Shown here: positions 1-64,000 of the stretch, piece by piece
Layout of the letters: every line of letters starts with the position of its first letter
Numbering within the stretch: position 1 is the stretch's first letter
Assembly (NCBI RefSeq): GCF_963676685.1
Contig: NC_092350.1
Location: forward strand, 44,764,001-44,828,000
Length of the DNA: 64,000 bases
Reading direction: 5' to 3'
DNA from: Mytilus edulis
Taxonomy: Eukaryota
Made by a program: the position numbers and the translations under genes
Notes under the pieces: model-generated
The model's input: the letters and a program-made list of their open reading frames with translations, nothing else
Told to the model about the DNA's origin: nothing
The model's database searches: none

Positions 1-1879
1 ATTCCACAAGAATTAAGCAAACAAAAGGACAATTTGTCCGGAAAAACACTTTATTTTGTAAATATCTTAAAAGTAAATACCGATCGTATTCCGTAAGTTT
101 TGACTTGATGCGTCATATAAATCTGACAGAATGTCTGTAGGTTTATCTGCAGGAAAAGTAACGAAAACAAAACAAATGATAAAATGTTATTGATTTAAAC
201 TTTCTTAAACCAACCTTAATAAGTGTCTAGATGATTAAAAGATTGATCTTAAAACAAACACAATGTATTCCGACCTTAAAAGTTTCATGACTAGGATGGA
301 TACCTGACAGCCTGAGAGACCATACCCCCAGCGCATACTTATATATGAAGAATGTACGCTGCAATGAGGTTGACTCACCTTCTGATATATACGTCTTTTA
401 ACTTGAGAGATAAGAAAGCCATAGTGACGTTTTTGTATTTGAATAAATGTAATTTATGAATTACTGGTAAATCATTTAGTCAAGCGTAAGTTTGCCATTT
501 AATAAACGAGATGCACGGGGTATTTTTGTGTTCGGGATAAAAAGTGTACCTCAAAATCAATTTTTATTATTTAAACGATCTTTACGGGCATCCTACCGAA
601 TTTTAAGGAAATGGAATTATTTGTATAAGTTGACAAAGATTTTAGAAGGCAGTCTTGAAAATATACATTCATCAGGTTCCATGAACGCGACACGAGAACC
701 ATGGTCATAAACGTATCAATCAAGTGTTCACAAAATGCTACTACAGCTTTTACATTTTACTAAAACTAAGTTTGCAAAAGCCTTAAGCTTGACATGAACA
801 TAAACAGATATATGGTATGATTGCCAATGAAACAACTGTACATCAGAGTCCAAATGACGTACAATGTAGGTGTTGATATTAGTAAGTTTGGTTCATAACT
901 TTTATGCTTACGTGCGAATGTTCACGTGTGTTGCACTTTGCATAAATAATGGAGAAAATCCAGTAGAGCCGATTTTATTTAACAAACTTAGATATTCTTT
1001 GGTGCTGTTGAATTTTGTGCTATCTCATAATCGCATTCCCCATATCTCCATTTCTACATGAAATTCTTTGGTTCTATAAATATGAATACTATACTAAAAT
1101 TACGATATTTTTGCCGTGCATATTCTTTGTATTTAACCGATCATTCGAGATTAATTTTATTAGATACCCACACACTACACACAGCGAAGATCTTACATTA
1201 CAGGTCTCACGTATTCCAACAGATTGTTAGCCTTTTGTAGCGTGCAACGGTCTTAATTTGGCATTTCAGGTATCATTTTTTTTTCTCAGTTTTTACAATA
1301 TCGGCTTCTTCTAGTATGGCGTTATTTAGAACTGCATGAAAATTATATAATTTGTGTCATTTCTTATTTGATTTGATTATGTCTCTAAAGTGGTTTTAAA
1401 TGTTGTTTGAAAAAATATTCAAGCGTTTGATAAATTGACGGATGGCACACATTTCTAAACCCACATGTATTTTTGTAATACCTTTATGTGGTGTGCTCGA
1501 GACCGAAAGATTGGAAAGAAAAAAGTACCTTGGAATCATTTAGTACAGCAAAATCATTTAAGGCTTTAGTTGATAAACTTAGAAATTATCAAGAAACTAA
1601 GATTCTAACTCCCTTGAAAAAAGTTGACCTTTGATGGATTTTGGATATTATTTGTTGTCCCTTTTAGCCATATAATTTTTCAACTAGCCTTTTTGTGTTT
1701 TAACGTTCCCGATTAAGGTAAACACAGAAGAGCTTCTCTGACACAACAAAGTTATACAGTTTGATATTCATTTGAAAAAAAAAAATTATAAAAATCTGAA
1801 AAAATAAAAAATTGTGGTATAATTGCTTAAATGACAACACTACTTAAATATACACCAGAGACCAAATGAGATATAATTT

Positions 1880-2067
1880 AACAGCTATAGGTCACCGTAC
1901 AGCCTTCAACGATAAGCAAAATCCATACCGCATAGTCAGCTATAAAATGTGCCAAAATGACTAATGCAAATGAGAAAAGTAACAGCATGTTGTATGTACA
2001 AAACAATGAACGGAAAACAAATACAATATACAGCAACAAACGACTACCAATACCACGTGACCAATAC
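1880..2067 (-). mobile_element. Dispersed SINE-like/non-autonomous repeat that hosts the 42-bp array; near-identical copy at ~3525-3705
   Basis: 'cagctataggtcaccgta...gcaacaaacgactaccaataccacgtg' occurs at 1882 and 3526. Related copies lie at ~11975-12090 and, in the opposite orientation, at 31460-31757. Confidence 0.6.
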
Positions 2068-4645
2068 ATTACAGACTTCTGACTTTGGACAGACAAACGA
2101 CTACCAATACATTACAGACTTCTGACTTTGGACAGACAAGCGACTACCAATACATTACAGACTTCTGACTTTGGACAGACAAACGACTACCAATACATTA
2201 CAGACTTCTGACTTTGGACAGACAAACGACTACCAATACATTACAGACTTCTGACTTTGGACAGACAAACGACTACCAATACATTACAGACTTCTGACTT
2301 TGGACAGACAAACGACTACCAATACATTACAGACATCTGACTTTGGACAGACAAACGACTACCAAAACATTACAGACTTCTGACTTTGGACAGACACGTA
2401 CACGACTACCAATACATTACAGACTTCTGACTTTGAACATACAAACGACTACCAATACATTACAGACTTCTGACTTTGGACAGACAAACGACTACCAATA
2501 CATTACAGACTTATGACTATGGACAGACACACGACTACCAATACATTACAAACTTCTGACTTTGAACATACAAACGACTACCAATACATTACAGACTTCT
2601 GACTTTGGACAGACAAACGACTACCAAAACATTACAGACTTCTGACTTTGGACAGACAAACGACTACCAATACATTACAGACTGCTGACTTTGGACAGAC
2701 ACACGACTACCAATACATTACAGACTTCTGACTTTGGACAGACACGTACACGACTACCAATACATTACAGACTTCTGACTTTGGACAGACAAACGACTAC
2801 CAATACATTACAGACTTCTGACTTTGGACAGACAAACGACTACCAAAACATTACAGACTTCTGACTTTGGACAGACAAACGACTACCAAAACATTACAGA
2901 CTTCTGACTTTGGACATACAAACGACTACCAATACATTACAGACTTCTGACTTTGGACAGACACACGACTACCAATACATTACAGACTTCTGACTTTGGA
3001 CAGACACGTACACGACTACCAATACATTACAGACTTCTGACTTTGGACAGACAAACGACTACCAATACATTACAGACTTCTGACTTTGGACAGACAAACG
3101 ACTACCAATACATTACAGACTTCTGACTTTGGACAGACAAACGACTACCAATACATTACAGACTTCTGACTTTGGACAGACAAACGACTACCAATACATT
3201 ACAGACTTCTGACTTTGGACAGACAAACGACTACCAATACATTACAGACTTCTGACTTTGGACAGACACACGACTACCAATACATTACAGACTTCTGACT
3301 TTGGACAGACACACGACTACCAATACATTACAGACATCTGACTTTGGACAGACAAACGACTACCAAAACATTACAGACTTCTGACTTTGGACAGACAAAC
3401 GACTACCAAAACATTACAGACTTCTGACTTTGGACAGACAAACGACTACCAATACATTACAGACTACTGACTTTGGACAGACAAACGACTACCAATACAT
3501 TACAGACTTCTGACTTTGGACAGACAGCTATAGGTCACCGTAAGGCCTTCAACGATAAGCAAAATCCATACCGCCTAGTCAGCTATAAAATGTGCCAAAA
3601 TGACAAATGCAAATGAGAAAAGTAACAGCATGTTATATGTACAAAACAATGAACGGAAAACAAATACAATATACAGCAACAAACGACTACCAATACCACG
3701 TGACCAATACATTACAGACTTCTGACTTTGGACAGACACACGACTACCAATACATTACAGACTTCTGACTTTGGACAGACAAACGACTACCAAGACATTA
3801 CAGACTTCTGACTTTGGATAGACACACGACTATCAATACATTACAGACATCTGACTTTGGACAGACAAACGACTACCAATACATTACAGACTTCTGACTT
3901 TGGACAGACAAACGACTACCAAAACATTACAGACTTCTGACTTTGGACAGACACACGACTACCAATACATTACAGACTTCTGACTTTGAACATACAAACG
4001 ACTACCAATACATTACAGACTTCTGACTTTGGACAGACAAACGACTACCAATACATTACAGACTTCTGACTTTGGACAGACACACGACTACCAATACATT
4101 ACAGACTTCTGACTTTGGAAAGACAAACGACTACCAAAACATTACAGACTTCTGACTTTGGACAGACAAACGACTACCAAAACATTACAGACTTCTGACT
4201 TTGGACAGACACACGACTACCAATACATTACAGACTTCTGACTTTGAACATACAAACGACTACCAATACATTACAGACTTCTGACTTTGGACAGACAAAC
4301 GACTACCAATACATTACAGACTTCTGACTTTGGACAGACAAACGACTACCAATACATTACAGACTTCTGACTTTGGACAGACAAGCGACTACCAATACAT
4401 TACAGACTTCTGACTTTGGACAGACAAACGACTACCAATACATTACAGACTTCTGACTTTGGACAGACAAACGACTACCAATACATTACAGACTTCTGAC
4501 TTTGGACAGACACACGACTACCAATACATTACAGACTTCTGACTTTGGACAGACACACGACTACCAATACATTACAGACTTCTGACTCTGGTCAGACACA
4601 CGATTACCAATACATTACAGACTCCTGACTTTGGACAGACACACA
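2068..4645. repeat. 42-bp tandem repeat (AACGACTACCAATACATTACAGACTTCTGACTTTGGACAGAC)n in two blocks (~2068-3524 and ~3705-4645)
   Basis: Directly visible 42-bp period with high identity. Occasional 46-bp variants carry an extra CGTA. The blocks are separated by a re-copy of the upstream flank. Confidence 0.97.
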
Positions 4646-4937
4646 CAGAATGAGGCGGGGTTAATCATGTTTGCTGGCGACGACCCTTGGACAGTGGTGT
4701 AACGATATAAAATAAGAAGAAACTATAAACATCACTGAAAAAGTTTTGACTCATCAGATCGATACAAATGGAGGAGTGCCCGGCGAAAACCACCGTACTT
4801 CGACAGGAATACTTATATTACTACTGCATTAAGACTGGAGTCAAACGCACATGCTACGTGAGCATGCCACTTGAGGGGCACGAACTGAAAACCAATCCTC
4901 AGTGTTGAAAGGCTAGTGATGTAAAAACAGACTAATC

Positions 4938-5097
4938 AAAACTGAGAATGGAAATGGGGAATGTGTCGAAGAGACAACAAACCGACAAAAAGCAGATAAC
5001 AGCTGAATGCCACCACAGCCAAAATATACAGCATCCGGAGGCGGTCTTCAGATAAAACCGTGTACTAGTTCATTGAAAATTGACGTCATACTAAACT
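4938..5097 (-). mobile_element. Degenerate solo copy of the 3' terminal segment of the Penelope-like element
   Basis: 'gagaatggaaatggggaatgtgtc.aagagacaacaa' matches 48361-48540. Confidence 0.7.
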
Positions 5098-5479
5098 TAG
5101 ACCACTTTGCCATCGTGTCCCCTCAAGAAGGATAATTTGAAAGTAAATGAAATGGGGGACCGTTGAGTGGGAAAATTTCGCAAATGTGAATTAAACAATT
5201 TCGACATATAAGAGAGGATAAAATATGCCTTGTAAAACATAAAACCTGTGTAAACCTAAACACTTAAATATAGGTTTTTTGAAGGTTATGACTCAATATT
5301 TGACACTTCTTCATTAAATAAACCGTTCAAATTTAAACGTATGCGATTCAACAATAAACAGCAATGTTTAGTTCTTTCAGTAGAAGATAAAAATATTTAC
5401 CTCTACATAATAACACAATCAAGTAGAATATAAAACTTCTATAAAAGATATTTTAAAGTGTGAAAGCCCTTTCATCAGG

Positions 5480-5686
5480 TACTGTAAATTCTGAAATTAT
5501 TACGTGCATTTATTATTGCCATTTTATCTTTAAGACTTGAACGCGATTTTAATTTTTACGATTTTGAAAAAATCCTGTTAAATGCATATAAAATATTTCA
5601 ATATGCGAGTTTAAATTATTGCGTTTACAACTCTGTCCCATTTTTCGCAATAATAAAAACCTCGCAATAATTTCTAAATTTACACG
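5480..5686. mobile_element. MITE with imperfect terminal inverted repeats
   Basis: 'tgtaaattctgaaattatt...' pairs with '...aataatttctaaatttaca'; no coding capacity. Confidence 0.55.
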
Positions 5687-7547
5687 AATTTCACCAACGA
5701 AGGTTACCGAACAGTGCAACAATGTCATAAGGTCGCATGCTTTGCCTTTTCAAACGACCTTTATAAAGTACAAAAATAGCTTCTGAATTTAATAACTCTC
5801 CACATGTCATTATAAGATGCTTTTAAGATCGAAACAATATTACTAAATCGACACTTATTGCGGAAATATAAGATTGACATTTTAAAGTATTAGGTATAAG
5901 TTCTGATTTCCTCCTATTACTGTGTCATTATGCCAAATATTTCATTTAAACGTATATGGTGTCAAGAAAGTAGTACAATATCTCTTTATACATATATTTT
6001 TATGGGTTGCAGACAAAAAAAGAAATGCAAATGAACTAAGATATTGAACAACAGTAGATTTAAATAGTACTTTTGAAAAAAAAAATGTGGAGTTAAAACC
6101 ATTTGCGGATACAGGGGGGTGTCTGGGTTTGAACCTCCTTTTTTAACGATCAATGCTTTTGAATGGGGACATATGGTTGCCTAAAATCTTGATTTAAAAA
6201 CAAAACCCAAATTTTGGTAATTTAGTGCATTACAACTTCTTTACTCAGAAAATGACAACTTACAAGTTAACCGTGAAAAGTTAGATATACAAGTACTATT
6301 TACATTCAATGTTTAAAAGGGCACTTGTCTCCGGGTTTCTCATAAGATACCCCTTCAAAGTAGGCCAACCGTAAATAAATTCGTCTTCTCACAGCAAAAT
6401 GGTAAAAATGCTTTAAAACTGTATCTAAAAACTGTGAGTTTGGTACATTGTCTTGTATTATATTAAGGTGCATTTGATTTTTTTTTCTGAGACAAGTGAC
6501 AGTGGATATTCGTTCCAAGACATTTACGCAAAGAGTGTTTGATAGTTCAACGAAACGAACTGAAATATTGTTTAATATTCTGGTTATGGTCAGCTGAAAC
6601 TACTGTTCGAAAGTTAACCTTTCCAGCACTTGCCACCTACACTTAAGGACTACAACAAATTATCTTGAATAGAAGGAAATAATTTTCAATTTGATTTGGC
6701 TGTACTTACAGAGGTTGTCAAATTAGGTCGTATGATGTTCTTATTACTTTATTTATCAAGTTGTTTAATACATCCTGTCATTCAATGTATAAAGGAATTT
6801 AAAATTCTGTTTTGGTAACTTTGCGGGTAACGTATCATATTTCATACTATTAAGTGCAACATTACTTTAATCTATTATTTCATCTACAAATGTTTTGACT
6901 TGCAATTGGCTAAATTATTTGGCCACCTAATAAAGTTAAAGGCTGTTTGGGAGTAAAAGTGTTATTTCTTAAATATGTGGTCTGTAAATTTGATATGATG
7001 ATTTAAATCCATTTCTTTTTAATAACAAGAATTTTAAAAGTAATTGATAAGCAAATTTTGTTTACAATTATATTTTTTTTAAAGCTATGATTCCATTGAT
7101 TTGGTGAATTTAGACATTTTGGAGAAGAGTAGGTATTGTGATGCTATAGATTTTTGTCAAGATGCATTGCCAATGCATGTCTCAAGCGTTTTTATTAGAT
7201 GAAAAGTTGTGCTAAGAGTAAATTTGGTGACGAATTTCATTCCTTACTTCAATGTTCCATTTTTTGTGACAAGACATAACGTTTTTATGTAAAACAATTT
7301 GACCGTAAACATTTAATTAAGATTGAAATATATTTAGTCACTCTGCTAATATCGTAACAATGGGGGTTTTGTCAGCAAAATTGTTGTTTTTTTATTTATT
7401 GATTCACGCAAGACGAAGTGCTTTTATGCCTACTTTTCAGAAAAATGACACTTATAAATGCTGCAAAAACAATTATCAAACTCCTATTTTGTTTGTAAAA
7501 AAACAACTTTGACCATATTGCTTTGTTCACCTGTGTTTCTTACGTCA

Positions 7548-7860
7548 CGGGACGTTTGCGCTTTTTCGTAGGACACTTGCGCTTTTTATTTTTGGACACT
7601 TGCTCTTCAAATCATAGGACATCTGCGCTTTTAAAAAAAGGACATTTGCGCTTATTACATAGGACATTTGCGCTTTTGAAATATTTGGTTTTTATGACTT
7701 CCTTCCTCTTTTATACGGGCTTGGGACCGGCAGGTTTGACCTGGCAGAGTAAAAGTCATATTTTGTTATATGGTGGTTAAAAGTTTAAAATATCTTTTCA
7801 TAGTACATTTCAAAGCACATTCAGGTTATAGTTATAAATCAAAAGCGCAAATGTCCATAG
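7548..7860. repeat. Cluster of GGACA(T/C)TTGCGCTT motifs with one inverted copy, probably subterminal repeats of a decayed DNA transposon
   Basis: About 6 direct copies at 7550-7677 and the inverted 'aagcgcaaatgtcc' at ~7843. Confidence 0.5.
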
Positions 7861-8518
7861 TATTTGAAGTGAAAATGCTGTCATCATAACATGAATGCAG
7901 TTAAAATTCTCATAGTTTGCACAATCTATTTTCATTATAGTATTTTATTTATCATGGATAAATTTCCTTTAAAAAATGGAGGCTTTTTAATATGTATATA
8001 TACGTATTTAGCTTATGAATGAAATACTGGACCATTAGTATGGTGAGGAATCCTTATTTGAATGCTTTCTAAACTATAGATACGAAATAAAGTATCTATA
8101 TAAAAATTATATATTGAGCTTTGTTGCACCCTTTTGCAATTTGATAAATGACTTTTTCCGACCTTTTAATGAGATGTGTTAGACACGGTAGTATAAAACG
8201 TTATTTGACTTACAAACAGAAATGTTCCTAATAGTTTTGTGTAAAGCACTGTTTCGTTTGACAAGGAAGAGAGTAATTAAACTTGATTTCAATGTTGAGA
8301 ATTATGCCAAGATTACGTTAATGAGGAAACTCACACCCTTTACAGATTACATTTAATTAAAGTGGTCGCTTGAAATTGATTTTCTCAAGTGGGTTGAATG
8401 TACCATTTTGTACTTAATAGAAATTCCAACGTATATATTTACGTTGATCGGCTTCCTCGTGTAGACCGTTATTTATGACGTACGTGACATTTGTCATTTG
8501 GCGTTATGTGATGTCAAA

Positions 8519-8627
8519 TAGCTATCCAAACTCCGAAACAGTGGTGACGTTGCTTCGCTTAACTATCATAAAGTCAACGTAGCGTAGCAAAGAGGACATA
8601 ACCGCTGTTTCGGAGTTCGAGAGCTAT
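8519..8627. mobile_element. Small foldback/MITE (~110 bp)
   Basis: 'tagctatccaaactccgaaacagtggt' pairs with 'accgctgtttcggagttcgagagcta'. Confidence 0.55.
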
Positions 8628-10190
8628 CACTACTAGAGCTGACATTGATAGGCTTCGTCCACAATTAAGTTATGTACTTACAAAAAAAAAACTTTTCCAA
8701 TAATAATAATTCATGGATTTATTAATAGTTGGTTACTTCATATTGATTATTGAATTATCGAGTTTCATATGTTCTAATGAAGGAATTTACCTCATCGATA
8801 TGAAGTGTAATTTTTAATAATAGTGTATAGAGTACTTACTCTCATGTTTTAGTTCAAGTTCAAGTTCAACTTGTAATTTGTTAGATTCTTTCAAAGTATA
8901 ATGGTTAGATATATATATGAAATAGAGTTGTTTCAGGCTAGCCGGGTTAGGTGGACCATGTGTTTTATGTGTTCCTAGATAGATCAGCGAAAGTTTTTTT
9001 TTAAGTGCGGGTTGGGTGGACCGTGTCTTTATTGTTCTTATTTGTTATTGTTTTTTCTTTGTCTTTGTTTGTTTGTGTTCCTTTGTATGTCTAATTCTTC
9101 GTTAGATTTAGATACTGTAGGTTGATATGGTATATTGTACTGTGCAAAATTTTTGGCACTTCCTTTTAACCTTGATTGTATTGCATTCTTTTCATTTCAG
9201 AAAAGATGAATGACCACTGGTACAAAAAAAAGTATTTAGTATTAAACACGGGTTTTAGATTTAAGCTAGGCCTATGTATGCAATGATATACATCAGTATA
9301 ATTGCTAACAGAGGTGATGAATGAATTGCTCATTATGTTTAACTAAAATTGTTTAAATGATTTTTATGGTATGAGAAGAAAGTCAAAATTATTTATGATT
9401 TATTGGAAATGTTCATTTGTTTAAATAATATTCTATATGTTTCGAAGTTTATCACTAACAGATATTTCCTGTCAAAACATGATGTTGATTAAATTCTATT
9501 GTTTCATATGAACATATTCGGATTTTATGAGTTTTTAGAAGAAAAATAGGAAAAGTATTATTGCTTTTTTGATAGATATCACTCATCTTGTTACTTTTTG
9601 TTAATATCGTCTTGTTGCGCTGGCAGTTAAAAATGTGCACTGTTCCATGTATTTAATTTCAAATAAAATAATAGCAGAAATTTTAGTCAATTTTTTTCAA
9701 CTTTATTCTTCAAGAAGTAAATAGACTGCCTTTTTTAAATTTAATTTTCTATTCTCCAAAGTTTTGTTCGAATGTTTTACAATTATTGACAAACATTCTT
9801 GTCAAGGTAGATTAACACGTTGGACATCATATCATTGCGAAAGTCTGGACGTTACAGTTATGTATTGATAAATTTATTTTATCTTAAATTGTGTTTGCAT
9901 ATTTAGGAATATTTGAAGACAAACAAAATGACACAAAGATAAATCAAGTTTGGATTTTAATATTGACACTTGACTTCATACCAGTCTGCTGATTTAATTG
10001 ATGTAGCAAATTTAAATCCATATCATTTTAAAGTAATTTTAATTAACTGAGAACTAAAAATAAAATGCCTGTAATAATATAAATAATTGAAATTGCCACC
10101 AAACTCATTTTTTTCAATTAAAATAATTGGAATATCGTAATGTGCTGACTTTTAGCTAAATCAGTGGCATTGTTCAATATTTTTGAATCT

Positions 10191-10385
10191 AAAATTGAGA
10201 ATGGAAAAGGGGAATGTGCCAAAGAGACAACAACCCGACCATAGAACAGACAACAGCAGAAGGTCACCAACAGGTCTTCAATGCAGCGAGAAATTCCCAC
10301 ACCCGGAGGCGTCCTTCAACTGGCCCCTACACAAATATATACTAATTCAGTGATAATGAACGCCATACTAAACCCCGAAATGTAT
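10191..10385 (-). mobile_element. Solo 3' terminal segment of the Penelope-like element
   Basis: High similarity to 48361-48550. Confidence 0.8.
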
Positions 10386-10567
10386 ACTCTTGTATTTTAT
10401 AAGTTGTCAAAAAAGCGGTACACAACAAAGACAGAAGGCAAAGACAGGGAACAAAGAAGGGATACTAAAACTCACAAGTCGAAAAGAAACTGACTAAGTC
10501 ATGTCGAAAAAACGAAAAACGACGAATGGTAAAATTGGTATAAAATGGTTTTTGGATATTCGTGTTA

Positions 10568-10834
10568 CAGCAGATTTCAGTCAGTATGTAGCTATTGGTA
10601 ATATCTTTGGTTAGCTTGCTTGTTAGCTGAACCGTGAAGTCATTGTTAGGTAAGGTAAACTTCCCTCCTTAAATAGTAGACTAGCCCAACAGATAAAAAA
10701 TCTATCTCTCTGTAGGACTAAGCTACTTTAAAAGGAGGGTAGTATACCTTACCTAACAATGACTTCACGGTTCAGCTAACAAGCAAGCTAACCAAAGATA
10801 TTACCATTAGCTACATACTGACTGAAATCTGCTG
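10568..10834. mobile_element. Palindromic MITE (Tc1/mariner-type), ~100-bp near-perfect TIRs, TA target-site duplication
   Basis: TA|CAGCAGATTTCAGTCAGTATG...CATACTGACTGAAATCTGCTG|TA; essentially the whole element folds back on itself. Confidence 0.85.
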
Positions 10835-11178
10835 TAAATCCAATTGTGTCTTTAAGATTAAGCTGTCCATTTTTAGGAATATTTATAAATTTCATTAGTG
10901 TTTACCTGAATCGCAGTAACCACTAATTTAAAACAGGACACGTTTACTACAAACTTATAACCCAATTAGAGTAAAATCACTTTACTTAAACGTCAATTAA
11001 ACCACACTTATAGTATTGTATGTGTTACGATTGAAATACTGAAGCTAATAGTGATATACATTATATAAATTAATGAACAATCATTTCAAAAATCACATAG
11101 AAAGCAACTTATCGAAAGTTATAGCCAGTGCTACAAACCCGATATTTTTTTTTCTAAAGTACCTCTCTATCTTGCGTC

Positions 11179-11476
11179 TGACGTGACATGTCGGACAGTT
11201 TTAAACAATTATGCCATATTTGTTGTCACGTAAATGGGCGAAGCAGTTCATTTAGGACAGTTGGCTCTCACTTTTTTTTACAAACTTCAGACACTGTATT
11301 TGATTGGTCACTTGAAGTTTACATCGCCTCCATTCGTGGTATTGCTAATGTTCCCATTGCGTCACGAATTAAATAGAAAAAAATCTATAAATATTGAAAA
11401 ATCTAAATTAATCGTTCACTTACTTCTGAACTTGGATCTACTAAGAAAGACTAATTCTTTTCCTGAAAAGGTAGGA
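11179..11476 (+). promoter_or_regulatory. Candidate Pol II promoter and non-coding first exon (~11418-11470), possibly of the neuropeptide gene
   Basis: CRE-like TGACGTGA (11179), GTCACGTA (11225) and TTGCGTCA (11357); ATTGG (11303); TATAAATA (11386); Inr-like TCACTT ~31 nt later; donor AAG|GTAGGA at 11471. The first coding exon starts at an acceptor, so an upstream exon must exist. Confidence 0.45.
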
Positions 11477-12789
11477 TTTTTATAACAATTTAACTTTCTA
11501 GTATTAAATCGTTTTTTTATACGATATTGAGTTTTAGCATTTAGCAGCATTTAATAATGGAAATGAATATAACAAAAATATAGTTTTGCTGGTGTCACAA
11601 TAATTAATGACTGTTGTTCTTTATGATTTTATAGTGCAGTGGCATGCTTGAGCATTGTCACATATCAATCATTACATATTGATATAATATAAAGTTTACC
11701 GTATATGATATAAACGTAGTAATATTTCTAAAATGAGAGTTAAAAGCGCTGTTCCTTTTCCTTTTTTTATATGTGTTAACAGTTTTTTGCTGTGCATATT
11801 CTGATTTTGTGTAATGAATGGTTACTTCATATCCTTTGTTTTTGTATAACTTTAGAATCTTTGTTTTTTTAAATGTGTACTTTGAAAATGCATAAGCATT
11901 ATTATTTAGATATATTTTTTGATCAAATGACTATTTGCTTTTCGTCTATTGGAAGATATGCCATATTGCTAAGATGTGTTATGATTGCCTATGAGACAAA
12001 TTTTGACTCAGAAATTAACAACTATAAGTCACTGTACGGCCTTCAACAATGAGTAAATAACATACCACATTGTCAGCTATGAAAGCCCTATTTAGAACGA
12101 GATAAAAATTAAGAACAGGTATGTTTTTTCTCGGTAGGGTAAGGCAAAAGAGATGATGACGGTAAATTTTGATTGTTACTGTTTAAAAAGTGTGTGTTAG
12201 CTCTATACCCCAGTCATCTTGTGTTTTTTTTTCATTCCTGAATCAGTCGTAAATATCAAATTTTATTAATAACAGAAATTTAAAAAATTTTCTAACATTT
12301 CAAACAAAATTGCAAAAATTATTAACTTAGTATTTACAATGAATATTAATTCACGTATTAAATCAGATTTGTCAAATTTTACCAAATTTTGGACACTTCC
12401 TTTAAATTTTTAAGTTTTGCTAAATCAAATAAAATGGATACTTGATAGACATATAAAATAGCAAAGGTTCGACCAAATATCAATGCAATAAAATATGAAT
12501 GAGTAAATATGAAAATTTGACAGACATATTTGTTAATAAAACATCTATACACGTTCAATTGTCAATAGGTTTGGAAAAAGAATTAATTCTAAAATGGAGT
12601 TTTCAATGAATTATAAAACGTTTTCAGAATATAGAACATCAAAAAGTTAAGTGTCAGGCGACCAGGAAACAACATAACGTCTACCAATTATATTGGAAAA
12701 CAAAAATCTTCTATTGTTATAGTTTAAAGATGGTGATAATTTGATTTGACAGCAGTATTTATTCATCTAAAACGGACCTTCAATTGTAT

Positions 12790-12903
12790 GTCTATGCAGC
12801 TTAAATTGTACTTTTACATCTATGCAGCTTAAATTGTACTTTTACATCTAAGCAGCGTCAATTGTACTTTTACTTCTATGCAGCGTCAATTGTACTTTTA
12901 CTT
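12790..12903. repeat. 28-bp tandem repeat, ~4 copies
   Basis: TCTATGCAGC(TTAA/GTCA)ATTGTACTTTTAC(A/T) repeated. Confidence 0.85.
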
Positions 12904-12958
12904 CCTTTGGATTTGTAGTCTAGTTATAGTTATCAAAGGTACCAGGATTATAATTTAG

Positions 12959-13005
12959 TACGTAAGACGCGCGTTTCGTCTACATAAGACTCATCAGTGA
13001 CGCTC
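12959..13005 (-). ncRNA. Minimal type I hammerhead ribozyme in a dispersed repeat (retrozyme/Penelope-like terminal repeat)
   Basis: The minus strand reads GCGTCA-CTGATGA-GTCT TATGT AGAC-GAAAC-GCGC-GTC: intact catalytic core, stem II, palindromic minimal stem III and a GUC cleavage triplet. Confidence 0.75.
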
Positions 13006-16000
13006 ATATCAAAATATTTAAAAAGCCAAACAATTACAAAGTAGAGTGTAAGGATAGACACATTATTGAAATAGACTGTCAAATACAATAAGGAGTAAAG
13101 TTTTCCTTTTTTTACTATCGTTTCATTAGTAAAATGCATTGTTCAATAGTACACAGTATTTAGGAAAAATATGACGGTTTTTTTTTTTTTTATTGAAAAT
13201 CATTATCATATATCTGATGAGTTTTGTAGGTTGATATTGCATCTGACGTTGGGATTCTAGTGGCTTCTAATTTTACGCCCTTGATCGCTGAAATTATTAA
13301 AATAGACTGCAACTTCCGCTAGTAACAAAAAGAAGGAAAGTTTTTTCCCTTTTTTAAACGATTTTATCATTTGTAAAACATATTGTTTGACACAGAATTT
13401 ATAAAAATTGTGACAATTTATGGCAAACTCTTTTATCAATACTATATTTGATGAATTATGTTGAGTAAGATTGCATCTAGCGTCGGGATTCTAGTTGGTA
13501 TTAATTGTGCGCCTCTGATAGCTAGAATGTTTCTGTACTTTTATGAAACAAAAATATACAAAACCTTCTTAAAGATAGATAGGAAAACAAGAACATAAAA
13601 AGTAAAATAACTAAAATACTGATGTCCAAGGAAAACTCAAAACGGAAATTGAAATTTAGCTTTGAGGTTTATTGATGTTTCCTTTCGATGGAAACTAGAA
13701 ATCAGTTTTCTAAAGTCCTCGTATGTTCAAATGAATTAGAAATTAAAAAGATATCATACAACGACTGTCTGCTATATATCTTAGTCTTATCCATGCTGGT
13801 CACGGTGATTGACAAGTCAAAGTTTGGATCGACAAAACAATTATCTCTGTTTCCAATTGTTAACGTCCTTTTCCAAAGCAGTAACAGCTTGTATATTGCG
13901 TTTACATATCTCATTAGTAGATAATCCAGGGACTGCTACTTGATATGGCTTTGGGTTAATATGACTAGTGATTGGTGATCTATGCATATACGATTTCAAC
14001 TATTTCGACGCATTTTTTTCAAATTCGTTGAATTATATACAATTCCATATGTTTTTATTTACAAGTTTATCTTTTACCAGTTGAATTTAAATAAATACAT
14101 TTCAATTGAAATACATAATTTGTAAAATGAAGGCAACAGTAGTATACCGCTGTTTAAAAGTCATAAACCGATTGAGAGAACAAAAAACCCAGGGGTAACA
14201 AACTACAACTGAAGGAAACACTTTTTGTTGGACGATGTCTGATGACTTTTCCACGGTTGACGGTCGGAATCATTGAAAACAACATCGTGCGATAGACTTT
14301 TCTTGGATATATGGAATGTCTATTTTGAACATTTAAGAATTGCATTTGAATAGGAATGGCACTACTGTGTTTGAAAAAATGCCATGGTAAATTTGAGATT
14401 TGACGGTCGCATACATCTGTTTAATTGGCTAGACAATAATCGTCACAAAAACAACTCTATTTGCATATACAATTGTATTTGTAACCGTACATTTACAAAT
14501 TAGTGGTGGCAATTTTTACAACAAAGAACTTTAGTTTTTTAAGAAGAGTTCACTTTCATAAACCATCTTTTTTGTATTAATTTGCCTCTTTCCATATCAA
14601 CAGCGACTTACGGTATCAGGTAATAAGTCTAATTCCGGTATTAAATGGATTATTCAATAGAAGGATAAAACGCGACCAGCACTTGTATTTAAAAGACTCA
14701 ATGCTGAATCGCGGTTGTTTTCTTTTTGACCGAGAATGTATGTAACATTCAGACATGAACCTATAGAATGTCTTTACAAATTATATTAAAATGCAAATGC
14801 TTAGAAATTCAAATGGAATTTAAAACATTTGTTAATCTATACCATTTTCTCTAATCCAATCTGCATAAGTATAAGTGTATTTGTAATTCACACAAAGCGC
14901 AACATGCAATGCTATGCATATTACTGAAAATCTATAAGTGATTGCGTATATAAAACTATAGAATTGTCATAATTATTTAAGGAAACGATGATGTACAGCA
15001 GTTTAAATGATATTTGTTTTGTGATGCAATTCGCTGACTGGTGTCATGCAAAAAGGTCTTTTAGTATATACGTTTTCCTGTATTTTTATTTTACAAATAC
15101 CAGCTGTGACATTTGAAGACAGTTTTTTTCCCATTTCAAATTCTCTTATCCTGATACTTCCTAGTACTCTCCATTGCTCATCATACTACTTTGTACATTT
15201 AATACAATGGCACTCACACCACATCTTCCTATATCTATTAAGGGAGTTGATTCAAACTTCTTTAAGAAAAAAGACTAAATGAACTTGCATCATAGTTTGC
15301 CAGTACTGAGAATCATTTAAAGCATTGAATCATTTATATAACAGGTTGTTCTGTACTATAAATTTCATTTCCAATGCTCATCCTAGTACTTTGTACCGTT
15401 AATACAATATTTATTGCGTTGATTTAACGTTGTATTGAATCACTTTTAAATACATGCTGTTTGCGTTTGAGAGTTTGAAAGGTATACTACTTCTCGCTTG
15501 CTTGTCTATATGGAAATTTATAGTACAAATCAGCTGGTCATAGAAATTATTCAAGGCATTACATGGATATAAGTACTGACAAAATATGACTCAGGTTCAT
15601 CCGGTCCTTTTTGTTGCTGAAGTTAACTATCACAATCGTGAATTGGACAATTGTCTCTGGCATAAACCTATTGTCGCCTTAGATATTTGTGAAATACGTG
15701 TATCCCATACAGTAGTATAAAGCATGCATCTGTTCAATGAGTGCGGTAACATTCAAACTATCGGCAAACAGGAAGTAAAACGCTCTGCAGATGTAAATAT
15801 TACGTACACGCTTTAACTCAACATTATGAAACTATATAACAAATACAAAACCATTCCCTTTTATAGAAGGAAGATCAATTTTGACATTAGCTTACACAGT
15901 ACAATGAGCGTTGGAAATGTCAAACCATCGACAAAAAGGGAATGGCTTCGAGGCAGACTCAAAAACTGCTTTCCCGCTACAAATGAACATTATGAAGCTG

Positions 16001-17441
16001 TAGAACAAATATAAAAGCATTCCTGTTTATAGAAGCCATCACGAGCATTTTATTTCCTGGATTTTTAGACAGTGACACTCATAGATTTAATATCACCAAA
16101 AGTTCTCTAAATAACATGGCCGCATTAAGACATGACGAAAACAACTACTGACCAGGTTTCTGTTTGTGGACAGGCTTATTCATACTTAAATTATATTTAG
16201 TTATGTATTGCACGATCAAGTTTGTGCTTTAGTTTTAGTCTTTGCTTTTATGTAAATAACAACGGCCATACTTTTTCTTTCCTCTTACAATGACAGTGGA
16301 AGAATAATCGAAGCAATTAAAACATTACACTTTTTTTTTTGAATTTTGTAATAAATTAGTTAAACTAGCTTAACGGTTTCAGTTGATATATCTATATTTT
16401 TTTTAAAGAATTCCCAAAAATGTTTGTCTTGTAATTATTTTTCCATGCATGGGTTTATCTGACTGAAGTTTCCAAATATTGTTTGCAATGTTACTCTGTA
16501 GCAGTTAAGGGTGCAACTGGTATGATCAGTACCCATATTTTGAACTACAATCCATTTTAAAGAATATATGACTAACTGCTGTCTACGTGTCATTCTAATG
16601 CACCATTACATCAATGTAAAAACTGCGTAATAGTACACAATATCTTCTACTTACATTGATAAAATATTGATCTATGTATTCTTTCATAAAAAAAATTATA
16701 AAGACAAATTCTCTTATACCAGACAACTAGACTTTTCTGGTAAGTGAAACAATGTCAATGCAAACAAATATCAGCGAGAATTTTGTTATTTACTGTTAAT
16801 ATATTTCAAATATTTTCATCTTTAGATATAATTTTACTAAAAGCATTCTTAATTGGTTAAGTAAGAAGCATTGCGGAAGTCGTTGATCTTTAATATACTA
16901 CTAAATAAAGTCATAATATAAAAACTTGAAAGATGAATACAAGTTTTAACATTTTCAAGTTGTAAAAAGGCAAACAAATAATAGAAGACTATATTATTGT
17001 TTCGTATTCTGTCCATGCTAAAAAGTGTACATTGTTTTCCTGGTTTTATTCATCCATAGTTGTTTTTCAGTTGTTACAAATTAAAAACGGCGGTTGAAGT
17101 TGTTTTCGAACATGGGAACATTAATCTCTCTATATACTTTGGCTTCCGTATTATAACGGTGGATGAGGCATATACTTTAAGATCAGATTCCATAACAACT
17201 TAAATGGACTTTTAAATATTGAAAAAAGAACTAAAAAACAATGATATTTGTGACAGATATACAGAGTTTGCAGCTAATATTTGTCGCCATCGTAACATTT
17301 TATTTTTATCACTTGTATCTCAATTACCATGTACGTCAATGAATAAACATAGTATACATCAATACTGAAATTGTCATAAATCACAGTAACAGTTATTTGG
17401 TTACTACTTGAAGGTATATATTTTTGTCGATCTTTTTGCAG

Positions 17442-17539
17442 ATGAACATGAAGCAAAATACAACAAGTATAATTGTAGCAGTAACGATATTATTAGCATG
17501 TGTAGTACAAGCAAGATATACAGATGATGACTTAGATCG
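17442..17539 (+). CDS. Shared exon: signal peptide and short acidic pro-region (MNMKQNTTSIIVAVTILLACVVQA-RYTDDDLD(R))
   Basis: Acceptor tttttgcag immediately before the ATG; hydrophobic core ending in VQA; donor CG|GTACGT, phase 2. Confidence 0.9.
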
Positions 17540-20500
17540 GTACGTTTTGTTTTTATATTTGTGTATGTGTTTTTCAGTATGTAATTTTTGTTTTCGTCGG
17601 TATTCAGTTTTTTTATAGACATGTTCGTGTATATGTGGGTATTCACTTTTCACATTGATTGTATGCGTACCTTAACTATGCGTGGATATGTTGTCCTGTA
17701 ATAGACTTCTCCTTGTTTTCTTTTGTTGCAGTTTTCTTTCCGAAATGAACACATTTGGTGAAATCGAAGACTTCATATCCAAGCGCGTGTTTCGTAGTCG
17801 CTTTGAAATATTCGATTACTTTTCAAAGATCCTAAATACCTTTCTTTCTTTCTTTATTCATGTCTGGAGTACACATTATACATTTACGATTCAATATTCT
17901 GTATATATGTACAGACATATTATGAACACTTTCGAAATATTTTTATAAAGCAAGATCGAAAAAAAGGATTTAAACTTTTTGATATATTTAACAGATATTG
18001 CAAGGCTGCCCCTTTGAAAGATTATAGAAAAAAATTGGATGTCTGTCAAATCTTAGATTTTTACTCCCTTTTTTGTATTTTATATTTTTCACAACAATGA
18101 ATGTTGATATTTTAATCATTGAGAGAATATTTTTAAAATAGAGTTGAAAAAGTAACGTTTACTGCCAGCATGTGAAAAGTCCATTTTATAAGACATCTGA
18201 ATGAAACGCAAGACATTTTGGGATTTTGTCACCTGTTTGGCATGCAGCGTACTCAGTTAATATACATTGACACAAAAACATATTCATTTATAAAAAGCAA
18301 AATGAGGACAATACATTATAATTTTCTTATTATATAAGCTACTCAAAGCGCAGTCCGCGCTCAAGCGATTCCAATTCACATATATATGGATTACCAAACC
18401 CATGTTTGAAAAAAGCGAGACTTGCATGTAAACCTGATATTCTTGATGAGTGTTTATATGAAGGAAAGTCTTCAGCAATATATGTGAGTAATGTTAATTC
18501 GAATCTACGCTCTCCTGTCTCCTGTGAAACATTGCATTGCATACATTATACATCGGGTTTGATGGAACGTTGATTTGTCTAAATCTTACCCATTTTACCT
18601 TTTCTATTGTCAGTTTTTATTTATCAATCAAATGTGTTATTTGTTTGTTCTCGTCCCTTAAATAATAGATTTAAATTTTATTTTTATTTCAAAGTTTGTT
18701 GCCGTTTTTGCGTTTTTTGTTTGTTAGTGTGAAGTTTCCCTCAGCCTTCAATTTCAAACTATACTTATTTTTACTTTTTCGTAGCGATTTTTTGATAGAA
18801 ATATTTAAATTTTGAAGTCTGTGTATATTTTACACAATTTATTTATGGTAGAAATAAAGCAATTGTTTCATACCATTAAAATACACCAACAATATTCAAA
18901 CGACAGCAAGCAGATGCACAGAAATGATATTCTTCTTAGTTGAAAACAACTTTTCCAAGTCATTCTCGAACATGCTCTCATCCATCAGTTTTCAACACGG
19001 TTCATGAATAACCTCTTAAATTGAAAAGACGTTTTTCATTCAGCAAAATAACTGTGTGAATCTTCTATCTGGAATTAATATCAAAAAGCTGTCGACATTA
19101 TCTATGAAGTATTTCTTTTTGATACTATTTCCGGTTTGTTTGGAATGGAAATATTCAATATTTGTCAATTGATGTTAAACCTTCTCATTACGCGTTAGGA
19201 GTAAAAAATCAAATACTTCGACGTAACATAAGCCTTTACTAATGCCTTTCCTAGAAAATTCCTTTATACTAATTTATTTGATTTTGTCTGTTAAGATTTA
19301 TATTATCAATCTCAATTTGTTAATTTGAAATCAATTTATCCATACTTTGCGACGAAGCATTTCTGTAATTGTTTACTATTTGAAGATTAAATTACCGTTC
19401 CTCTTTTCATAAGTGCAGTAAAATTGCGGCAGATCATCGCTTTTTCACAGCCACTTTAAACTTGATGCTTCTTCAGTACCGATTGGTTGTTTTATTTATT
19501 CACCAATTAAAGTTAGAAAATTTATTAGATTTGGTTTGCTTCTTTGTTACACAATAAGAATAATCAGCTTCCTACAAGATGATTCGAGAAAAACGACTAA
19601 GCTTTTCAAAACATAGTTTTTTATACAATGTCAAACAAATTATATTAATAGAAATGACAACACAGCATAAAAGTAACAACAATGATTGCATTTGATTACT
19701 TTAATGCTAATAAAACTCTGTACAGAAATGTTTAATAATTGAAGACAAAAATCGTTACAATATGATAGCGTCATAACATATTGTTTAAAATCACTTAGAA
19801 TTCAAATGCTCATATATTTCAAATCTTTTCCATCTAATATTATAGGAAAGAGAGGTTTTAAACGCCAACTATGGATAAATTATACTTTCCCCGCCTTGTT
19901 CTATTTTCTATTTTGAGAAAGAAGATTTTTATAATGTCAGGAGAGTACAGAGAACTGTTATATGATTATTTGATATCATTCTACTATGTACTTTAATCAA
20001 AGCTATATGTTTTAATGCATTGAAAGTCTGCGTTCAAACTAAGATGTATGCAAATTGTTCGAAACAATTCATGCAATATTTTTTTCTGAACAAATCCATC
20101 TAAAAGATCTACTTTTTGAGGACATACCACATTTTGACCGCATTTTCCTCGGTAGATTTCAGTTAATGATTCAAAAAGTTACCAAAGGTTTTCTCAGCAA
20201 CGACTTCATTTTGTTTGATACAGCTACATTTGGACAGTACTTACATTATTTACCTTTAAAATACCCATTTCCCAATTATAACAATAAACCGATCTCGCAT
20301 TTTCTCTCAGAATTTCCTGATATAAATTTTCTGAAGTGAAAAGAAAGCTGTTGAATTAAAGTTTGTAAATCTGCTTTCAAAATCGGAATATATTCGGGAA
20401 TTTACCAAACAACCGCAAAAGAAAAGACTAAATAATTTGAAATTCTTTTGATAATATAATTCTTTATGTATATGTATGCTTCTTGGCTTTACAAAAATAT

Positions 20501-23500
20501 CGACTCCTGCCCATGAGAAGAGAACTCGCAAATCAATAAGTTTGGCCATAATTCTCTTAATGAAAGTCCTGTAATAATTGGACATGTGTACGCTGTCCTC
20601 CAATATGGCGGCAAAAGATAGAAAAGCTCGAAACCTTATCCCTCAATGGGTTTTTTTTCATTACTTGTGTTAAATGTCATGTTTTACCATAATACACAAA
20701 CAGTAGTAGACAGGAAGAAACGACTTTACGTCTTTTCGATGAGATTAGGAATTGTGTCCTACGACAGTTATCCGTTTAAGTGTAGACTTTTCTACGCGAA
20801 TATCTGTTTGTATGTATATATGTGTGTGTTTTCATGTTATATGTTTGTGACTGTGTTTTCAGTGTTAAACGTCAAATGGCCGATGCAAAGGCCTCTGAGT
20901 ATCTAGCCCTGATCAGACTGGGCCTAGCCAGTGGGTGTCGAGAGATAGGGTGCGGCCTGATTGATTTTCACACCAGGTACAACAAAATGTACGTGTTGTT
21001 TCGTCCAAGTAACGTAACGTCAAGTGAAGTGGTATATATGATGGAATGATATATACTATGATATAACCATTATAATATAATATATATATATATTGATATC
21101 TAGCATGAAACAGTATATGCATTAATATTTATATATTTTAATATTTATCAATGAAAATTTGCAATATAATCTTATGTTACACAGTCCAACTTGTAAATGC
21201 GCCATTTCCTACAATATATGAAATATTTGTTAACATTGACGAACCCAATTAATAAAATTTTTTCACAAGTTGGACTATGTAGGCTTTTTATTGGCATGCT
21301 GACACACATGCTTTTAATTTAGTTCAAGAATGATCATAAGTTTAAACGATATATTGAGCAGAACATTGAAACAGAACTTAAAACGTGACAATAATGAAGG
21401 ATAAACCAATGAAAGTTAATAATATTTTTGTTTATTTAACTCATTTAGAGATCAAAAAGCCTTTGACTAGCGTAGAATGAGTTAAGCGTTACCCCATATT
21501 TACTGACTTTTAATTTATGAATTGACTAATTCAAAATTACAATCAAAATAATCTCCAATTATAAGACAGTAATTGCTCATATATTTTGAAATTCAAAACT
21601 TTCAAAATATTATGATCATCATTAGGTTATTCAACCAATAGATACAATCGTCACTTTCGAATTAGAATCTTAAGAAGAAAAAACCAAGCAGGTGATATTT
21701 AGAATGTTTATTCATTCATGATCATCTACTGGGTTGTAACCTATCTTAATCGTCTCTTTTGACATTCATGATCGGACCATTTCAACTTCATTGATGTAAC
21801 GTTTTTAAACTCTGCTCGATAAAACTCCGTTTATTTATTATTTTGCATGATGTTATGTTATATAACGAAGAGGTGGTTTAGAAAGAAAAAAAAAGAAATA
21901 ATTGAAAAAATAATGAGAGAAATTTATCTAAAATCTAAGAAGAAAATAAAACCATTTCTTCCTCTGTGTTATGTATGCTAATATATGCATGTTGCTACTA
22001 CCTTTCACTCACAGGTTTGCCAAGAGGTCATGGTCAGATCAACGTATAGCCGATTATCAAGCCAGACTGGCATTATACCAAGGACGACCTTTACTATCGC
22101 ATGGTCAGTTTGACACAAATAAAATGTAGGTATCAATTTATTTATATTGCAGAAATGACGATGCTTTGCTGCAGCGTTTCCAGGCTCATTTGCATGCTCT
22201 TCCATTTCTTTATGTCATAGAATACTTGATATGCGGGTTCGTTTAAAAAAAATATGGTACATGTGTTTAGGCTCGATACTTACCAAATTGTACCAAATAT
22301 GCAACAGGTATCAAATTTTTATCAACTTCTTAAGGCATAAATACAATGTCATCTTCATATTTATCAATTACTGACCAAGAAGCCGTACATTAACGTATTC
22401 TATGACACAGCACACCATCCCCAATTGCAGCTTCAATGCACTTATAATCTTCCTGGGCATAAACCGCATGCTTGATTTACTACAGATTTGAAAAGCGGAC
22501 GTCTTCAGACCAAAGAATTGCTGAACTTCAGGCGCTGATTGCGTTGTCGCGAGGTAGTGGTATAGTTGGGCATGGCAGAATTGACCCATATGGCATGTAG
22601 GTATCTCTGCAAAATTCGGTCAGGCTTTACGGATGTTTTCTGCATTCAGGTATCTCTGTTATATCCAATCCAGAATCGCTTGATACATCTAGCATGACGC
22701 TATCAATACTGGTAACACTTGCTATTAATAAGGCAGCGAGATAAAGTGTGTTCTTACAGAAACAAAATATTCTATTTCTATGAAGGAGTTAAAGAGAAAA
22801 ACAAGTGCTTAGCTACGTTTTTTCCTCCGAAGAAAAACGAACAAACAAATAAAGCAAAACGATTCATGCTTGAAAAAAACTAACATCGAAACATGCATAT
22901 ACATTTATTATGAATCAAACAAAAACATTTTAAATCTTCTATATTTGAATATAATCCCGAATATTTCATGCAATATCTCTGACAATGTCTGATGAACAAT
23001 AATGCTATAGAAGAACGTCATGGACTATAAGCAGAGAGGAATTCGTTACTTTTAAAAGAGCACTGTTATTTGTAAAACACAATTTACAAAATGTTACCAA
23101 ATGAGTTACAGACATGCGCACATGTTCATTATATGGCCTTACAATATTAGTCTTTCTCTTTGACACATTCTGTTATTGTTCATGCTTATTAGTGAGCTAC
23201 GTAAAATGCGCAAAACTGAACATATTTCTGCTTTACAACGTTAACGTCACAAAATTAAATCATTCTGCATTTATGATTCTTATTCTGCTGTTGTTCAGCG
23301 AAATGTTCATACAAAATTGCAACTGATGTCAGCGATATGGATTCAACTGCAGTGTTCTCATTACTTCAGTTTGTTTTGCACATAAGTGCGCAGACAGCAG
23401 TGCACTCACTTGCTAGAAAATAATACGTTACGACAAGCAAACCATCTCCTAGTATACATTACTTGGTATACTAGAAATTGCTTATTAGAAGAAACAAAAT

Positions 23501-24174
23501 TAATTTAAAAGCAAAAGTAATTGGAAAATTAAATTAATTGCAAATATCTATATTTAATTGAGATACATAATATAAATAGACCATTATACCAAAAAGAACG
23601 CTGCAGCTTTATACACATTTAAAGAGACCACGTCCACAGTGCTAAGAAAATGAGTACGCGTTCATTGCTTAAAAATATACAGGTATTACAAAAGGTTCAG
23701 CTCACAAAAGCGATACTCAGAGTGTCCTCCATAGAATTCTTGAATTTTTCTTTACAACTATTGTGCTAATTTTTCAAAACCTCATTGGTAGGCGAAAGCT
23801 TCGTCATTGATCGCTTTGCTTGTCGTCGTTAGAAAAAAGGACAAAAAAAAACACAAAAGACAAGAAACGTACTGCAAATACACAGTTAGTTAAACACTTT
23901 TAATCTATCAATATAGAACCGATACATCAATTTCAAAGGAATAAAAAAAAAAAAAATTGATCAAGTATATTGAAAATAAATTAAAATGATTCATGCAAAA
24001 TTAAATTGTGTTTCTAACTATCCAAACACCCATATGTGCGCAATCCAAATTTTTCTGATGCATTTCTTTTTTCATTCCTTTCACAGTGGTAGAAGGAAAA
24101 GAGATACTGGAATACTCAGAACACTCATAAACAAAAACAGACTTTTGCAAAATTCTGACGACAGCCATTTATGA
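17442..24174 (+). CDS. PTH-like (iPTH/PXXXamide-type) neuropeptide precursor gene with three alternative mature-peptide exons; isoforms of 99/98/98 aa
   Basis: Join 17442-17539 + [20863-20976 or 22015-22125 or 22486-22596] + 24087-24174. All junctions are GT-AG and phase 2. Each join gives an open frame with a signal peptide, KR site, homologous peptide and GRRKR. Confidence 0.9.
20863..20976 (+). CDS. Cassette exon A: (R)VKR-QMADAKASEYLALIRLGLASGCREIGCGLIDFHT(S), 35-aa Cys-pair peptide
   Basis: Acceptor gttttcag|T; donor CAG|GTACAA; 114 nt; creates an RVKR furin-type site. Confidence 0.88.
22015..22125 (+). CDS. Cassette exon B: (R)FAKR-SWSDQRIADYQARLALYQGRPLLSHGQFDTNK(I), 33-aa peptide
   Basis: Acceptor cctttcactcacag|G; donor AT|GTAGGT; 111 nt; SDQRIA and HGxxD motifs; not in the ORF track. 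Confidence 0.88.
22486..22596 (+). CDS. Cassette exon C: (R)FEKR-TSSDQRIAELQALIALSRGSGIVGHGRIDPYG(I), 33-aa canonical PXXXamide/iPTH-type peptide
   Basis: Acceptor tttactacag|A; donor AT|GTAGGT; 111 nt; SDQRxAEL..L.AL and GxGxxDPxxI-G-RR signature; not in the ORF track. Confidence 0.92.
24087..24174 (+). CDS. Shared terminal coding exon: GRRKR amidation/cleavage signal plus C-terminal peptide DTGILRTLINKNRLLQNSDDSHL*
   Basis: Strong polypyrimidine acceptor tttcttttttcattcctttcacag|T GGT AGA AGG AAA AGA; stop TGA at 24172-24174. Confidence 0.9.
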
Positions 24175-25519
24175 TCTGATAAATTTGTAAGTATATTTTG
24201 TAAATTATCAAATTGACTCATCTTCTTGTCTTCTATTATTGCGATGAATAGCTGTATCTTTAGTATATGCATTCTCGCACTTAAAACATTTGAAAAAAAT
24301 CTTGGAGGTTTCTACAATTCCAAGTTTCTGTCCTTACTTGATATACCTTTTATATAGTGCAGGACTGCTGAGGATTTATACCTGCTCTCCCGTCAATCCA
24401 CGATACAGAAACTACTATGTGAACATAATTCATTCTTCAATAGAGAAAAAAACAAAACAAGTGTTACATGGCATGTACAGAGCATCCAAAGATGGGATCG
24501 AACTCTCTCTCTATATATATATTCAACATCTGATGAATTAGAAATGCATACAGTTTGGTAATGCGCATGCTGTATAAGTGTTTCCTTATTGTTAACCAAA
24601 GTTACCCAACTCATGACTTTCGAATATATGACCTTATTCCCTTAGCTTCATTGATTACGTGATACTCATCATGGAAAGTGTCACATAACACCAAATTACA
24701 TAGAAACTAATAAAAAAAAAATCAAAATTATATGAAATGTATGTAAATATGTATTTTTTTGTTTATAATATCAACCACGTTTGTTTCAGGTAGATTTATC
24801 CGTCCAAAGAGCTTTCGTAGTCATCTAAATTTCTGTGGAATAATGAAGCTTCAAAAACAATTACGGACAATCAATTTCCGGAATCAAATTTACTTTATTT
24901 TTGTTTCGTCTCAGGAAATCTAGCTGCGCTAGACGTCTTGCTATTTATTTTGTTTATTTATTATATTTTGACGAAAATGTGATATTAAACGTGAGGCACT
25001 TTGCCTGTTTATATTGTGTATATCTGATAAGAATGGTTGAGATTTTGAGTACGTAAATAAATGGATCCATTTATTGCAATTTATGACTATGCTTTAATCT
25101 TGTTTTGTACCTGACCAGACACACAAATTCAGAAAGGTCACAGAATATTTTACCACCTTTGATTTAGATAGCTGTAAAAGCTAGTTTTACAAAGATTCCA
25201 AAATCCTAATATGCAGCTACATAAATGCATTGGAGTAGTAAAACAAATCAAAACAAGAACTCTCTTTCAACTTGTTTTAAAGCTGTTTCGAAGACAACTG
25301 CGAAAAAAACACATTTCCACAAATCAAATCTTTTCATTAACACATTGATGATACATCATAATTTTTGAACGGACATTGCACAAAGTTATACTTTTCTGTC
25401 TATGGTGTCTTCTTACTAAACCATTGAATGTATACTGATTGACACTTTAGTTTGGTGAACTTGATTTATTTGTTACTGCATTTGAACTAGATTCTAGTAA
25501 TTTCAAGTACGTCTGCAAA

Positions 25520-25850
25520 ATAAAGGCAACAGTAGTTTACTGCAGCTCAAAAGTCATGAATCGATTGAGAGAAAACAAATCCGGGTTACAAACTAAAACC
25601 AAGGGAAAGCCATCTACTATAAGAGAAAAACAATGAAACAACAGAACACTGAAGTGCCAACAATACAAACGACAATGCAACACACACAAACAATAACTAT
25701 TAAAAAAACAACTGCCATATTCCTGACTTAGTACAGGACATTTTAAGAAAAAATGGTGGGTTGACCAGGTTTTGTGGCTAGCCAAACCTCCTCGCTTTAT
25801 GGCAATGTTAAATATGCCGCTGAAATGATAACATTATATGACGGGAATAC
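25520..25850. mobile_element. Dispersed repeat family ('aataaaggcaacagtag...'); related copies at ~14128-14220, 33420-33960 and inverted at 61320-61482
   Basis: The same motif series recurs at four places in the window. Confidence 0.7.
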
Positions 25851-28800
25851 AGTTTTCCGCTCGTTTCATTGATTGATAACGTTTGATTTGGCAGTTCGTA
25901 TGGACTTCCCCCATACTTTAGTGTTTGGTATTATCTATAGTTTTTCGGTACTTTATTACTTTTTTCTTTTGATTACTTTCTGTGTGTTTCGCAGCAATTT
26001 AAAGATTCAATCAATATCAAACTGATTTGCTCCACAGGGCAATATAGTAAGCCGTTACACCACAACCCAAGGTAAGCTGAAGATTGAATAACCACACAAA
26101 TTATGTGAGTGCTGCCTGAAATTCAAGGGCTCGTTCGTTAATGTCTGTCATATTTTTTCCCGTTATTTTTACATACACCAAAGGTTGTTGATTTCTCATT
26201 TTGCAAATGTCGGTATCCTGTATGAATGACCATTCAATATAGGTATGTTCATTAGCGAAGACTGAGATACAGTTGCTTACAACTCTGGTGGTATTTATAT
26301 AGTATTTTCTCATAATTGTTTGCGAGAAAAAGAAACCTTTCGATTTTTCTATGGAATGTATCGGACGGAGATAGAACAGACAAAACTAGTTCATGTATTC
26401 AGAGAGCCTTTTCTGTGATTTGCATTCTTTAGTAACGCTCAAACCTAAATATTTGTAACCCAAGGATGTATACAGAAACTATTATGACTTAAAAAGATCA
26501 GGGAAATAAATCTAGCTCACATTTGTCCACAGAATTTATTAAAAAGGAATTTTTGAATTGTATGTTATAAAAAGAGGTCAACATAAAAATAACTGGACTG
26601 ATGCTACCATCGGGGAATAAGCTTCAACATGTAGGTATGAGATCAAAAGTTTAAAAAAATCAAGAGAACAAAGCTTTAACGTTTTAAGCTGTGCAAAAGA
26701 TTCAGGTCAACTCTATCCAGTTGTAACCTAACCTACATACACAACATTACATTTGAATCTTGACAATACCACAGTACTGACAAGATAATATGGAAAAAAC
26801 CCAACTTAATTACAAATGTTATGCGTCAGAAGCGCTTTTCTGAATTTTTGAAAGCTAATGATGTAGTAGAATCGAAACTGTTTAAAAGCTATATGACCAA
26901 AACGAACCTAACACTGATAGCAAAACCTGTCTTAGGTCAGCTTTGCATGAGGAATAAACGTTGTTTTTTATTAAGCTTTTTCTGCAAAGCTAATATAAGT
27001 TTTTGAGCGGATTTGCAATTCTAAAGCTGCCAGTGTTTCAACACTCTTTTTAAATTACCAATCCTTTCTTGGTGGGAGTTCCTACTGTGAATGCATCATC
27101 AAATCCAACTCACGTGTAAAGCAGTCTTATTTGTACTGATAAACGATACATGAATAAACCGGTATGATAATTTTAGAATAGACTGCACAAACTATAAGAT
27201 GACGATAAATATTACAAGAATCTGTAATATTTATTTTATATCAACATTATATATAATTATTGAAGATCAAGAATGATTCCAAGTTTGATAATTATACAGA
27301 AAAGAGAAACGCACATACAATCATATCAACAGGTCGCAATATTTATTTTGGAAAAATGGATATGCTGTTTACCCGTTAGTAGAAGAGCAGCATAACAACA
27401 TACGAACAATTATCCTCAATAAGTCAACATTCCGTCGTCAACAAAATGTATATACAACATATGCATCTCTCAAAAGTTAAGAGTGAAGAAGGTTGTGAAT
27501 AGACTTAACTGAGTCTATACTATCAACAATCTATCACGGACATTGAATTCTCCTATAGACTCAAACCATTAAGATATACAAAAGACAACCAAAGAGAAAT
27601 CTATCAGATGGTGTTAACATGTGATTGGGTAAAACAACATGTATAGTTTTGATAATAGGTATAACGATGATGTGATATCTAAACCCATCTGATTTGGAAC
27701 AGGTTGTGGACATATTGAGGGGTTAAACAATCGTTTGATTTATAAACTAGTACCTACCGCTAAACTGTGTACGATAAAGCTATGACGTGAGATGTGAAAT
27801 TTTATCTGATTTGATACAGATTGTAAAACAATTGGGTTAAACCCTTGTTTGAGATCTAAACTAATCAGAATTGGTACAACCGTGAACATGTTTTAATCTT
27901 TTTATTTAACCCCATCTTTTTAAGCTCGACCAATATAATAACACAATATGATTAGATGAACGTTCACTGAAAATCAGCGATTGACGAATTATGTAAACTG
28001 GTTTATTAGAGAACAACAAATGCAAAAACGGAAAACAATGATTATAAAGACTATATCAAGGAATACTCAAATGAGCATAAAACAAGTTAAAAGTAACTAA
28101 TTTGCTGATATGAAATAATGCAAACATACAATATGATATCGAAGGGGTAACTTTAGAGCAGTTTCATACACAAAGCACAATCATTACAAGAAGATACAAT
28201 TTTTAGAAATGTGAATCGCAAAGAGCAAATTTTAGATGCAGAATCATAGAAATAAAAACCGAATTACCGAAAAGAATTTAAATAATTTGAAAACAACAAA
28301 CAAAACATTAATTATTATTCGATTGATACCAATTTCGTCCAAATTTTGAAATAAAGGCAAACTACGAATTTTGATATTTATCGAAGCACATTTTTTCAAT
28401 AGGCTAGTATGCACACTTTTGCAATCCCCGCTTTAATATATCCTCTAAATTTTGTTTTTCATCAATTGACGCAAATACATACACAAGAAAATAAATAAAT
28501 CCACGGTACCACAATCCGATCAAAGGAAAAAATATGGTGTATCTTTACAACCGAAACAACATCATTACGCGTATTTAAACCAAAAGCAAATGAACAGTGC
28601 TTTAATTGTAGCATGTTTTTCATCTCTAAGTCACAGTGATGCGTTCAGCAGAGAACAATCACTGTAACCTCGAAGAACGTTCAAGAGGGTGATGATCTTA
28701 TAACTTTCCTAAACCATGATATAGATATAAGAAGATATGGTAAGTGCCAATGAGACAACTGGTAAAAGTAAACCGTTATAGATCAAAGTATGGTTTATTA

Positions 28801-30509
28801 CACTTATAAAACTCTTCAAAACCTAAAATCTTCCTTATAATTTTCTGTAGTGCTAAGGTGTTATTAGGACAATAAAAAATCCATCAAAAATGTCCTTTTT
28901 CTATAATAATACATGGCAATGTTGATTGAGATTTGGAAAGAAAGAACATTTGATAAATTCATTAAAAAGCATACTTAAACTATCAAATTAACAATAGAAA
29001 TTAATCAATAAACATTCATAAAACTGGCAATTTTGATTAATGTTATCATGTTTATCGGCAAATAGTTATGGAAAATTACAACAGTTGAAAAAAAAATAGC
29101 TTTAAGATATTTGTCTTTATAATGCATTTAACATTTAGAATTAATATCAGACCAAATATCTTGTGCTATTCTCAGAAGTGATACTTAAAAAAATGTTCAA
29201 AATAATGCTGATATACTGTTTTCCAATAATAAATGTTTTAAAGACAGATCTAACTCCAATAGTAACCATGAAATAATAAACAAAACAAAAACTGCAAGAC
29301 AGCCAATTATGTTAATTGTCCTTTAAAATCTACAACGGTAAATTATCTCGCGAGGGAATACCAAAAATATAAAACAATAAAAAATTACTCCATCGTAAAT
29401 TTAAAAAATAATTTTGCTCTTTAATTTGAAAGCAATTTGTCTTGCATGTCTGAAAAGCATAAAATCTTTAATAAAGGATTCATGTACAGTGTCTTTTGAT
29501 ACAAATTTGTTAAAACATCAGCAGCGAATGATTAAGAAACTGTATAACACATTTGAATGTACAAATTAAACGGAAATCAAATAAAATGTTTTAAAGAAGA
29601 AAATCATTAAGACCATTTCATAACAATTTGAAGTTGATAAAACCTGATTTAGTGAATTATTCAAATTCTTGGCACATAAGATATCTATTATAATTCAATG
29701 ATTTTTTTTTATTGAATTAATGTGAAAACTGTCCATCATAAAAGTCAAGTGAAGTCAATCGATTGAAAAAGTTTGAATTTAACATGATGTAAACTCGACA
29801 AGTAGTTACTTGACATTTTTTGCACAAACAATTTCTATTCGGTATATAATGTGATAAATGTGACTGCTTTTGTCTTATCTCTGCCTCAGCTGAACAATGC
29901 GTCTAAGATATTCAAAGTTAAATTTAAATATATGATAAATCAGTTATTTCGCAATTTTTAAGAAGTAAAATGAAACGAAATTTCATCAAAAATAAAATCA
30001 TCAGTAAATATTTTCTTAATAGTCAAGGACAAATAGGAATTCAGGAAAATCTGTATTAATTTGTACTTGCATATAATTGGTATATATCTAGTTTCATTTT
30101 AAGTACGTATACATTTTTTTATCGCCTTCTTATTCGTACTTTCATTCGTTCATTCACCATTGAAGAATCATTTTTATTAGTCGAAAGACGATTGACGGTT
30201 GTAACTCCAACTTTCAGTGGAAAATATTTCAAGAATACTTAGGACAAAATCAAGGGTTGAAAGTCTTGCAATACTTAGGTATTAAAGGATCACTAGCTGT
30301 CAAATAAATGTCTACTGATTTGACCCAAATTCTCATAATCGATTTATAACAATGTAAACATTTATCCAATTTGAAAGTATAAAAAGTCTTAAATAAACAA
30401 TTTACAGGGCATGGGCTCGAAAAAATGTAACTTCGTTTCGTGTGTAATTTAGTCTACACTCCATCTAATTAACTATCGAGTTGACCTTCGAAAACCTCTG
30501 ATGGTTAAA

Positions 30510-30738
30510 TAATAAACTCATCATAGATACCAGGATTAAGATTTTATATTTACGCCAGACGACGCGCGTTTCGTCTTAAAAAGACTCATCAGTGACGCTC
30601 GAATAAAAAAAAAAATTATAGGGCCAAATAAAGTACGAAGTTGAAGAGCATTGAGGACCTACAATTCCTAAAAGTTTTGCCAAATACAGCTAAGGTTATC
30701 CATTCCTGAGGTAGAAAAAAACCTTAGTTTTTCAAAAT
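30510..30738 (-). mobile_element. Hammerhead-containing dispersed repeat (ribozyme core ~30552-30600)
   Basis: Minus strand GCGTCA-CTGATGA-GTCTT..AAGAC-GAAAC-GCGC-GTC, with a duplicated GTC. Confidence 0.7.
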
Positions 30739-31114
30739 AAAAGATAGAAACATAAATATAGATATAAACAAAAAGTAGACTCGTGCAAATGTATTTTCTA
30801 GGATTGTTTTATTTTATATTATAAATTAAAAATATACGTTAATCATCGTTTTTACCTGTAGAAAAATGATGATTTGTTGGTCGAATCAGTCAATTAATTT
30901 TGTTTACTTTCAATGTTGACATTCATTTCCCCTAAATAACTAAACACGCACAATATATGCTTTATCGATCTCCAGATAATGTGTCAAAGTGAAGTTCATA
31001 TGAATACTGATTCAATGAGGTCGGATTATTCACTTGCAAGTGACTAATTGATCATCAATGTTTCTTGGCTTATTTTGACAAAATTGAACCGTATTGGCCA
31101 ATAAAAGCGAATCA

Positions 31115-31269
31115 NNNNNNNNNNNNNNNNNNNNNNNNNNNNNNNNNNNNNNNNNNNNNNNNNNNNNNNNNNNNNNNNNNNNNNNNNNNNNNNNNNNNNN
31201 NNNNNNNNNNNNNNNNNNNNNNNNNNNNNNNNNNNNNNNNNNNNNNNNNNNNNNNNNNNNNNNNNNNNN
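31115..31269. other. Assembly gap (N run)
   Basis: Run of n characters. Confidence 1.
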
Positions 31270-31302
31270 TAATAATCATTATTATAATAATAATAATCAT
31301 TA

Positions 31303-31333
<31 letters not shown>

Positions 31334-31420
31334 TCTACTACTACTATTACTATTACTAATACTAATACTAATAAGTATACTACTACTAATAATAATAATG
31401 TTAATAATAATAATGATGAA
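31270..31420. repeat. Compound (TAA)n/(TAC)n microsatellite
   Basis: Directly visible; explains the spurious poly-I/L/T/N ORFs. Confidence 0.95.
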
Positions 31421-31457
31421 AAGTTCTAAGATATAAAAACTTTAGATTCAAGGTATG

Positions 31458-31757
31458 TCCTAAGTTTTCACCTGTCCTAAGTCAGGAATCTGATGTACAG
31501 TAGTTGTCGTTTGCTTATGTAATTTATACGTGTTTCTCGTTTCTCGTTTTTTCTTATATAGATTAGATCGTTGGTTTTCCCGTTTGAATGGTTTTACAAT
31601 AATAATTTTGGGGCCCTTTATAGCTTGTTGTTCGGTGTGAGCCAAGGCTCCGTGTTGAAGGCCGTACATTGACCTATAATGGTTTACTTTTTTTTTAATT
31701 GTTATTTGGATGGAGAGTTGTCTCATTGGCACTCACACCACATCTTCCTATATCTAT
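31458..31757 (+). mobile_element. SINE-like dispersed repeat
   Basis: Shares 'cctgtcc.aagtcagga', 'ttgaaggccgtac..tgacctata' and 'gttgtctcattggca' modules with the copies at 1880-2067 (inverted) and 37140-37292. Confidence 0.65.
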
Positions 31758-34700
31758 GTCAGTTTTGAATTAAATCTTTGTATGTGCCTTACATCAACTT
31801 TAATTCATCATTTATTTATCATAAATTCACAAGTGCTACAAGACTTATAAATCATAACATAAAATTTATCTGGGTCGTTTCAGTCAAATAAAAGCATTTA
31901 CTATGCTACAATCTTAACATGCTTAATTGACTATCGCGTTTCTCTCCTGATAATGAACGTTTAAGAAGCACGTCTTTCGGTTTCCTTAATCTAAAATTTT
32001 AAAAAGTCGTGGTGTACATTTCCTGAAATGACAAACTTTGTCGTCATATCGCGGATTAACAGAAAATCTGAAAGAATTCTAAGATAACTAAATAAACAAC
32101 AGATGGCAAGTCAAGTGTTTTGTAATCCGAAACCAAACAAATTCTTATCCTATAATCCCCGGTTTATTATATAACAAGACATTGGCGAACTGTGGATTTT
32201 ATTTTGGATTACTTTTATAAAATATATGCACACAATAAGGAAACTTTTAAGATTGATATATTCTATTTTTTAACAAGCAAAAGACAATGATAGTATTTGA
32301 ACGCTCATTAATCACGTTAATATTCTTAGTTTGTTCTATAGATACGTATAACCACTTAACGAAATTAATAATAGAAATAAATCTTGAGTTAAACATGCTT
32401 CTTTTACTTCTAAACATATTTGGGGGTAATTATACCCGTATAATCATCCTGCCTTTTGAATAGATGATTTGGTTTTTTTTTTGTTTATTTTTCGTGTATT
32501 TTCTTTCCTTAGCTGAGTTTTTGTTATATTTAACTTTTGCCTGAGTAACGGAGATATGAAAAATTAAATGATTAAAAAAGCGTTGGAATAAAGTTATGAC
32601 ATTAAAAATGCTTATTTTCGACTATGAAAACGGAATGTTATAGAATCGGCGAATATATACAACCATGACAACCTATGCGGCATAACTCCAGAAATCATCA
32701 AAATATTCACAACGTAATCGTTTTATAATTGTTTTTACTGCTAATAATAAGGTTGTCATCTAGGTAAACAAAACACATATAAGAAGATAAGATACCTAGA
32801 GGGCCTTGTTAATACAAAGTAAAGAAAAATTACTGGTGTGGATACTTTTAATGACTCGAGTATCATTTTCGAAAACAAAGAGCTGATTGTGCCCTTAAAA
32901 GTGTGTCTACTAAGGCGTAATCAGACATTTTGGTCACATCTTACATGACAATTGATCATTTCAAATAAGAAATATTGATTTAAATTAGGAAATCTCCAAC
33001 ATGCTACATTTGATATCAATCCGTTGATTAACAGCGTTTGAATTTGGAAGTTTTTATGGATTTCACCAATTTCAAATTAACCTTGGAGTTCGGCATTTTT
33101 GTTATACCATTTTTGTTACCAAATAGTAGAATGTAGAAATAATTCAGGGAATTAAATAAGGTTAAAAATGTCAAGAAGGAAATCAACGTGTTAATTACTG
33201 TTTATAAAAACATAGCACATATTTAATGAATTATGACGATTGTCTTTAGTTTAACCTCTATGATTATTTTTTGTCTTCAAAAAATGTATGTTCAGCTAAC
33301 GGCAGATTTCTGTTCAATATCTTTACAGATTTCCTATAGGGCTTTTGATATTATTTAATATTATCCAGTATTGAAGATAATTATATGTTGCCCTTCTTGA
33401 TTTCTGGTTTCGCTCTCTAAATAAAGGCAACAGTAGTATACCGCTGTTCAAAACTCATAAATCCATGGACAAATAACAAAATCGGGGTAACAAACTAAAA
33501 CCGAGGGAAAAGCATTAAATATAAGAGGAGAACAACGACATAACACTAAAATGTAACACACATAGACAAAATCCCACGAGAATAACAAATATAACATATA
33601 TATATAACATCAAAACCAAATACATGAATTTGGGATAGACAAGTACCGTGACACGTCTTTTCGCAATGTGAATTTACACTAAAAAATAAGAGAAAACAAA
33701 CGACACAACGTTATAATGTAATACACACAGAAACGAACTATAATATAACAATAGCCATATTCCTGACTTGGTACAGGGCATTTTTAAAGGAAAAAATGGT
33801 TGGTTGAACCTGGTTTTGTGGCATGCCAAACCTCGCACTTTTATAGCCATGTGAAATATACCATCAAAACGACAACACAGGACTACAATATAAATAAATT
33901 GGAGAACACAATTGACAAAGAATCACACGAACAACAGCCAACAAAAGGCAACAAGTTCAAAATTTTAATACGCCAGAAGTGTATTTTGTCCACAAAAGAC
34001 CTGTGACGCCCACATACAAAAGTTTGAAAGCCGAAACGAGTACAAAGTTGAACAGCATCGAGGACCAAAAGATCAAAAAGGTTGTGCCAAAAACGGCAAG
34101 AATGGTAATAAAAAATATTTTTCAATTTAAGAATGATAAAATACACCAAACGTTTTGACTTTACTAACAATCGTTATAATTATATCCTATCAAACCAGTC
34201 AATCAAGTGGTCCCTGTTCAAAATTAAGAAAAGAAATAAATAACAAATATATAAAAAATAAATAAGATCCTCTTTTCTTATAATCTTATTGAACACTAAG
34301 AGCTTCCAAACCTGGTTGCCACCAAACATATTGTTTCTGTGCCGCTTCAGGAATTTTTAGCTTAGAAGTAAGATCATATCCGTAAAAATTATAACTATTG
34401 AAAATTAATTTGATAGATAACGCCCGAAAAACAAAAATATTCCCTTCGTCACTCAAATTCAGCCAACGTTCATTCTGCATGTGACGAGGACATCTCAGCT
34501 TCGCAGCAATACCTCTGCATTGTCATTGATTTCATTTGGATTATTGGTCAGTCTTTTAAATGACAATGTTTTTGATCCCCAAAATTTTTATTAACTTTCA
34601 ACCCACATTTCATTTGTTATACTACATTTTATAGGACAGGTCACGTTAAATTTCCTGTCAACCACTGTTCGCGCAAGCTAAACTCTTTAAAACAGTTCAT

Positions 34701-36026
34701 GATTCTGGTAACTCGACTGTCGTGAAAAAAAAATCAAAATTAGCTGAGATGATTTTCCCAGGGGCAATACTAGTACTATATATTATCTATTTTTTTGGTA
34801 ATACATTTTATATTTCTTACATATTTGTCTTTTTTTTTATTTTGAAATTTGTCGTTTCCCGTCAGACATTTTGTCTCTGTTATAGAACCACTCGCCACTT
34901 AATCTTATTTTGGTACAGGTCATTAAGGTCAATTACAAGTGTATACATACAAGTGGGAACCATCAGACGATAAAAATTAATCAATGTGTTTCAAAATATG
35001 TCACAATGTAATTTACGGTAAAATATATCGGAGGAACAGAGTGGTCATAAACTTGGTATCTTTGGTGCGTTTTTTGGTAAACCCTTAAATAATTGTATCA
35101 CACTCGTGTACATAGTTTGTAGTTTCCTTCGAAAACAATGCTTTACTAGTCTTAACAAGTCCAGTTGTCTCTCTTTGCTCACTGAGAACAAATTAAGATA
35201 CGAATACAAGATTTATAATATACATACGTCAATTTGTTTGATTGCAGTTCAACGATAAAAAAAGACACAAAAAGGACATTATTGATGTATTTCAAATAGA
35301 CTATGTACCATAAATCCGCTTTATTCATTTGAACATTTTTTTACATTCAAACAAGCAATTATTGAAAGCATATTTAAATTTCATTTGTAAGATATACCAG
35401 GGTATCAAGTGTCATTGTATTGTGAATAATACCCTCAGATAAAACCTCTTAATTTTGGTACATAATTACAATTTCTCGCACTTAATTTCATAGTATAAAC
35501 CTTTCAACATAGACTTACCTTAATATAAAGACGTAACACCAATCTGTAAACTAAAACAATGAAAAAGACAAAATATAATATATAGTTAATAGTTAAACAA
35601 GCTTTTCAATTCACAATGATCGGTTGTGGGTCATGTAAACAATCGAACGAAAATGCGGAGAACTAACTGTAATTGGATTGAGTATTTGATTAAGAAAATA
35701 ATCATCATGTAAATCTCAACCAGACTACGCTGTCGAACCATGTTATTCCAAATTGTGATTTTGTGCACCGGAAAGTTAGTACTAGGACAAACTATACACC
35801 GGCCTATACTAAGCAAGGGTCACAATCATATATGGTTTTTTTCTTATATTATACTGGATTTTACTATTTTTTAAGTCTATAACATTTATAGTAAAAATAG
35901 TTTACAAAATCAATAATTTGAAAGTGGACTTTAAATAGCCAAATTCAAAATAGACCGCCATAGTCATACGATTAATATTACTCATATAGTCACATGACTA
36001 TGCACCTTCCTGTTTGACATGTTATG

Positions 36027-36063
<37 letters not shown>

Positions 36064-36226
36064 AAAGGATGACGTTAACATTTAAAATAAGGTATTTCAT
36101 ATTTTAAATCATAACAATCTTATTTAAGAAACACGATTTGAATTAATTTTACCAGTAAATCAATATTTCTAGCTGAATTTAATTACTATATCATGTATAT
36201 GTTTTTTACTTTCGTTTTCTTTTCAG

Positions 36227-36313
36227 GGCATATCAATTGACTTGATCTGACAGGAATCAGAACTAAGTATAGAATACAGATGTTTTGTAACAGACCATAT
36301 CTCAAATTTAATG
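36227..36313 (+). other. Probable non-coding (5'UTR) exon, likely of the B-box gene at 40905
   Basis: Long pyrimidine tract plus cag acceptor; strong donor ATG|GTAAGT; the downstream CDS begins 4 nt after an acceptor (ttgtag|aataATG). Confidence 0.5.
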
Positions 36314-36949
36314 GTAAGTATTTTTTAAAGTCTCATAGAAAGAAAAGGTAATAACCAATCAATTAAAAGTATAATTTTAAGTAAATGCTTAAAATGTACG
36401 AAAAACGTAAAATAAGAAAAATTCCGAACAAATCAAATTTCAAACACATCAAACGATAGGAAACAACTGTCATATTCCTCTAAATTGAGTTCAACTTTTT
36501 GAAGTAATAGAAATAGACGAACGGACAAGGGAAGCTTTCTGCATTTGCTTTTCATCAATGTGTCGAACCGGAGAGGGGGCAGTGTATATTGGGGATAGAA
36601 GCCCTTCGTAGAAGTTTTTATGTCTAGCTCGATTACCCTTTTCAGGTATCTTCTCCCGCTACTCCATTGGTTTCTGATCTCTTCTTGTTACATACAAATT
36701 AGTTTTTTTCTTTTCTATATCATTATTTTTACATAACATACAGGACTTATATTGAATTTAATTGTATAAAAAGTAACACACCAAGTTTCAATAAATTTTG
36801 ATTTGCTAAACTAGCCCAATAGGCAAGTTTACGCTTTTCCCGTTACTTGGCGTAAATTGTCCATTAACTTTTACCCAAATTCAAAAGGAAAAATGCACTT
36901 CGGAGTTACATGAATATCAATTTTATGGTATTTTTTTTTATATAAATTA

Positions 36950-37130
36950 AGGTATAGATTACCTTAGCCGTAGTTGGCACTACTTTATGGAATTTTGAGT
37001 CCTCTATATTTTTAACTTTATACTTGTTTGGCTTTCTAACTATTTCGATCTGAGCGTCACTGATGCGTCTTATGTAGACGAAACGCGAGTCTGGTGTATC
37101 AAATCATAAGCCTGATTCCTTTGTTAACTA
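36950..37130 (+). mobile_element. Hammerhead-repeat copy with mutated core (CTGATGC)
   Basis: 'gagcgtcactgatgcgtcttatgtagacgaaacgcgagtctgg' at 37052-37095. Confidence 0.65.
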
Positions 37131-37685
37131 TAATATAAATCAGACCGTTGGTTTTCTTCTTTGAATGGTTTTATACTTGTAATTTTAGAGCCCCTTCTAC
37201 TTGCTGTTCGTTGTAAACCAGGGCTTCGTGTGGACGACCGTACTTTAACCTATAATGATTCAGTTTTACAAATTGTGACTTGGATGGAGAGTTTTAATGT
37301 GGAATTATAGAAAGACAGAAAATGTGAATGACAAAATGACAGAATGACTATACATTTTTACTTCTGAACTCTAATTCTGAAGAACATATTTATTAATTTT
37401 GTAAAGAGAGTTATCATATTGTATTGCATCATTTTTTTTTTTGAAAAATGCTAGTTGCACGACATATCCCCTCTAGATTCCTCTAGTTAAATTTTAAATC
37501 AAATTATATATTTTTGCTTGATTATATAATGTTATCACATAAATATATTTTGATATTTGATTTAGTTTTTGACACTTAACTATGGTACTGATTTTTTGAA
37601 TGTTTGAAAGTCTCTGTTACTTAAGTTCTATCTTGCGGTTGAAAACTATTCATATTACTGTTTATTGTTGATGTTATATGTAATT

Positions 37686-38650
37686 AGGTCTTTCCTCTTT
37701 TCTGTTGAAAGACCTATTGTTTTTCTTCTGATTCTTATTTTTTTTTCTTCCTTCGCCACTTTTTTCTGACGGTGCTTTTTTGTTTCCCAAGATGTCGCTT
37801 AGATTTTTTGCGTATGATATCGAACAGTTATTACGATTTTGAAACTGACCCTGTTAAGCCGATCACTTTTTATTGTAAGAGTTATCTCCCCAAACACTGT
37901 TTTTCTTGTGAACAAATCTCCTTCGCAACCGTTAAAGATTACGACAAAATGATTTCACCAATATGCTCGTCATATCCTCAGGATCTTAAAATAATTTTGA
38001 CCGAAGCGGTCCGGAAACTCCATATGAGAGTTATTTCCCCTTCTGTATTTAAAATAAGTAAAATGTAATTGTAATTGGTAAACCATAAGTGATAGAGACC
38101 TAGGTTCTTTTGATTTGATGTCCGTGGTCCAAAAAAAATAAAAAAAAATAGGGTCAAGGTCAAAGGCCAAGGTCATTTCTAAAAAAACTCTTTTCAAACA
38201 CGATATAAGACATCGACAACATATTTTTACTTAAGTGTTATTTGCGACATATCGTAACACATACATATTGGGTACGCTTACTTCAAATTAGAGTTTTCTC
38301 CTTTCTTTTATTTAAAAATATGCATATGGTGATATAACTCATGAACCAAATATAATCAAGACCTAGGGTCTTTTGATTTGAGGTCCTTGGTTGATTAACT
38401 TGAAATTGAGCTCAATGTCATAGGTTAAATTGACGTTCTAGATTTTGACCTTTGCTTTTACCTCATATGTATACATGATAAAGCCATGAAACTTTTTGCA
38501 TTAGGTTTCAAGCCATTTAACCTTGGAAAAGCCAACCGGAAGTGGCGTTGTGCAAACCGGAAGTAGCTATTTTTTGTATTTTATAAACATAAAAGTATAT
38601 AATACGAGATATTTTTGGAATCAGTGTCAAGTAAACTTTCAAACAAGGAA
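37686..38650 (+). mobile_element. Probable non-autonomous Helitron/Helentron-type element
   Basis: 5' hairpin aggtctttc...gaaagacct followed by a T/C-rich tract, with internal degenerate repeats carrying ggtcaaggtca motifs. The family assignment is inference. Confidence 0.45.
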
Positions 38651-38721
38651 ACGTTATCAAACGAAGATAAAATGTGTTATAAGCCATATACACAAAAATG
38701 TATTTTCTTCAATTGAATTTT

Positions 38722-39083
38722 AAATGTGCGTATTGTTATGCATTTACTTTTCTACATTGGCTAGAGGTATAGGGGGAGGGTTGAGATCTCATAAACATTT
38801 TTTACCCCGCCGCATTTTTTCGCCTGTCCCAAGTGAGGAGCCTCTGGCCTTTATTAGTCTTGTATTTTTTAAATTTTAGTTTCTTGTGTACAATTCGGAA
38901 ATTAGTATGGCGTTCATTATCACTGAACTAGTATATATGTGTTTAGGGGCCAGCTGAAGGACGCCTCCGGGTGCGGGAATGTCTCGCTTCATTGAAGACC
39001 TGTTAGTGACCTTCTGCTGTTGTTTTTTCTATGGTCGGGTTGTTGTCTCTTTGACACATTCCCCATTTCCATTCTCAATTTTA
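38722..39083 (+). mobile_element. Solo 3' terminal segment of the Penelope-like element
   Basis: Reverse-complement match to 48361-48720. Confidence 0.85.
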
Positions 39084-39302
39084 TTGTTATACAGATAAGA
39101 CCTCTAAGCAAAATTGTCATTTAATTTCATCCAAACTTATCTAAATATGTAATTGTAAATATAGTTTAAGCATGTCACTTACTCAATTTGGTCGGTTGTT
39201 TTACGTCAATTTAATAGTGCGTTTATCTATGGGAACGGCAAATATTTGCCTTCACCTAGAGCACTTTAAACCAAAAGAATTGCCGTTTTGTCCCATTAGT
39301 AT

Positions 39303-39465
39303 AGAAGTAATTCACCTGCGCTTGATTTTATACTGATTTTACCACGGGTTAGCCCTTCGTGTCGATATTTTACCTTTCGCTGTTACTCGTGGTAAAACAT
39401 TAAGTATAAAGGGCCAAACCGTGGTAAAGTCAGTATAAATTCCAGCCCCCATGAATTATTTCTTA
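39303..39465. mobile_element. Small MITE/foldback
   Basis: 'tttatactgattttaccacgg..agccctt' pairs with 'aagggccaaaccgtggtaaagtcagtataaa'. Confidence 0.6.
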
Positions 39466-40904
39466 AATATCTATGTGTCTTTTGGTTGATGCTTTCGTCT
39501 AGATGCTGTCTTCTTCACGTTCACCCCACATCTCTTAATATTTGTACGCGGATTAGCCATATTAAGCTCCTAATTGACAACTTAAGAATGATTCAAATGA
39601 GATATTCTTAATTTGGAGGGCACTTAAATTAAAAAAAAATAACATAAAATTATTTTTAACCGCTACAAAATACATTAGCAGATGAAAATTAGATGACGTA
39701 GTAAGGTTGCCTAAGGAACAGAGACCAAAGGGACTAGGATGTTTACAACTAAAAACTTGTCGCTTTTACTGTATTATGTAATTTCACATATTTCATCTTG
39801 AAAAAAAAAAAAATACAAAAAAAAAAAAAAAAAAAGTCACCGTACAGTTTTTAATAGTGAGCAAAACCATACCACACAGTAAGCTATTTCAAATGCTTTG
39901 ACATGACAAAATGAAAAACAATTAAAAAAATAGATATGACAGCAACCAACGTATAACAAACTCATGGCTTAAGAAAGATTCATAAATTATATGGCAACTT
40001 AAACATATTTTCGAAGACTCCTTTCCTTAATCTGGAATGATAATTTTTTATACCGACATTATTACAAACAAAAAGCAGTTGGATATGCTTTGTCTATATG
40101 CCTTTTTGTGTTTCCTTGATACATATGACTTGGCACTGTACTTATACGTACCGTCATCATGTTATTATGCCAATGTTTATTTACCGTTTTTGTTTGATTT
40201 AATAGTGATTAAGATAGAAACATAATGTTGACTGCTTTACTCCTTTTTTTGACATTTATACCTATGTTGTCTTTTTGTTTTGTTCACACATCGTTGTCAA
40301 TATAATTGAATTGTATCCGACTTCCATTCAAGTGAGAGGTTTTGCTAGCTATAAAACCAGGTTCAATCCACTATTTTCTACATAAAAAATGCCTGTAATT
40401 ATTCAAGAATATGACAGTTGTTATCCATTTGTTTGATGTGTTTGAGCTTTTGATTTTGCATTTTGATTAAGAATTTTCCGTTTTGAATTTTACTCGAAAT
40501 TCAGTATTTTTTTAAAATTCCTTGTTTTTGAAATGGCTTTATTCATAAGTGCGGCTCGAAACACACACAAAAAACAACCAACACAACAAAACGTACCGAT
40601 TTAAGAGTACTCGCAGTTACTGAAAGCAAATTTAGAGTCAATTTCAATTATCTTACATAAACCATGTATTTCCAGAGTTAAATATCAATCCTGACGATTT
40701 TAGTGTAATTAACGTATCGATATGATACAGGACCAAAATTAATTACAAACAGAACTTTGCCGAAAAGTATCTTATAAGAATTCTCCATAACACTTTTGAA
40801 TTAAACGCGTTTCATAAATTGTGTATGAAAGTTTAAAATAACCTGACAAGTTTGTAAATTCATATATATTCAGGATATGTATTAATTTTTGGTATTGTAG
40901 AATA

Positions 40905-42596
40905 ATGGCAAGTAACTGGAGTGTTTGCGGGGTCTGTGATTATCGCCACATTACCAAGCCATCAGTTGTCTGGTGTTCTGAATGTGATGAAGGGCTTTGT
41001 GAAGAATGTAAAGATCATCATAGTATTTCTAAAGGAACAAGAAGTCATGGCACGGTGTCTATTGCCGAGTACCAGAAACTGCCAAACAAAGTATTACAAT
41101 TGGCACATTCTTGTAGTAGGCACAATGAGAAATATGTCCTCTTCTGTAAAAAGCATGACTGTCCGTGCTGCAAGAAATGTGTTGTTGACTCACACATTGA
41201 ATGTAAAGAATTGACCGATATCGATGATATTACACGAAACATCAAATCTTCAAATGCTTGTGTAGACATCGAACAGACCTTGTCAGAAATTGCCGAGAAT
41301 ATCAAAAGACTTCGAATAAACTGGGAAGAAAACTTGACGTCAATCGGGAAAAAGAGTAGATAAATTCACAAAGAAGTTTTAGAAAGTCGTGCTAGGATTA
41401 ATCGTCTTCTTGATAAACTTCAGGATACTATATTGAAAGATCTGAAAACGAGAGAAGAGGAAGAAAGTAACAAAATACGACAACTACTGAAGTCATTAAA
41501 CGACAAGGAAAAAGATATCACAGAATACCAAACAAATATTGCCAATATAAAGCAGTACGCATCAGACCTGCTAACGTTCCTCGCTTTGAAACATATAGAA
41601 AAAGATGTCGCGGTTGACGAAGCCTACATTCAATCAGTAGTAAAAAATTTGGGTGCGAATCAAATTGATTTTTCGTGCAAGATTAATCCCTCCTTACAAG
41701 ATTTAATATCTACCGTTCAGAAATTTGGAGATGTCGTGGTGACAGCAGATCCATGTAATGTCCTAATCCTGAAACATAAGGATAAACAAGCACAGATGAT
41801 GGTAGCTGTAACACCAATAACTATCGATAGCCTGAACCCTACATTGCTGCAGACCCTGGATACAAAGCTGACCTGTGTAACTGGATGTTCGTTTTTGCCT
41901 GATTGTAGGATGATATTTTCTTGCGCAATAGAACAGATGATAAGAGTTTATAAGCCAGATGGTTCTCTGGATTTTCATATTGGGAACTTATGTCCTGTAT
42001 TTGATGTGACACATATTATAGCAGAAAACGCGATTGCTTTGACATCTGGTTATCTCGAGGACTCACTTCAAATTAATTTGATTGACCTTAAAACACGGAA
42101 AGTAAAGAAAACATTGAAAATTAATGCAGTAAACAGTGGAATAGCATACAGTGAAGACAAGTTGATTTATTGTGCTGGGGAGAAAGGAATACAAATGATA
42201 AACCTTAATGATGAATCCATTGTTAATATTACTAAAACTAAAATGAGTTCATGGTCATACGTTGCATGTTTCGGAGAGAAAATTTTCTATACCGACTGTA
42301 ACGACGGTAGTGTAACCTGCATCGACTTTCAAGGGAACATACAATGGGTGTTTGAAAATAAAATGGTTCTTAGAAACCCATTTGGTATATCTGTAGATGG
42401 AGATGGAAATGTTTACGTAGTAGGAAGTAATAGGAACAATGTAATTGTTATCTCTCCCAACGGACAAAACATAAGACAGCTTCTTACTAGTAAGAATGGA
42501 CTAAAGTCGCCAATAGCGATACACGTTGATAGATCAAATTATAAAATGTTAGTCGCAAATTCAGGGAAACAAGCGTTCTTGTATGATCTTAAATAA
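40905..42596 (+). pseudogene. RING-less B-box/coiled-coil/NHL-like beta-propeller (TRIM-like) gene with one in-frame nonsense codon (TAA 41361-41363)
   Basis: ORFs 40905-41363 and 41433-42596 share a frame. Two B-box Cys/His clusters, a helical region and NHL-type repeats (PFGISVDGDGNVYV). Read-through length is 563 aa, in a single coding exon. Confidence 0.85.
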
Positions 42597-42944
42597 TTTC
42601 ATAACGAAGACGTGTTAAAATCAATACTGTATTAAATTTGAAAGTAGAAAATATTAACAATTTATCTGTATTTGTATATATTATAATTGTATATCATATA
42701 TATATTAATTCATATTGTTTTTAGTATGATTTTGAGGAATGAAGTATGAAATTGATAAATTGAATGCAGCATGACGATCTATAGTTTAAATCTTTGTCCC
42801 TTTGTACATGTTGTATTCGATGGAGATTACATTTTCTCATTGGCAATTGTACCACACTTTATTATTTAAGTGTGAGGCGTTCATTAAGTGTTATCTGCTA
42901 CTACTCAACTTGACCATACGCTGTCTTTATTTTGTAACTGAATT

Positions 42945-43795
42945 TTTGTCTTTTGTCCCCCACGCAACGCGTTATTGTGAACATAGAAATACCGGTCGGT
43001 GGTCAGTTTGGTGCGTCTATACGTCCGGTCTTGTTAGCGACTTCACATGTACAATGCTACCTAGAGTTTTGTAAAACTTATTTCAAAGGTTTATATCAGC
43101 AATGTCTCGAATGAATGCGGAAATCAGTGGCAATGAATCGTTTTTTTTAAAGAGTTCTGCCCCTTGGAAACATTAAATTTATAGAATATTGCATCGTTAG
43201 TTCTCTCATGAGTACAATTCTCGTCAGATTTTTATGACAGTTTTAGATTTATATCAGCGATGTTTCGGAGGAGTTCGATAATCGATGCCGATCAATTATT
43301 TTTTAAAAGAGTTCTGACGCTTAGTAATATTAATATGATTATGTATGTAAAATTGCATGTGTACCTTTCTTGTATGTTTTTTTTAAACTTATATCATAGG
43401 TTCATATTAATGATTGCTCGGTCGGACGCAATTGAGGATCAGTGTCGATCAACCATTTTTGAAGGAGTTGTGCTCCTTAGAAATATTCATTATATGGAAA
43501 TTTGCATTGTAAGCGCTATCACATGTACCATTTTCTGATAAAATTTTATCAAATGTATAACATCAGTAATTTCACGGACAATTTCACGGACAACTTCTAA
43601 AACAACTGCCGATCAAATATTTTAAATGAGTTATGCTCCTTAGAAATATCAAATATTTAGAAATTGCTCTGTCGTCTTAAACGCTTTAAGAAAATTTAAA
43701 AACGTTTTTAAAACAAACACATTATTTTTGTGAAGTATTGACATTGGACAGATAAAATATGCGAAACAAGAAGGGCATCGGAACTCTGTTCTTTT
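42945..43795 (+). mobile_element. Probable Helentron-associated non-autonomous element with internal degenerate ~160-bp tandem units
   Basis: Recurring 'ttatatcag..atgt.tcgga.gagtt' and 'gagtt.tg..ccttagaaa' blocks between a short 5' module and a T-rich end. Confidence 0.45.
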
Positions 43796-43864
43796 ATAAA
43801 TACTTAATTTCCAGCTGTAATACTTGACTATAGCAAAATCCTGCTTGTTATTTCGATTAAAACT

Positions 43865-45000
43865 CAAATTGAGAATGTAAATGGGGAATATGTCAAAGAG
43901 ACAACAACCTCCAAAAAGCAGACAAATGGGTCTTCAACTCAGCGAGAACATTTCGCCCTCGGAATAAAAATGAGTACTAGTTCATGGTCGTCAAACTAAA
44001 CTCCAATAACATGTAACTGAACTAAAAAAACACATACAAGACTAACAAAGACCAGAGACTCCAAACTTGGGACAGACGCAAATACAAGGCTTGATTAAAC
44101 ATGTTTTATGAATTCTCAATCCATATACCTCAATGTAGAATAAATAGGCACACAGCAATACGCACAGTAAAACTCAGTTTAAAAAAGTTCCTGTCCGATG
44201 TCAGAATAGACAAAACTAGAACTATTAACAAAATGACACGGTTACATAAATAAACTTAGGACTACTAGCAGTTACTATAGAAGAGGGACAAAAGATACCA
44301 GAGGGACAGTCAAACTCATAAATCGAAAATAAACTGACAACGCCATGGCTAAAAATGAAAAAAAGACAAACAGACAATAATAGTACACATGACACAACAT
44401 CGAAAACTAAAGAATAAGCAACACGAACCCCACAAAAAACTAGGGGTGATCTCAGGTGCTCCGGAAGGGTACTATCATGCACTCACCAGCTAGACCTGAT
44501 TTTAACGGATTGCAAGATTATGTCTTCATCATAAGAAAATCAAGTACAATCCCTTCCGTTAGGGGTTAAGTATTATACCATCATGAAATATATGAGAAAA
44601 TCATAAGCCGTAGCATGCCAACAACTGGTTTTATAATAAGTGTGATTATTTTCGATGCAAAGACACTATAAGTGAATATTAATGCCAAAATATGCAATCT
44701 TTAATGACCTGACAACAGTATCGTAACTATAATTCCTTTTGAATGAGTATGTTTAAAGATTTGGTTAGATTTTGAGATAAATAACCAACATTTATGTACA
44801 TTGAATTGAATATAATACCATACAAAATTGGATGTGAAATACCTGAACGTAGAGGATGTTTGGTTGTTGATTTATATTTGCGAATGATGTCCTAATATCG
44901 AAGATGAAATTTAGTAAATGTTTTGACTAGTTTGTGATATAAAAAACCTAGTTGTGATAATTTTTGAGTAATACAGAGATTTCTTTCGTTAAAACAAAAA
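43865..45000 (-). mobile_element. Decayed copy of the Penelope-like element, interrupted by a second repeat at ~44279-44470
   Basis: Colinear similarity to 48361-49370 (e.g. 'gccaaaatatgcaatctttaatgacctgacaacagtatcgtaactat'). Confidence 0.8.
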
Positions 45001-45819
45001 AAAAAAATGTTACATACACGAGTTTATGGAACAATTTGAAATATATAAACATCATAAGTTGGTTACAAGAGAACATCACCATCTTAAAATTGACAATTAA
45101 GAAAAGGAATTGAACAATTTATATATCCTTATTTAAAATTATTTGTCACAATTTATCAAATATTCCCGTATATACTCATTAAAACGAGCTAACGAAAGAT
45201 TTGATTTATGACAAAACAATAAACTAAAAACATATATTTAAGACTGTAACAAACGACAATCACCGAAATACACGCTCCTGACTTTGGACAAGTACAAAAT
45301 CATTGTAACGGGGTTAATCATGTGTTTGATAGCTAAACCCCCACCTGACATGAGACAATGATGTAACAGCATAACATAAGACCAATTTGTTTAAATCCTT
45401 AGTAAATTATTTTGTCTAATCAGATTGGTAAGAAGCACAAAAATAAAGGAAATAAAGACAAAAGTACTCGGAACCAACTAATTTTCGCGAGCAGAAAAAT
45501 AACGCAAACATGAATCGTCGCAAATATGTAATACTTGGATCTTTCCTAACTAAGATACTTCAAGTAAATCTAAAAATTAAAATGCCGCAAAGTTTGATTG
45601 AAAGGGCCTAAAGTGAATCAAAGTATCCGCGAACATATCTTTTTACAGTCTATGAGTACTCACAGCTATTGAAAATTAGTTTAAAGCCAAAAAAACAACT
45701 AATAGGTTCATAATGTTCTTCCAGTCTTAAGAGTTTTATTTCCCATATTGGTATAAAAAGCATCTCCCTTTCATAGTTATTTTTGTAAACAAATTAATGA
45801 AATCTAAAAGAAAGTTACG

Positions 45820-46125
45820 TCGTAACTACAATCTCCTTCCCTTTCCATTAATATGACCTACCAAATTAGACTATATACCAGGTTTGTAATAACATGAGCA
45901 ACACGACGTGTGTTACGTGTGGAGCAGGATTTTTATACCCTTCATGAGTATCTGAGATCACCCCAAGTTGTTGGTTGGCTTCATGTTGCTTATTCGTTTG
46001 TTTTCAATGTTGTGGCATGTGTACTATTATTTGTCTGTTTGTCTTTGTCTTTTTTTGCCATTGCGTTGTCAGTTTATTTTCGATCTATGAGTTTGAATGT
46101 CCCTCTTGGATCTTTCGCTGCTCTT
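45820..46125 (+). mobile_element. 3' fragment of a second Penelope-like family
   Basis: Inverted match to 44279-44470 and to ~52765-52930. Confidence 0.6.
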
Positions 46126-48360
46126 TGATATTGAATAGTGACAACGATTACATGAATAAAGGGAAAATTTCTCCGAAAAGATATCAATACGGTATTTTCT
46201 GTTAAAAAAACATTGTCGTGACTTAGATTAATTGCTTGATGCTTCTTTGACGGCGTCTTTGACGGCGTCTTTGACGGACCTTCTCGGCAGACAAAGACTT
46301 AAACATTATGTTTTGATTGCAAATCTCATTATATGTGAACTGGGAATCCCATATATACTCCAACATCATTTCAGAAAGAAAACAGGCAGTTTTGCTCAAT
46401 ATCAATTTAAATTTTTGATAAATATTAACCAAAAGGAAAATGTCTAACCCTGCTGAAAAATAAAATTTTAATCCCTACTTTCAAAAAGGGAGATTTACTC
46501 TTGCCTTCAAATTATATTTAGTTACAATAAGTAAATGAACAATTGGCAGTTAACTATCTTTGGTATAAGAGTAAATGAAAATTCTATCCTAAAACATTGC
46601 ACTTGAATAAACAATAAAAGATATTTTCTAATAATAGAATATGAAAAAATTTAGGTAATGAATTTATTGATTTGTCTAGTATTTTTAATGACTCTATCGA
46701 TCAAAACTTTATACACCTTATATTTATAGAATTTAGAGCAACCTTTAATTTCGTACTCGTATTAAAGTAAAATCGTTAGAAGTTTAATTTTTAACTATAC
46801 CTCGTGTACATAAGAAGGTGGTATAGAAAATAATGATCCTTCCTCGTGACTGTGAATCATCGAAGTATTGATATGATACGCATGGCCATATTATTACATG
46901 GTACCTCAACGTCGTTCGTGACAGAGAGCTCGAGATTAAAATACGGACCAAAATATGGTCTACCGTCGAAATAAATTGGGAAGATTGTGTCTGGTCGTTT
47001 AAGATTCTTCTAAATGTTAGTGCAAGCGATAGAAATCTGACAAAAAGTCTCTTCATTCCTATTTAGATTAATGTCGATATTCGCATATAAATACATGTCA
47101 TAAATAACAGAGTAAGTAAAATGCCTATCTATAGGAATTTAAACAAAATTCAAGTACTCGAAAAGCGTCTAGTGTTCGTACCAGCCGAAAAAGTAGCCAA
47201 CAATGGTGTGGTGATAATACTGAACTACTACATGAGAAACCTTAATAATGATATTATACTTTATACTACCAAGGTCAATTCAAAATTTTATTTACGTCTC
47301 ACCTTATGTATAAAATTACAAAATACATTTATGAAAGATGCATATTGTAAACATAAGCCAATCTTTACAGATTTATGAGAGACGATAATCAACGAAAACA
47401 ATATGTATGTGCATAATAAATATTAAACCTGAATGGTAAAATTATACAACAAAATTATTCAATTATTATTTACAATATAAAACTTCTCGGCGTCTTTCGT
47501 GCGCTACAAAGAGAGTCAATTCGTAAATAATCATCTCACTACCACATCAGACATGAGTTCTATTACACTGGCATGTAATTAATTAAATACAAATTGCATA
47601 GCAAAAATGATCAATTGCATTGATAACCATAACATATTTTTGAAATGAAATTAATTAAATTAAGATTACCTTTCTCAAGTAATTGATTAGACAACACATT
47701 ACATTTTATCATCATTTTATTAAACATATGTTATGAACAATATTTATATAGGATGTGTAAAATATGCATGACAACTATCAACACAGTTGAAGCATTGTAT
47801 TTGATCATGATTAGTTGTGCAAATGATGTGCAATTTAGCCTGCATCTCTCCGGTCGAACAACTATGCGAGAAATACCAACTAGTCTTTTGACATGAGCTG
47901 ATGTGGCAGGTATTGCTAGTGGCTTTCTGGCTTATATTGAAAGAAGAGGGAATTTGTTGCTATTGACTTGCCAATACATTAAGGGGGTTTCTAACATCTC
48001 CTTGCATGGTTCAGCTATGTAGTCATTAACTAAATATAAAGAAAAAACTAGTTTCTTATTTTTTATAATTTACAAATTTTGAAATATTCCCTTGTTACAA
48101 TATTGAAAATAACTGTAGTAAAAAATTAATATTTGCTATATTTTGCTGATAAGATAAATAACAGGTAATATAGACATTGTCCTTGGTTGTTTCATTAATC
48201 ATATTATTGTGATTTTATATTGCCATTTGTTGATAATTTTTATATCTATAAACCTTTTGTGTATACTAATTTGACAAAATGTTTGTTTGTAACGATATAG
48301 ATTTCTAAATCAAATGTCAAGATTATTCAAATATGTGTTCGCAGTTTCTTGGTCATACAT

Positions 48361-50462
48361 AAAATTGAGAAAGGAAATGGTGAATATGTCAAAGCGACAA
48401 CCACCCGACCATAGAGCAAACAACAGCCGAAGGCAACCAATGGGTCTTCAATGTAGCGAGAATTCCTGCACCCGTAGGTGTCCTTCAGCTGGCCCCTAAA
48501 ATATGCATAATAGTACAGTGATAATGGACGTCATACTAAACTCCGAATTATACACAAGAAACTAAAATTTAAAATCATACAAGACTAACAAAGGCCAGAG
48601 GCTCCTGACTTGGGACAGGCGCAAAATTGCGGCGGGGTTAAACATGTTTATGAGATCTCAACCCTCCCCCTATACCTCTAGCCAATGTAGAAAAGTAAAA
48701 GAATAACAATACGCACATTAAAATTCAGTTCAAGAGAAGTCCGAGTCTGATGTCAAAAGATGTAACAAAAGAAAATAAATAAAATGACAATAATACATAA
48801 ATAACAACAGACTACTAGCAGTTAACTGACATGCCAGCTCCAGACCTCAATTAAACTGATTGAAAGATTATGTCTTCATCATATGAATATCAGGTACAAT
48901 CCCCCCCGTTAGGGGTTTAGTATCATACTATCATAAAATATATGAGAAGAACATAACCCGTGTCATGCCAACAACTGTTTCTTTTAGAAATAAATGTGTT
49001 TAGTTCCGATGCAAAGACCCTATCAGTGAATCAATGTTAAAGCCAAAATATGCAATCTTTAATGACCTGACAACAGTATCGTAACTATATCCCCTTTTAA
49101 TAAGTCTATTTAAAGGTTTTGTTAGTTTCTGAGGAGAATACTGACATTTTTGTGCTTTATAAAGAATATTTCCATAAAATTTTGGATGTGAAATACCTGA
49201 ACGTATAAGATGTCTGCATGTTGAGTTATATTTACGAATTATTTCCTTATACCGGTGATAAAATTTAGTAAATGTTTTGACCAGTTTGTGATATCGAAAA
49301 CCCTGGTGTAATAATTTTTCAGTAATACATAAATTTCTCTCGCTAAAATCTAATACATTGTTACATACACGAGCGAATCGTACAAGTTGAGATATATAAA
49401 CACCATAAGATGGTGACAAGGGAACGTCACCATCTAAAAATGGATAATTAACAATAGGAAATGAAAAATCATCTCTTTTATCATAAATTTTTGTATTAAG
49501 CTTCCCGTTTATGATATAGATATCAAGATCGAGGAAAGGGCAGTGGTCATTGTTATCATTAGCTTTATTTAAAGTAAGTTCTACAGGATAAATTTCTTTA
49601 GTATACATACTGAAGTCGTCATTATTTAGAGCCAATATATCATCCAAATATCTAAAAGTATTGTTAAATTTTTGTATCAAATGTTGTTTTGATGGGTCTT
49701 TGCTAATTTTAGTCATAAATTGTAACTCATAACAATACAAAAACAGGTCCGCAATAAGTGGTGCACAGTTAGTCCCCATTGGAATTCCAATAACTTGACG
49801 ATATACGGAATCTCCAAAGCGAACAAAAATGTTATCAAGTAAAAATTCAAGTGCATAAATAGTATCAAAGCATGTCCAATTGACATAGTTCTTTTGTTTA
49901 TTGCTACTAAAAAATGATCTAAAAGAGTTTGAACATATGTACTCGCATTCCGACTTTTTAAATGCCCAGTTAATTAGGGATGTGAATTTTTTCTTAATAA
50001 GAATATGAGGCAAAGTGGTATATAGGGTAGAAAAATCAAAACTTTGAACAGATTCAAAATCACCAATATATGCATGCAATTTATCAAGTACTTCCAACGA
50101 GTTTTTGACACTCCAAAAGTAATTAATTCCACTATTTTCAAAGGCCTTATTTGAACAATTTATTATCAGGTTTTTTATTGTACCAAGTGTACTAGTAAGT
50201 AAAACAGACAATTTAGTAGTTGAACAATGGCTGGAAGATGAAATAAATCTATATTTGTAAGGTTTTTTGTGCAGCTTCGGAAGCCAGTACATAGTTGGGA
50301 CTTTCATTGTGTTTGGTTCTGCTTGTAAAGAAGTAGCTAAAAGTTTATGTTTGTTACAGATGTCGTTTTCTGAAAATGAAGTCAGTTGGAATGTTGGTGA
50401 ATTCGTGATTTCCTTTTGCAGAACCTCTATATAAAATTTACGTCAAACAATAATGATATTAT
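48361..50462 (-). mobile_element. 5'-truncated Penelope-like retroelement (probably Naiad-type)
   Basis: Uninterrupted RT ORF followed by a ~640-bp 3' region that also occurs as solo copies; no endonuclease C-terminal to the RT. Confidence 0.8.
49000..50307 (-). CDS. Reverse transcriptase of a Penelope-like element (N-terminally incomplete)
   Basis: Motifs YWLPKLHK, FDFSTLYT, YRQVIGIPMGTNCAP, FRYLDD, FLDL, YDKRDDF. Confidence 0.9.
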   Translation of the reverse strand: MKVPTMYWLPKLHKKPYKYRFISSSSHCSTTKLSVLLTSTLGTIKNLIINCSNKAFENSGINYFWSVKNSLEVLDKLHAYIGDFESVQSFDFSTLYTTLPHILIKKKFTSLINWAFKKSECEYICSNSFRSFFSSNKQKNYVNWTCFDTIYALEFLLDNIFVRFGDSVYRQVIGIPMGTNCAPLIADLFLYCYELQFMTKISKDPSKQHLIQKFNNTFRYLDDILALNNDDFSMYTKEIYPVELTLNKANDNNDHCPFLDLDIYIINGKLNTKIYDKRDDFSFPIVNYPFLDGDVPLSPSYGVYISQLVRFARVCNNVLDFSERNLCITEKLLHQGFRYHKLVKTFTKFYHRYKEIIRKYNSTCRHLIRSGISHPKFYGNILYKAQKCQYSPQKLTKPLNRLIKRGYSYDTVVRSLKIAYFGFNIDSLIGSLHRN

Positions 50463-50767
50463 ACATGTATAGTCTGGGCTTCTTTTTAAGAGGGTGATTA
50501 ATAACTAATCAACTGAGATAAATATGCATGTTAAAATAACAATATTTTTTGTGTAAAAAAACATATACCTGAAATTTTAATATGTATGAAAAACATATTA
50601 TTTTACAATCAACATTGATATAAATTCTTATCATTAACACCATAAAATTACAATTAATTTAGCATTACATGCTTTTTTCATAGTTATTAATTAAATTACC
50701 AGTACATGTAATTTAAAACAAAATGCTCATTTACACATTACATTCAATAACGCGGAATATTGTAATG

Positions 50768-51610
50768 CCTACCTACCTACCTAGTCCTTATTATGCCCAG
50801 AGGCACATATGATAAGGACTAGATCTTTCCACTCATCTCTGTTCTGTGCTTTCTTTTCTATTTTGACCCAGCTGATTCCATGTTCTTTCATTTCGGCTTC
50901 AACTGTTCTTCTCCAAGTTGCTTTTGGGCGTCGTTTCTTTCTTTTCTCCTCAGGTGTCAATCTTAGGGCGACTCTGTTCAAGTCCTCTGCTGGTCTTCTA
51001 CGAATATGGCCAATACATCTCCATATTTTTTTTGCTTTTATCAATAAAGTCTCCATGTTGTTGGGTCCTGTTGTTTCATGGAGGTCTTTGTTTGTGATCT
51101 TACGTGGCCAGAATATCCTTAAGATCTTTCTAATGCAACCGTTAAGAAAACTTGAGAGCTTGTTGCTGTCTTTTTCTGTCATTCTCCAGCATTCTGTCCC
51201 ATATAGCAGCACTGCTAGTGCACAATTGTTATATAGTCTAATTTTGGTGTTCTTACTGATGTTTGTAAATTTCCAGATGTGTCTTAGTTTTAAAAATGCA
51301 GTTCTTGCTTTTCCGATTCTACCTCTAATTTCTTTGAATGCTCCTCCTTCCGATGTTACCATGCTGCCTAAGTAAGTAAAGATGAAGTGATATCCAAGTG
51401 TGTCCCATCCAAATCCATTACAGGAGGCTAAGAGGCATGACTTCTGATTTCTTGATGTTGATATTCAGCCCAATCATACTTGCATTCTTTTGTTACTTAG
51501 TGGTTTTGTCTTGCATGTGTGTTTCTAGATGTGACAGTAAGTCCAGATTATCTGCATAGTCCAGATCTTCTAGGTAGCTATAGAGAGGCCATTCGATGCC
51601 TGTGTTGTTA
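50768..51610 (-). mobile_element. RTE-clade LINE 3' fragment, degenerate
   Basis: DLDYADNLDLL (decayed YADD), RIGKARTAF, LLYGTECW, RILRIFWP-like and WRRTVEAEM motifs; short (AGGT)n tail right after the stop. Confidence 0.85.
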
Positions 51611-52149
51611 CTTTTTTTTTTATCTTGACACTTCTTTTCCATTACGAAAATGTTTTCAATAAAGTTTTTCGAATTCATGTTTTGTGTCTGTATGTATGTG
51701 TAGCTTTGTTTTTTACAACACAAACCAAACCTGATATGTGCCGCTTACGTGAATGATTTTGTAATTTGCTGTATCAATAATTTAATCGAATATGCTGTTA
51801 ATTATAATAACACTTTAAAACATTAAATCTTTGTATTTATGGTGTAAATAACGTCTTTTTGTACTAAACATGTACTATTGACGGATGCTCGTCATTATTT
51901 TCCCTCTGTGAGCATCTGTAATTCCTTAGTGTTCTGTATCGCTTTGGACTACATCACATAGTAAAAAATATTATGATGACATTTTTGAGGTTCCAATTGG
52001 GGACGAAAACGTCGTATATACCACGGCAGTTTCCTGATTATATATATTCACATCTTGGTGTTGTTATCCAATCACAAAACTCGACACATGTGAATCCATA
52101 AAATAAACTAATAATTTAATGTTTCGAGATATCATATCAAAAAAGATAT

Positions 52150-52325
52150 AGTGTTACCGTAGCCGTATTTGGCACAACTTTGTGGAATTTTGGGTCCCAA
52201 ATGCTCTTCAACTTTGTGCTTCCTTGACTTTATTACTATTTAGATCTGAGCATCACTGATTAGCCTTTGAAGACGAAACGCGCGTTTGGCATATTAAATT
52301 ATAATCCTGGTACCTTTGATAACTG
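52150..52325 (+). mobile_element. Hammerhead-repeat copy with mutated core (CTGATTA)
   Basis: 'gagcatcactgattagcctttgaagacgaaacgcgcgtttggc' at ~52248-52290. Confidence 0.6.
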
Positions 52326-52764
52326 TTGGTAAACACTGTATCTATTGACGATGATGCAGTATCTATTTTTCCTGCGTACACAATGGATGAATAATTATTA
52401 TTAGGAAAAAATATCATAATAAACCGCTTCAGTGTTTGAATCGGAAACTGTTGTGGTGAGTGCTAATTGTAAAGTCGTACTGAAGTAGGAAAGGCATTCA
52501 TAAAAAATAGACAATAAAACAAAGTGAAAGTTAAATTCAACAACATTACAATGACGAATACATTGATTGAAAGATACATTGTGACGTTAAGAGTCATGTC
52601 AGCACACGGAATGGGCAGTTGATGATGACATTATCATGTATACATTGTATGAACATTTAAAGCAGGTAATACTGTTCCAAATTGTTGCTCTGTTGACCTT
52701 AAGGTTTATGAATGTATTCATGATTAAAAATTCTCATTAGTAGTCAAATATATTATAAATGAGA

Positions 52765-53230
52765 GATGACCGATACTAACGGAACTTTTAACATAAGTTA
52801 AAAACAAACCAACAACGCCAAGGCAAAATAACAGAACGATTGAAAAGAAAAAAATATAGTTTAAAAAACACAACATAGGAAACGAACCCCACCAAAATTA
52901 TAGGTTCTATCTCAGATGATTCAAAGGGTCGTATTGTACATGATAGTACACATCTCGTGGTAAGTCTAGATGCGTATGTCACATTCAGTGAAAAGAGGAA
53001 AGGATTGCGGTACGACTTTTGGACCATATACGTCGTTATTTGTGAAACATATATTCCGTAACGGTAAACAGCAAATGATGATGTCCGTTAACTTAGCAAA
53101 GGCATGATTTCAACTTTACCACTTGGTACTCTGGGTTTAATAGCTTCCTTGAGAGCAGAAACCCTCTTTAAAGGAAAAAATGCTAAATAATAAAACTAAA
53201 GAATATCGTATCAATGTACTCCATTAGCAA
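52765..53230 (-). mobile_element. Decayed Penelope-like RT 3' fragment
   Basis: Similar to 54690-54840 ('atgatttcaactt.accacttgg.act.t.ggtttaatagcttcctt'). Confidence 0.65.
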
Positions 53231-54641
53231 GCACTGCTGGATTATTGCTACATGGAAATGGATCATTGTTCATGATTGGAAATATTACTGGTGTTAAAAC
53301 TGTTGCCGATCTTGTATGATTCAAAAAGTGTATATCCTTATCGCTTTCTTCCATCTGTAAATTTTGAATTGACAATTTGTGTTAGTGAAACAATCTGGTT
53401 TCTTATATTTTACAAATATCCAGAATATGGTATCAGGTTAAGTTGTGCGATGTAGACAATGCATTTCAAAAGTTAAAAGCAGCATCTAATATTTGTAGCA
53501 ATTTGTACACGTCGGAATCTATGAAAAGCGTTTTGACATGTTTTTTTCTACTTATTCTAGTCTGGTATATATTGGTGATTTGTCCTATTGAATTCAAAAT
53601 GGAGAAGGTTTAACAGCTAAAATGTCAAAGAAAGTAAACCAAGAATCACTCAGAGCAGTGCATGCATTCCTGGTAATAAAAAATATAGGAAAACAGAAAA
53701 AAGAAGAGATACACCACATCAGTAAAATTCTTAAAATACCACTCACAAATGCATAACTGATAACTAAATTGAAAATTAATCTGGTCAGTTGTGCTTTACA
53801 AATATGTTACTTATATACTTTTCACACGTTACCATATCATCAACTCTGTAATTAGTGGTTGAAACGGGTTTCTTATATTGAAGTTGATAAATTCAAAAAA
53901 TATTCAGAAACAAAGATTCTAAACATATGTCAAAATTCGGGGTACTTTGCTAATTTGCCTAGCGGCAATTTTGCTTTATCATGACGGCAGCCATTACAAT
54001 AGGATTATATATGCTGCTTTAATAAAAATGCCAATATGCCGATTCCTTTATCGAATCAACAATTTGTCTGCATATAGGTGATTTGTACATGTATTTCGGT
54101 TTCTGTCCGTGTACAAAGGATCATTGTCTACTTTGAAATCTTTCGGCCTTTGTAATTTGAAAATTGGAAGCGAAACCAGCTGGTAAAAGTAGTATAACTG
54201 CTATATAAAAAGATGAAAATTCGTAAAAAAAGCAAGATTCAAACAGAAATTAAGATGCAGTAAGATGTTGTTCATGATTTGTCCGCATATAAGGACACAT
54301 CTTGTAGGTTGTATTCTAAAGTTAAATAATTATTAAGTTTCCTGGTTTCTTAAGTTTTCGGCCCAATTCTTTCAAAAACATTCTGATTTCAACCTTAACA
54401 TTTCGAAAGTCAAATTTTAAGCATTTCCTCTATGAATTACACAATTTTTTTTGTAAATTTCCGCCAAAGGAAGTTTTTTCAAAGACACATTAGTTTTAGA
54501 TCAATGACGGAAAAGGACTGGATTATCCGCAAGTTGGATCTTATTTATATTTACAATCTTAAACTAAGGGAAGTAATTTAATCAAAAAGGCCAAAGTCAC
54601 GTGTTGCAAATCATTTTGCCATATGATCCCTTAGTCAAACA

Positions 54642-55078
54642 AGAGGGACGAAAGATCGGGGATTGTAGTTACGACGTAAAGAACATATCCGATATCTTTT
54701 GTGAAACGGTTATTCCATAACGGTCAACCAACTCGTGATGGCGTCCGTAAAATATACGAAGAGATGATTTCAACTTAACCACTTGGAACTTTTGGTTTAA
54801 TAGCTTCCTTGTGAGGAGCAACCCTCTATCAAGAAAATCATGTTGGGAGCTGAAATCATCTCTTTTGTCGTAAAGTTTGGTTTTCAACCGACCCTCATTG
54901 TCAATTTCTAGATATAAGTCAAGATATAAGGCCGACTTAACTGTATCTGTTGTATCCTTTATCTCTAGTTCGATAGGATACATGCGTTCAACATAATCAC
55001 CAAATTTGAATTATTTAGTGAAAGAACATCATCTATATAGCGGAAAGTAGAGTTAAAGGATATTGCTAACTTCTTATC
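54642..55078 (-). mobile_element. Penelope-like RT fragment, frameshifted and internally deleted
   Basis: FRYIDDVLSLNN, YPIELEIKDT, YLDL, LYDKRDDF. Confidence 0.85.
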
Positions 55079-55785
55079 AAAGATTCCCGTTGGTGGATTT
55101 TTGCATTTATGGGTAGTCCAATGATGGTCATGAAGCTCACATCCTTGGCTATCATTATGTTTTGGTTTAGTTGGGTGTTTCTCAAAAAGTGTAAATCTTA
55201 ATACCCATTTCTCAAGTGGCATTGTATGTAATTTACAATGTCAAAGAATTTAGGACTTTAAAGAGTTTAAATCAACAATGTGTTGGATTACTCGTTCAAA
55301 ATCTTTGGCACCTAAAGCAATCCAATTTAATAAATCAAATTATAAATACTATTGCATACATTCGTTATTGATATTGGCGTTTCATGTGTACATATACAAT
55401 AAATTAAACAGTTTCTATTAAATAGTATGCACCAATATGTTTTACTTATGAACCTGTTGAGTAACATCGGTGTCTTCTTTTTGTAAGTTTAGAAACTAAA
55501 TACGTAGCATTTACATACAATGAGTCTGTCTCTTGACGAATTAAACGTCTGCATATTTACATTTTCCCGCGTTTCAACGAATAACGGGAAACATTTGTAT
55601 TAACGATGCGTATGAATTTTCTAATTTAGTCACGTGAAAATTTTCATGTGCGCGGGGAAATATTTTGAAAGCCTTCACTTTCTACCCAACAGTCGTAGTG
55701 TCAAGTTTAAATTTACATATTTCAGATATGTAACATTTTTAGTATCATTCATGTTTCTGCTCATGGTGAGTGGTGTTTTGGATTC

Positions 55786-55832
55786 GAGCGTTCCTGATGA
55801 GTCTTTTGTAGACGAAACGCGCGTCTGGCGTA
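55786..55832 (+). ncRNA. Minimal type I hammerhead ribozyme, intact core
   Basis: GCGTTC-CTGATGA-GTCT TTTGT AGAC-GAAAC-GCGC-GTC-TGGCGT. Confidence 0.7.
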
Positions 55833-58038
55833 TATACTTAATTTAGTCCTGGTATCTATGATGAGTTTATTGTTACGAATAATCATAATTCATTATTTTT
55901 TATTTTTTTTATTATTATTATACTGTCCTAGTATACCTCTGGAGACGGTCTTCCGACCATAGGGTTTGGAAGCAGGTTTGCAGGTTTCCAACTTTTTTCG
56001 ACTACATATTTGGGATTTAATGTAGTTTGACCCGAGTTAACTCGTTTTAGTTGGTTGTTCCCGTCCGGCGGGATCGTCGATGAAAGAGCCTTTGTTATTA
56101 TTTGATATTTAACTAAATATACAACATATATGTCATATATCAGCATTCAGTAATCATCTATAATTGTATTGATTTATTTATGTATTTATGCTTATGAATT
56201 GTATTTTCAACTTATTAAAATCCGGTGTCCTTCAAGCTGTCTGGGTTATCAGCAATATGAATATATTGTTTTGTTTTATTATAGCCTATGTATTCAAGGG
56301 GAAAAGGTTAAGGTAATACTGTTTTTTTTCCACAAACATTGTATCGATTTCAAATATTTTGACCTCAATAACACTAAAATGTCATTTTTTGTCGAAATGC
56401 GTATTTGGGAAGTAAACTTGGTATTGTTTATATTATTGTGTGCAAATTGTCGTTATTGAAAATCACCAACAACACTAGAGACTAAGATATTTGACAGTCG
56501 TATATAAAATATATTTAATAAGCAGAAGTATCAACACCCAAAACGATAGAACAGAATAGCAACAACATCATTTTAAGATGCATCTTAGATGAGAGGGCTG
56601 TACTTTTACTTTCAGTAAATTGACAAAGTGTATTAGCTGAGTCGAAATGAAAAGTTTTCATGTAAGTATTGAAACACTTGCTACTGGGGTTTGGTGACTC
56701 AATTACTTAACAATCAAAAACCACATATATTACAAATTGGCTTTAAATAAAATGTTGAAACGAATTTCGATGAGCATAAACATTTTTTTTCAAAGAAAAC
56801 TTACAAGAGACTATCATCTGTCTAATGAATTGGGACACGTAGAATATCTGGGCATTTCGTATTTTTCCACACGAAGTGAATGTGACGCAAGTTTTGTTTT
56901 TAATTCTCAACGCTTTTCCTCTGTATATATGAAATTTTAACAAGCATTTGAAACTAAAACGGAATGTGTCTAGTCCATTTTGTTACGTTTTGATAAGCAA
57001 AACATCCAAGTATTTGATTTATTTTCGTACTAAGTACATATTGATCTTTGATTAAGGTTAGTGTAAACCGTAAATATATTTACCTAAGATCAGAGAAACA
57101 TTTAAATCATACCATTTTTAATTAAGAACTACGAGGTAACTATTGTCTATGGCATATACATTAATATATTTCAAGAGTAAAGATTTAAAAAATGTGTTGG
57201 CAGATTGTAACTATTGACGTTGTGCAGTATCTATTATTCCTGCGTACATAAAGGGTAAATAATTAAAATACCTTGGGGAAAATATAATTCCGAACCGTTG
57301 CAGTTTTGAATCGAAATTTCACTAAATGTGGGGTAAGTAGGAACTAGCTGTAACGTCTTAAATGAAATATGTAAAGCAATAATGAAAAATGACATTAAAA
57401 AGATAATCATGGCACTCTTGCATAGTTAATAATGAAAAATAACACAACTTTAAACCATTCACATTTTATTCATAGTTTCCTTGATTGATAGACATATTGT
57501 AACATAATTTGCTTCTTACCCTTCCAAGGTATCGGAGATCACTCCTGTGTTTGCATTGGGTTCATGTTGCTAAGTATAAAGGTTTTTTATTTGTGTAAAG
57601 AAGATTGTTTTTTGTCTTTTTGTCTTTTGGCCGATTTCTGTTTTTTTTTTGCATGACAATGTAAGTTCGTTTTTCACTTGAATAAAAACTTAAATTGTTA
57701 GTTAATATATTCCTTTATTATCTTTCGCCTCTCCTTAAAACGTTAACTTTCACAAGACATAATCATGTATATTAACATTTGAAAAACGTAATACTGTGTC
57801 CGACTTTTTGATCTCTTGATCTTAAAGATAATGAACGTCTTTTTCATATGAAGTTATGAAAAAATCTCATCTGCATGCAAATTTATTACCATACACGTGT
57901 TTAAAATGTAGCCGATCTTCCATGATTCATAAAACGTATATACTTATCGTATTGTACCCACTGACAATTTTAAATTTTGGTATAAATATACAGTGAATGA
58001 AGCTATATATCTACTTATATTTCACATTTTACCAGAAT

Positions 58039-59752
58039 ATGGCAACAAGTGAAGTTGTACATTTTGGACAGTGCTGTTCAAAAGCTAAAAACAAAACAGC
58101 TGATATCTGGTGTGACAACTGTGGAAAAGGTTTTATGTGCATCATGTTCGAAGAATCACAGGAAATCGAAATTGACACTGAATCACAAGACTGTAGATAT
58201 GGAAACTTATATTAAAATCCCGAAATTTATCCGTTCTACCAGTACAGAATGCTGTAAACATCAACAACTTCTAGTTTCTTACTGTCCAAATCACTTAACT
58301 CCTTGCTGTAAAGGATGTATATCAAATGATCATGCGAAATGCACTGGAATTGTGAGTTTAACCAGTACAGTCGAGAAAACTAATGTAGGAGATATACAGC
58401 AAGCCTTGCAGAAAGATTCTAAATCAATTCTATGTTCCTTTGACAAAATCACAGACAAACTTCTGAACAATGTGAAAAAGAGGGACAATGAATATGAAAT
58501 AATTAAATTGACAGCTAGCACAATTCGGAAAGAAGTAAATGAACAGATAGACCGGTTAGAAACAAAACTTTACAGGGAAGTCGATGCTTTAAAGGACCTT
58601 CAAAATGTAAAAACAACCGACTCCAACAATAGAATAAAGGGAAAGAAGAATGATGTTGTAGAAATAGTAAAACAATTACAACTGATAGAAAGGAATCATC
58701 CACAGATTCAAACTTTCCTCGCAGTACATCAGATAGAACAACAATTACATCAATATGAACTATCCGCACAGGAATTAGCACAACAAGATACATGTTACGA
58801 ATTTGATCTTAGTTTGAAGTATGACAAAATGTTTGAACAGACATTTTCCAATTTTAAATTACTAGAATCATTCGGAGATATATCAATGCGCAAAAAAGAA
58901 ATGTCTACCACTGATATTGCATCATTGGAAACGAAAGATGCACAAGCGCAAACAAGAGAACAAACCTTGATTCATAAAATGACTTTGAAACTAGAATCAA
59001 AATATAGCATAAAAGGCATTAAGACTGTTAGTGACATGATTTGGTTAACAGATGGTCGCTTCGCTGTCATTGAAGAATACGGCAGAATTTCCATGCACTC
59101 GTCGGATGGAAAATTTCAGAAATATTTATCCGTTACCGGTAAGGCTTTTAGTGCAGCGCGCATTGATCAAGACAATATCGTAACTAGCTATCCCGACGAA
59201 AAAAAGATAAAATTCATCAATCTATCAAATGAAGTTATAACAAATATTATTACACTGGACAAACCTTGTAGAGGTTTATCTTTTTTCAATGATACAGTCG
59301 TCGTAGCGTTATCCCATAACGATGCTGAATATAAAGAAATTCGAAAGATTAATTTGAAAGGAAATACTCTGAGTTCAATATACATTCAGAGCGAATCAAC
59401 TATATATTATCTCATTCATTCGAATGATAGAGTATTCTTAAGCGATTATATCGAAGATGCAGTCCGATGTATTGATATATCTGGAAATCAAATATGGGAA
59501 TTTAAATGCGATGAAATGAAAGGACCATGCGGCCTCTGTACAGATAATTATGGTAACATTTTTGTCGTTGCATTTGTTTCTGGCAATATATCAGTTATAT
59601 CTGCAGATGGCAAACAGAGCCATGTTATGTTAACTGACGATGGTGTTGTTTCAGAACCACAATGTATTTGTTTTAACAACAAAGATCGTATTGTGTCAGT
59701 TTGTCATTTTGGAGGTGAATATTTGATGAACTACAAAGTATTGTTTAAATGA
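58039..59752 (+). pseudogene. Second RING-less B-box/coiled-coil/NHL-like (TRIM-like) gene with a +1 frameshift in the T run at 58131-58134
   Basis: Likely true start accag|aatATG (MATSEVVHFGQC...WCDNCGKG) continues in another frame as LCASCSKNH. Removing one T restores WCxxCxxGLCxxC. NHL-type repeat PCGLCTDNYGNIFV. Confidence 0.8.
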
Positions 59753-60105
59753 TATATCATTCAAAATTTAAAAAAAATCTATTTACATGTATTAATAATA
59801 ATTTAAATAAAATACCCTAAACAACCATTTTAAAGTTGATCGATGCGACACTGAAAGCATATATTGACCAACGGGTAGGATTCATAGGATTAACATTTTT
59901 TTTCATTTGCTAACCTTATTGTAATTTTGGTTTCCGGTAAATGATAAAGTCCAAATATTACACTTATAAAATTGAGAACGGAAATGGGGGAATGTATTTT
60001 CGGTATATTTCACATATGTCTTATTTGTCAGTAAAGTCGAGTTATTTCTATTTGCCATGGCTAGAGTATTGTGTTGGTCCAAACGTCGATATAGCATTAA
60101 TTTAA

Positions 60106-61147
60106 GGGCATACGATACAGTTTTGATAAAAATTTCCATATAGACTATTTTTTCCTGATTAAATCAAATATGTAATAACAAATATACCTTCATGTGCTAC
60201 TTTTTGAGTAAAATTTTGTATATTTGCTCAAAATTCGGATTTATGGCCGTATTTTCCCTTTCGAAAGAAAGACATTACTTTTTTGTTTTAAAAGATAAAC
60301 ACAAATTGTTTTTGCTAAATAATTTGTACTTTCTGTATTTTATAAGTATCTTAGAATTTATACATTTTTTATTCAGAAATAACTCATATTTATCAAATGT
60401 TCATGAATGTAGAAAAAAACATCATGTTTTGCTGTATATTTATCAAATTAAAAAAATTGCACTATTTACGTTTTCGTGAAAAATTGGCACACATAATCTT
60501 CTCGCGTATTCTAACCAAATGGCATTTTAAAAAAGAGGGGTCCATGAACTCGTTTTCAAGTTAGATAAGTACACAGTTATTTCGTAGTGCATTTCTTTTA
60601 GACAATAAATGAAAACTAAAAAAATCCCACCTGCACTTTCTCAATAATATTTTTACAGTGTGGTGTACTACTTTTTGGACAAATTATATCAAAATTGTAG
60701 AAAACTTCGTCGACTCTAACTCAAAATATGGACAATTTTTTTTAAGGGGGTCTTGAAATCTTTTGACAGCTTCCGAATTTTTGACCTTTTTCAGCTGGAC
60801 CTAATAACTACTTTACATTAATGTTTATGACCCAAAATGATTTAAAGTGTCATTTCACCCCCCCCCCCCCCACCCCACCCCCCTTCTTGCTATATGAGGC
60901 ATACAACATGGAGAAATATATTTGGAAGGGGAAAGAAAAGAATTTGCAAGTAACACACTGTCCGCACTAAGGACTATATTCGTGGACAACGAAAATCAAA
61001 GGACGATAACTGTGTACTCGGACCAGTTTGAATGATAAAAATCAGTCGAAACTGAATCTTTTCCCGATAAGTCATATTTTGACGTCGCGAAAATAACAAT
61101 TTACGTTAGCAACGTCATTACCTCTCTTGTAACTGTATCGTATGCCC
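60106..61147. mobile_element. Non-autonomous DNA transposon with perfect 17-bp TIRs and TTAA TSD (Kolobok-like)
   Basis: TTAA|GGGCATACGATACAGTT...AACTGTATCGTATGCCC|TTAA; purine-starting termini. Confidence 0.85.
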
Positions 61148-63430
61148 TTAAAATAGACTTTCAAGACCGTATTTGTAGCGTTGACCCATTTATGTGTCGT
61201 GCAGTTTTTGGTGATCTTTGATATCGTCAATGACCGATAGTTGTTGTTATTTTGGGGTTTACATGTTGCAATGTACTATTAAATCATTTATCTATGCGTT
61301 TCTATGTGCCGAGTGTTCTAGCGTTTATTTGTATTCGTTAGTTTTTTGTTGTAGTGTTTCTGTTGTAACGTTTTTTCCCTTTAAAAGTTGATGTGTTTTC
61401 CTCGGTTTTAGTTTGCAACCCGGATTTGGTTTCCATAATCGATTTATAACTTTTGAACACCGGTATAATACTGTTGCCTTCATTTAAAGCTACCTTGACT
61501 TCCATAATTGAAATAATTTGAAGTCTTTCTGTACACAAGGATAATTTGGAGTCTTTCTGTACACAAGGATCATAATGCTTCCAAACACGGAGAATCAATT
61601 AGTCGTGAGTCTCTAGAAAAGAAAAAAAAAGATATAAACATTTTTTTTTGTAATTTCCATTTAAGCAGTGTAGCCATAGAATTTGATCTATTGAGATGGA
61701 ATAAAATTACGGATGTTAATCTCCTCATGGGTAAAAAGTAAAATAACAAAATATTCCCAACTCTAAGGAATATTCAGAACGGAAAATCCTTTAATAAGTA
61801 TCAAAATCAAAAGCACAGACACATTAAACGAATGGAAACAACAGTCATATTCCTGACTTGCTACAGGCAATTCCTAAATATTTGATGCATGGTAGCAGAA
61901 ACGTACCGGAATACGTTTACCAGCATTACATTATATATGTTGTTGTTAAATGTAGTAAACTTAAATTAAAACTGAAGGAGCAATTGAACTTGACCCATAT
62001 AATAAAGTTATAACCTAAATGGTTCTTGTTATTATGATTTAAAGATTTTGTACAACAACTTCATAAACCGGAGTATATGCTTTTAATTTACGTATGTTAT
62101 AATTGAGGATATTATCGATATAATAAAACTAAATATTATAATAATTAATCATAATCATAAAAGCCTCAAACTTCGTTTTGCATACTTTTTCGTATTGTGT
62201 ACAGAAAATTTTAATTTGGTTGCAATAAATCAGTACCTTCCGAGAGTACTCTTACTGTACCATTCGCTATTGAATCAATTGTTTAATTTAAATGAGTTGA
62301 ACAATCAACTGTCACAGTCTCTTCTTTTTATTGGAACATTTCAATTGGGTTTAACTACCTTAGATATGTGCAGTGTCAAAATTATCTCCCCATTACGCCA
62401 GTTTATTTTTACAATCGTAGAAATGGAAGCCCTTGTAGGAATGACGCGCTGCCAATTTAGCTCTTGAAAACCCATAAATTTATCCACATAGCCATATAGC
62501 ACCATTACGATCCTTATATGTTAGATGTACTTTAAAAGACAAATTTTTCAACTAGCTGATGAGCATCAGTCAATGTTCCTGTCTGCATTGAGTCCACTTA
62601 AAACTATTGTCTGGTCGGTTGTCAAGTAGAATTTTCGAAAATTCATAAAAGTTTTAAAAACTTCCAATTGAATATTTCGTGGAAGGGCAGACTAAAACTT
62701 TTCAGTGGTTGAAGACTATAAACCCTAATTTTCACACACAATTTTTTTTTCGAAGATATGCATTTTTAACATCCAACTGACACGGCTGGTAATCTACACA
62801 CGCAGAACATTTGGTTCTGCAATGGAAACCGTGAGAGGATTTTCCGGTTGTGCTTGAGTCGAGTAATTGTCACCGCTTCAAAAGGTTTGTACATTTCTAA
62901 ATCTCAATTTTCTTATTCAACTGATCAAAATGTTGAAAATCAGAGAATGCTATGCTGTGGTGAATACTTTAACGAAGATATACATGTATCATTCACTGTT
63001 GTACGTAGAGTTGAACTCTTACAAAATCAGTTGCCCCACGAGAAATTGCCTAAAAAAGAGACATTTCAATTTTGAAATGGTTCTATTTACAGACCTACAA
63101 GTTCAAATTTAGTTTTTTTTCGGGCAATGGATATGAATGTTGTTTTTGGCGGCGTGTACGCTGTCCGGTGTTGATAGACGTCTTAATAATTCCAAAAACT
63201 ACATTTTTTCATTAAGTCATGCGTGAGGGGATCGGTTCTGATTGAGGACATCGTGAATGCGTGAGGGGAAGTACAAACATTTTTTTTAATCTTTGGCTTT
63301 GTGACTTTTGTTGACTCAATAAATGTGATCAATGCTGATTAAAAGCACAGATTTATCCTTATACTGCAATAGATGTAAACTGATCACTGATTCAATGAAA
63401 TCAAACTATTAATTGTTTGTTCAATTTCAG

Positions 63431-64000
63431 AAAATGCCATTGTTCAAAGGAAAAAGGAAAAGAGGACTGAAATTGACTCTCTACAAAAAGCCATGGAGAT
63501 ACAAGTAATCCCCGCCCTCGAAGCGAACTAAACCATCTGGGAGTAGTCCTGTCGTCAAATATACGTCACAGAGATCACGAAAAGTATATCGCCGATCAAA
63601 ACTTATTAGACGTAATCTGTTCACTCAAAATTACGAAATTTTCGAAACAAAAAAGGCAGATATACAGAATGTATTATTCACGAACATCGATGAAAGCCAA
63701 GATAATCTCGAGAAAGACCATAAGGAAGAGCATGTATTAGACATCAACGAAGATATAGAAGAAGTCATAGAAGAAGACCGCGTAGAAGACCATGAGAAAG
63801 ACCACATGGAAGACCTTGAGGAAGAATATAAAGTTTTTCAAAGTGCTTTAGATAAACTCTCAGACGTAGGGAAAAGGGAAAGATTTTTGATTTTTGTTTT
63901 CATTAGTACAGAGTGGACATTTTTCTTTAAACAACATTGCATTCGACCTGTTTTTTGACATTATTGAGTGGTCTGAAAAGGATGAATCAAGGCGACTGAT
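63431..64000 (+). pseudogene. Disrupted coding-like exon running off the window: acidic E/D/H-rich tract then HFSLNNIAFDLFFDIIEW; product unknown, possibly transposon-derived
   Basis: Acceptor tttcag|aaaATG, early stops, and an apparent frameshift near 63880. Confidence 0.35.

What the first reader, a model, noticed from the sequence alone, without database searches (positions are those of the whole stretch)
17442..24174. One gene, three hormones: an array of duplicated cassette exons encoding distinct PTH-like (iPTH/PXXXamide) neuropeptides
Seen in sequence: between a signal-peptide exon (ending CG|gt) and a GRRKR exon (starting ag|T) lie three homologous 111-114 nt exons, all phase 2/2 with canonical splice sites. 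Each begins with a KR site. Predicted products are A pQMADAKASEYLALIRLGLASGCREIGCGLIDFHTS-NH2, B SWSDQRIADYQARLALYQGRPLLSHGQFDTNKI-NH2 and C TSSDQRIAELQALIALSRGSGIVGHGRIDPYGI-NH2. They share D-x4-[ED]-x2-A-x3-L and G-x-x-D-x4-G-RRKR. Established knowledge: SDQRxAEL...GxGxxDPxxx-amide is the signature of arthropod iPTH/mollusc PXXXamide peptides, ligands of PTH-receptor-like class B1 GPCRs. Inference: the exons are spliced as alternatives, so one promoter and prepro scaffold deliver three different ligands, a calcitonin/CGRP-like logic extended to a 3-way array. Exons B and C are invisible to the ORF track and would probably be missed by annotation. I cannot confirm whether this architecture is already published.
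Basis: partly seen in the sequence, partly recalled or inferred. Interest (0 to 1): 0.95.

Follow-up and report, generated by a model that had tools for sequence, protein, structure and literature searches.

The report
Mussel QSamide/PXXXamide gene with cassette exons
This is a real mussel (Mytilus) neuropeptide gene whose three related middle exons can be included alone or in pairs to yield different PTH-like hormones, but the same design was published for the Pacific oyster in 2021 and the gene is already in public annotations.

Summary
There is a signal-peptide exon (17442-17539), three homologous phase-2/2 exons (A 20863-20976, B 22015-22125, C 22486-22596) and a shared last exon that starts with G-RRKR (24087-24174). 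All have AG/GT splice sites.

Exon A is a QSamide-type unit with two cysteines. B and C are PXXXamide/iPTH-type units.

Seven annotated Mytilus proteins are reproduced exactly by these boundaries, junction codons included. They are A, A' (a second donor 12 nt downstream), B and C, each alone, plus B+C and A'+B. So the exons are used as alternatives, but in combinations rather than strictly one at a time. Only the cassette joined to the last exon receives the amidation signal.

The same QS / SWSDQ / TSSDQ order occurs in oysters and scallops. Réalis-Doyelle et al. 2021 (PMC8398477) described this differential splicing in the Crassostrea gigas QSamide3/PXXXamide gene, with mass-spectrometry support.

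Verdict: a real gene, correctly read, and a new member of a known kind. Interest is modest.

The parts
11188..11470 (+). Upstream leader (5' UTR) exon. The donor is AAAAG|gtagga at 11470/11471. The 5' end is not defined. It holds an ATG at 11348 that is in frame with the main ATG.
   Evidence: The N-terminal extensions of M. galloprovincialis proteins P0009/P0082 and P0007 map here by tblastn at 88-94% identity. Sequence and donor read.
17442..17539 (+). Exon E1: start codon, signal peptide (MNMKQNTTSIIVAVTILLACVVQA) and acidic spacer. It ends in phase 2 (CG|gt).
   Evidence: Identical to the N-terminus of XP_063398929.1 and XP_071121081.1.
20863..20976 (+). Cassette A, QSamide-type: VKR | QMADAKASEYLALIRLGLASGCREIGCGLIDFHT, with two Cys. 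The proximal donor is CAG|gtacaa. Joined to the last exon it gives ...HTS-G-RRKR.
   Evidence: Scores 69.7 bits against the QS-type profile. Used in VDI22275.
20977..20988 (+). 12-nt extension of cassette A (form A') up to the distal donor AAAAT|gtacgt. It adds RYNK, giving ...HTRYNKI-G-RRKR.
   Evidence: The alignment with the B/C donors is. Used in VDI22277 and in M. edulis XP_071121081.1. RYNKM is conserved in another mussel's unspliced ORF, P0030.
22015..22125 (+). Cassette B, PXXXamide-type, SWSDQ subtype: FAKR | SWSDQRIADYQARLALYQGRPLLSHGQFDTNK. Donor AAT|gtaggt.
   Evidence: Scores 66.4 bits against the PX profile. Groups with the oyster and scallop SWSDQ cassettes, support 98/94.
22486..22596 (+). 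Cassette C, canonical PXXXamide/iPTH-type: FEKR | TSSDQRIAELQALIALSRGSGIVGHGRIDPYG. Donor CAT|gtaggt.
   Evidence: Scores 76.0 bits against the PX profile. Used alone in VDI22276 and after B in XP_063398929.1.
24087..24174 (+). Shared last coding exon. Its first base completes the junction codon. Then follow G-RRKR (amidation donor plus cleavage site), a C-terminal peptide DTGILRTLINKNRLLQNSDDSHL and the stop codon. The 3' UTR continues downstream; the first AATAAA on the + strand is at 24709.

Best explanation
The stretch is the Mytilus (M. edulis species complex) orthologue of the oyster QSamide3/PXXXamide gene, a member of the protostome iPTH/PXXXamide/QSGamide neuropeptide family. The gene has a leader exon, a signal-peptide exon, three paralogous cassette exons and one shared last exon. 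Each cassette brings its own N-terminal KR cleavage site and peptide body but has no C-terminal processing signal. The Gly amidation donor and the RRKR site lie in the last exon. All cassettes are phase 2/2 and multiples of 3 nt, so any subset keeps the reading frame. The cassettes are therefore included singly or in tandem. Whichever cassette is spliced directly to the last exon yields a C-terminally amidated peptide: ...HTS-NH2, ...RYNKI-NH2, ...TNKI-NH2 or ...PYGI-NH2. A cassette lying upstream in a tandem form is instead cut at the next cassette's KR and stays non-amidated with a short extension. Shown here: the exon anatomy, the homology, an exact match to seven annotated congeneric proteins, and the conserved cassette order in oysters and scallops. 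Shown by others, in C. gigas: the transcripts and the peptides by mass spectrometry. Inferred: that the same transcripts and peptides are made in this mussel, how the splice choice is regulated, and signalling through a PTHR-like class B1 receptor.
For: The exon boundaries, phases and translations are. A profile of the three cassettes finds 78 proteins at E<=1e-3 among 1.84 billion, 24 of them at E<=1e-10, and many have 2-3 matched stretches. The Mytilus proteins are XP_063398929.1 (M. trossulus, B+C), XP_071121081.1 (M. edulis, A'+B), M. galloprovincialis VDI22275 (A), VDI22277 (A'), VDI22278 (B) and VDI22276 (C), and XP_076115465 (B). All seven are reproduced residue for residue by the window's exons and junction codons; the only difference is one N>S change in XP_076115465. 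The M. galloprovincialis annotation was built from PASA transcript alignments with refinement of alternatively spliced exons, and its models carry the leader exon 6 kb upstream. Oysters (C. angulata and C. gigas X1, O. edulis, Saccostrea, C. virginica) and the scallop M. yessoensis hold QS + SWSDQ + TSSDQ units in the same order before G-R[RK]KR. C. gigas isoforms skip one or two of them. In the unit tree the QS and PX types separate at 100/99, and the B-type cassettes of mussel, scallops and oysters form a clade at 98/94. PMC8398477 describes differential splicing of the Cragi-QSamide3/PXXXamide gene. Its supplement shows QSamide3 ending ...DIFRS-GRRKR, the tandem form ...DIFRRYDKRSWSDQ..., an amidated PYKI peptide and a non-amidated pyroGlu QS3-like peptide, both detected by MS.
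Against: The isoforms are annotation models, and the three RefSeq species each show a single, different form, so some could be pipeline choices rather than abundant transcripts. No peptide or receptor data exist for Mytilus.
Confidence: 0.85

Rival explanations
1. Strict mutually exclusive splicing: every transcript carries exactly one of A, B or C, so each mRNA yields one hormone.
For: Four M. galloprovincialis models and one RefSeq model carry a single cassette.
Against: XP_063398929.1 carries B+C and XP_071121081.1 carries A'+B. Oysters and scallops have two- and three-cassette proteins, and C. gigas MS detected peptides assigned to the tandem QS3-like/PYKIamide precursor. No docking/selector type of inverted repeat was found. 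The 360-nt B-C intron is too long for steric exclusion. Every exon subset stays in frame.
Confidence: 0.07
2. Constitutive inclusion: all three cassettes are always spliced in, giving one multi-peptide precursor, and the single-cassette models are annotation noise.
For: The RefSeq X1 forms in oysters and in the scallop hold all three units.
Against: No Mytilus protein with all three cassettes is in the 5.8-billion-protein collection, although its length lay inside the search range. Seven different partial combinations are annotated. In C. gigas, transcripts with skipped cassettes were assembled and quantified. Each cassette's last two bases give a sensible residue before G-RRKR (S or I), and the spacing D-x4-G is conserved only after direct joining to the last exon.
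Confidence: 0.03
3. One or two of the cassettes, most plausibly the divergent B or the proximal-donor form of A, are rarely or never used in this species, and their isoforms are prediction artefacts.
For: B is the fastest-evolving unit (branch length 2.37) and has lost the Pro of PXXX (…DTNKI). The proximal donor of A (CAG|gtacaa) is weak.
Against: B keeps an open frame, the KR site, both splice sites and SWSDQRIA, and it is orthologous to cassettes retained in oysters and scallops. It appears in four independent annotations across three species. An unspliced B exon from another mussel is also intact (P0022).
Confidence: 0.05

Closest known systems
Crassostrea gigas QSamide3/PXXXamide gene (Réalis-Doyelle et al. 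2021, Mar Drugs 19:452, PMC8398477; LOC105323263)
   Same: Same layout: one signal exon, then a QS-type cassette, an SWSDQ-type cassette and a TSSDQ-type cassette in that order, then a shared last exon beginning G-RRKR. The junction logic is the same (…R/S/I junction codons). Cassettes are skipped or combined, and amidation goes only to the unit next to the last exon.
   Different: The species and sequences differ; the signal peptide and the C-terminal peptide are unrelated in sequence. Mytilus exon A has two donors that give two different amidated C-termini, which I did not see described for oyster. Mytilus cassette B has lost the Pro of the PXXX motif. There are no peptide data for Mytilus.
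Insect/tick iPTH (Tribolium castaneum iPTH, Xie et al. 2020, PMC7224569; Ixodes ricinus iPTH, bioRxiv 10.64898/2026.06.22.733765)
   Same: Shared features are a signal peptide, a dibasic site, a conserved N-terminal SD…, a C-terminal G plus basic amidation/cleavage signal and a mildly conserved Pro at -4. Cassette C fits this pattern closely.
   Different: The arthropod precursors described hold a single peptide. No QS-type unit and no cassette array is reported there. Receptor activation has been shown only in arthropods.
Lophotrochozoan QSamide/QSGamide precursors (Platynereis, Aplysia, Lottia, scallop)
   Same: Exon A shares the pyroGlu-type KRQ start, an ...AEY.A...L core, two Cys in C-x5-CGL(V/I)D, and a C-terminal S-G-basic signal when joined by the proximal donor.
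   Different: In stand-alone QSamide genes the unit is the only peptide. Here it is one option within a mixed QS/PX array. No stand-alone QSamide paralogue was detected in this genome, though the sensitivity of those searches is limited.
Vertebrate calcitonin/CGRP (CALCA) alternative processing
   Same: One promoter and one signal sequence deliver different peptide hormones according to the splice choice.
   Different: By established knowledge, CALCA switches between alternative 3' exons with their own polyA sites and their own processing signals. Here the cassettes are internal paralogues, can be combined, and borrow their amidation signal from a common terminal exon.

Membership tests
iPTH / PXXXamide neuropeptide precursors | N-terminal signal peptide followed by a dibasic (KR/RR) site in front of the peptide | tested here: met
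   E1 encodes MNMKQNTTSIIVAVTILLACVVQA|RY..., read by eye because no signal-peptide predictor was available. Each cassette starts x-x-KR.
iPTH / PXXXamide neuropeptide precursors | Conserved peptide core SDQR(I/L/M)AEL.AL.AL...GHG..D(P)xxx | tested here: met
   C scores 76.0 bits and B 66.4 bits against a profile of 91 PX-type units from other taxa. The library search with the cassette profile gives E down to 1e-42. C keeps the Pro at -4; B does not (DTNKI).
iPTH / PXXXamide neuropeptide precursors | C-terminal Gly plus basic residues (amidation and cleavage signal) directly after the peptide | tested here: met
   The signal is present only after splicing to exon 24087-24174 (G-RRKR). The junction codons were checked against seven database proteins.
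iPTH / PXXXamide neuropeptide precursors | The peptide activates a PTHR-like class B1 GPCR | not testable with these tools
   Shown for Tribolium. states it is still unconfirmed for lophotrochozoans.
QSamide / QSGamide peptides | KRQ start, two Cys in ...GC.....CG(L/V)(V/I)D..., and a C-terminal xS-G-basic signal | tested here: met
   Exon A scores 69.7 bits against a profile of 27 QS-type units. The proximal donor gives HTS-GRRKR. Compared with the alignment in the oyster paper's supplement.
Orthologue of the C. gigas QSamide3/PXXXamide gene | Same cassette order (QS, SWSDQ, TSSDQ) between one signal exon and one G-RRKR exon, with cassette-wise orthology | tested here: met
   The B-type clade has support 98/94 and the QS/PX split 100/99.
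Alternatively spliced cassette-exon gene | Transcripts with different exon combinations exist in this species | tested here: inconclusive
   Seven annotated protein forms in three Mytilus species match exactly, and one of the annotations is PASA transcript-based. No reads could be examined.
Mutually exclusive exon cluster | Exactly one exon of the cluster per mature mRNA | tested here: not met
   B+C and A'+B forms occur in Mytilus, and two- and three-cassette forms occur in oysters and scallops. No selector/docking pairing was found.

The most novel reading that the evidence does not exclude
In mussels the gene may work as a combinatorial, position-dependent amidation switch with at least four amidated outputs. 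Besides the choice among A, B and C, a conserved pair of donors in exon A would toggle the QS-type peptide between a ...HTS-NH2 and a ...HTRYNKI-NH2 C-terminus. The three-cassette array would date back to the common ancestor of mussels, oysters and scallops. The two-type (QS + PX) array, with the amidation signal on a separate exon, would date back to early molluscs or even annelids. The dual donor and the depth of conservation are, as far as I could find, not described.
Probability: 0.45. Interest if true: 0.4.

Novelty: new member of a known kind. Interest (0 to 1): 0.3.

Why it matters
The result is a clean, coordinate-level gene model for the Mytilus iPTH-like hormone gene, which public databases list only as 'uncharacterized protein'. 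The oyster design of several related hormones from one gene, with amidation decided by which cassette abuts the shared last exon, also holds in mussels and scallops. It therefore appears to be old within bivalves. That helps anyone deorphanising the molluscan PTHR-like receptors, because it gives the exact peptides to synthesise. It is not a new principle.

Tried and rejected
Splice-site conservation therefore rests on proteins and on unspliced ORFs. Many PX-type exons in other molluscs read ...M when unspliced where the spliced proteins have I.
- Exons were searched by reference, and database proteins were compared exon by exon plus single junction codons.
- A fourth cassette or a relic: none was found. 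The only trace is a 9-residue KRQQADAQ match at 18898-18921 (E 0.096 in the region), which is probably chance.
- Paralogues elsewhere in the 1.37-Gb assembly: none was detected with the cassette profile, with single cassettes, or with a stand-alone QSamide precursor. The first-look filter is coarse, so this is weak evidence of absence.
- Docking/selector RNA pairing for exclusive splicing: only AT-rich inverted repeats at chance level.
- The bacterial promoter/terminator scan and the AATAAA count were uninformative.
- Separate transcription units for B and C: rejected. No signal-like exon lies in the 1-kb and 0.36-kb introns, and all annotated forms start from the same E1.
Full report
**Observation.**
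- E1 (17442-17539) starts right after an acceptor (ttgcag|ATG). It encodes MNMKQNTTSIIVAVTILLACVVQARYTDDDLD and ends CG|gtacgt.
- Three exon-like segments follow, each with AG/GT borders: A 20863-20976 (114 nt), B 22015-22125 (111 nt) and C 22486-22596 (111 nt).
- All three are phase 2/2, and each opens with x-x-KR.
- The last coding exon (24087-24174) starts T|GGT AGA AGG AAA AGA (G-RRKR) and ends in TGA.
- B and C share 51% of residues (tblastn E 8e-8 within the window). A is more distant (42% to C, E 0.014) and has two cysteines.
- Family profiles built from other species' units score A at 69.7 bits (QS-type), C at 76.0 bits and B at 66.4 bits (PX-type).
- No further cassette lies between 9 and 27 kb.

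Twelve bases after the A donor there is a second donor, AAAAT|gtacgt (exon end 20988). It aligns with the AAT|gtaggt and CAT|gtaggt donors of B and C.

**What it is.** A profile of the three cassettes, searched against 1.84 billion representative proteins, found 78 proteins at E<=1e-3. Many of them have two or three matched stretches. The best hits are small secreted precursors of molluscs, annelids, nemerteans and arthropods that carry the ...SDQRIAELQALIAL...GHG..DP... motif.

The source names place the window in the Mytilus edulis species complex.
- XP_063398929.1 (M. trossulus) is E1+B+C+last.
- XP_071121081.1 (M. edulis) is E1+A'+B+last, where A' is exon A read to the distal donor.
- M. 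galloprovincialis VDI22275, VDI22277, VDI22278 and VDI22276 are A, A', B and C, each alone.
- XP_076115465 (M. galloprovincialis) is B alone.

I compared these proteins with the window exon by exon and junction codon by junction codon. All seven are reproduced exactly; the only difference is one N>S change in XP_076115465.

The coding exons are identical among the three species, so they do not tell which one the window comes from. The leader exon differs from M. galloprovincialis (88-94% identity). The assembly has 1.37 Gb in 2368 contigs.

**Gene extent.** The N-terminal extensions of the M. galloprovincialis models map to 11188-11470, which ends in AAAAG|gtagga. So a leader exon lies about 6 kb upstream of the ATG exon. 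Ab initio predictors would hardly find that exon. The annotation was built from PASA transcript alignments, with a step that refined UTRs and alternatively spliced exons. This is indirect support that the four single-cassette forms come from transcripts.

**Conservation.** Oysters (C. angulata and C. gigas X1, Ostrea edulis, Saccostrea, C. virginica; 175 aa) and the scallop Mizuhopecten yessoensis (180 aa) carry a QS-type unit, then an SWSDQ-type unit, then a TSSDQ-type unit, in that order, before G-R[RK]KR. C. gigas also has forms that lack one or two units.

In a tree of the units, the QS and PX types separate at 100/99. The B-type cassettes of mussel, scallops and oysters form one clade at 98/94. 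The sequences are short and several branches are long, so only these two splits should be trusted.

The three-cassette array therefore predates the split of these bivalve lineages. The clam Mercenaria, chiton, gastropods, octopods and Capitella show one or two QS units plus one PX unit. Some of these taxa also have forms without the QS unit.

Unspliced ORFs from other molluscs end ...M exactly where the spliced proteins have I. This fits a conserved AT|gta donor in phase 2.

**How it works.** Each cassette supplies a KR site and a peptide body. The Gly amidation donor and the RRKR site sit on the shared last exon.
- Only the cassette joined directly to that exon is amidated. The predicted ends are ...FHTS-NH2 (A), ...FHTRYNKI-NH2 (A'), ...FDTNKI-NH2 (B) and ...DPYGI-NH2 (C).
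- In tandem forms the upstream unit is released at the next cassette's KR, without an amide.
- Every cassette is symmetric and a multiple of three bases, so all subsets stay in frame.

The anatomy is shown here. Production of the peptides is shown only in C. gigas. Regulation of the splice choice and signalling through a PTHR-like receptor are inferred.

**Comparison with what is known.** Réalis-Doyelle et al. 2021 (PMC8398477, section 2.5.6 and Fig. [quoted passage not shown] It gives either a QSamide or PXXXamide peptides.

Their supplement shows several relevant things:
- QSamide3 ends ...CGLVDIFRS-GRRKR.
- The tandem form reads ...DIFRRYDKRSWSDQ....
- MS detected amidated SWSDQRM...DPYKI.
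- MS also detected a pyroGlu, non-amidated QS3-like peptide.

Thiel et al. 2021 equate iPTH/PXXXamide with the QSGamides. They note that receptor activation in lophotrochozoans is still untested. Xie et al. 2020 deorphanised the beetle receptor.

The window's gene is thus the mussel member of a published design. The cluster is not mutually exclusive in the strict sense. I found no selector/docking pairing.

**Limits.**
I therefore have no reads for this genome and no orthologous genomic loci.
- The isoforms are annotation models, not measured transcripts.
- No paralogue was found elsewhere in the assembly, but that search is coarse.

**Verdict.** It is a new member of a known kind, of modest interest. 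The double donor of exon A and the age of the array are the only points that may be new.

Noticed in passing
window 11188-11470: The leader exon holds ATGs upstream of the signal-peptide ATG. The ATG at 11348 is in frame (41 codons) with the main start, which explains the N-terminally extended M. galloprovincialis database proteins (138-196 aa). The longer frame from 11188 has a stop codon in this genome. These extensions would bury the signal peptide and are probably 5' UTR mis-called as CDS.
   Followed up: partly
window 20977-21000: The roughly 24 nt after the proximal donor of exon A (reading RYNKMYVL when unspliced) are identical at the protein level in another mussel's unspliced ORF (P0030), although the exon itself differs at 9 of 37 residues. 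This may reflect a conserved dual-donor or a splicing-control element.
   Followed up: partly
window 18898-18921: A short KRQQADAQ match to the start of QS-type cassettes inside intron 1 (E about 0.1 in the region), within a 15-codon open stretch. It may be a relic of a second QS exon, as gastropods and octopus have, or simply chance.
   Followed up: no
window 2060-4641: A satellite-like tandem array with a 43-bp unit, about 60 copies and 90% matches.
   Followed up: no
window 40905-42596 and 58049-59752 (+ strand): Long ORFs with a B-box zinc finger followed by a beta-propeller (NHL/SGL-like) region. They look like TRIM-NHL-like genes, which I know to be much expanded in bivalves. They are unrelated to the finding.
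   Followed up: partly
window 49000-50307 (- strand): A 435-aa ORF with no Pfam match. It was not examined further.
   Followed up: no

What the first reader, a model, noticed from the sequence alone, without database searches (positions are those of the whole stretch)
20863..24102. Amidation is outsourced to the shared exon, so splicing choice decides which peptide is matured
Seen: the last residue of each peptide is a split codon (AG+T Ser, AT+T Ile, AT+T Ile), and the amide-donor Gly and RRKR exist only in exon 24087. All cassettes are multiples of 3, so tandem inclusion keeps the frame. Upstream peptides would then end ...FHTR-FA-KR or ...TNKI-FE-KR, without Gly. Skipping all cassettes gives DLDR-GRRKR, a peptide-less precursor. 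Inference: only the cassette spliced directly to the last exon yields an amidated ligand. This argues for mutually exclusive use, or for non-amidated extended variants with different activity.
Basis: partly seen in the sequence, partly recalled or inferred. Interest (0 to 1): 0.7.

Follow-up and report, generated by a model that had tools for sequence, protein, structure and literature searches.

The report
Mussel iPTH gene with shared amide exon
One mussel hormone gene carries three interchangeable peptide exons that all borrow their amide signal from one shared exon, so splicing likely sets which peptide is amidated; the same layout is already published for the Pacific oyster, and the mussel adds a second splice site that changes the tail of one peptide.

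Summary
The feature is real but largely known. It is the Mytilus orthologue of the oyster QSamide3/PXXXamide (iPTH-family) gene. A signal-peptide exon (17442-17539) is followed by three frame-preserving phase-2 peptide cassettes (A 20863-, B 22015-22125, C 22486-22596) and a shared exon (24087-24186) that alone holds Gly-RRKR. Two corrections: reads leave cassette A at 20988, not 20976 (16 reads in one run, one contig in another), so peptide A ends ...YNKI-amide, not ...FHTS-amide; and 24087 is not the last exon. All cassette joints seen in 8 laid runs were single-cassette (A in three runs, C in two). Tandem forms are nevertheless annotated in Mytilus (A+B, B+C) and published in oyster, so exclusion is not strict. 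The oyster paper's mass-spectrometry table lists peptide A both amidated and non-amidated, though truncated rather than extended. Database models suggest the layout is old across molluscs and annelids. What I did not find in print: the mussel's two donors on cassette A, and the split codon stated as a switch.

The parts
11415..11470 (+). Exon 1 (5'UTR); the end is shown, the start is a guess from a TATA-like site at 11386 and an initiator-like site at 11415
   Evidence: Loose read ends before 17440 (6 reads, X24) match 11442 onward; AAG|GTAGGA donor
17442..17539 (+). Exon 2: start codon, predicted signal peptide and acidic spacer; ends in CG (phase 2), so the split codon is always Arg
   Evidence: joints 17539>20863 (13 reads in two runs) and 17539>22486 (contig, X3)
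20863..20988 (+). Cassette A, long form (126 nt): KR plus QSamide-type peptide with two Cys; 39 aa ending YNKI-amide when joined to the shared exon
   Evidence: Joint 20988>24087: 16 reads, one contig; exact in VDI22277.1 and XP_071121081.1
20863..20976 (+). Cassette A, short form (114 nt, CAG|GTACAA): 35 aa ending FHTS-amide, the oyster-like QSamide end
   Evidence: Database model VDI22275.1 only; not among joints in 8 laid runs
22015..22125 (+). Cassette B (111 nt): KR plus 33-aa PXXXamide-type peptide ending TNKI; lacks the Pro at -4
   Evidence: models VDI22278.1, XP_076115465.1, XP_071121081.1, XP_063398929.1; no joint seen in laid runs
22486..22596 (+). Cassette C (111 nt): KR plus 33-aa canonical PXXXamide/iPTH peptide ending PYGI
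   Evidence: One contig spans exon 2, C, shared exon and last exon (X3, depth 236); C>shared also in X4; exact in VDI22276.1
24087..24186 (+). Shared exon: third base of the split codon, Gly-RRKR, C-terminal tail, stop TGA at 24172-24174
   Evidence: joints
24790..25042 (+). Last exon (3'UTR) after a 603-nt intron whose donor lies 12 nt past the stop; true end not mapped
   Evidence: Joint 24186>24790 in 4 of 4 contig runs; loose ends in 14 reads; ATTAAA 24984, AATAAA 25056

Best explanation
This is the mussel QSamide/PXXXamide (iPTH-family) neuropeptide gene: three duplicated, frame-preserving peptide exons share one signal exon and one Gly-RRKR exon, so splicing likely decides which peptide is amidated, with usually one cassette per transcript and tandem inclusion predicted to give non-amidated upstream peptides. 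Shown: exon structure; single-cassette joints for A and C; different cassettes in different samples; use of the 20988 donor. From gene models only: B alone, A short, A+B, B+C. Inferred: cleavage at KR and GRRKR, trimming and amidation (general prohormone processing, recalled, and shown by MS for the oyster orthologue); activity on a PTH-type class B receptor (shown for beetle and tick iPTH, not for molluscs); regulation by splicing factors rather than by a built-in exclusion device; origin by duplication of an exon that already had an intron in the codon before Gly.
For: Split-codon table and exact identity of 5 in-silico isoforms with database proteins. RNA joints: exon2>A 13 reads, A>shared 16 reads; A>shared, exon2>C>shared>last, C>shared in contigs. 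Oyster orthologue with the same three cassettes, shared GRRKR tail, and single and tandem transcripts (PMC8398477 section 2.5.6 and supplement alignment); MS lists amidated A, amidated B and non-amidated A. Homologues with E down to 1e-68 by profile; Pomacea has A+C and C-only isoforms of one gene. No exclusion device seen: introns between cassettes are 1026 and 360 nt, frame is kept, and the longest inverted repeat is 31 nt, 74%, AT-rich. A bioRxiv tick paper uses VDI22276.1 (the C isoform) as the Mytilus iPTH.
Against: No tandem joint, no B joint and no short-A joint were seen in any of the 8 runs, so three of the named isoform types rest on predicted models whose read support I could not see. 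Depth was low (57 reads laid in four raw runs, 6-18% of each run read), tissues are unknown, the raw runs carry a different organism label (B) than the best DNA holders (A), and contigs drop rare forms. The oyster non-amidated peptide could also come from trimming of the amidated one. The oyster MS table has no C peptide and no extended B peptide although the text says all but one mature peptide were detected. No mollusc receptor assay was found.
Confidence: 0.85

Rival explanations
1. In Mytilus the cassettes are strictly mutually exclusive and the tandem gene models are annotation artefacts or splicing noise.
For: Every cassette joint seen was single-cassette; in X24 16 reads went from A to the shared exon and no A>B or A>C joint reached the 3-read threshold. 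The four M. galloprovincialis VDI models are all single-cassette. Collections tend to keep the longest product, which favours tandem models.
Against: Tandem models in M. edulis (A+B) and M. trossulus (B+C); tandem transcripts published for oyster, one with an assembled ganglion contig; no steric, frame or RNA-pairing device found.
Confidence: 0.2
2. Tandem precursors are the main functional form in some cells; the upstream peptides are active free-acid ligands or co-released modulators, and amidation matters little for them.
For: A+C is the annotated form in chiton, abalone, apple snail, land snail, whelk, octopus and Capitella; A+B+C in oysters and a scallop; non-amidated A is in the oyster MS table.
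Against: No tandem joint in the mussel runs; annotation bias towards the longest model; the amidation signal is strictly conserved in iPTH precursors (PMC7224569 passage).
Confidence: 0.2
3. The arrangement is a passive by-product of exon duplication; the point of the gene is ligand diversity, and loss of the amide in tandem forms has no regulated role.
For: Read-through database proteins stop or diverge at the residue before Gly in oyster, ark shell, gastropods and unnamed records, which suggests the intron was there before the duplications. B and C align without gaps and share 11 identical letters across the donor.
Against: Tandem and single forms both recur across distant taxa, and sample-specific cassette choice is seen. 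It is compatible with the best explanation as to origin and differs only on function.
Confidence: 0.4

Closest known systems
Pacific oyster Cragi-QSamide3/PXXXamide gene (PMC8398477; LOC105323263)
   Same: Same three cassettes in the same order, shared signal exon and shared GRRKR tail; single (A, B) and tandem (A+B, B+C) transcripts; amidated and non-amidated peptides by MS.
   Different: Oyster A ends in Ser-amide, and in tandem the junction Arg makes an RR site that fits the truncated free-acid peptide. Mussel A uses a donor 12 nt further on and ends YNKI-amide; the junction makes no dibasic site. Mussel B has lost the -4 Pro.
Insect and tick iPTH / PXXXamide (PMC7224569; bioRxiv 10.64898/2026.06.22.733765)
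   Same: Signal peptide, KR, SD near the peptide start, Pro at -4 (cassette C), Gly plus basic pair, C-terminal extension; cassette C matches a wasp precursor at 58% over 33 aa.
   Different: One peptide per precursor; no splicing mentioned in the passages searched; receptors tested there, not in molluscs.
QSamide/QSGamide peptides of annelids and molluscs
   Same: Cassette A: N-terminal Gln, C-x4-C-G-L-I-D motif; short form ends Ser-Gly. PMC8557429 treats QSGamide and iPTH as orthologues.
   Different: The read-supported mussel form ends Ile-amide after four extra residues.
Calcitonin-type genes with alternative or tandem peptide exons (sea cucumber AjCTP1/2, PMC12638048; vertebrate CT/CGRP)
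   Same: Class B receptor ligands varied by splicing, one or two peptides per transcript (figure legends only).
   Different: In vertebrate CT/CGRP each exon carries its own Gly and cleavage site (recalled); here these are shared.

Membership tests
iPTH/PXXXamide | Signal peptide, dibasic site, mature peptide, Gly plus basic pair, C-terminal extension | tested here: met
   signal peptide judged by eye from the hydrophobic N-terminus, no predictor run
iPTH/PXXXamide | SD near the N-terminus of the mature peptide and the SDQR-I-A-E-L block | tested here: met
   Cassettes B and C; alignment, tblastn. Cassette A has AD
iPTH/PXXXamide | Pro at -4 from the amide (only mildly conserved per PMC7224569) | tested here: inconclusive
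   Met in C (PYGI); not met in B (TNKI) or A long (YNKI)
iPTH/PXXXamide | Activates a PTH-type (cluster B) class B GPCR | not testable with these tools
   Shown for beetle and tick; PMC8557429 says unproven in lophotrochozoans as of 2021
QSamide/QSGamide | N-terminal Gln after KR/RR and two Cys in a C-x4-C-G-hydrophobic-D motif | tested here: met
   Cassette A against oyster, chiton, gastropod, octopus and Capitella precursors
QSamide/QSGamide | C-terminal Ser-amide | tested here: inconclusive
   Only with the 20976 donor (model VDI22275.1); reads use 20988, giving Ile-amide
Orthologue of oyster QSamide3/PXXXamide gene | Three cassettes in order A, B, C between a shared signal exon and a shared GRRKR exon | tested here: met
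   tblastn of oyster P0006 and scallop P0003 maps their three peptides to 20867, 22010 and 22493; synteny not tested
Mutually exclusive exon cluster | Exactly one exon per transcript, never two | tested here: inconclusive
   Met in all joints seen (low depth); contradicted by tandem models and oyster transcripts
Mutually exclusive exon cluster | An exclusion device: steric spacing, frameshift with decay, or docking/selector pairing | tested here: not met
   Introns 1026 and 360 nt; frame kept; no convincing inverted repeats; branch points not mapped and no cross-species covariation test possible

The most novel reading that the evidence does not exclude
QSamide and PXXXamide/iPTH are splice isoforms of one gene whose amide switch dates to the annelid-mollusc ancestor: one split codon turns peptide A into an amidated ligand or a free acid. 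Mussels added a second donor that gives A the same NKI-amide end as B, retargeting it to another PTH-type receptor, while tandem free-acid peptides act as partial agonists or antagonists.
Probability: 0.25. Interest if true: 0.6.

Novelty: new member of a known kind. Interest (0 to 1): 0.3.

Why it matters
The iPTH system is the invertebrate counterpart of the PTH/glucagon/PACAP receptor group and has no tested ligand-receptor pair in molluscs in the papers I saw. Anyone testing mussel receptors needs the right peptides: one gene can give four amidated ones (A short, A long, B, C) and several free-acid ones, and the read-supported A is not the one a reader would guess from the oyster. If the free-acid forms differ in activity, splicing would control a post-translational modification. 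The layout itself has been in print since 2021.

Tried and rejected
No run was on record as an RNA holder in the run search; the four contig runs are RNA only by guess. X21 and X22 gave no joints (3 and 8 reads laid), and cassette B had no spliced cover in any run: no evidence either way. A zero-cassette joint (17539>24087) was not seen and no such model came up. Tandem +4 donors at B and C (AT|GTAG|GTATC), which would give Met-stop, were not seen in reads. No fourth cassette: the scan of 17540-24086 and tblastn found only A, B, C; a candidate at 18339 has no homology. No paralogue in the genome by two protein searches, each with only 2 candidates scored. No docking/selector repeats. Pfam has no family for the precursors. 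A metagenome scan for other mussels' DNA found nothing, so intron positions outside this genome are inferred from proteins only. Earlier scan findings: none. Literature: 8 searches gave no paper on the Mytilus gene's splicing; a recalled 2024 subscription-journal paper on mollusc family B1 GPCR ligands was not held and may cover it. Figure 5 of the oyster paper is an image I could not see. A crude U1-pairing score favoured the short A donor (-7.1 vs -3.1 kcal), against the reads, so I gave it no weight. No fold or complex prediction was run.

Full report
What is there. The region is a plus-strand neuropeptide gene in an AT-rich animal genome of 1.37 billion bases. Its products match proteins named for Mytilus trossulus, M. 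edulis and M. galloprovincialis letter for letter, so the animal is a Mytilus mussel. Exon 1 ends at 11470 (loose read ends; located). Exon 2 (17442-17539) holds the start codon and a hydrophobic leader and ends in CG. Three peptide cassettes follow: A from 20863, B 22015-22125, C 22486-22596. Each opens with a short spacer and KR. The shared exon 24087-24186 supplies the last base of the split codon, Gly-RRKR, a tail and the stop. A 3'UTR intron of 603 nt leads to a last exon at 24790 (4 of 4 runs).

Check of the observation. All introns round the cassettes are phase 2 and all cassette lengths are multiples of 3; no cassette has its own Gly plus basic pair. Exon 2 gives Arg with any acceptor. 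One detail fails. Cassette A has two in-frame donors, after 20976 (CAG|GTACAA) and after 20988 (AAT|GTACGT). Raw reads of run X24 join 20988 to 24087 (16 reads, 8 starts; 3 more show the last 9 letters of the long form), and a contig of run X1 does too; no 20976 joint was listed. Peptide A then ends YNKI-amide (39 aa) instead of FHTS-amide (35 aa). Both forms exist as M. galloprovincialis models (VDI22277.1 and VDI22275.1).

Which isoforms are made. I laid 8 of the 24 runs listed. Five gave a cassette joint: X23 exon2>A (2 reads); X24 exon2>A (11) and A>shared (16); X1 A>shared; X3 one contig through exon 2, C, shared and last exon; X4 C>shared. X2 showed only the 3'UTR joint; X21 and X22 showed none. 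No cassette-to-cassette, zero-cassette or B joint appeared. Limits: a joint needs 3 reads to be listed, 57 reads in all were laid from the raw runs, contigs drop rare forms, tissues are unknown, and the raw runs bear a different organism label from the best DNA holders. Gene models fill the rest: B alone (VDI22278.1, XP_076115465.1), C alone (VDI22276.1), A long + B (XP_071121081.1), B + C (XP_063398929.1). These are predictions. So single-cassette transcripts dominate where I could look, the choice differs between samples, and tandem forms are likely but not shown here.

What it is. The peptides belong to the QSamide/PXXXamide (iPTH) family. PMC8398477 (I read passages, section 2.5.6, and parts 4 and 7 of 7 of the supplement; Figure 5 is an image I could not see) describes an oyster gene whose differential splicing yields QSamide3, PYKIamide, and two tandem precursors. 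Its alignment shows the same cassettes and shared GRRKR tail. Its MS table lists peptide A ending in Ser-amide, peptide A ending two residues earlier as a free acid and assigned to the tandem precursor, and peptide B amidated. In the oyster the split codon gives Ser before the shared exon and Arg before B, which makes an RR site; that fits the truncated form (my inference; trimming of the amidated peptide is another source). The table has no C peptide and no extended B peptide. PMC7224569 (passages) defines iPTH and shows receptor activation in a beetle. A tick preprint (passages; supplements closed) uses VDI22276.1 as the mussel iPTH. PMC8557429 (passages) calls QSGamide and iPTH orthologous and the lophotrochozoan receptor pairing unproven.

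How old the layout is. A profile search returned 72 proteins. Among the 86 proteins held, 21 have an A-type peptide directly followed by a P-type one: oysters, a scallop, chiton, abalone, apple snail, land snail, whelk, Batillaria, octopus, Capitella and one Mytilus. In the 20 non-Mytilus rows the residue at the presumed junction is Arg or Ser, as AG+N would give; the junction is inferred from protein alone. Pomacea has A+C and C-only isoforms of one locus, and the Aplysia and Platynereis QSamide precursors are A-only. Read-through proteins break off at the residue before Gly in oyster, ark shell, gastropods and unnamed records, which suggests that the intron there predates the duplications. 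B looks like a later copy of C: they align without gaps inside the exon, and two P-type peptides occur only in mussel, oyster and scallop rows. Unnamed read-through proteins, one pair 83% and 73% identical to cassette A, keep R-Y-x-K-M-Y-V after the peptide (7 full records, plus one partial), which fits both donors being kept in other mussels (inferred; no DNA obtained).

How it most likely works. A cell picks a cassette; the precursor is cut at KR and at GRRKR, trimmed, and the Gly becomes the amide (standard processing, recalled; backed by the oyster MS). If two cassettes are kept, only the last is amidated; mussel A would end YNKM-FA or YNKI-FE and B would end TNKI-FE after cleavage at the next KR. 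Nothing in the sequence forces exclusion: the introns are 1026 and 360 nt, the frame is kept, and inverted repeats are short and AT-rich. Choice by splicing factors is the likely control. The introns after A, B and C are rich in CATGC (10 seen; 0 of 1000 shuffles reach it; top of 1024 5-mers against the window), TGCT (23; 0 of 1000) and GCATG (7; 14 of 1000), while TGCATG and YGCY are not significant (96 and 144 of 1000). These motifs were picked after looking; GCAUG as an RBFOX site is recalled. This is a lead only.

Verdict. Real, well supported, and mostly known from the oyster since 2021. Not found in my 8 searches: the Mytilus splicing, the second donor of cassette A, and the split codon described as an amide switch shared by molluscs and annelids. 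A subscription paper that I could not read may cover part of this. Interest 0.3.

Noticed in passing
window 22124-22135 and 22595-22606: Cassettes B and C share ATGTAGGTATC across their donors. Read-through or the +4 donor gives Met then a TAG stop; oyster and gastropod read-through proteins also end in Met there. With the 3'UTR intron downstream such transcripts would likely be decay targets.
   Followed up: partly
window 20989-24086 (introns): CATGC, TGCT and GCATG are enriched in the introns after the cassettes, not (GCATG, CATGC) in the exon2-A intron; candidate splicing-factor sites.
   Followed up: partly
window 20977-20988 and 22114-22125: Long A and B both end in Asn-Lys plus AT, so both peptides end NKI-amide, whereas their oyster counterparts end FRS and PYKI; convergence or local conversion, untested.
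   Followed up: no
P0034 (Octopus vulgaris model): Two A-type peptides, and the second is followed by S-G-K-R before the P-type peptide, so it could be amidated in tandem; O. bimaculoides has S-V-K-R there. Predicted model only.
   Followed up: no
P0045, P0046 (unnamed read-through proteins, oyster-like): Cassette A reads on as R-R-Y-R-Y, which may hide a second donor 6 nt downstream in oysters too.
   Followed up: no
P0010, P0019, P0022, P0041, P0084: M. galloprovincialis models carry 40-93 extra N-terminal residues read through exon 1 and upstream; probably mis-called starts, since the leader begins in exon 2.
   Followed up: no
window 40842-42596 (+): B-box plus beta-propeller (TRIM-like) gene interrupted by a stop codon at 41361-41363; a similar intact frame lies at 58001-59752.
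   Followed up: partly
window 49000-50442 (-), 50781-51464 (-), 54669-55010 (-): Frames that look by eye like retrotransposon remnants; the first had no Pfam match at 0.001.
   Followed up: partly
window ~10560-10640 and ~10740-10800: A pair of long inverted arms about 100 nt apart upstream of exon 1, seen by eye; probably a small transposon.
   Followed up: no
window 25518-25600: A repeat present in many contigs of all four contig runs.
   Followed up: no

What the first reader, a model, noticed from the sequence alone, without database searches (positions are those of the whole stretch)
20863..20976. Cassette A is a disulfide-looped, pyroglutamyl variant of the PTH-like scaffold
Seen: exon A keeps the helix pattern (ADAKASEYLALIRL versus SDQRIAELQALIAL) and the GxGxID tail. 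It gains C-REIG-C (Cys22/Cys27, the second Cys replacing the His of GHG) and an N-terminal Gln, and loses the Pro of PXXX (DFHTS). Inference: it is the oldest duplicate and may target a different receptor. It may also link Cys-pair lophotrochozoan peptides catalogued as a separate family to PXXXamide as splice products of one locus. My recollection that similar Cys-pair peptides resemble cone-snail hormone-like toxins is unverified.
Basis: partly seen in the sequence, partly recalled or inferred. Interest (0 to 1): 0.7.

Follow-up and report, generated by a model that had tools for sequence, protein, structure and literature searches.

The report
Mussel QSamide hormone exon, two tails
This is the mussel copy of a known shellfish-and-worm peptide exon (QSamide) in a gene that splices out several related, likely hormone peptides, as already published for the oyster; the one small extra is that mussel RNA cuts this exon at two points, giving two different predicted peptide tails.

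Summary
The exon is real and spliced. Gln1, Cys22/Cys27, the helix pattern and the missing Pro are as described, but none of it is new. Cassette A is the QSamide (QSGamide) exon of a mussel QSamide/PXXXamide (iPTH-like) gene. The same A-B-C layout and the 'two families, one spliced locus' link were published for the oyster in 2021 (PMC8398477). QSGamide-iPTH orthology was also published in 2021 (PMC8557429). One correction: exon A has two donors 12 nt apart. One at 20976 gives ...DFHTS-amide (2 of 8 runs); one at 20988 gives ...DFHTRYNKI-amide (5 of 8 runs), plus an A+B form in one run. Both tails already exist as unannotated Mytilus gene models. 'Oldest duplicate' holds as the first split, not as the ancestral form. 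A different receptor is plausible but untested. The cone-snail link found no support.

The parts
11448..11470 (+). 3' end of an upstream 5'-leader exon (its start was not mapped); donor AAG|GTAGGA
   Evidence: loose read ends before 17440 match here exactly, 0 expected by chance
17442..17539 (+). shared exon: start codon, hydrophobic signal-peptide-like stretch and short acidic spacer; phase-2 donor
   Evidence: joints to A, B and C; N-terminus of P0001
20863..20976 (+). cassette A, short form: KR site + QSamide peptide, 35 aa ending DFHTS before G-RRKR
   Evidence: joint 20976->24087 in X6 and X11; isoform found verbatim in P0002
20863..20988 (+). cassette A, long form through the second donor: 39 aa ending DFHTRYNKI before G-RRKR, or 41 aa without an amide donor when joined to B
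   Evidence: joint 20988->24087 in X1, X24, X4, X9, X6; joint 20988->22015 in X9; verbatim in P0086 and P0001
20936..20953 (+). C22-x4-C27 motif (predicted intramolecular disulfide loop)
   Evidence: sequence; conservation counts; the disulfide itself is inferred
22015..22125 (+). cassette B, PXXX-type peptide ending DTNKI (positional orthologue of oyster PYKIamide)
22486..22596 (+). cassette C, PXXXamide/iPTH-type peptide ending DPYGI (positional orthologue of oyster PALIamide)
24087..24186 (+). shared exon giving the last base of the peptide's final codon, G-RRKR (amide donor and cleavage site), a 23-aa C-terminal piece and the stop at 24172-24174
24790..25083 (+). 3' UTR exon, with a second acceptor at 24794; a poly(A)-like loose end follows 25083 in one contig

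Best explanation
Cassette A is the spliced QSamide exon of a mussel QSamide/PXXXamide gene; it encodes a predicted secreted, pyroglutamyl, disulfide-looped, amidated peptide that likely signals through a PTH-receptor-like (cluster B) class B GPCR. Shown: one signal exon is spliced to A, B or C, and these to a shared exon that supplies Gly-Arg-Arg-Lys-Arg. All cassette junctions are phase 2 and all cassette lengths are multiples of 3. A has two donors of similar consensus match (6/9 and 7/9), so it yields a 35-mer ending Ser, a 39-mer ending Lys-Ile, or, when joined to B, a 41-mer with no amide donor followed by peptide B. Inferred from standard neuropeptide processing: signal peptidase, convertase cuts at KR and RRKR, PAM amidation from the Gly, Gln1 cyclisation to pyroglutamate, and a Cys22-Cys27 bond that closes the loop after the N-terminal helix. 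Inferred history: an iPTH-type exon was duplicated before molluscs, annelids, nemerteans and phoronids split. One copy gained the Cys pair (QS type); the PXXX copy duplicated again in mussel/oyster/scallop bivalves (B, C); mytilids added the second donor. Whether A uses a different cluster-B receptor from B and C is untested; I put it at about even odds or slightly above (0.55).
For: Splice joints. Identical isoforms among Mytilus gene models. The A profile gave 51 hits among 6538 candidates, one named QSamide in UniRef (P0049). C-x4-C in 53 of 53 distinct QS cassettes versus 0 of 42 PXXX cassettes, classed by the helix start and not by Cys; 19 of 19 QS cassettes in precursors retrieved with the Cys-free B/C profile. 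QS versus PXXX hhalign probability 95.1, E 3e-8; 0 of 100 column shuffles reached the score. QS and PXXX fall on two sides of one branch, 100/97, and 95 with the Cys/His positions masked. The oyster gene has the same order and shared exons, with mature peptides detected by MS. Two more QS exons lie on the same contig, as oyster QSamide1/2 lie on the same chromosome. iPTH/PXXXamide activates PTH-like receptors in beetle and tick. Molluscs have four cluster-B sub-clusters.
Against: No peptide-level data for the mussel: disulfide, pyroglutamate and amide are predicted only. The AlphaFold model gives a helix over model residues 2-25 (peptide residues up to about 19) but leaves the Cys region unstructured at low confidence (mean pLDDT 67.5, pTM 0.39), so it does not show the loop. 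No QS-type peptide has a receptor in the papers read; PMC8557429 says the assay is still to be done. Tick iPTH activates two receptors about equally, so receptor number need not track ligand type. The counts are not independent species, gastropods dominate, and the A-profile hits are biased towards Cys. One Lottia cassette with C-x5-C spacing was missed by my classifier. The tree has 38 columns, an unsettled bootstrap and long branches, and does not place mussel B with oyster/scallop B. Seven of the 8 runs laid are contigs whose RNA status is a guess.
Confidence: 0.85

Rival explanations
1. A, B and C are near-equivalent ligands of the same PTH-like receptor(s); the Cys loop and pyroglutamate only add stability, and splicing sets tissue and timing. 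This rivals only the 'different receptor' step.
For: The N-terminal helix, which is the activating part in class B ligands (own knowledge), is alignable across both types. Tick iPTH shows EC50 62.6 and 51.6 nM on two receptors. A and B can be made from one transcript.
Against: The two types have stayed distinct in one locus from annelids and phoronids to molluscs with fixed differences: Cys pair 53/53 versus 0/42; His 0/53 versus 41/42. Cluster-B receptors expanded in molluscs.
Confidence: 0.4
2. The long A tail is splicing noise from a neighbouring GT, tolerated because it keeps the frame; it makes no functionally different peptide.
For: A 12-nt shift keeps the frame automatically. Both donors are mediocre matches. 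DNA likeness of the extension to B's end is modest in an AT-rich genome (by eye, 7 of 11 bases). 33 of 34 amidated QS tails among stored proteins end in Ser.
Against: The long donor is the one seen in more runs (5 of 8) and the only one joined to the last exon in X1, X4, X9 and X24. Both coexist in X6. Three unnamed relatives with 76-83% identical exons keep R-Y-[NR]-K-M-Y in genomic read-through, which fixes the GT of the second donor. A brachiopod QS peptide also ends in K-I.
Confidence: 0.45
3. Cassette A belongs to, or is the template of, a cone-snail hormone-like toxin family.
For: Only the general fact that cone snails recruit Cys-bearing neuropeptides.
Against: None of the five DREP families matches by description; the Medial DREP has N-terminal Cys pairs and a different sequence. 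The terms QSG, QSamide, PTH/iPTH, PXXX and parathyroid occur 0 times in the main text of the 2025 Conus doppelganger survey and of the 2026 review. No Conus-labelled entry appears among the 51 and 43 hits, though many hits are unnamed.
Confidence: 0.05

Closest known systems
Cragi-QSamide3 of the oyster QSamide3/PXXXamide gene (PMC8398477)
   Same: First cassette after a shared signal exon; Gln start, C-x4-C-G-x-x-D, Ser-amide; followed by SWSDQR- and TSSDQR-type cassettes and a shared GRRKR exon; QS+PYKI co-inclusion isoform; two extra QS genes on the same chromosome.
   Different: Mussel A has a second donor that gives a 4-residue-longer Lys-Ile-amide tail, not among the oyster isoforms in the supplement alignment. 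The helix sequence is closer to the common A-E-Y-L-A type than oyster QSamide3 is. The two mussel stand-alone QS exons start with His.
QSGamide / QS peptide family (Platynereis QSGa, PMC3890597; scallop QSamide, PMC5996578; QSGamide/iPTH set in PMC8557429)
   Same: All sequence hallmarks; Capitella P0081 carries an almost identical Cys loop and tail, and the same QS+PXXX tandem.
   Different: Only the optional long tail.
PXXXamide / insect iPTH (PMC7224569; tick preprint 10.64898/2026.06.22.733765)
   Same: Homologous helix and G-x-x-D tail, amidation signal, same locus.
   Different: A lacks S-D-Q-R, the His of G-H-G and Pro at -4, and has the Cys pair. Receptor activation is shown only for the arthropod PXXX type. 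iPTH has under 12% identity to vertebrate PTH, so 'PTH-like' refers to the receptor.

Membership tests
QSamide (QSGamide) | N-terminal Gln right after a dibasic site | tested here: met
   KR|Q at 20867-20875; 51 of 53 distinct QS cassettes
QSamide (QSGamide) | C-x4-C-G-x-x-D motif | tested here: met
   C22/C27; 53 of 53 distinct QS cassettes
QSamide (QSGamide) | C-terminal Ser followed by Gly and basic residues | tested here: met
   met by the short isoform (joint in X6 and X11; P0002); the long isoform ends Ile-Gly instead (P0086)
QSamide (QSGamide) | Sequence homology to named members and same locus position as oyster QSamide3 | tested here: met
   profile hit to P0049 named QSamide, E 3.4e-9; exon order matches the oyster alignment
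QSamide (QSGamide) | Mature peptide with disulfide, pyroglutamate and amide in tissue | not testable with these tools
   MS detection is reported for oyster and scallop members; the modifications are in figures that I could not see
PXXXamide / iPTH (narrow sense) | Pro at position -4 | tested here: not met
   Phe (short) or Tyr (long); Pro is in 35 of 42 PXXX and 2 of 53 QS cassettes, and is only mildly conserved even in iPTH
PXXXamide / iPTH (narrow sense) | S/A-D-Q-R start and His-Gly before the tail | tested here: not met
   A has A-D-A-K and Cys-Gly
QSGamide/iPTH superfamily (broad sense) | Profile homology to the PXXX type and shared precursor exons | tested here: met
   hhalign E 3e-8, 0 of 100 shuffles; shared exons by joints
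QSGamide/iPTH superfamily (broad sense) | Activates a PTH-like cluster-B class B GPCR | not testable with these tools
   shown for beetle and tick iPTH only; stated as not yet done for lophotrochozoans in 2021
Cone-snail doppelganger toxin / DREP families | Match to a described family, with a venom-gland-expressed counterpart | tested here: inconclusive
   no match in descriptions or term searches; venom transcriptomes and Data S1-S8 of PMC12621736 were not searched

The most novel reading that the evidence does not exclude
In mussels a 12-nt alternative donor works as a regulated tail switch. It swaps the QS-type Ser-amide for an Asn-Lys-Ile-amide tail like that of cassette B and makes a hybrid looped peptide with different selectivity among the expanded cluster-B receptors. 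One exon would then address two PTH-like signalling channels.
Probability: 0.15. Interest if true: 0.45.

Novelty: new member of a known kind. Interest (0 to 1): 0.16.

Why it matters
Modest. The family and its splicing link to PXXXamide are published, so the main claim is a rediscovery in a mussel. What remains useful is a corrected isoform list, with exact masses for peptidomics, and a defined set of ligands (A35, A39, A41, B, C) for deorphanising molluscan PTH-like cluster-B receptors. That was still open in the papers I could read. If the two A tails differ in receptor preference, it would be a neat example of ligand tuning by a tandem splice donor.

Tried and rejected
Cone-snail toxin link: see the rival explanations; not supported, and venom transcriptomes were not searchable here. 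P0008 was dropped before all counts as an acidic repeat protein matching only the G-C-G-I-V-D word; P0005 is the window itself and was not counted. Pfam: 0 families for 4 of 5 precursors, one sub-threshold CD225 hit on a signal peptide. PDB sequence search: only glycine N-methyltransferase at E 0.4-0.8, treated as chance. The AlphaFold model is uninformative on the disulfide; no fold search was run on a single helix. Run search listed no holder on record as RNA; splice joints were used instead. Runs X2 and X3 showed no joint for exon A, which is no evidence either way. Paper search was swamped by the abbreviation QSA and gave nothing. Monobasic cleavage at the Arg inside the long tail was considered and judged unlikely because there is no basic residue at -4, -6 or -8 (rule recalled, not tested). 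The idea that A is the ancestral form was rejected: the Daphnia member in the oyster alignment is of the Cys-free type, and the A profile found no arthropod-labelled hit (word-index search, weak evidence). No peptide-receptor complex was predicted: no mussel receptor sequence was in hand. Look-ups of earlier scan notes gave nothing on this family.

Full report
Observation. Position 20863 opens a phase-2 exon after a pyrimidine tract and CAG. It reads V-K-R, then a peptide with Gln1, Cys22 and Cys27 (codons 20936-20938 and 20951-20953). A window-wide filter for such exons returned only three, at 20863 (A), 22015 (B) and 22486 (C). A filter for an exon starting x-Gly-basic-basic past 20000 returned only 24087. 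A signal-peptide-like exon lies at 17442-17539, and a leader exon ends at 11470. Protein hits at 100% identity are named Mytilus edulis and M. galloprovincialis.

Splicing. I laid 8 of the 24 listed runs. Only X24 is on record as RNA (raw reads, about 19% read); the others are contigs, so depths are not expression levels. GT..AG joints link the signal exon to A, B and C, and each of these to 24087. Exon A has two donors. 20976->24087 appears in X6 and X11, which share identical low-depth contigs and substitution tallies and may be one library. 20988->24087 appears in X1, X4, X9, X6 and X24 (2 reads), from three studies. X9 also shows 20988->22015 (A+B). X2 and X3 show no A joint. The isoforms are therefore a 35-mer ending DFHTS, a 39-mer ending DFHTRYNKI, both followed by G-RRKR, and a 41-mer without an amide donor followed by B. 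All three stand verbatim in gene models P0002 (VDI22275.1), P0086 (VDI22277.1) and P0001 (XP_071121081.1). The donors match the consensus at 6/9 and 7/9. The cassettes are not strictly mutually exclusive.

Homologues. phmmer with A over 1.84 billion representatives gave 7 hits; one was the window itself and one a repeat protein that I dropped. A 7-row A profile gave 51 hits among 6538 candidates, across bivalves, gastropods, cephalopods and a chiton, including a scallop protein named QSamide. A 9-row Cys-free B/C profile gave 43 hits among 7996 scored. I classed cassettes by the residues after the first Asp/Glu, not by Cys. C-x4-C is in 53 of 53 distinct QS and 0 of 42 PXXX cassettes. His at the second-Cys position is in 0 of 53 and 41 of 42; Gln1 in 51 of 53 and 0 of 42; Pro at -4 in 2 of 53 and 35 of 42. 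In precursors found with the Cys-free profile, 19 of 19 QS cassettes have the pair. Caveats: rows are not independent, they include Mytilus itself, and a Lottia cassette with C-x5-C was missed by the classifier. Of 34 amidated QS tails among stored proteins, 33 end in Ser; the exception is the long Mytilus form. Profile-profile comparison gave probability 94.5, E 7.4e-8. With 53 versus 42 rows it gave 95.1, E 3e-8, score 32.9, against 9.4 for the reversed alignment and at most 15.6 in 100 column shuffles.

Age and direction. QS and PXXX cassettes lie on two sides of one branch (100/97; 97 rows, 38 columns, bootstrap not settled) and stay so with the Cys/His positions masked (SH-aLRT 95). Pairwise, B-C scores 80, A-C 34.5 and A-B 23.5. 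QS+PXXX tandems occur in Capitella, in Phoronis with all three splice forms, and in a nemertean; Lingula has both forms on shared ends. All 9 two-PXXX precursors among 43 hits are mussel, oyster or scallop. The tree itself does not resolve mussel B. So A split first; C is nearest to arthropod iPTH, and Cys gain in the QS line is the simpler reading. Against treating Gln as a QS gain: brachiopod PXXX-type peptides begin with Gln, and two further QS exons on the same contig (L003, E 8.3e-5; L005, E 4.6, recognised by motif and splice sites) begin with His.

Mechanism. Shown: exon choice and donor choice set the peptide and its tail; the shared exon supplies the Gly and basic residues. Inferred from general neuropeptide biology: secretion, convertase cleavage, amidation, pyroglutamate and the disulfide. 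AlphaFold predicts only the N-terminal helix. Inferred from orthology: a cluster-B receptor, as iPTH activates PTH-like receptors in beetle and tick and molluscs have four cluster-B sub-clusters. A distinct receptor for A is plausible from the long-kept differences but untested.

What is known, and what I saw of each paper. PMC8398477 (section 2.5.6 whole, other passages, the supplement's alignment as text; figures not seen) describes the oyster QSamide3/PXXXamide gene, its differential splicing, the common origin of the two families, and MS detection. PMC8557429 (passages and supplement part 26) states QSGamide-iPTH orthology and that receptor assays were lacking. PMC7224569, PMC5996578, PMC3890597, PMC6425005, PMC7200681 and the tick preprint: passages only. 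PMC10501145: parts 2-5 of 7 and two supplement passages. PMC12621736: term search and sections 4-5, supplements not read. PMC13311285: term counts only. The cuttlefish PXXXamide paper was not read. Searches for PXXXamide, QSamide, iPTH with mollusc terms from 2021 and bioRxiv from 2022 listed no paper on a QS receptor or on the mussel double donor. The library lacks most subscription papers, and bioRxiv supplements are closed, so either may be in print elsewhere.

Verdict. This is a real exon and a correct homology call, but a published family and a published locus design. The only residue of novelty is the second donor with its B-like tail, whose function is unknown. Interest 0.16; new member of a known kind.

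Noticed in passing
L003 (G000:C7:45022588-45022701, - strand) and L005 (G000:C7:44926070-44926171, + strand): Two more QS-type exons about 238 kb and 141 kb from cassette A, both phase 2 with C-x4-C-G and both starting with His instead of Gln; likely counterparts of oyster QSamide1/2. L005 is very divergent, with a short helix. Their other exons and expression were not checked.
   Followed up: partly
window 24186-24794: An intron lies in the 3' UTR 12 nt after the stop codon, with two acceptors 4 nt apart (24790, 24794), both used in reads.
   Followed up: no
window 22015-22125: Cassette B lacks the Pro of PXXX (DTNKI) and sits on a long branch, unlike oyster and scallop B peptides; its last three residues equal those of the long A tail.
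   Followed up: partly
runs X6 and X11 on window 17400-25200: Filed under different studies but sharing identical low-depth contigs and substitution tallies; treated as possibly one library.
   Followed up: no
P0007, P0009, P0010, P0079: Some gastropod and octopus gene models carry two QS cassettes in tandem, so the QS exon was also duplicated independently in those lineages.
   Followed up: no
window 21501 / 21888: A joint between opposite strands in 5 reads of X24 with only 21 letters on the short side; probably a repeat or library artefact.
   Followed up: no
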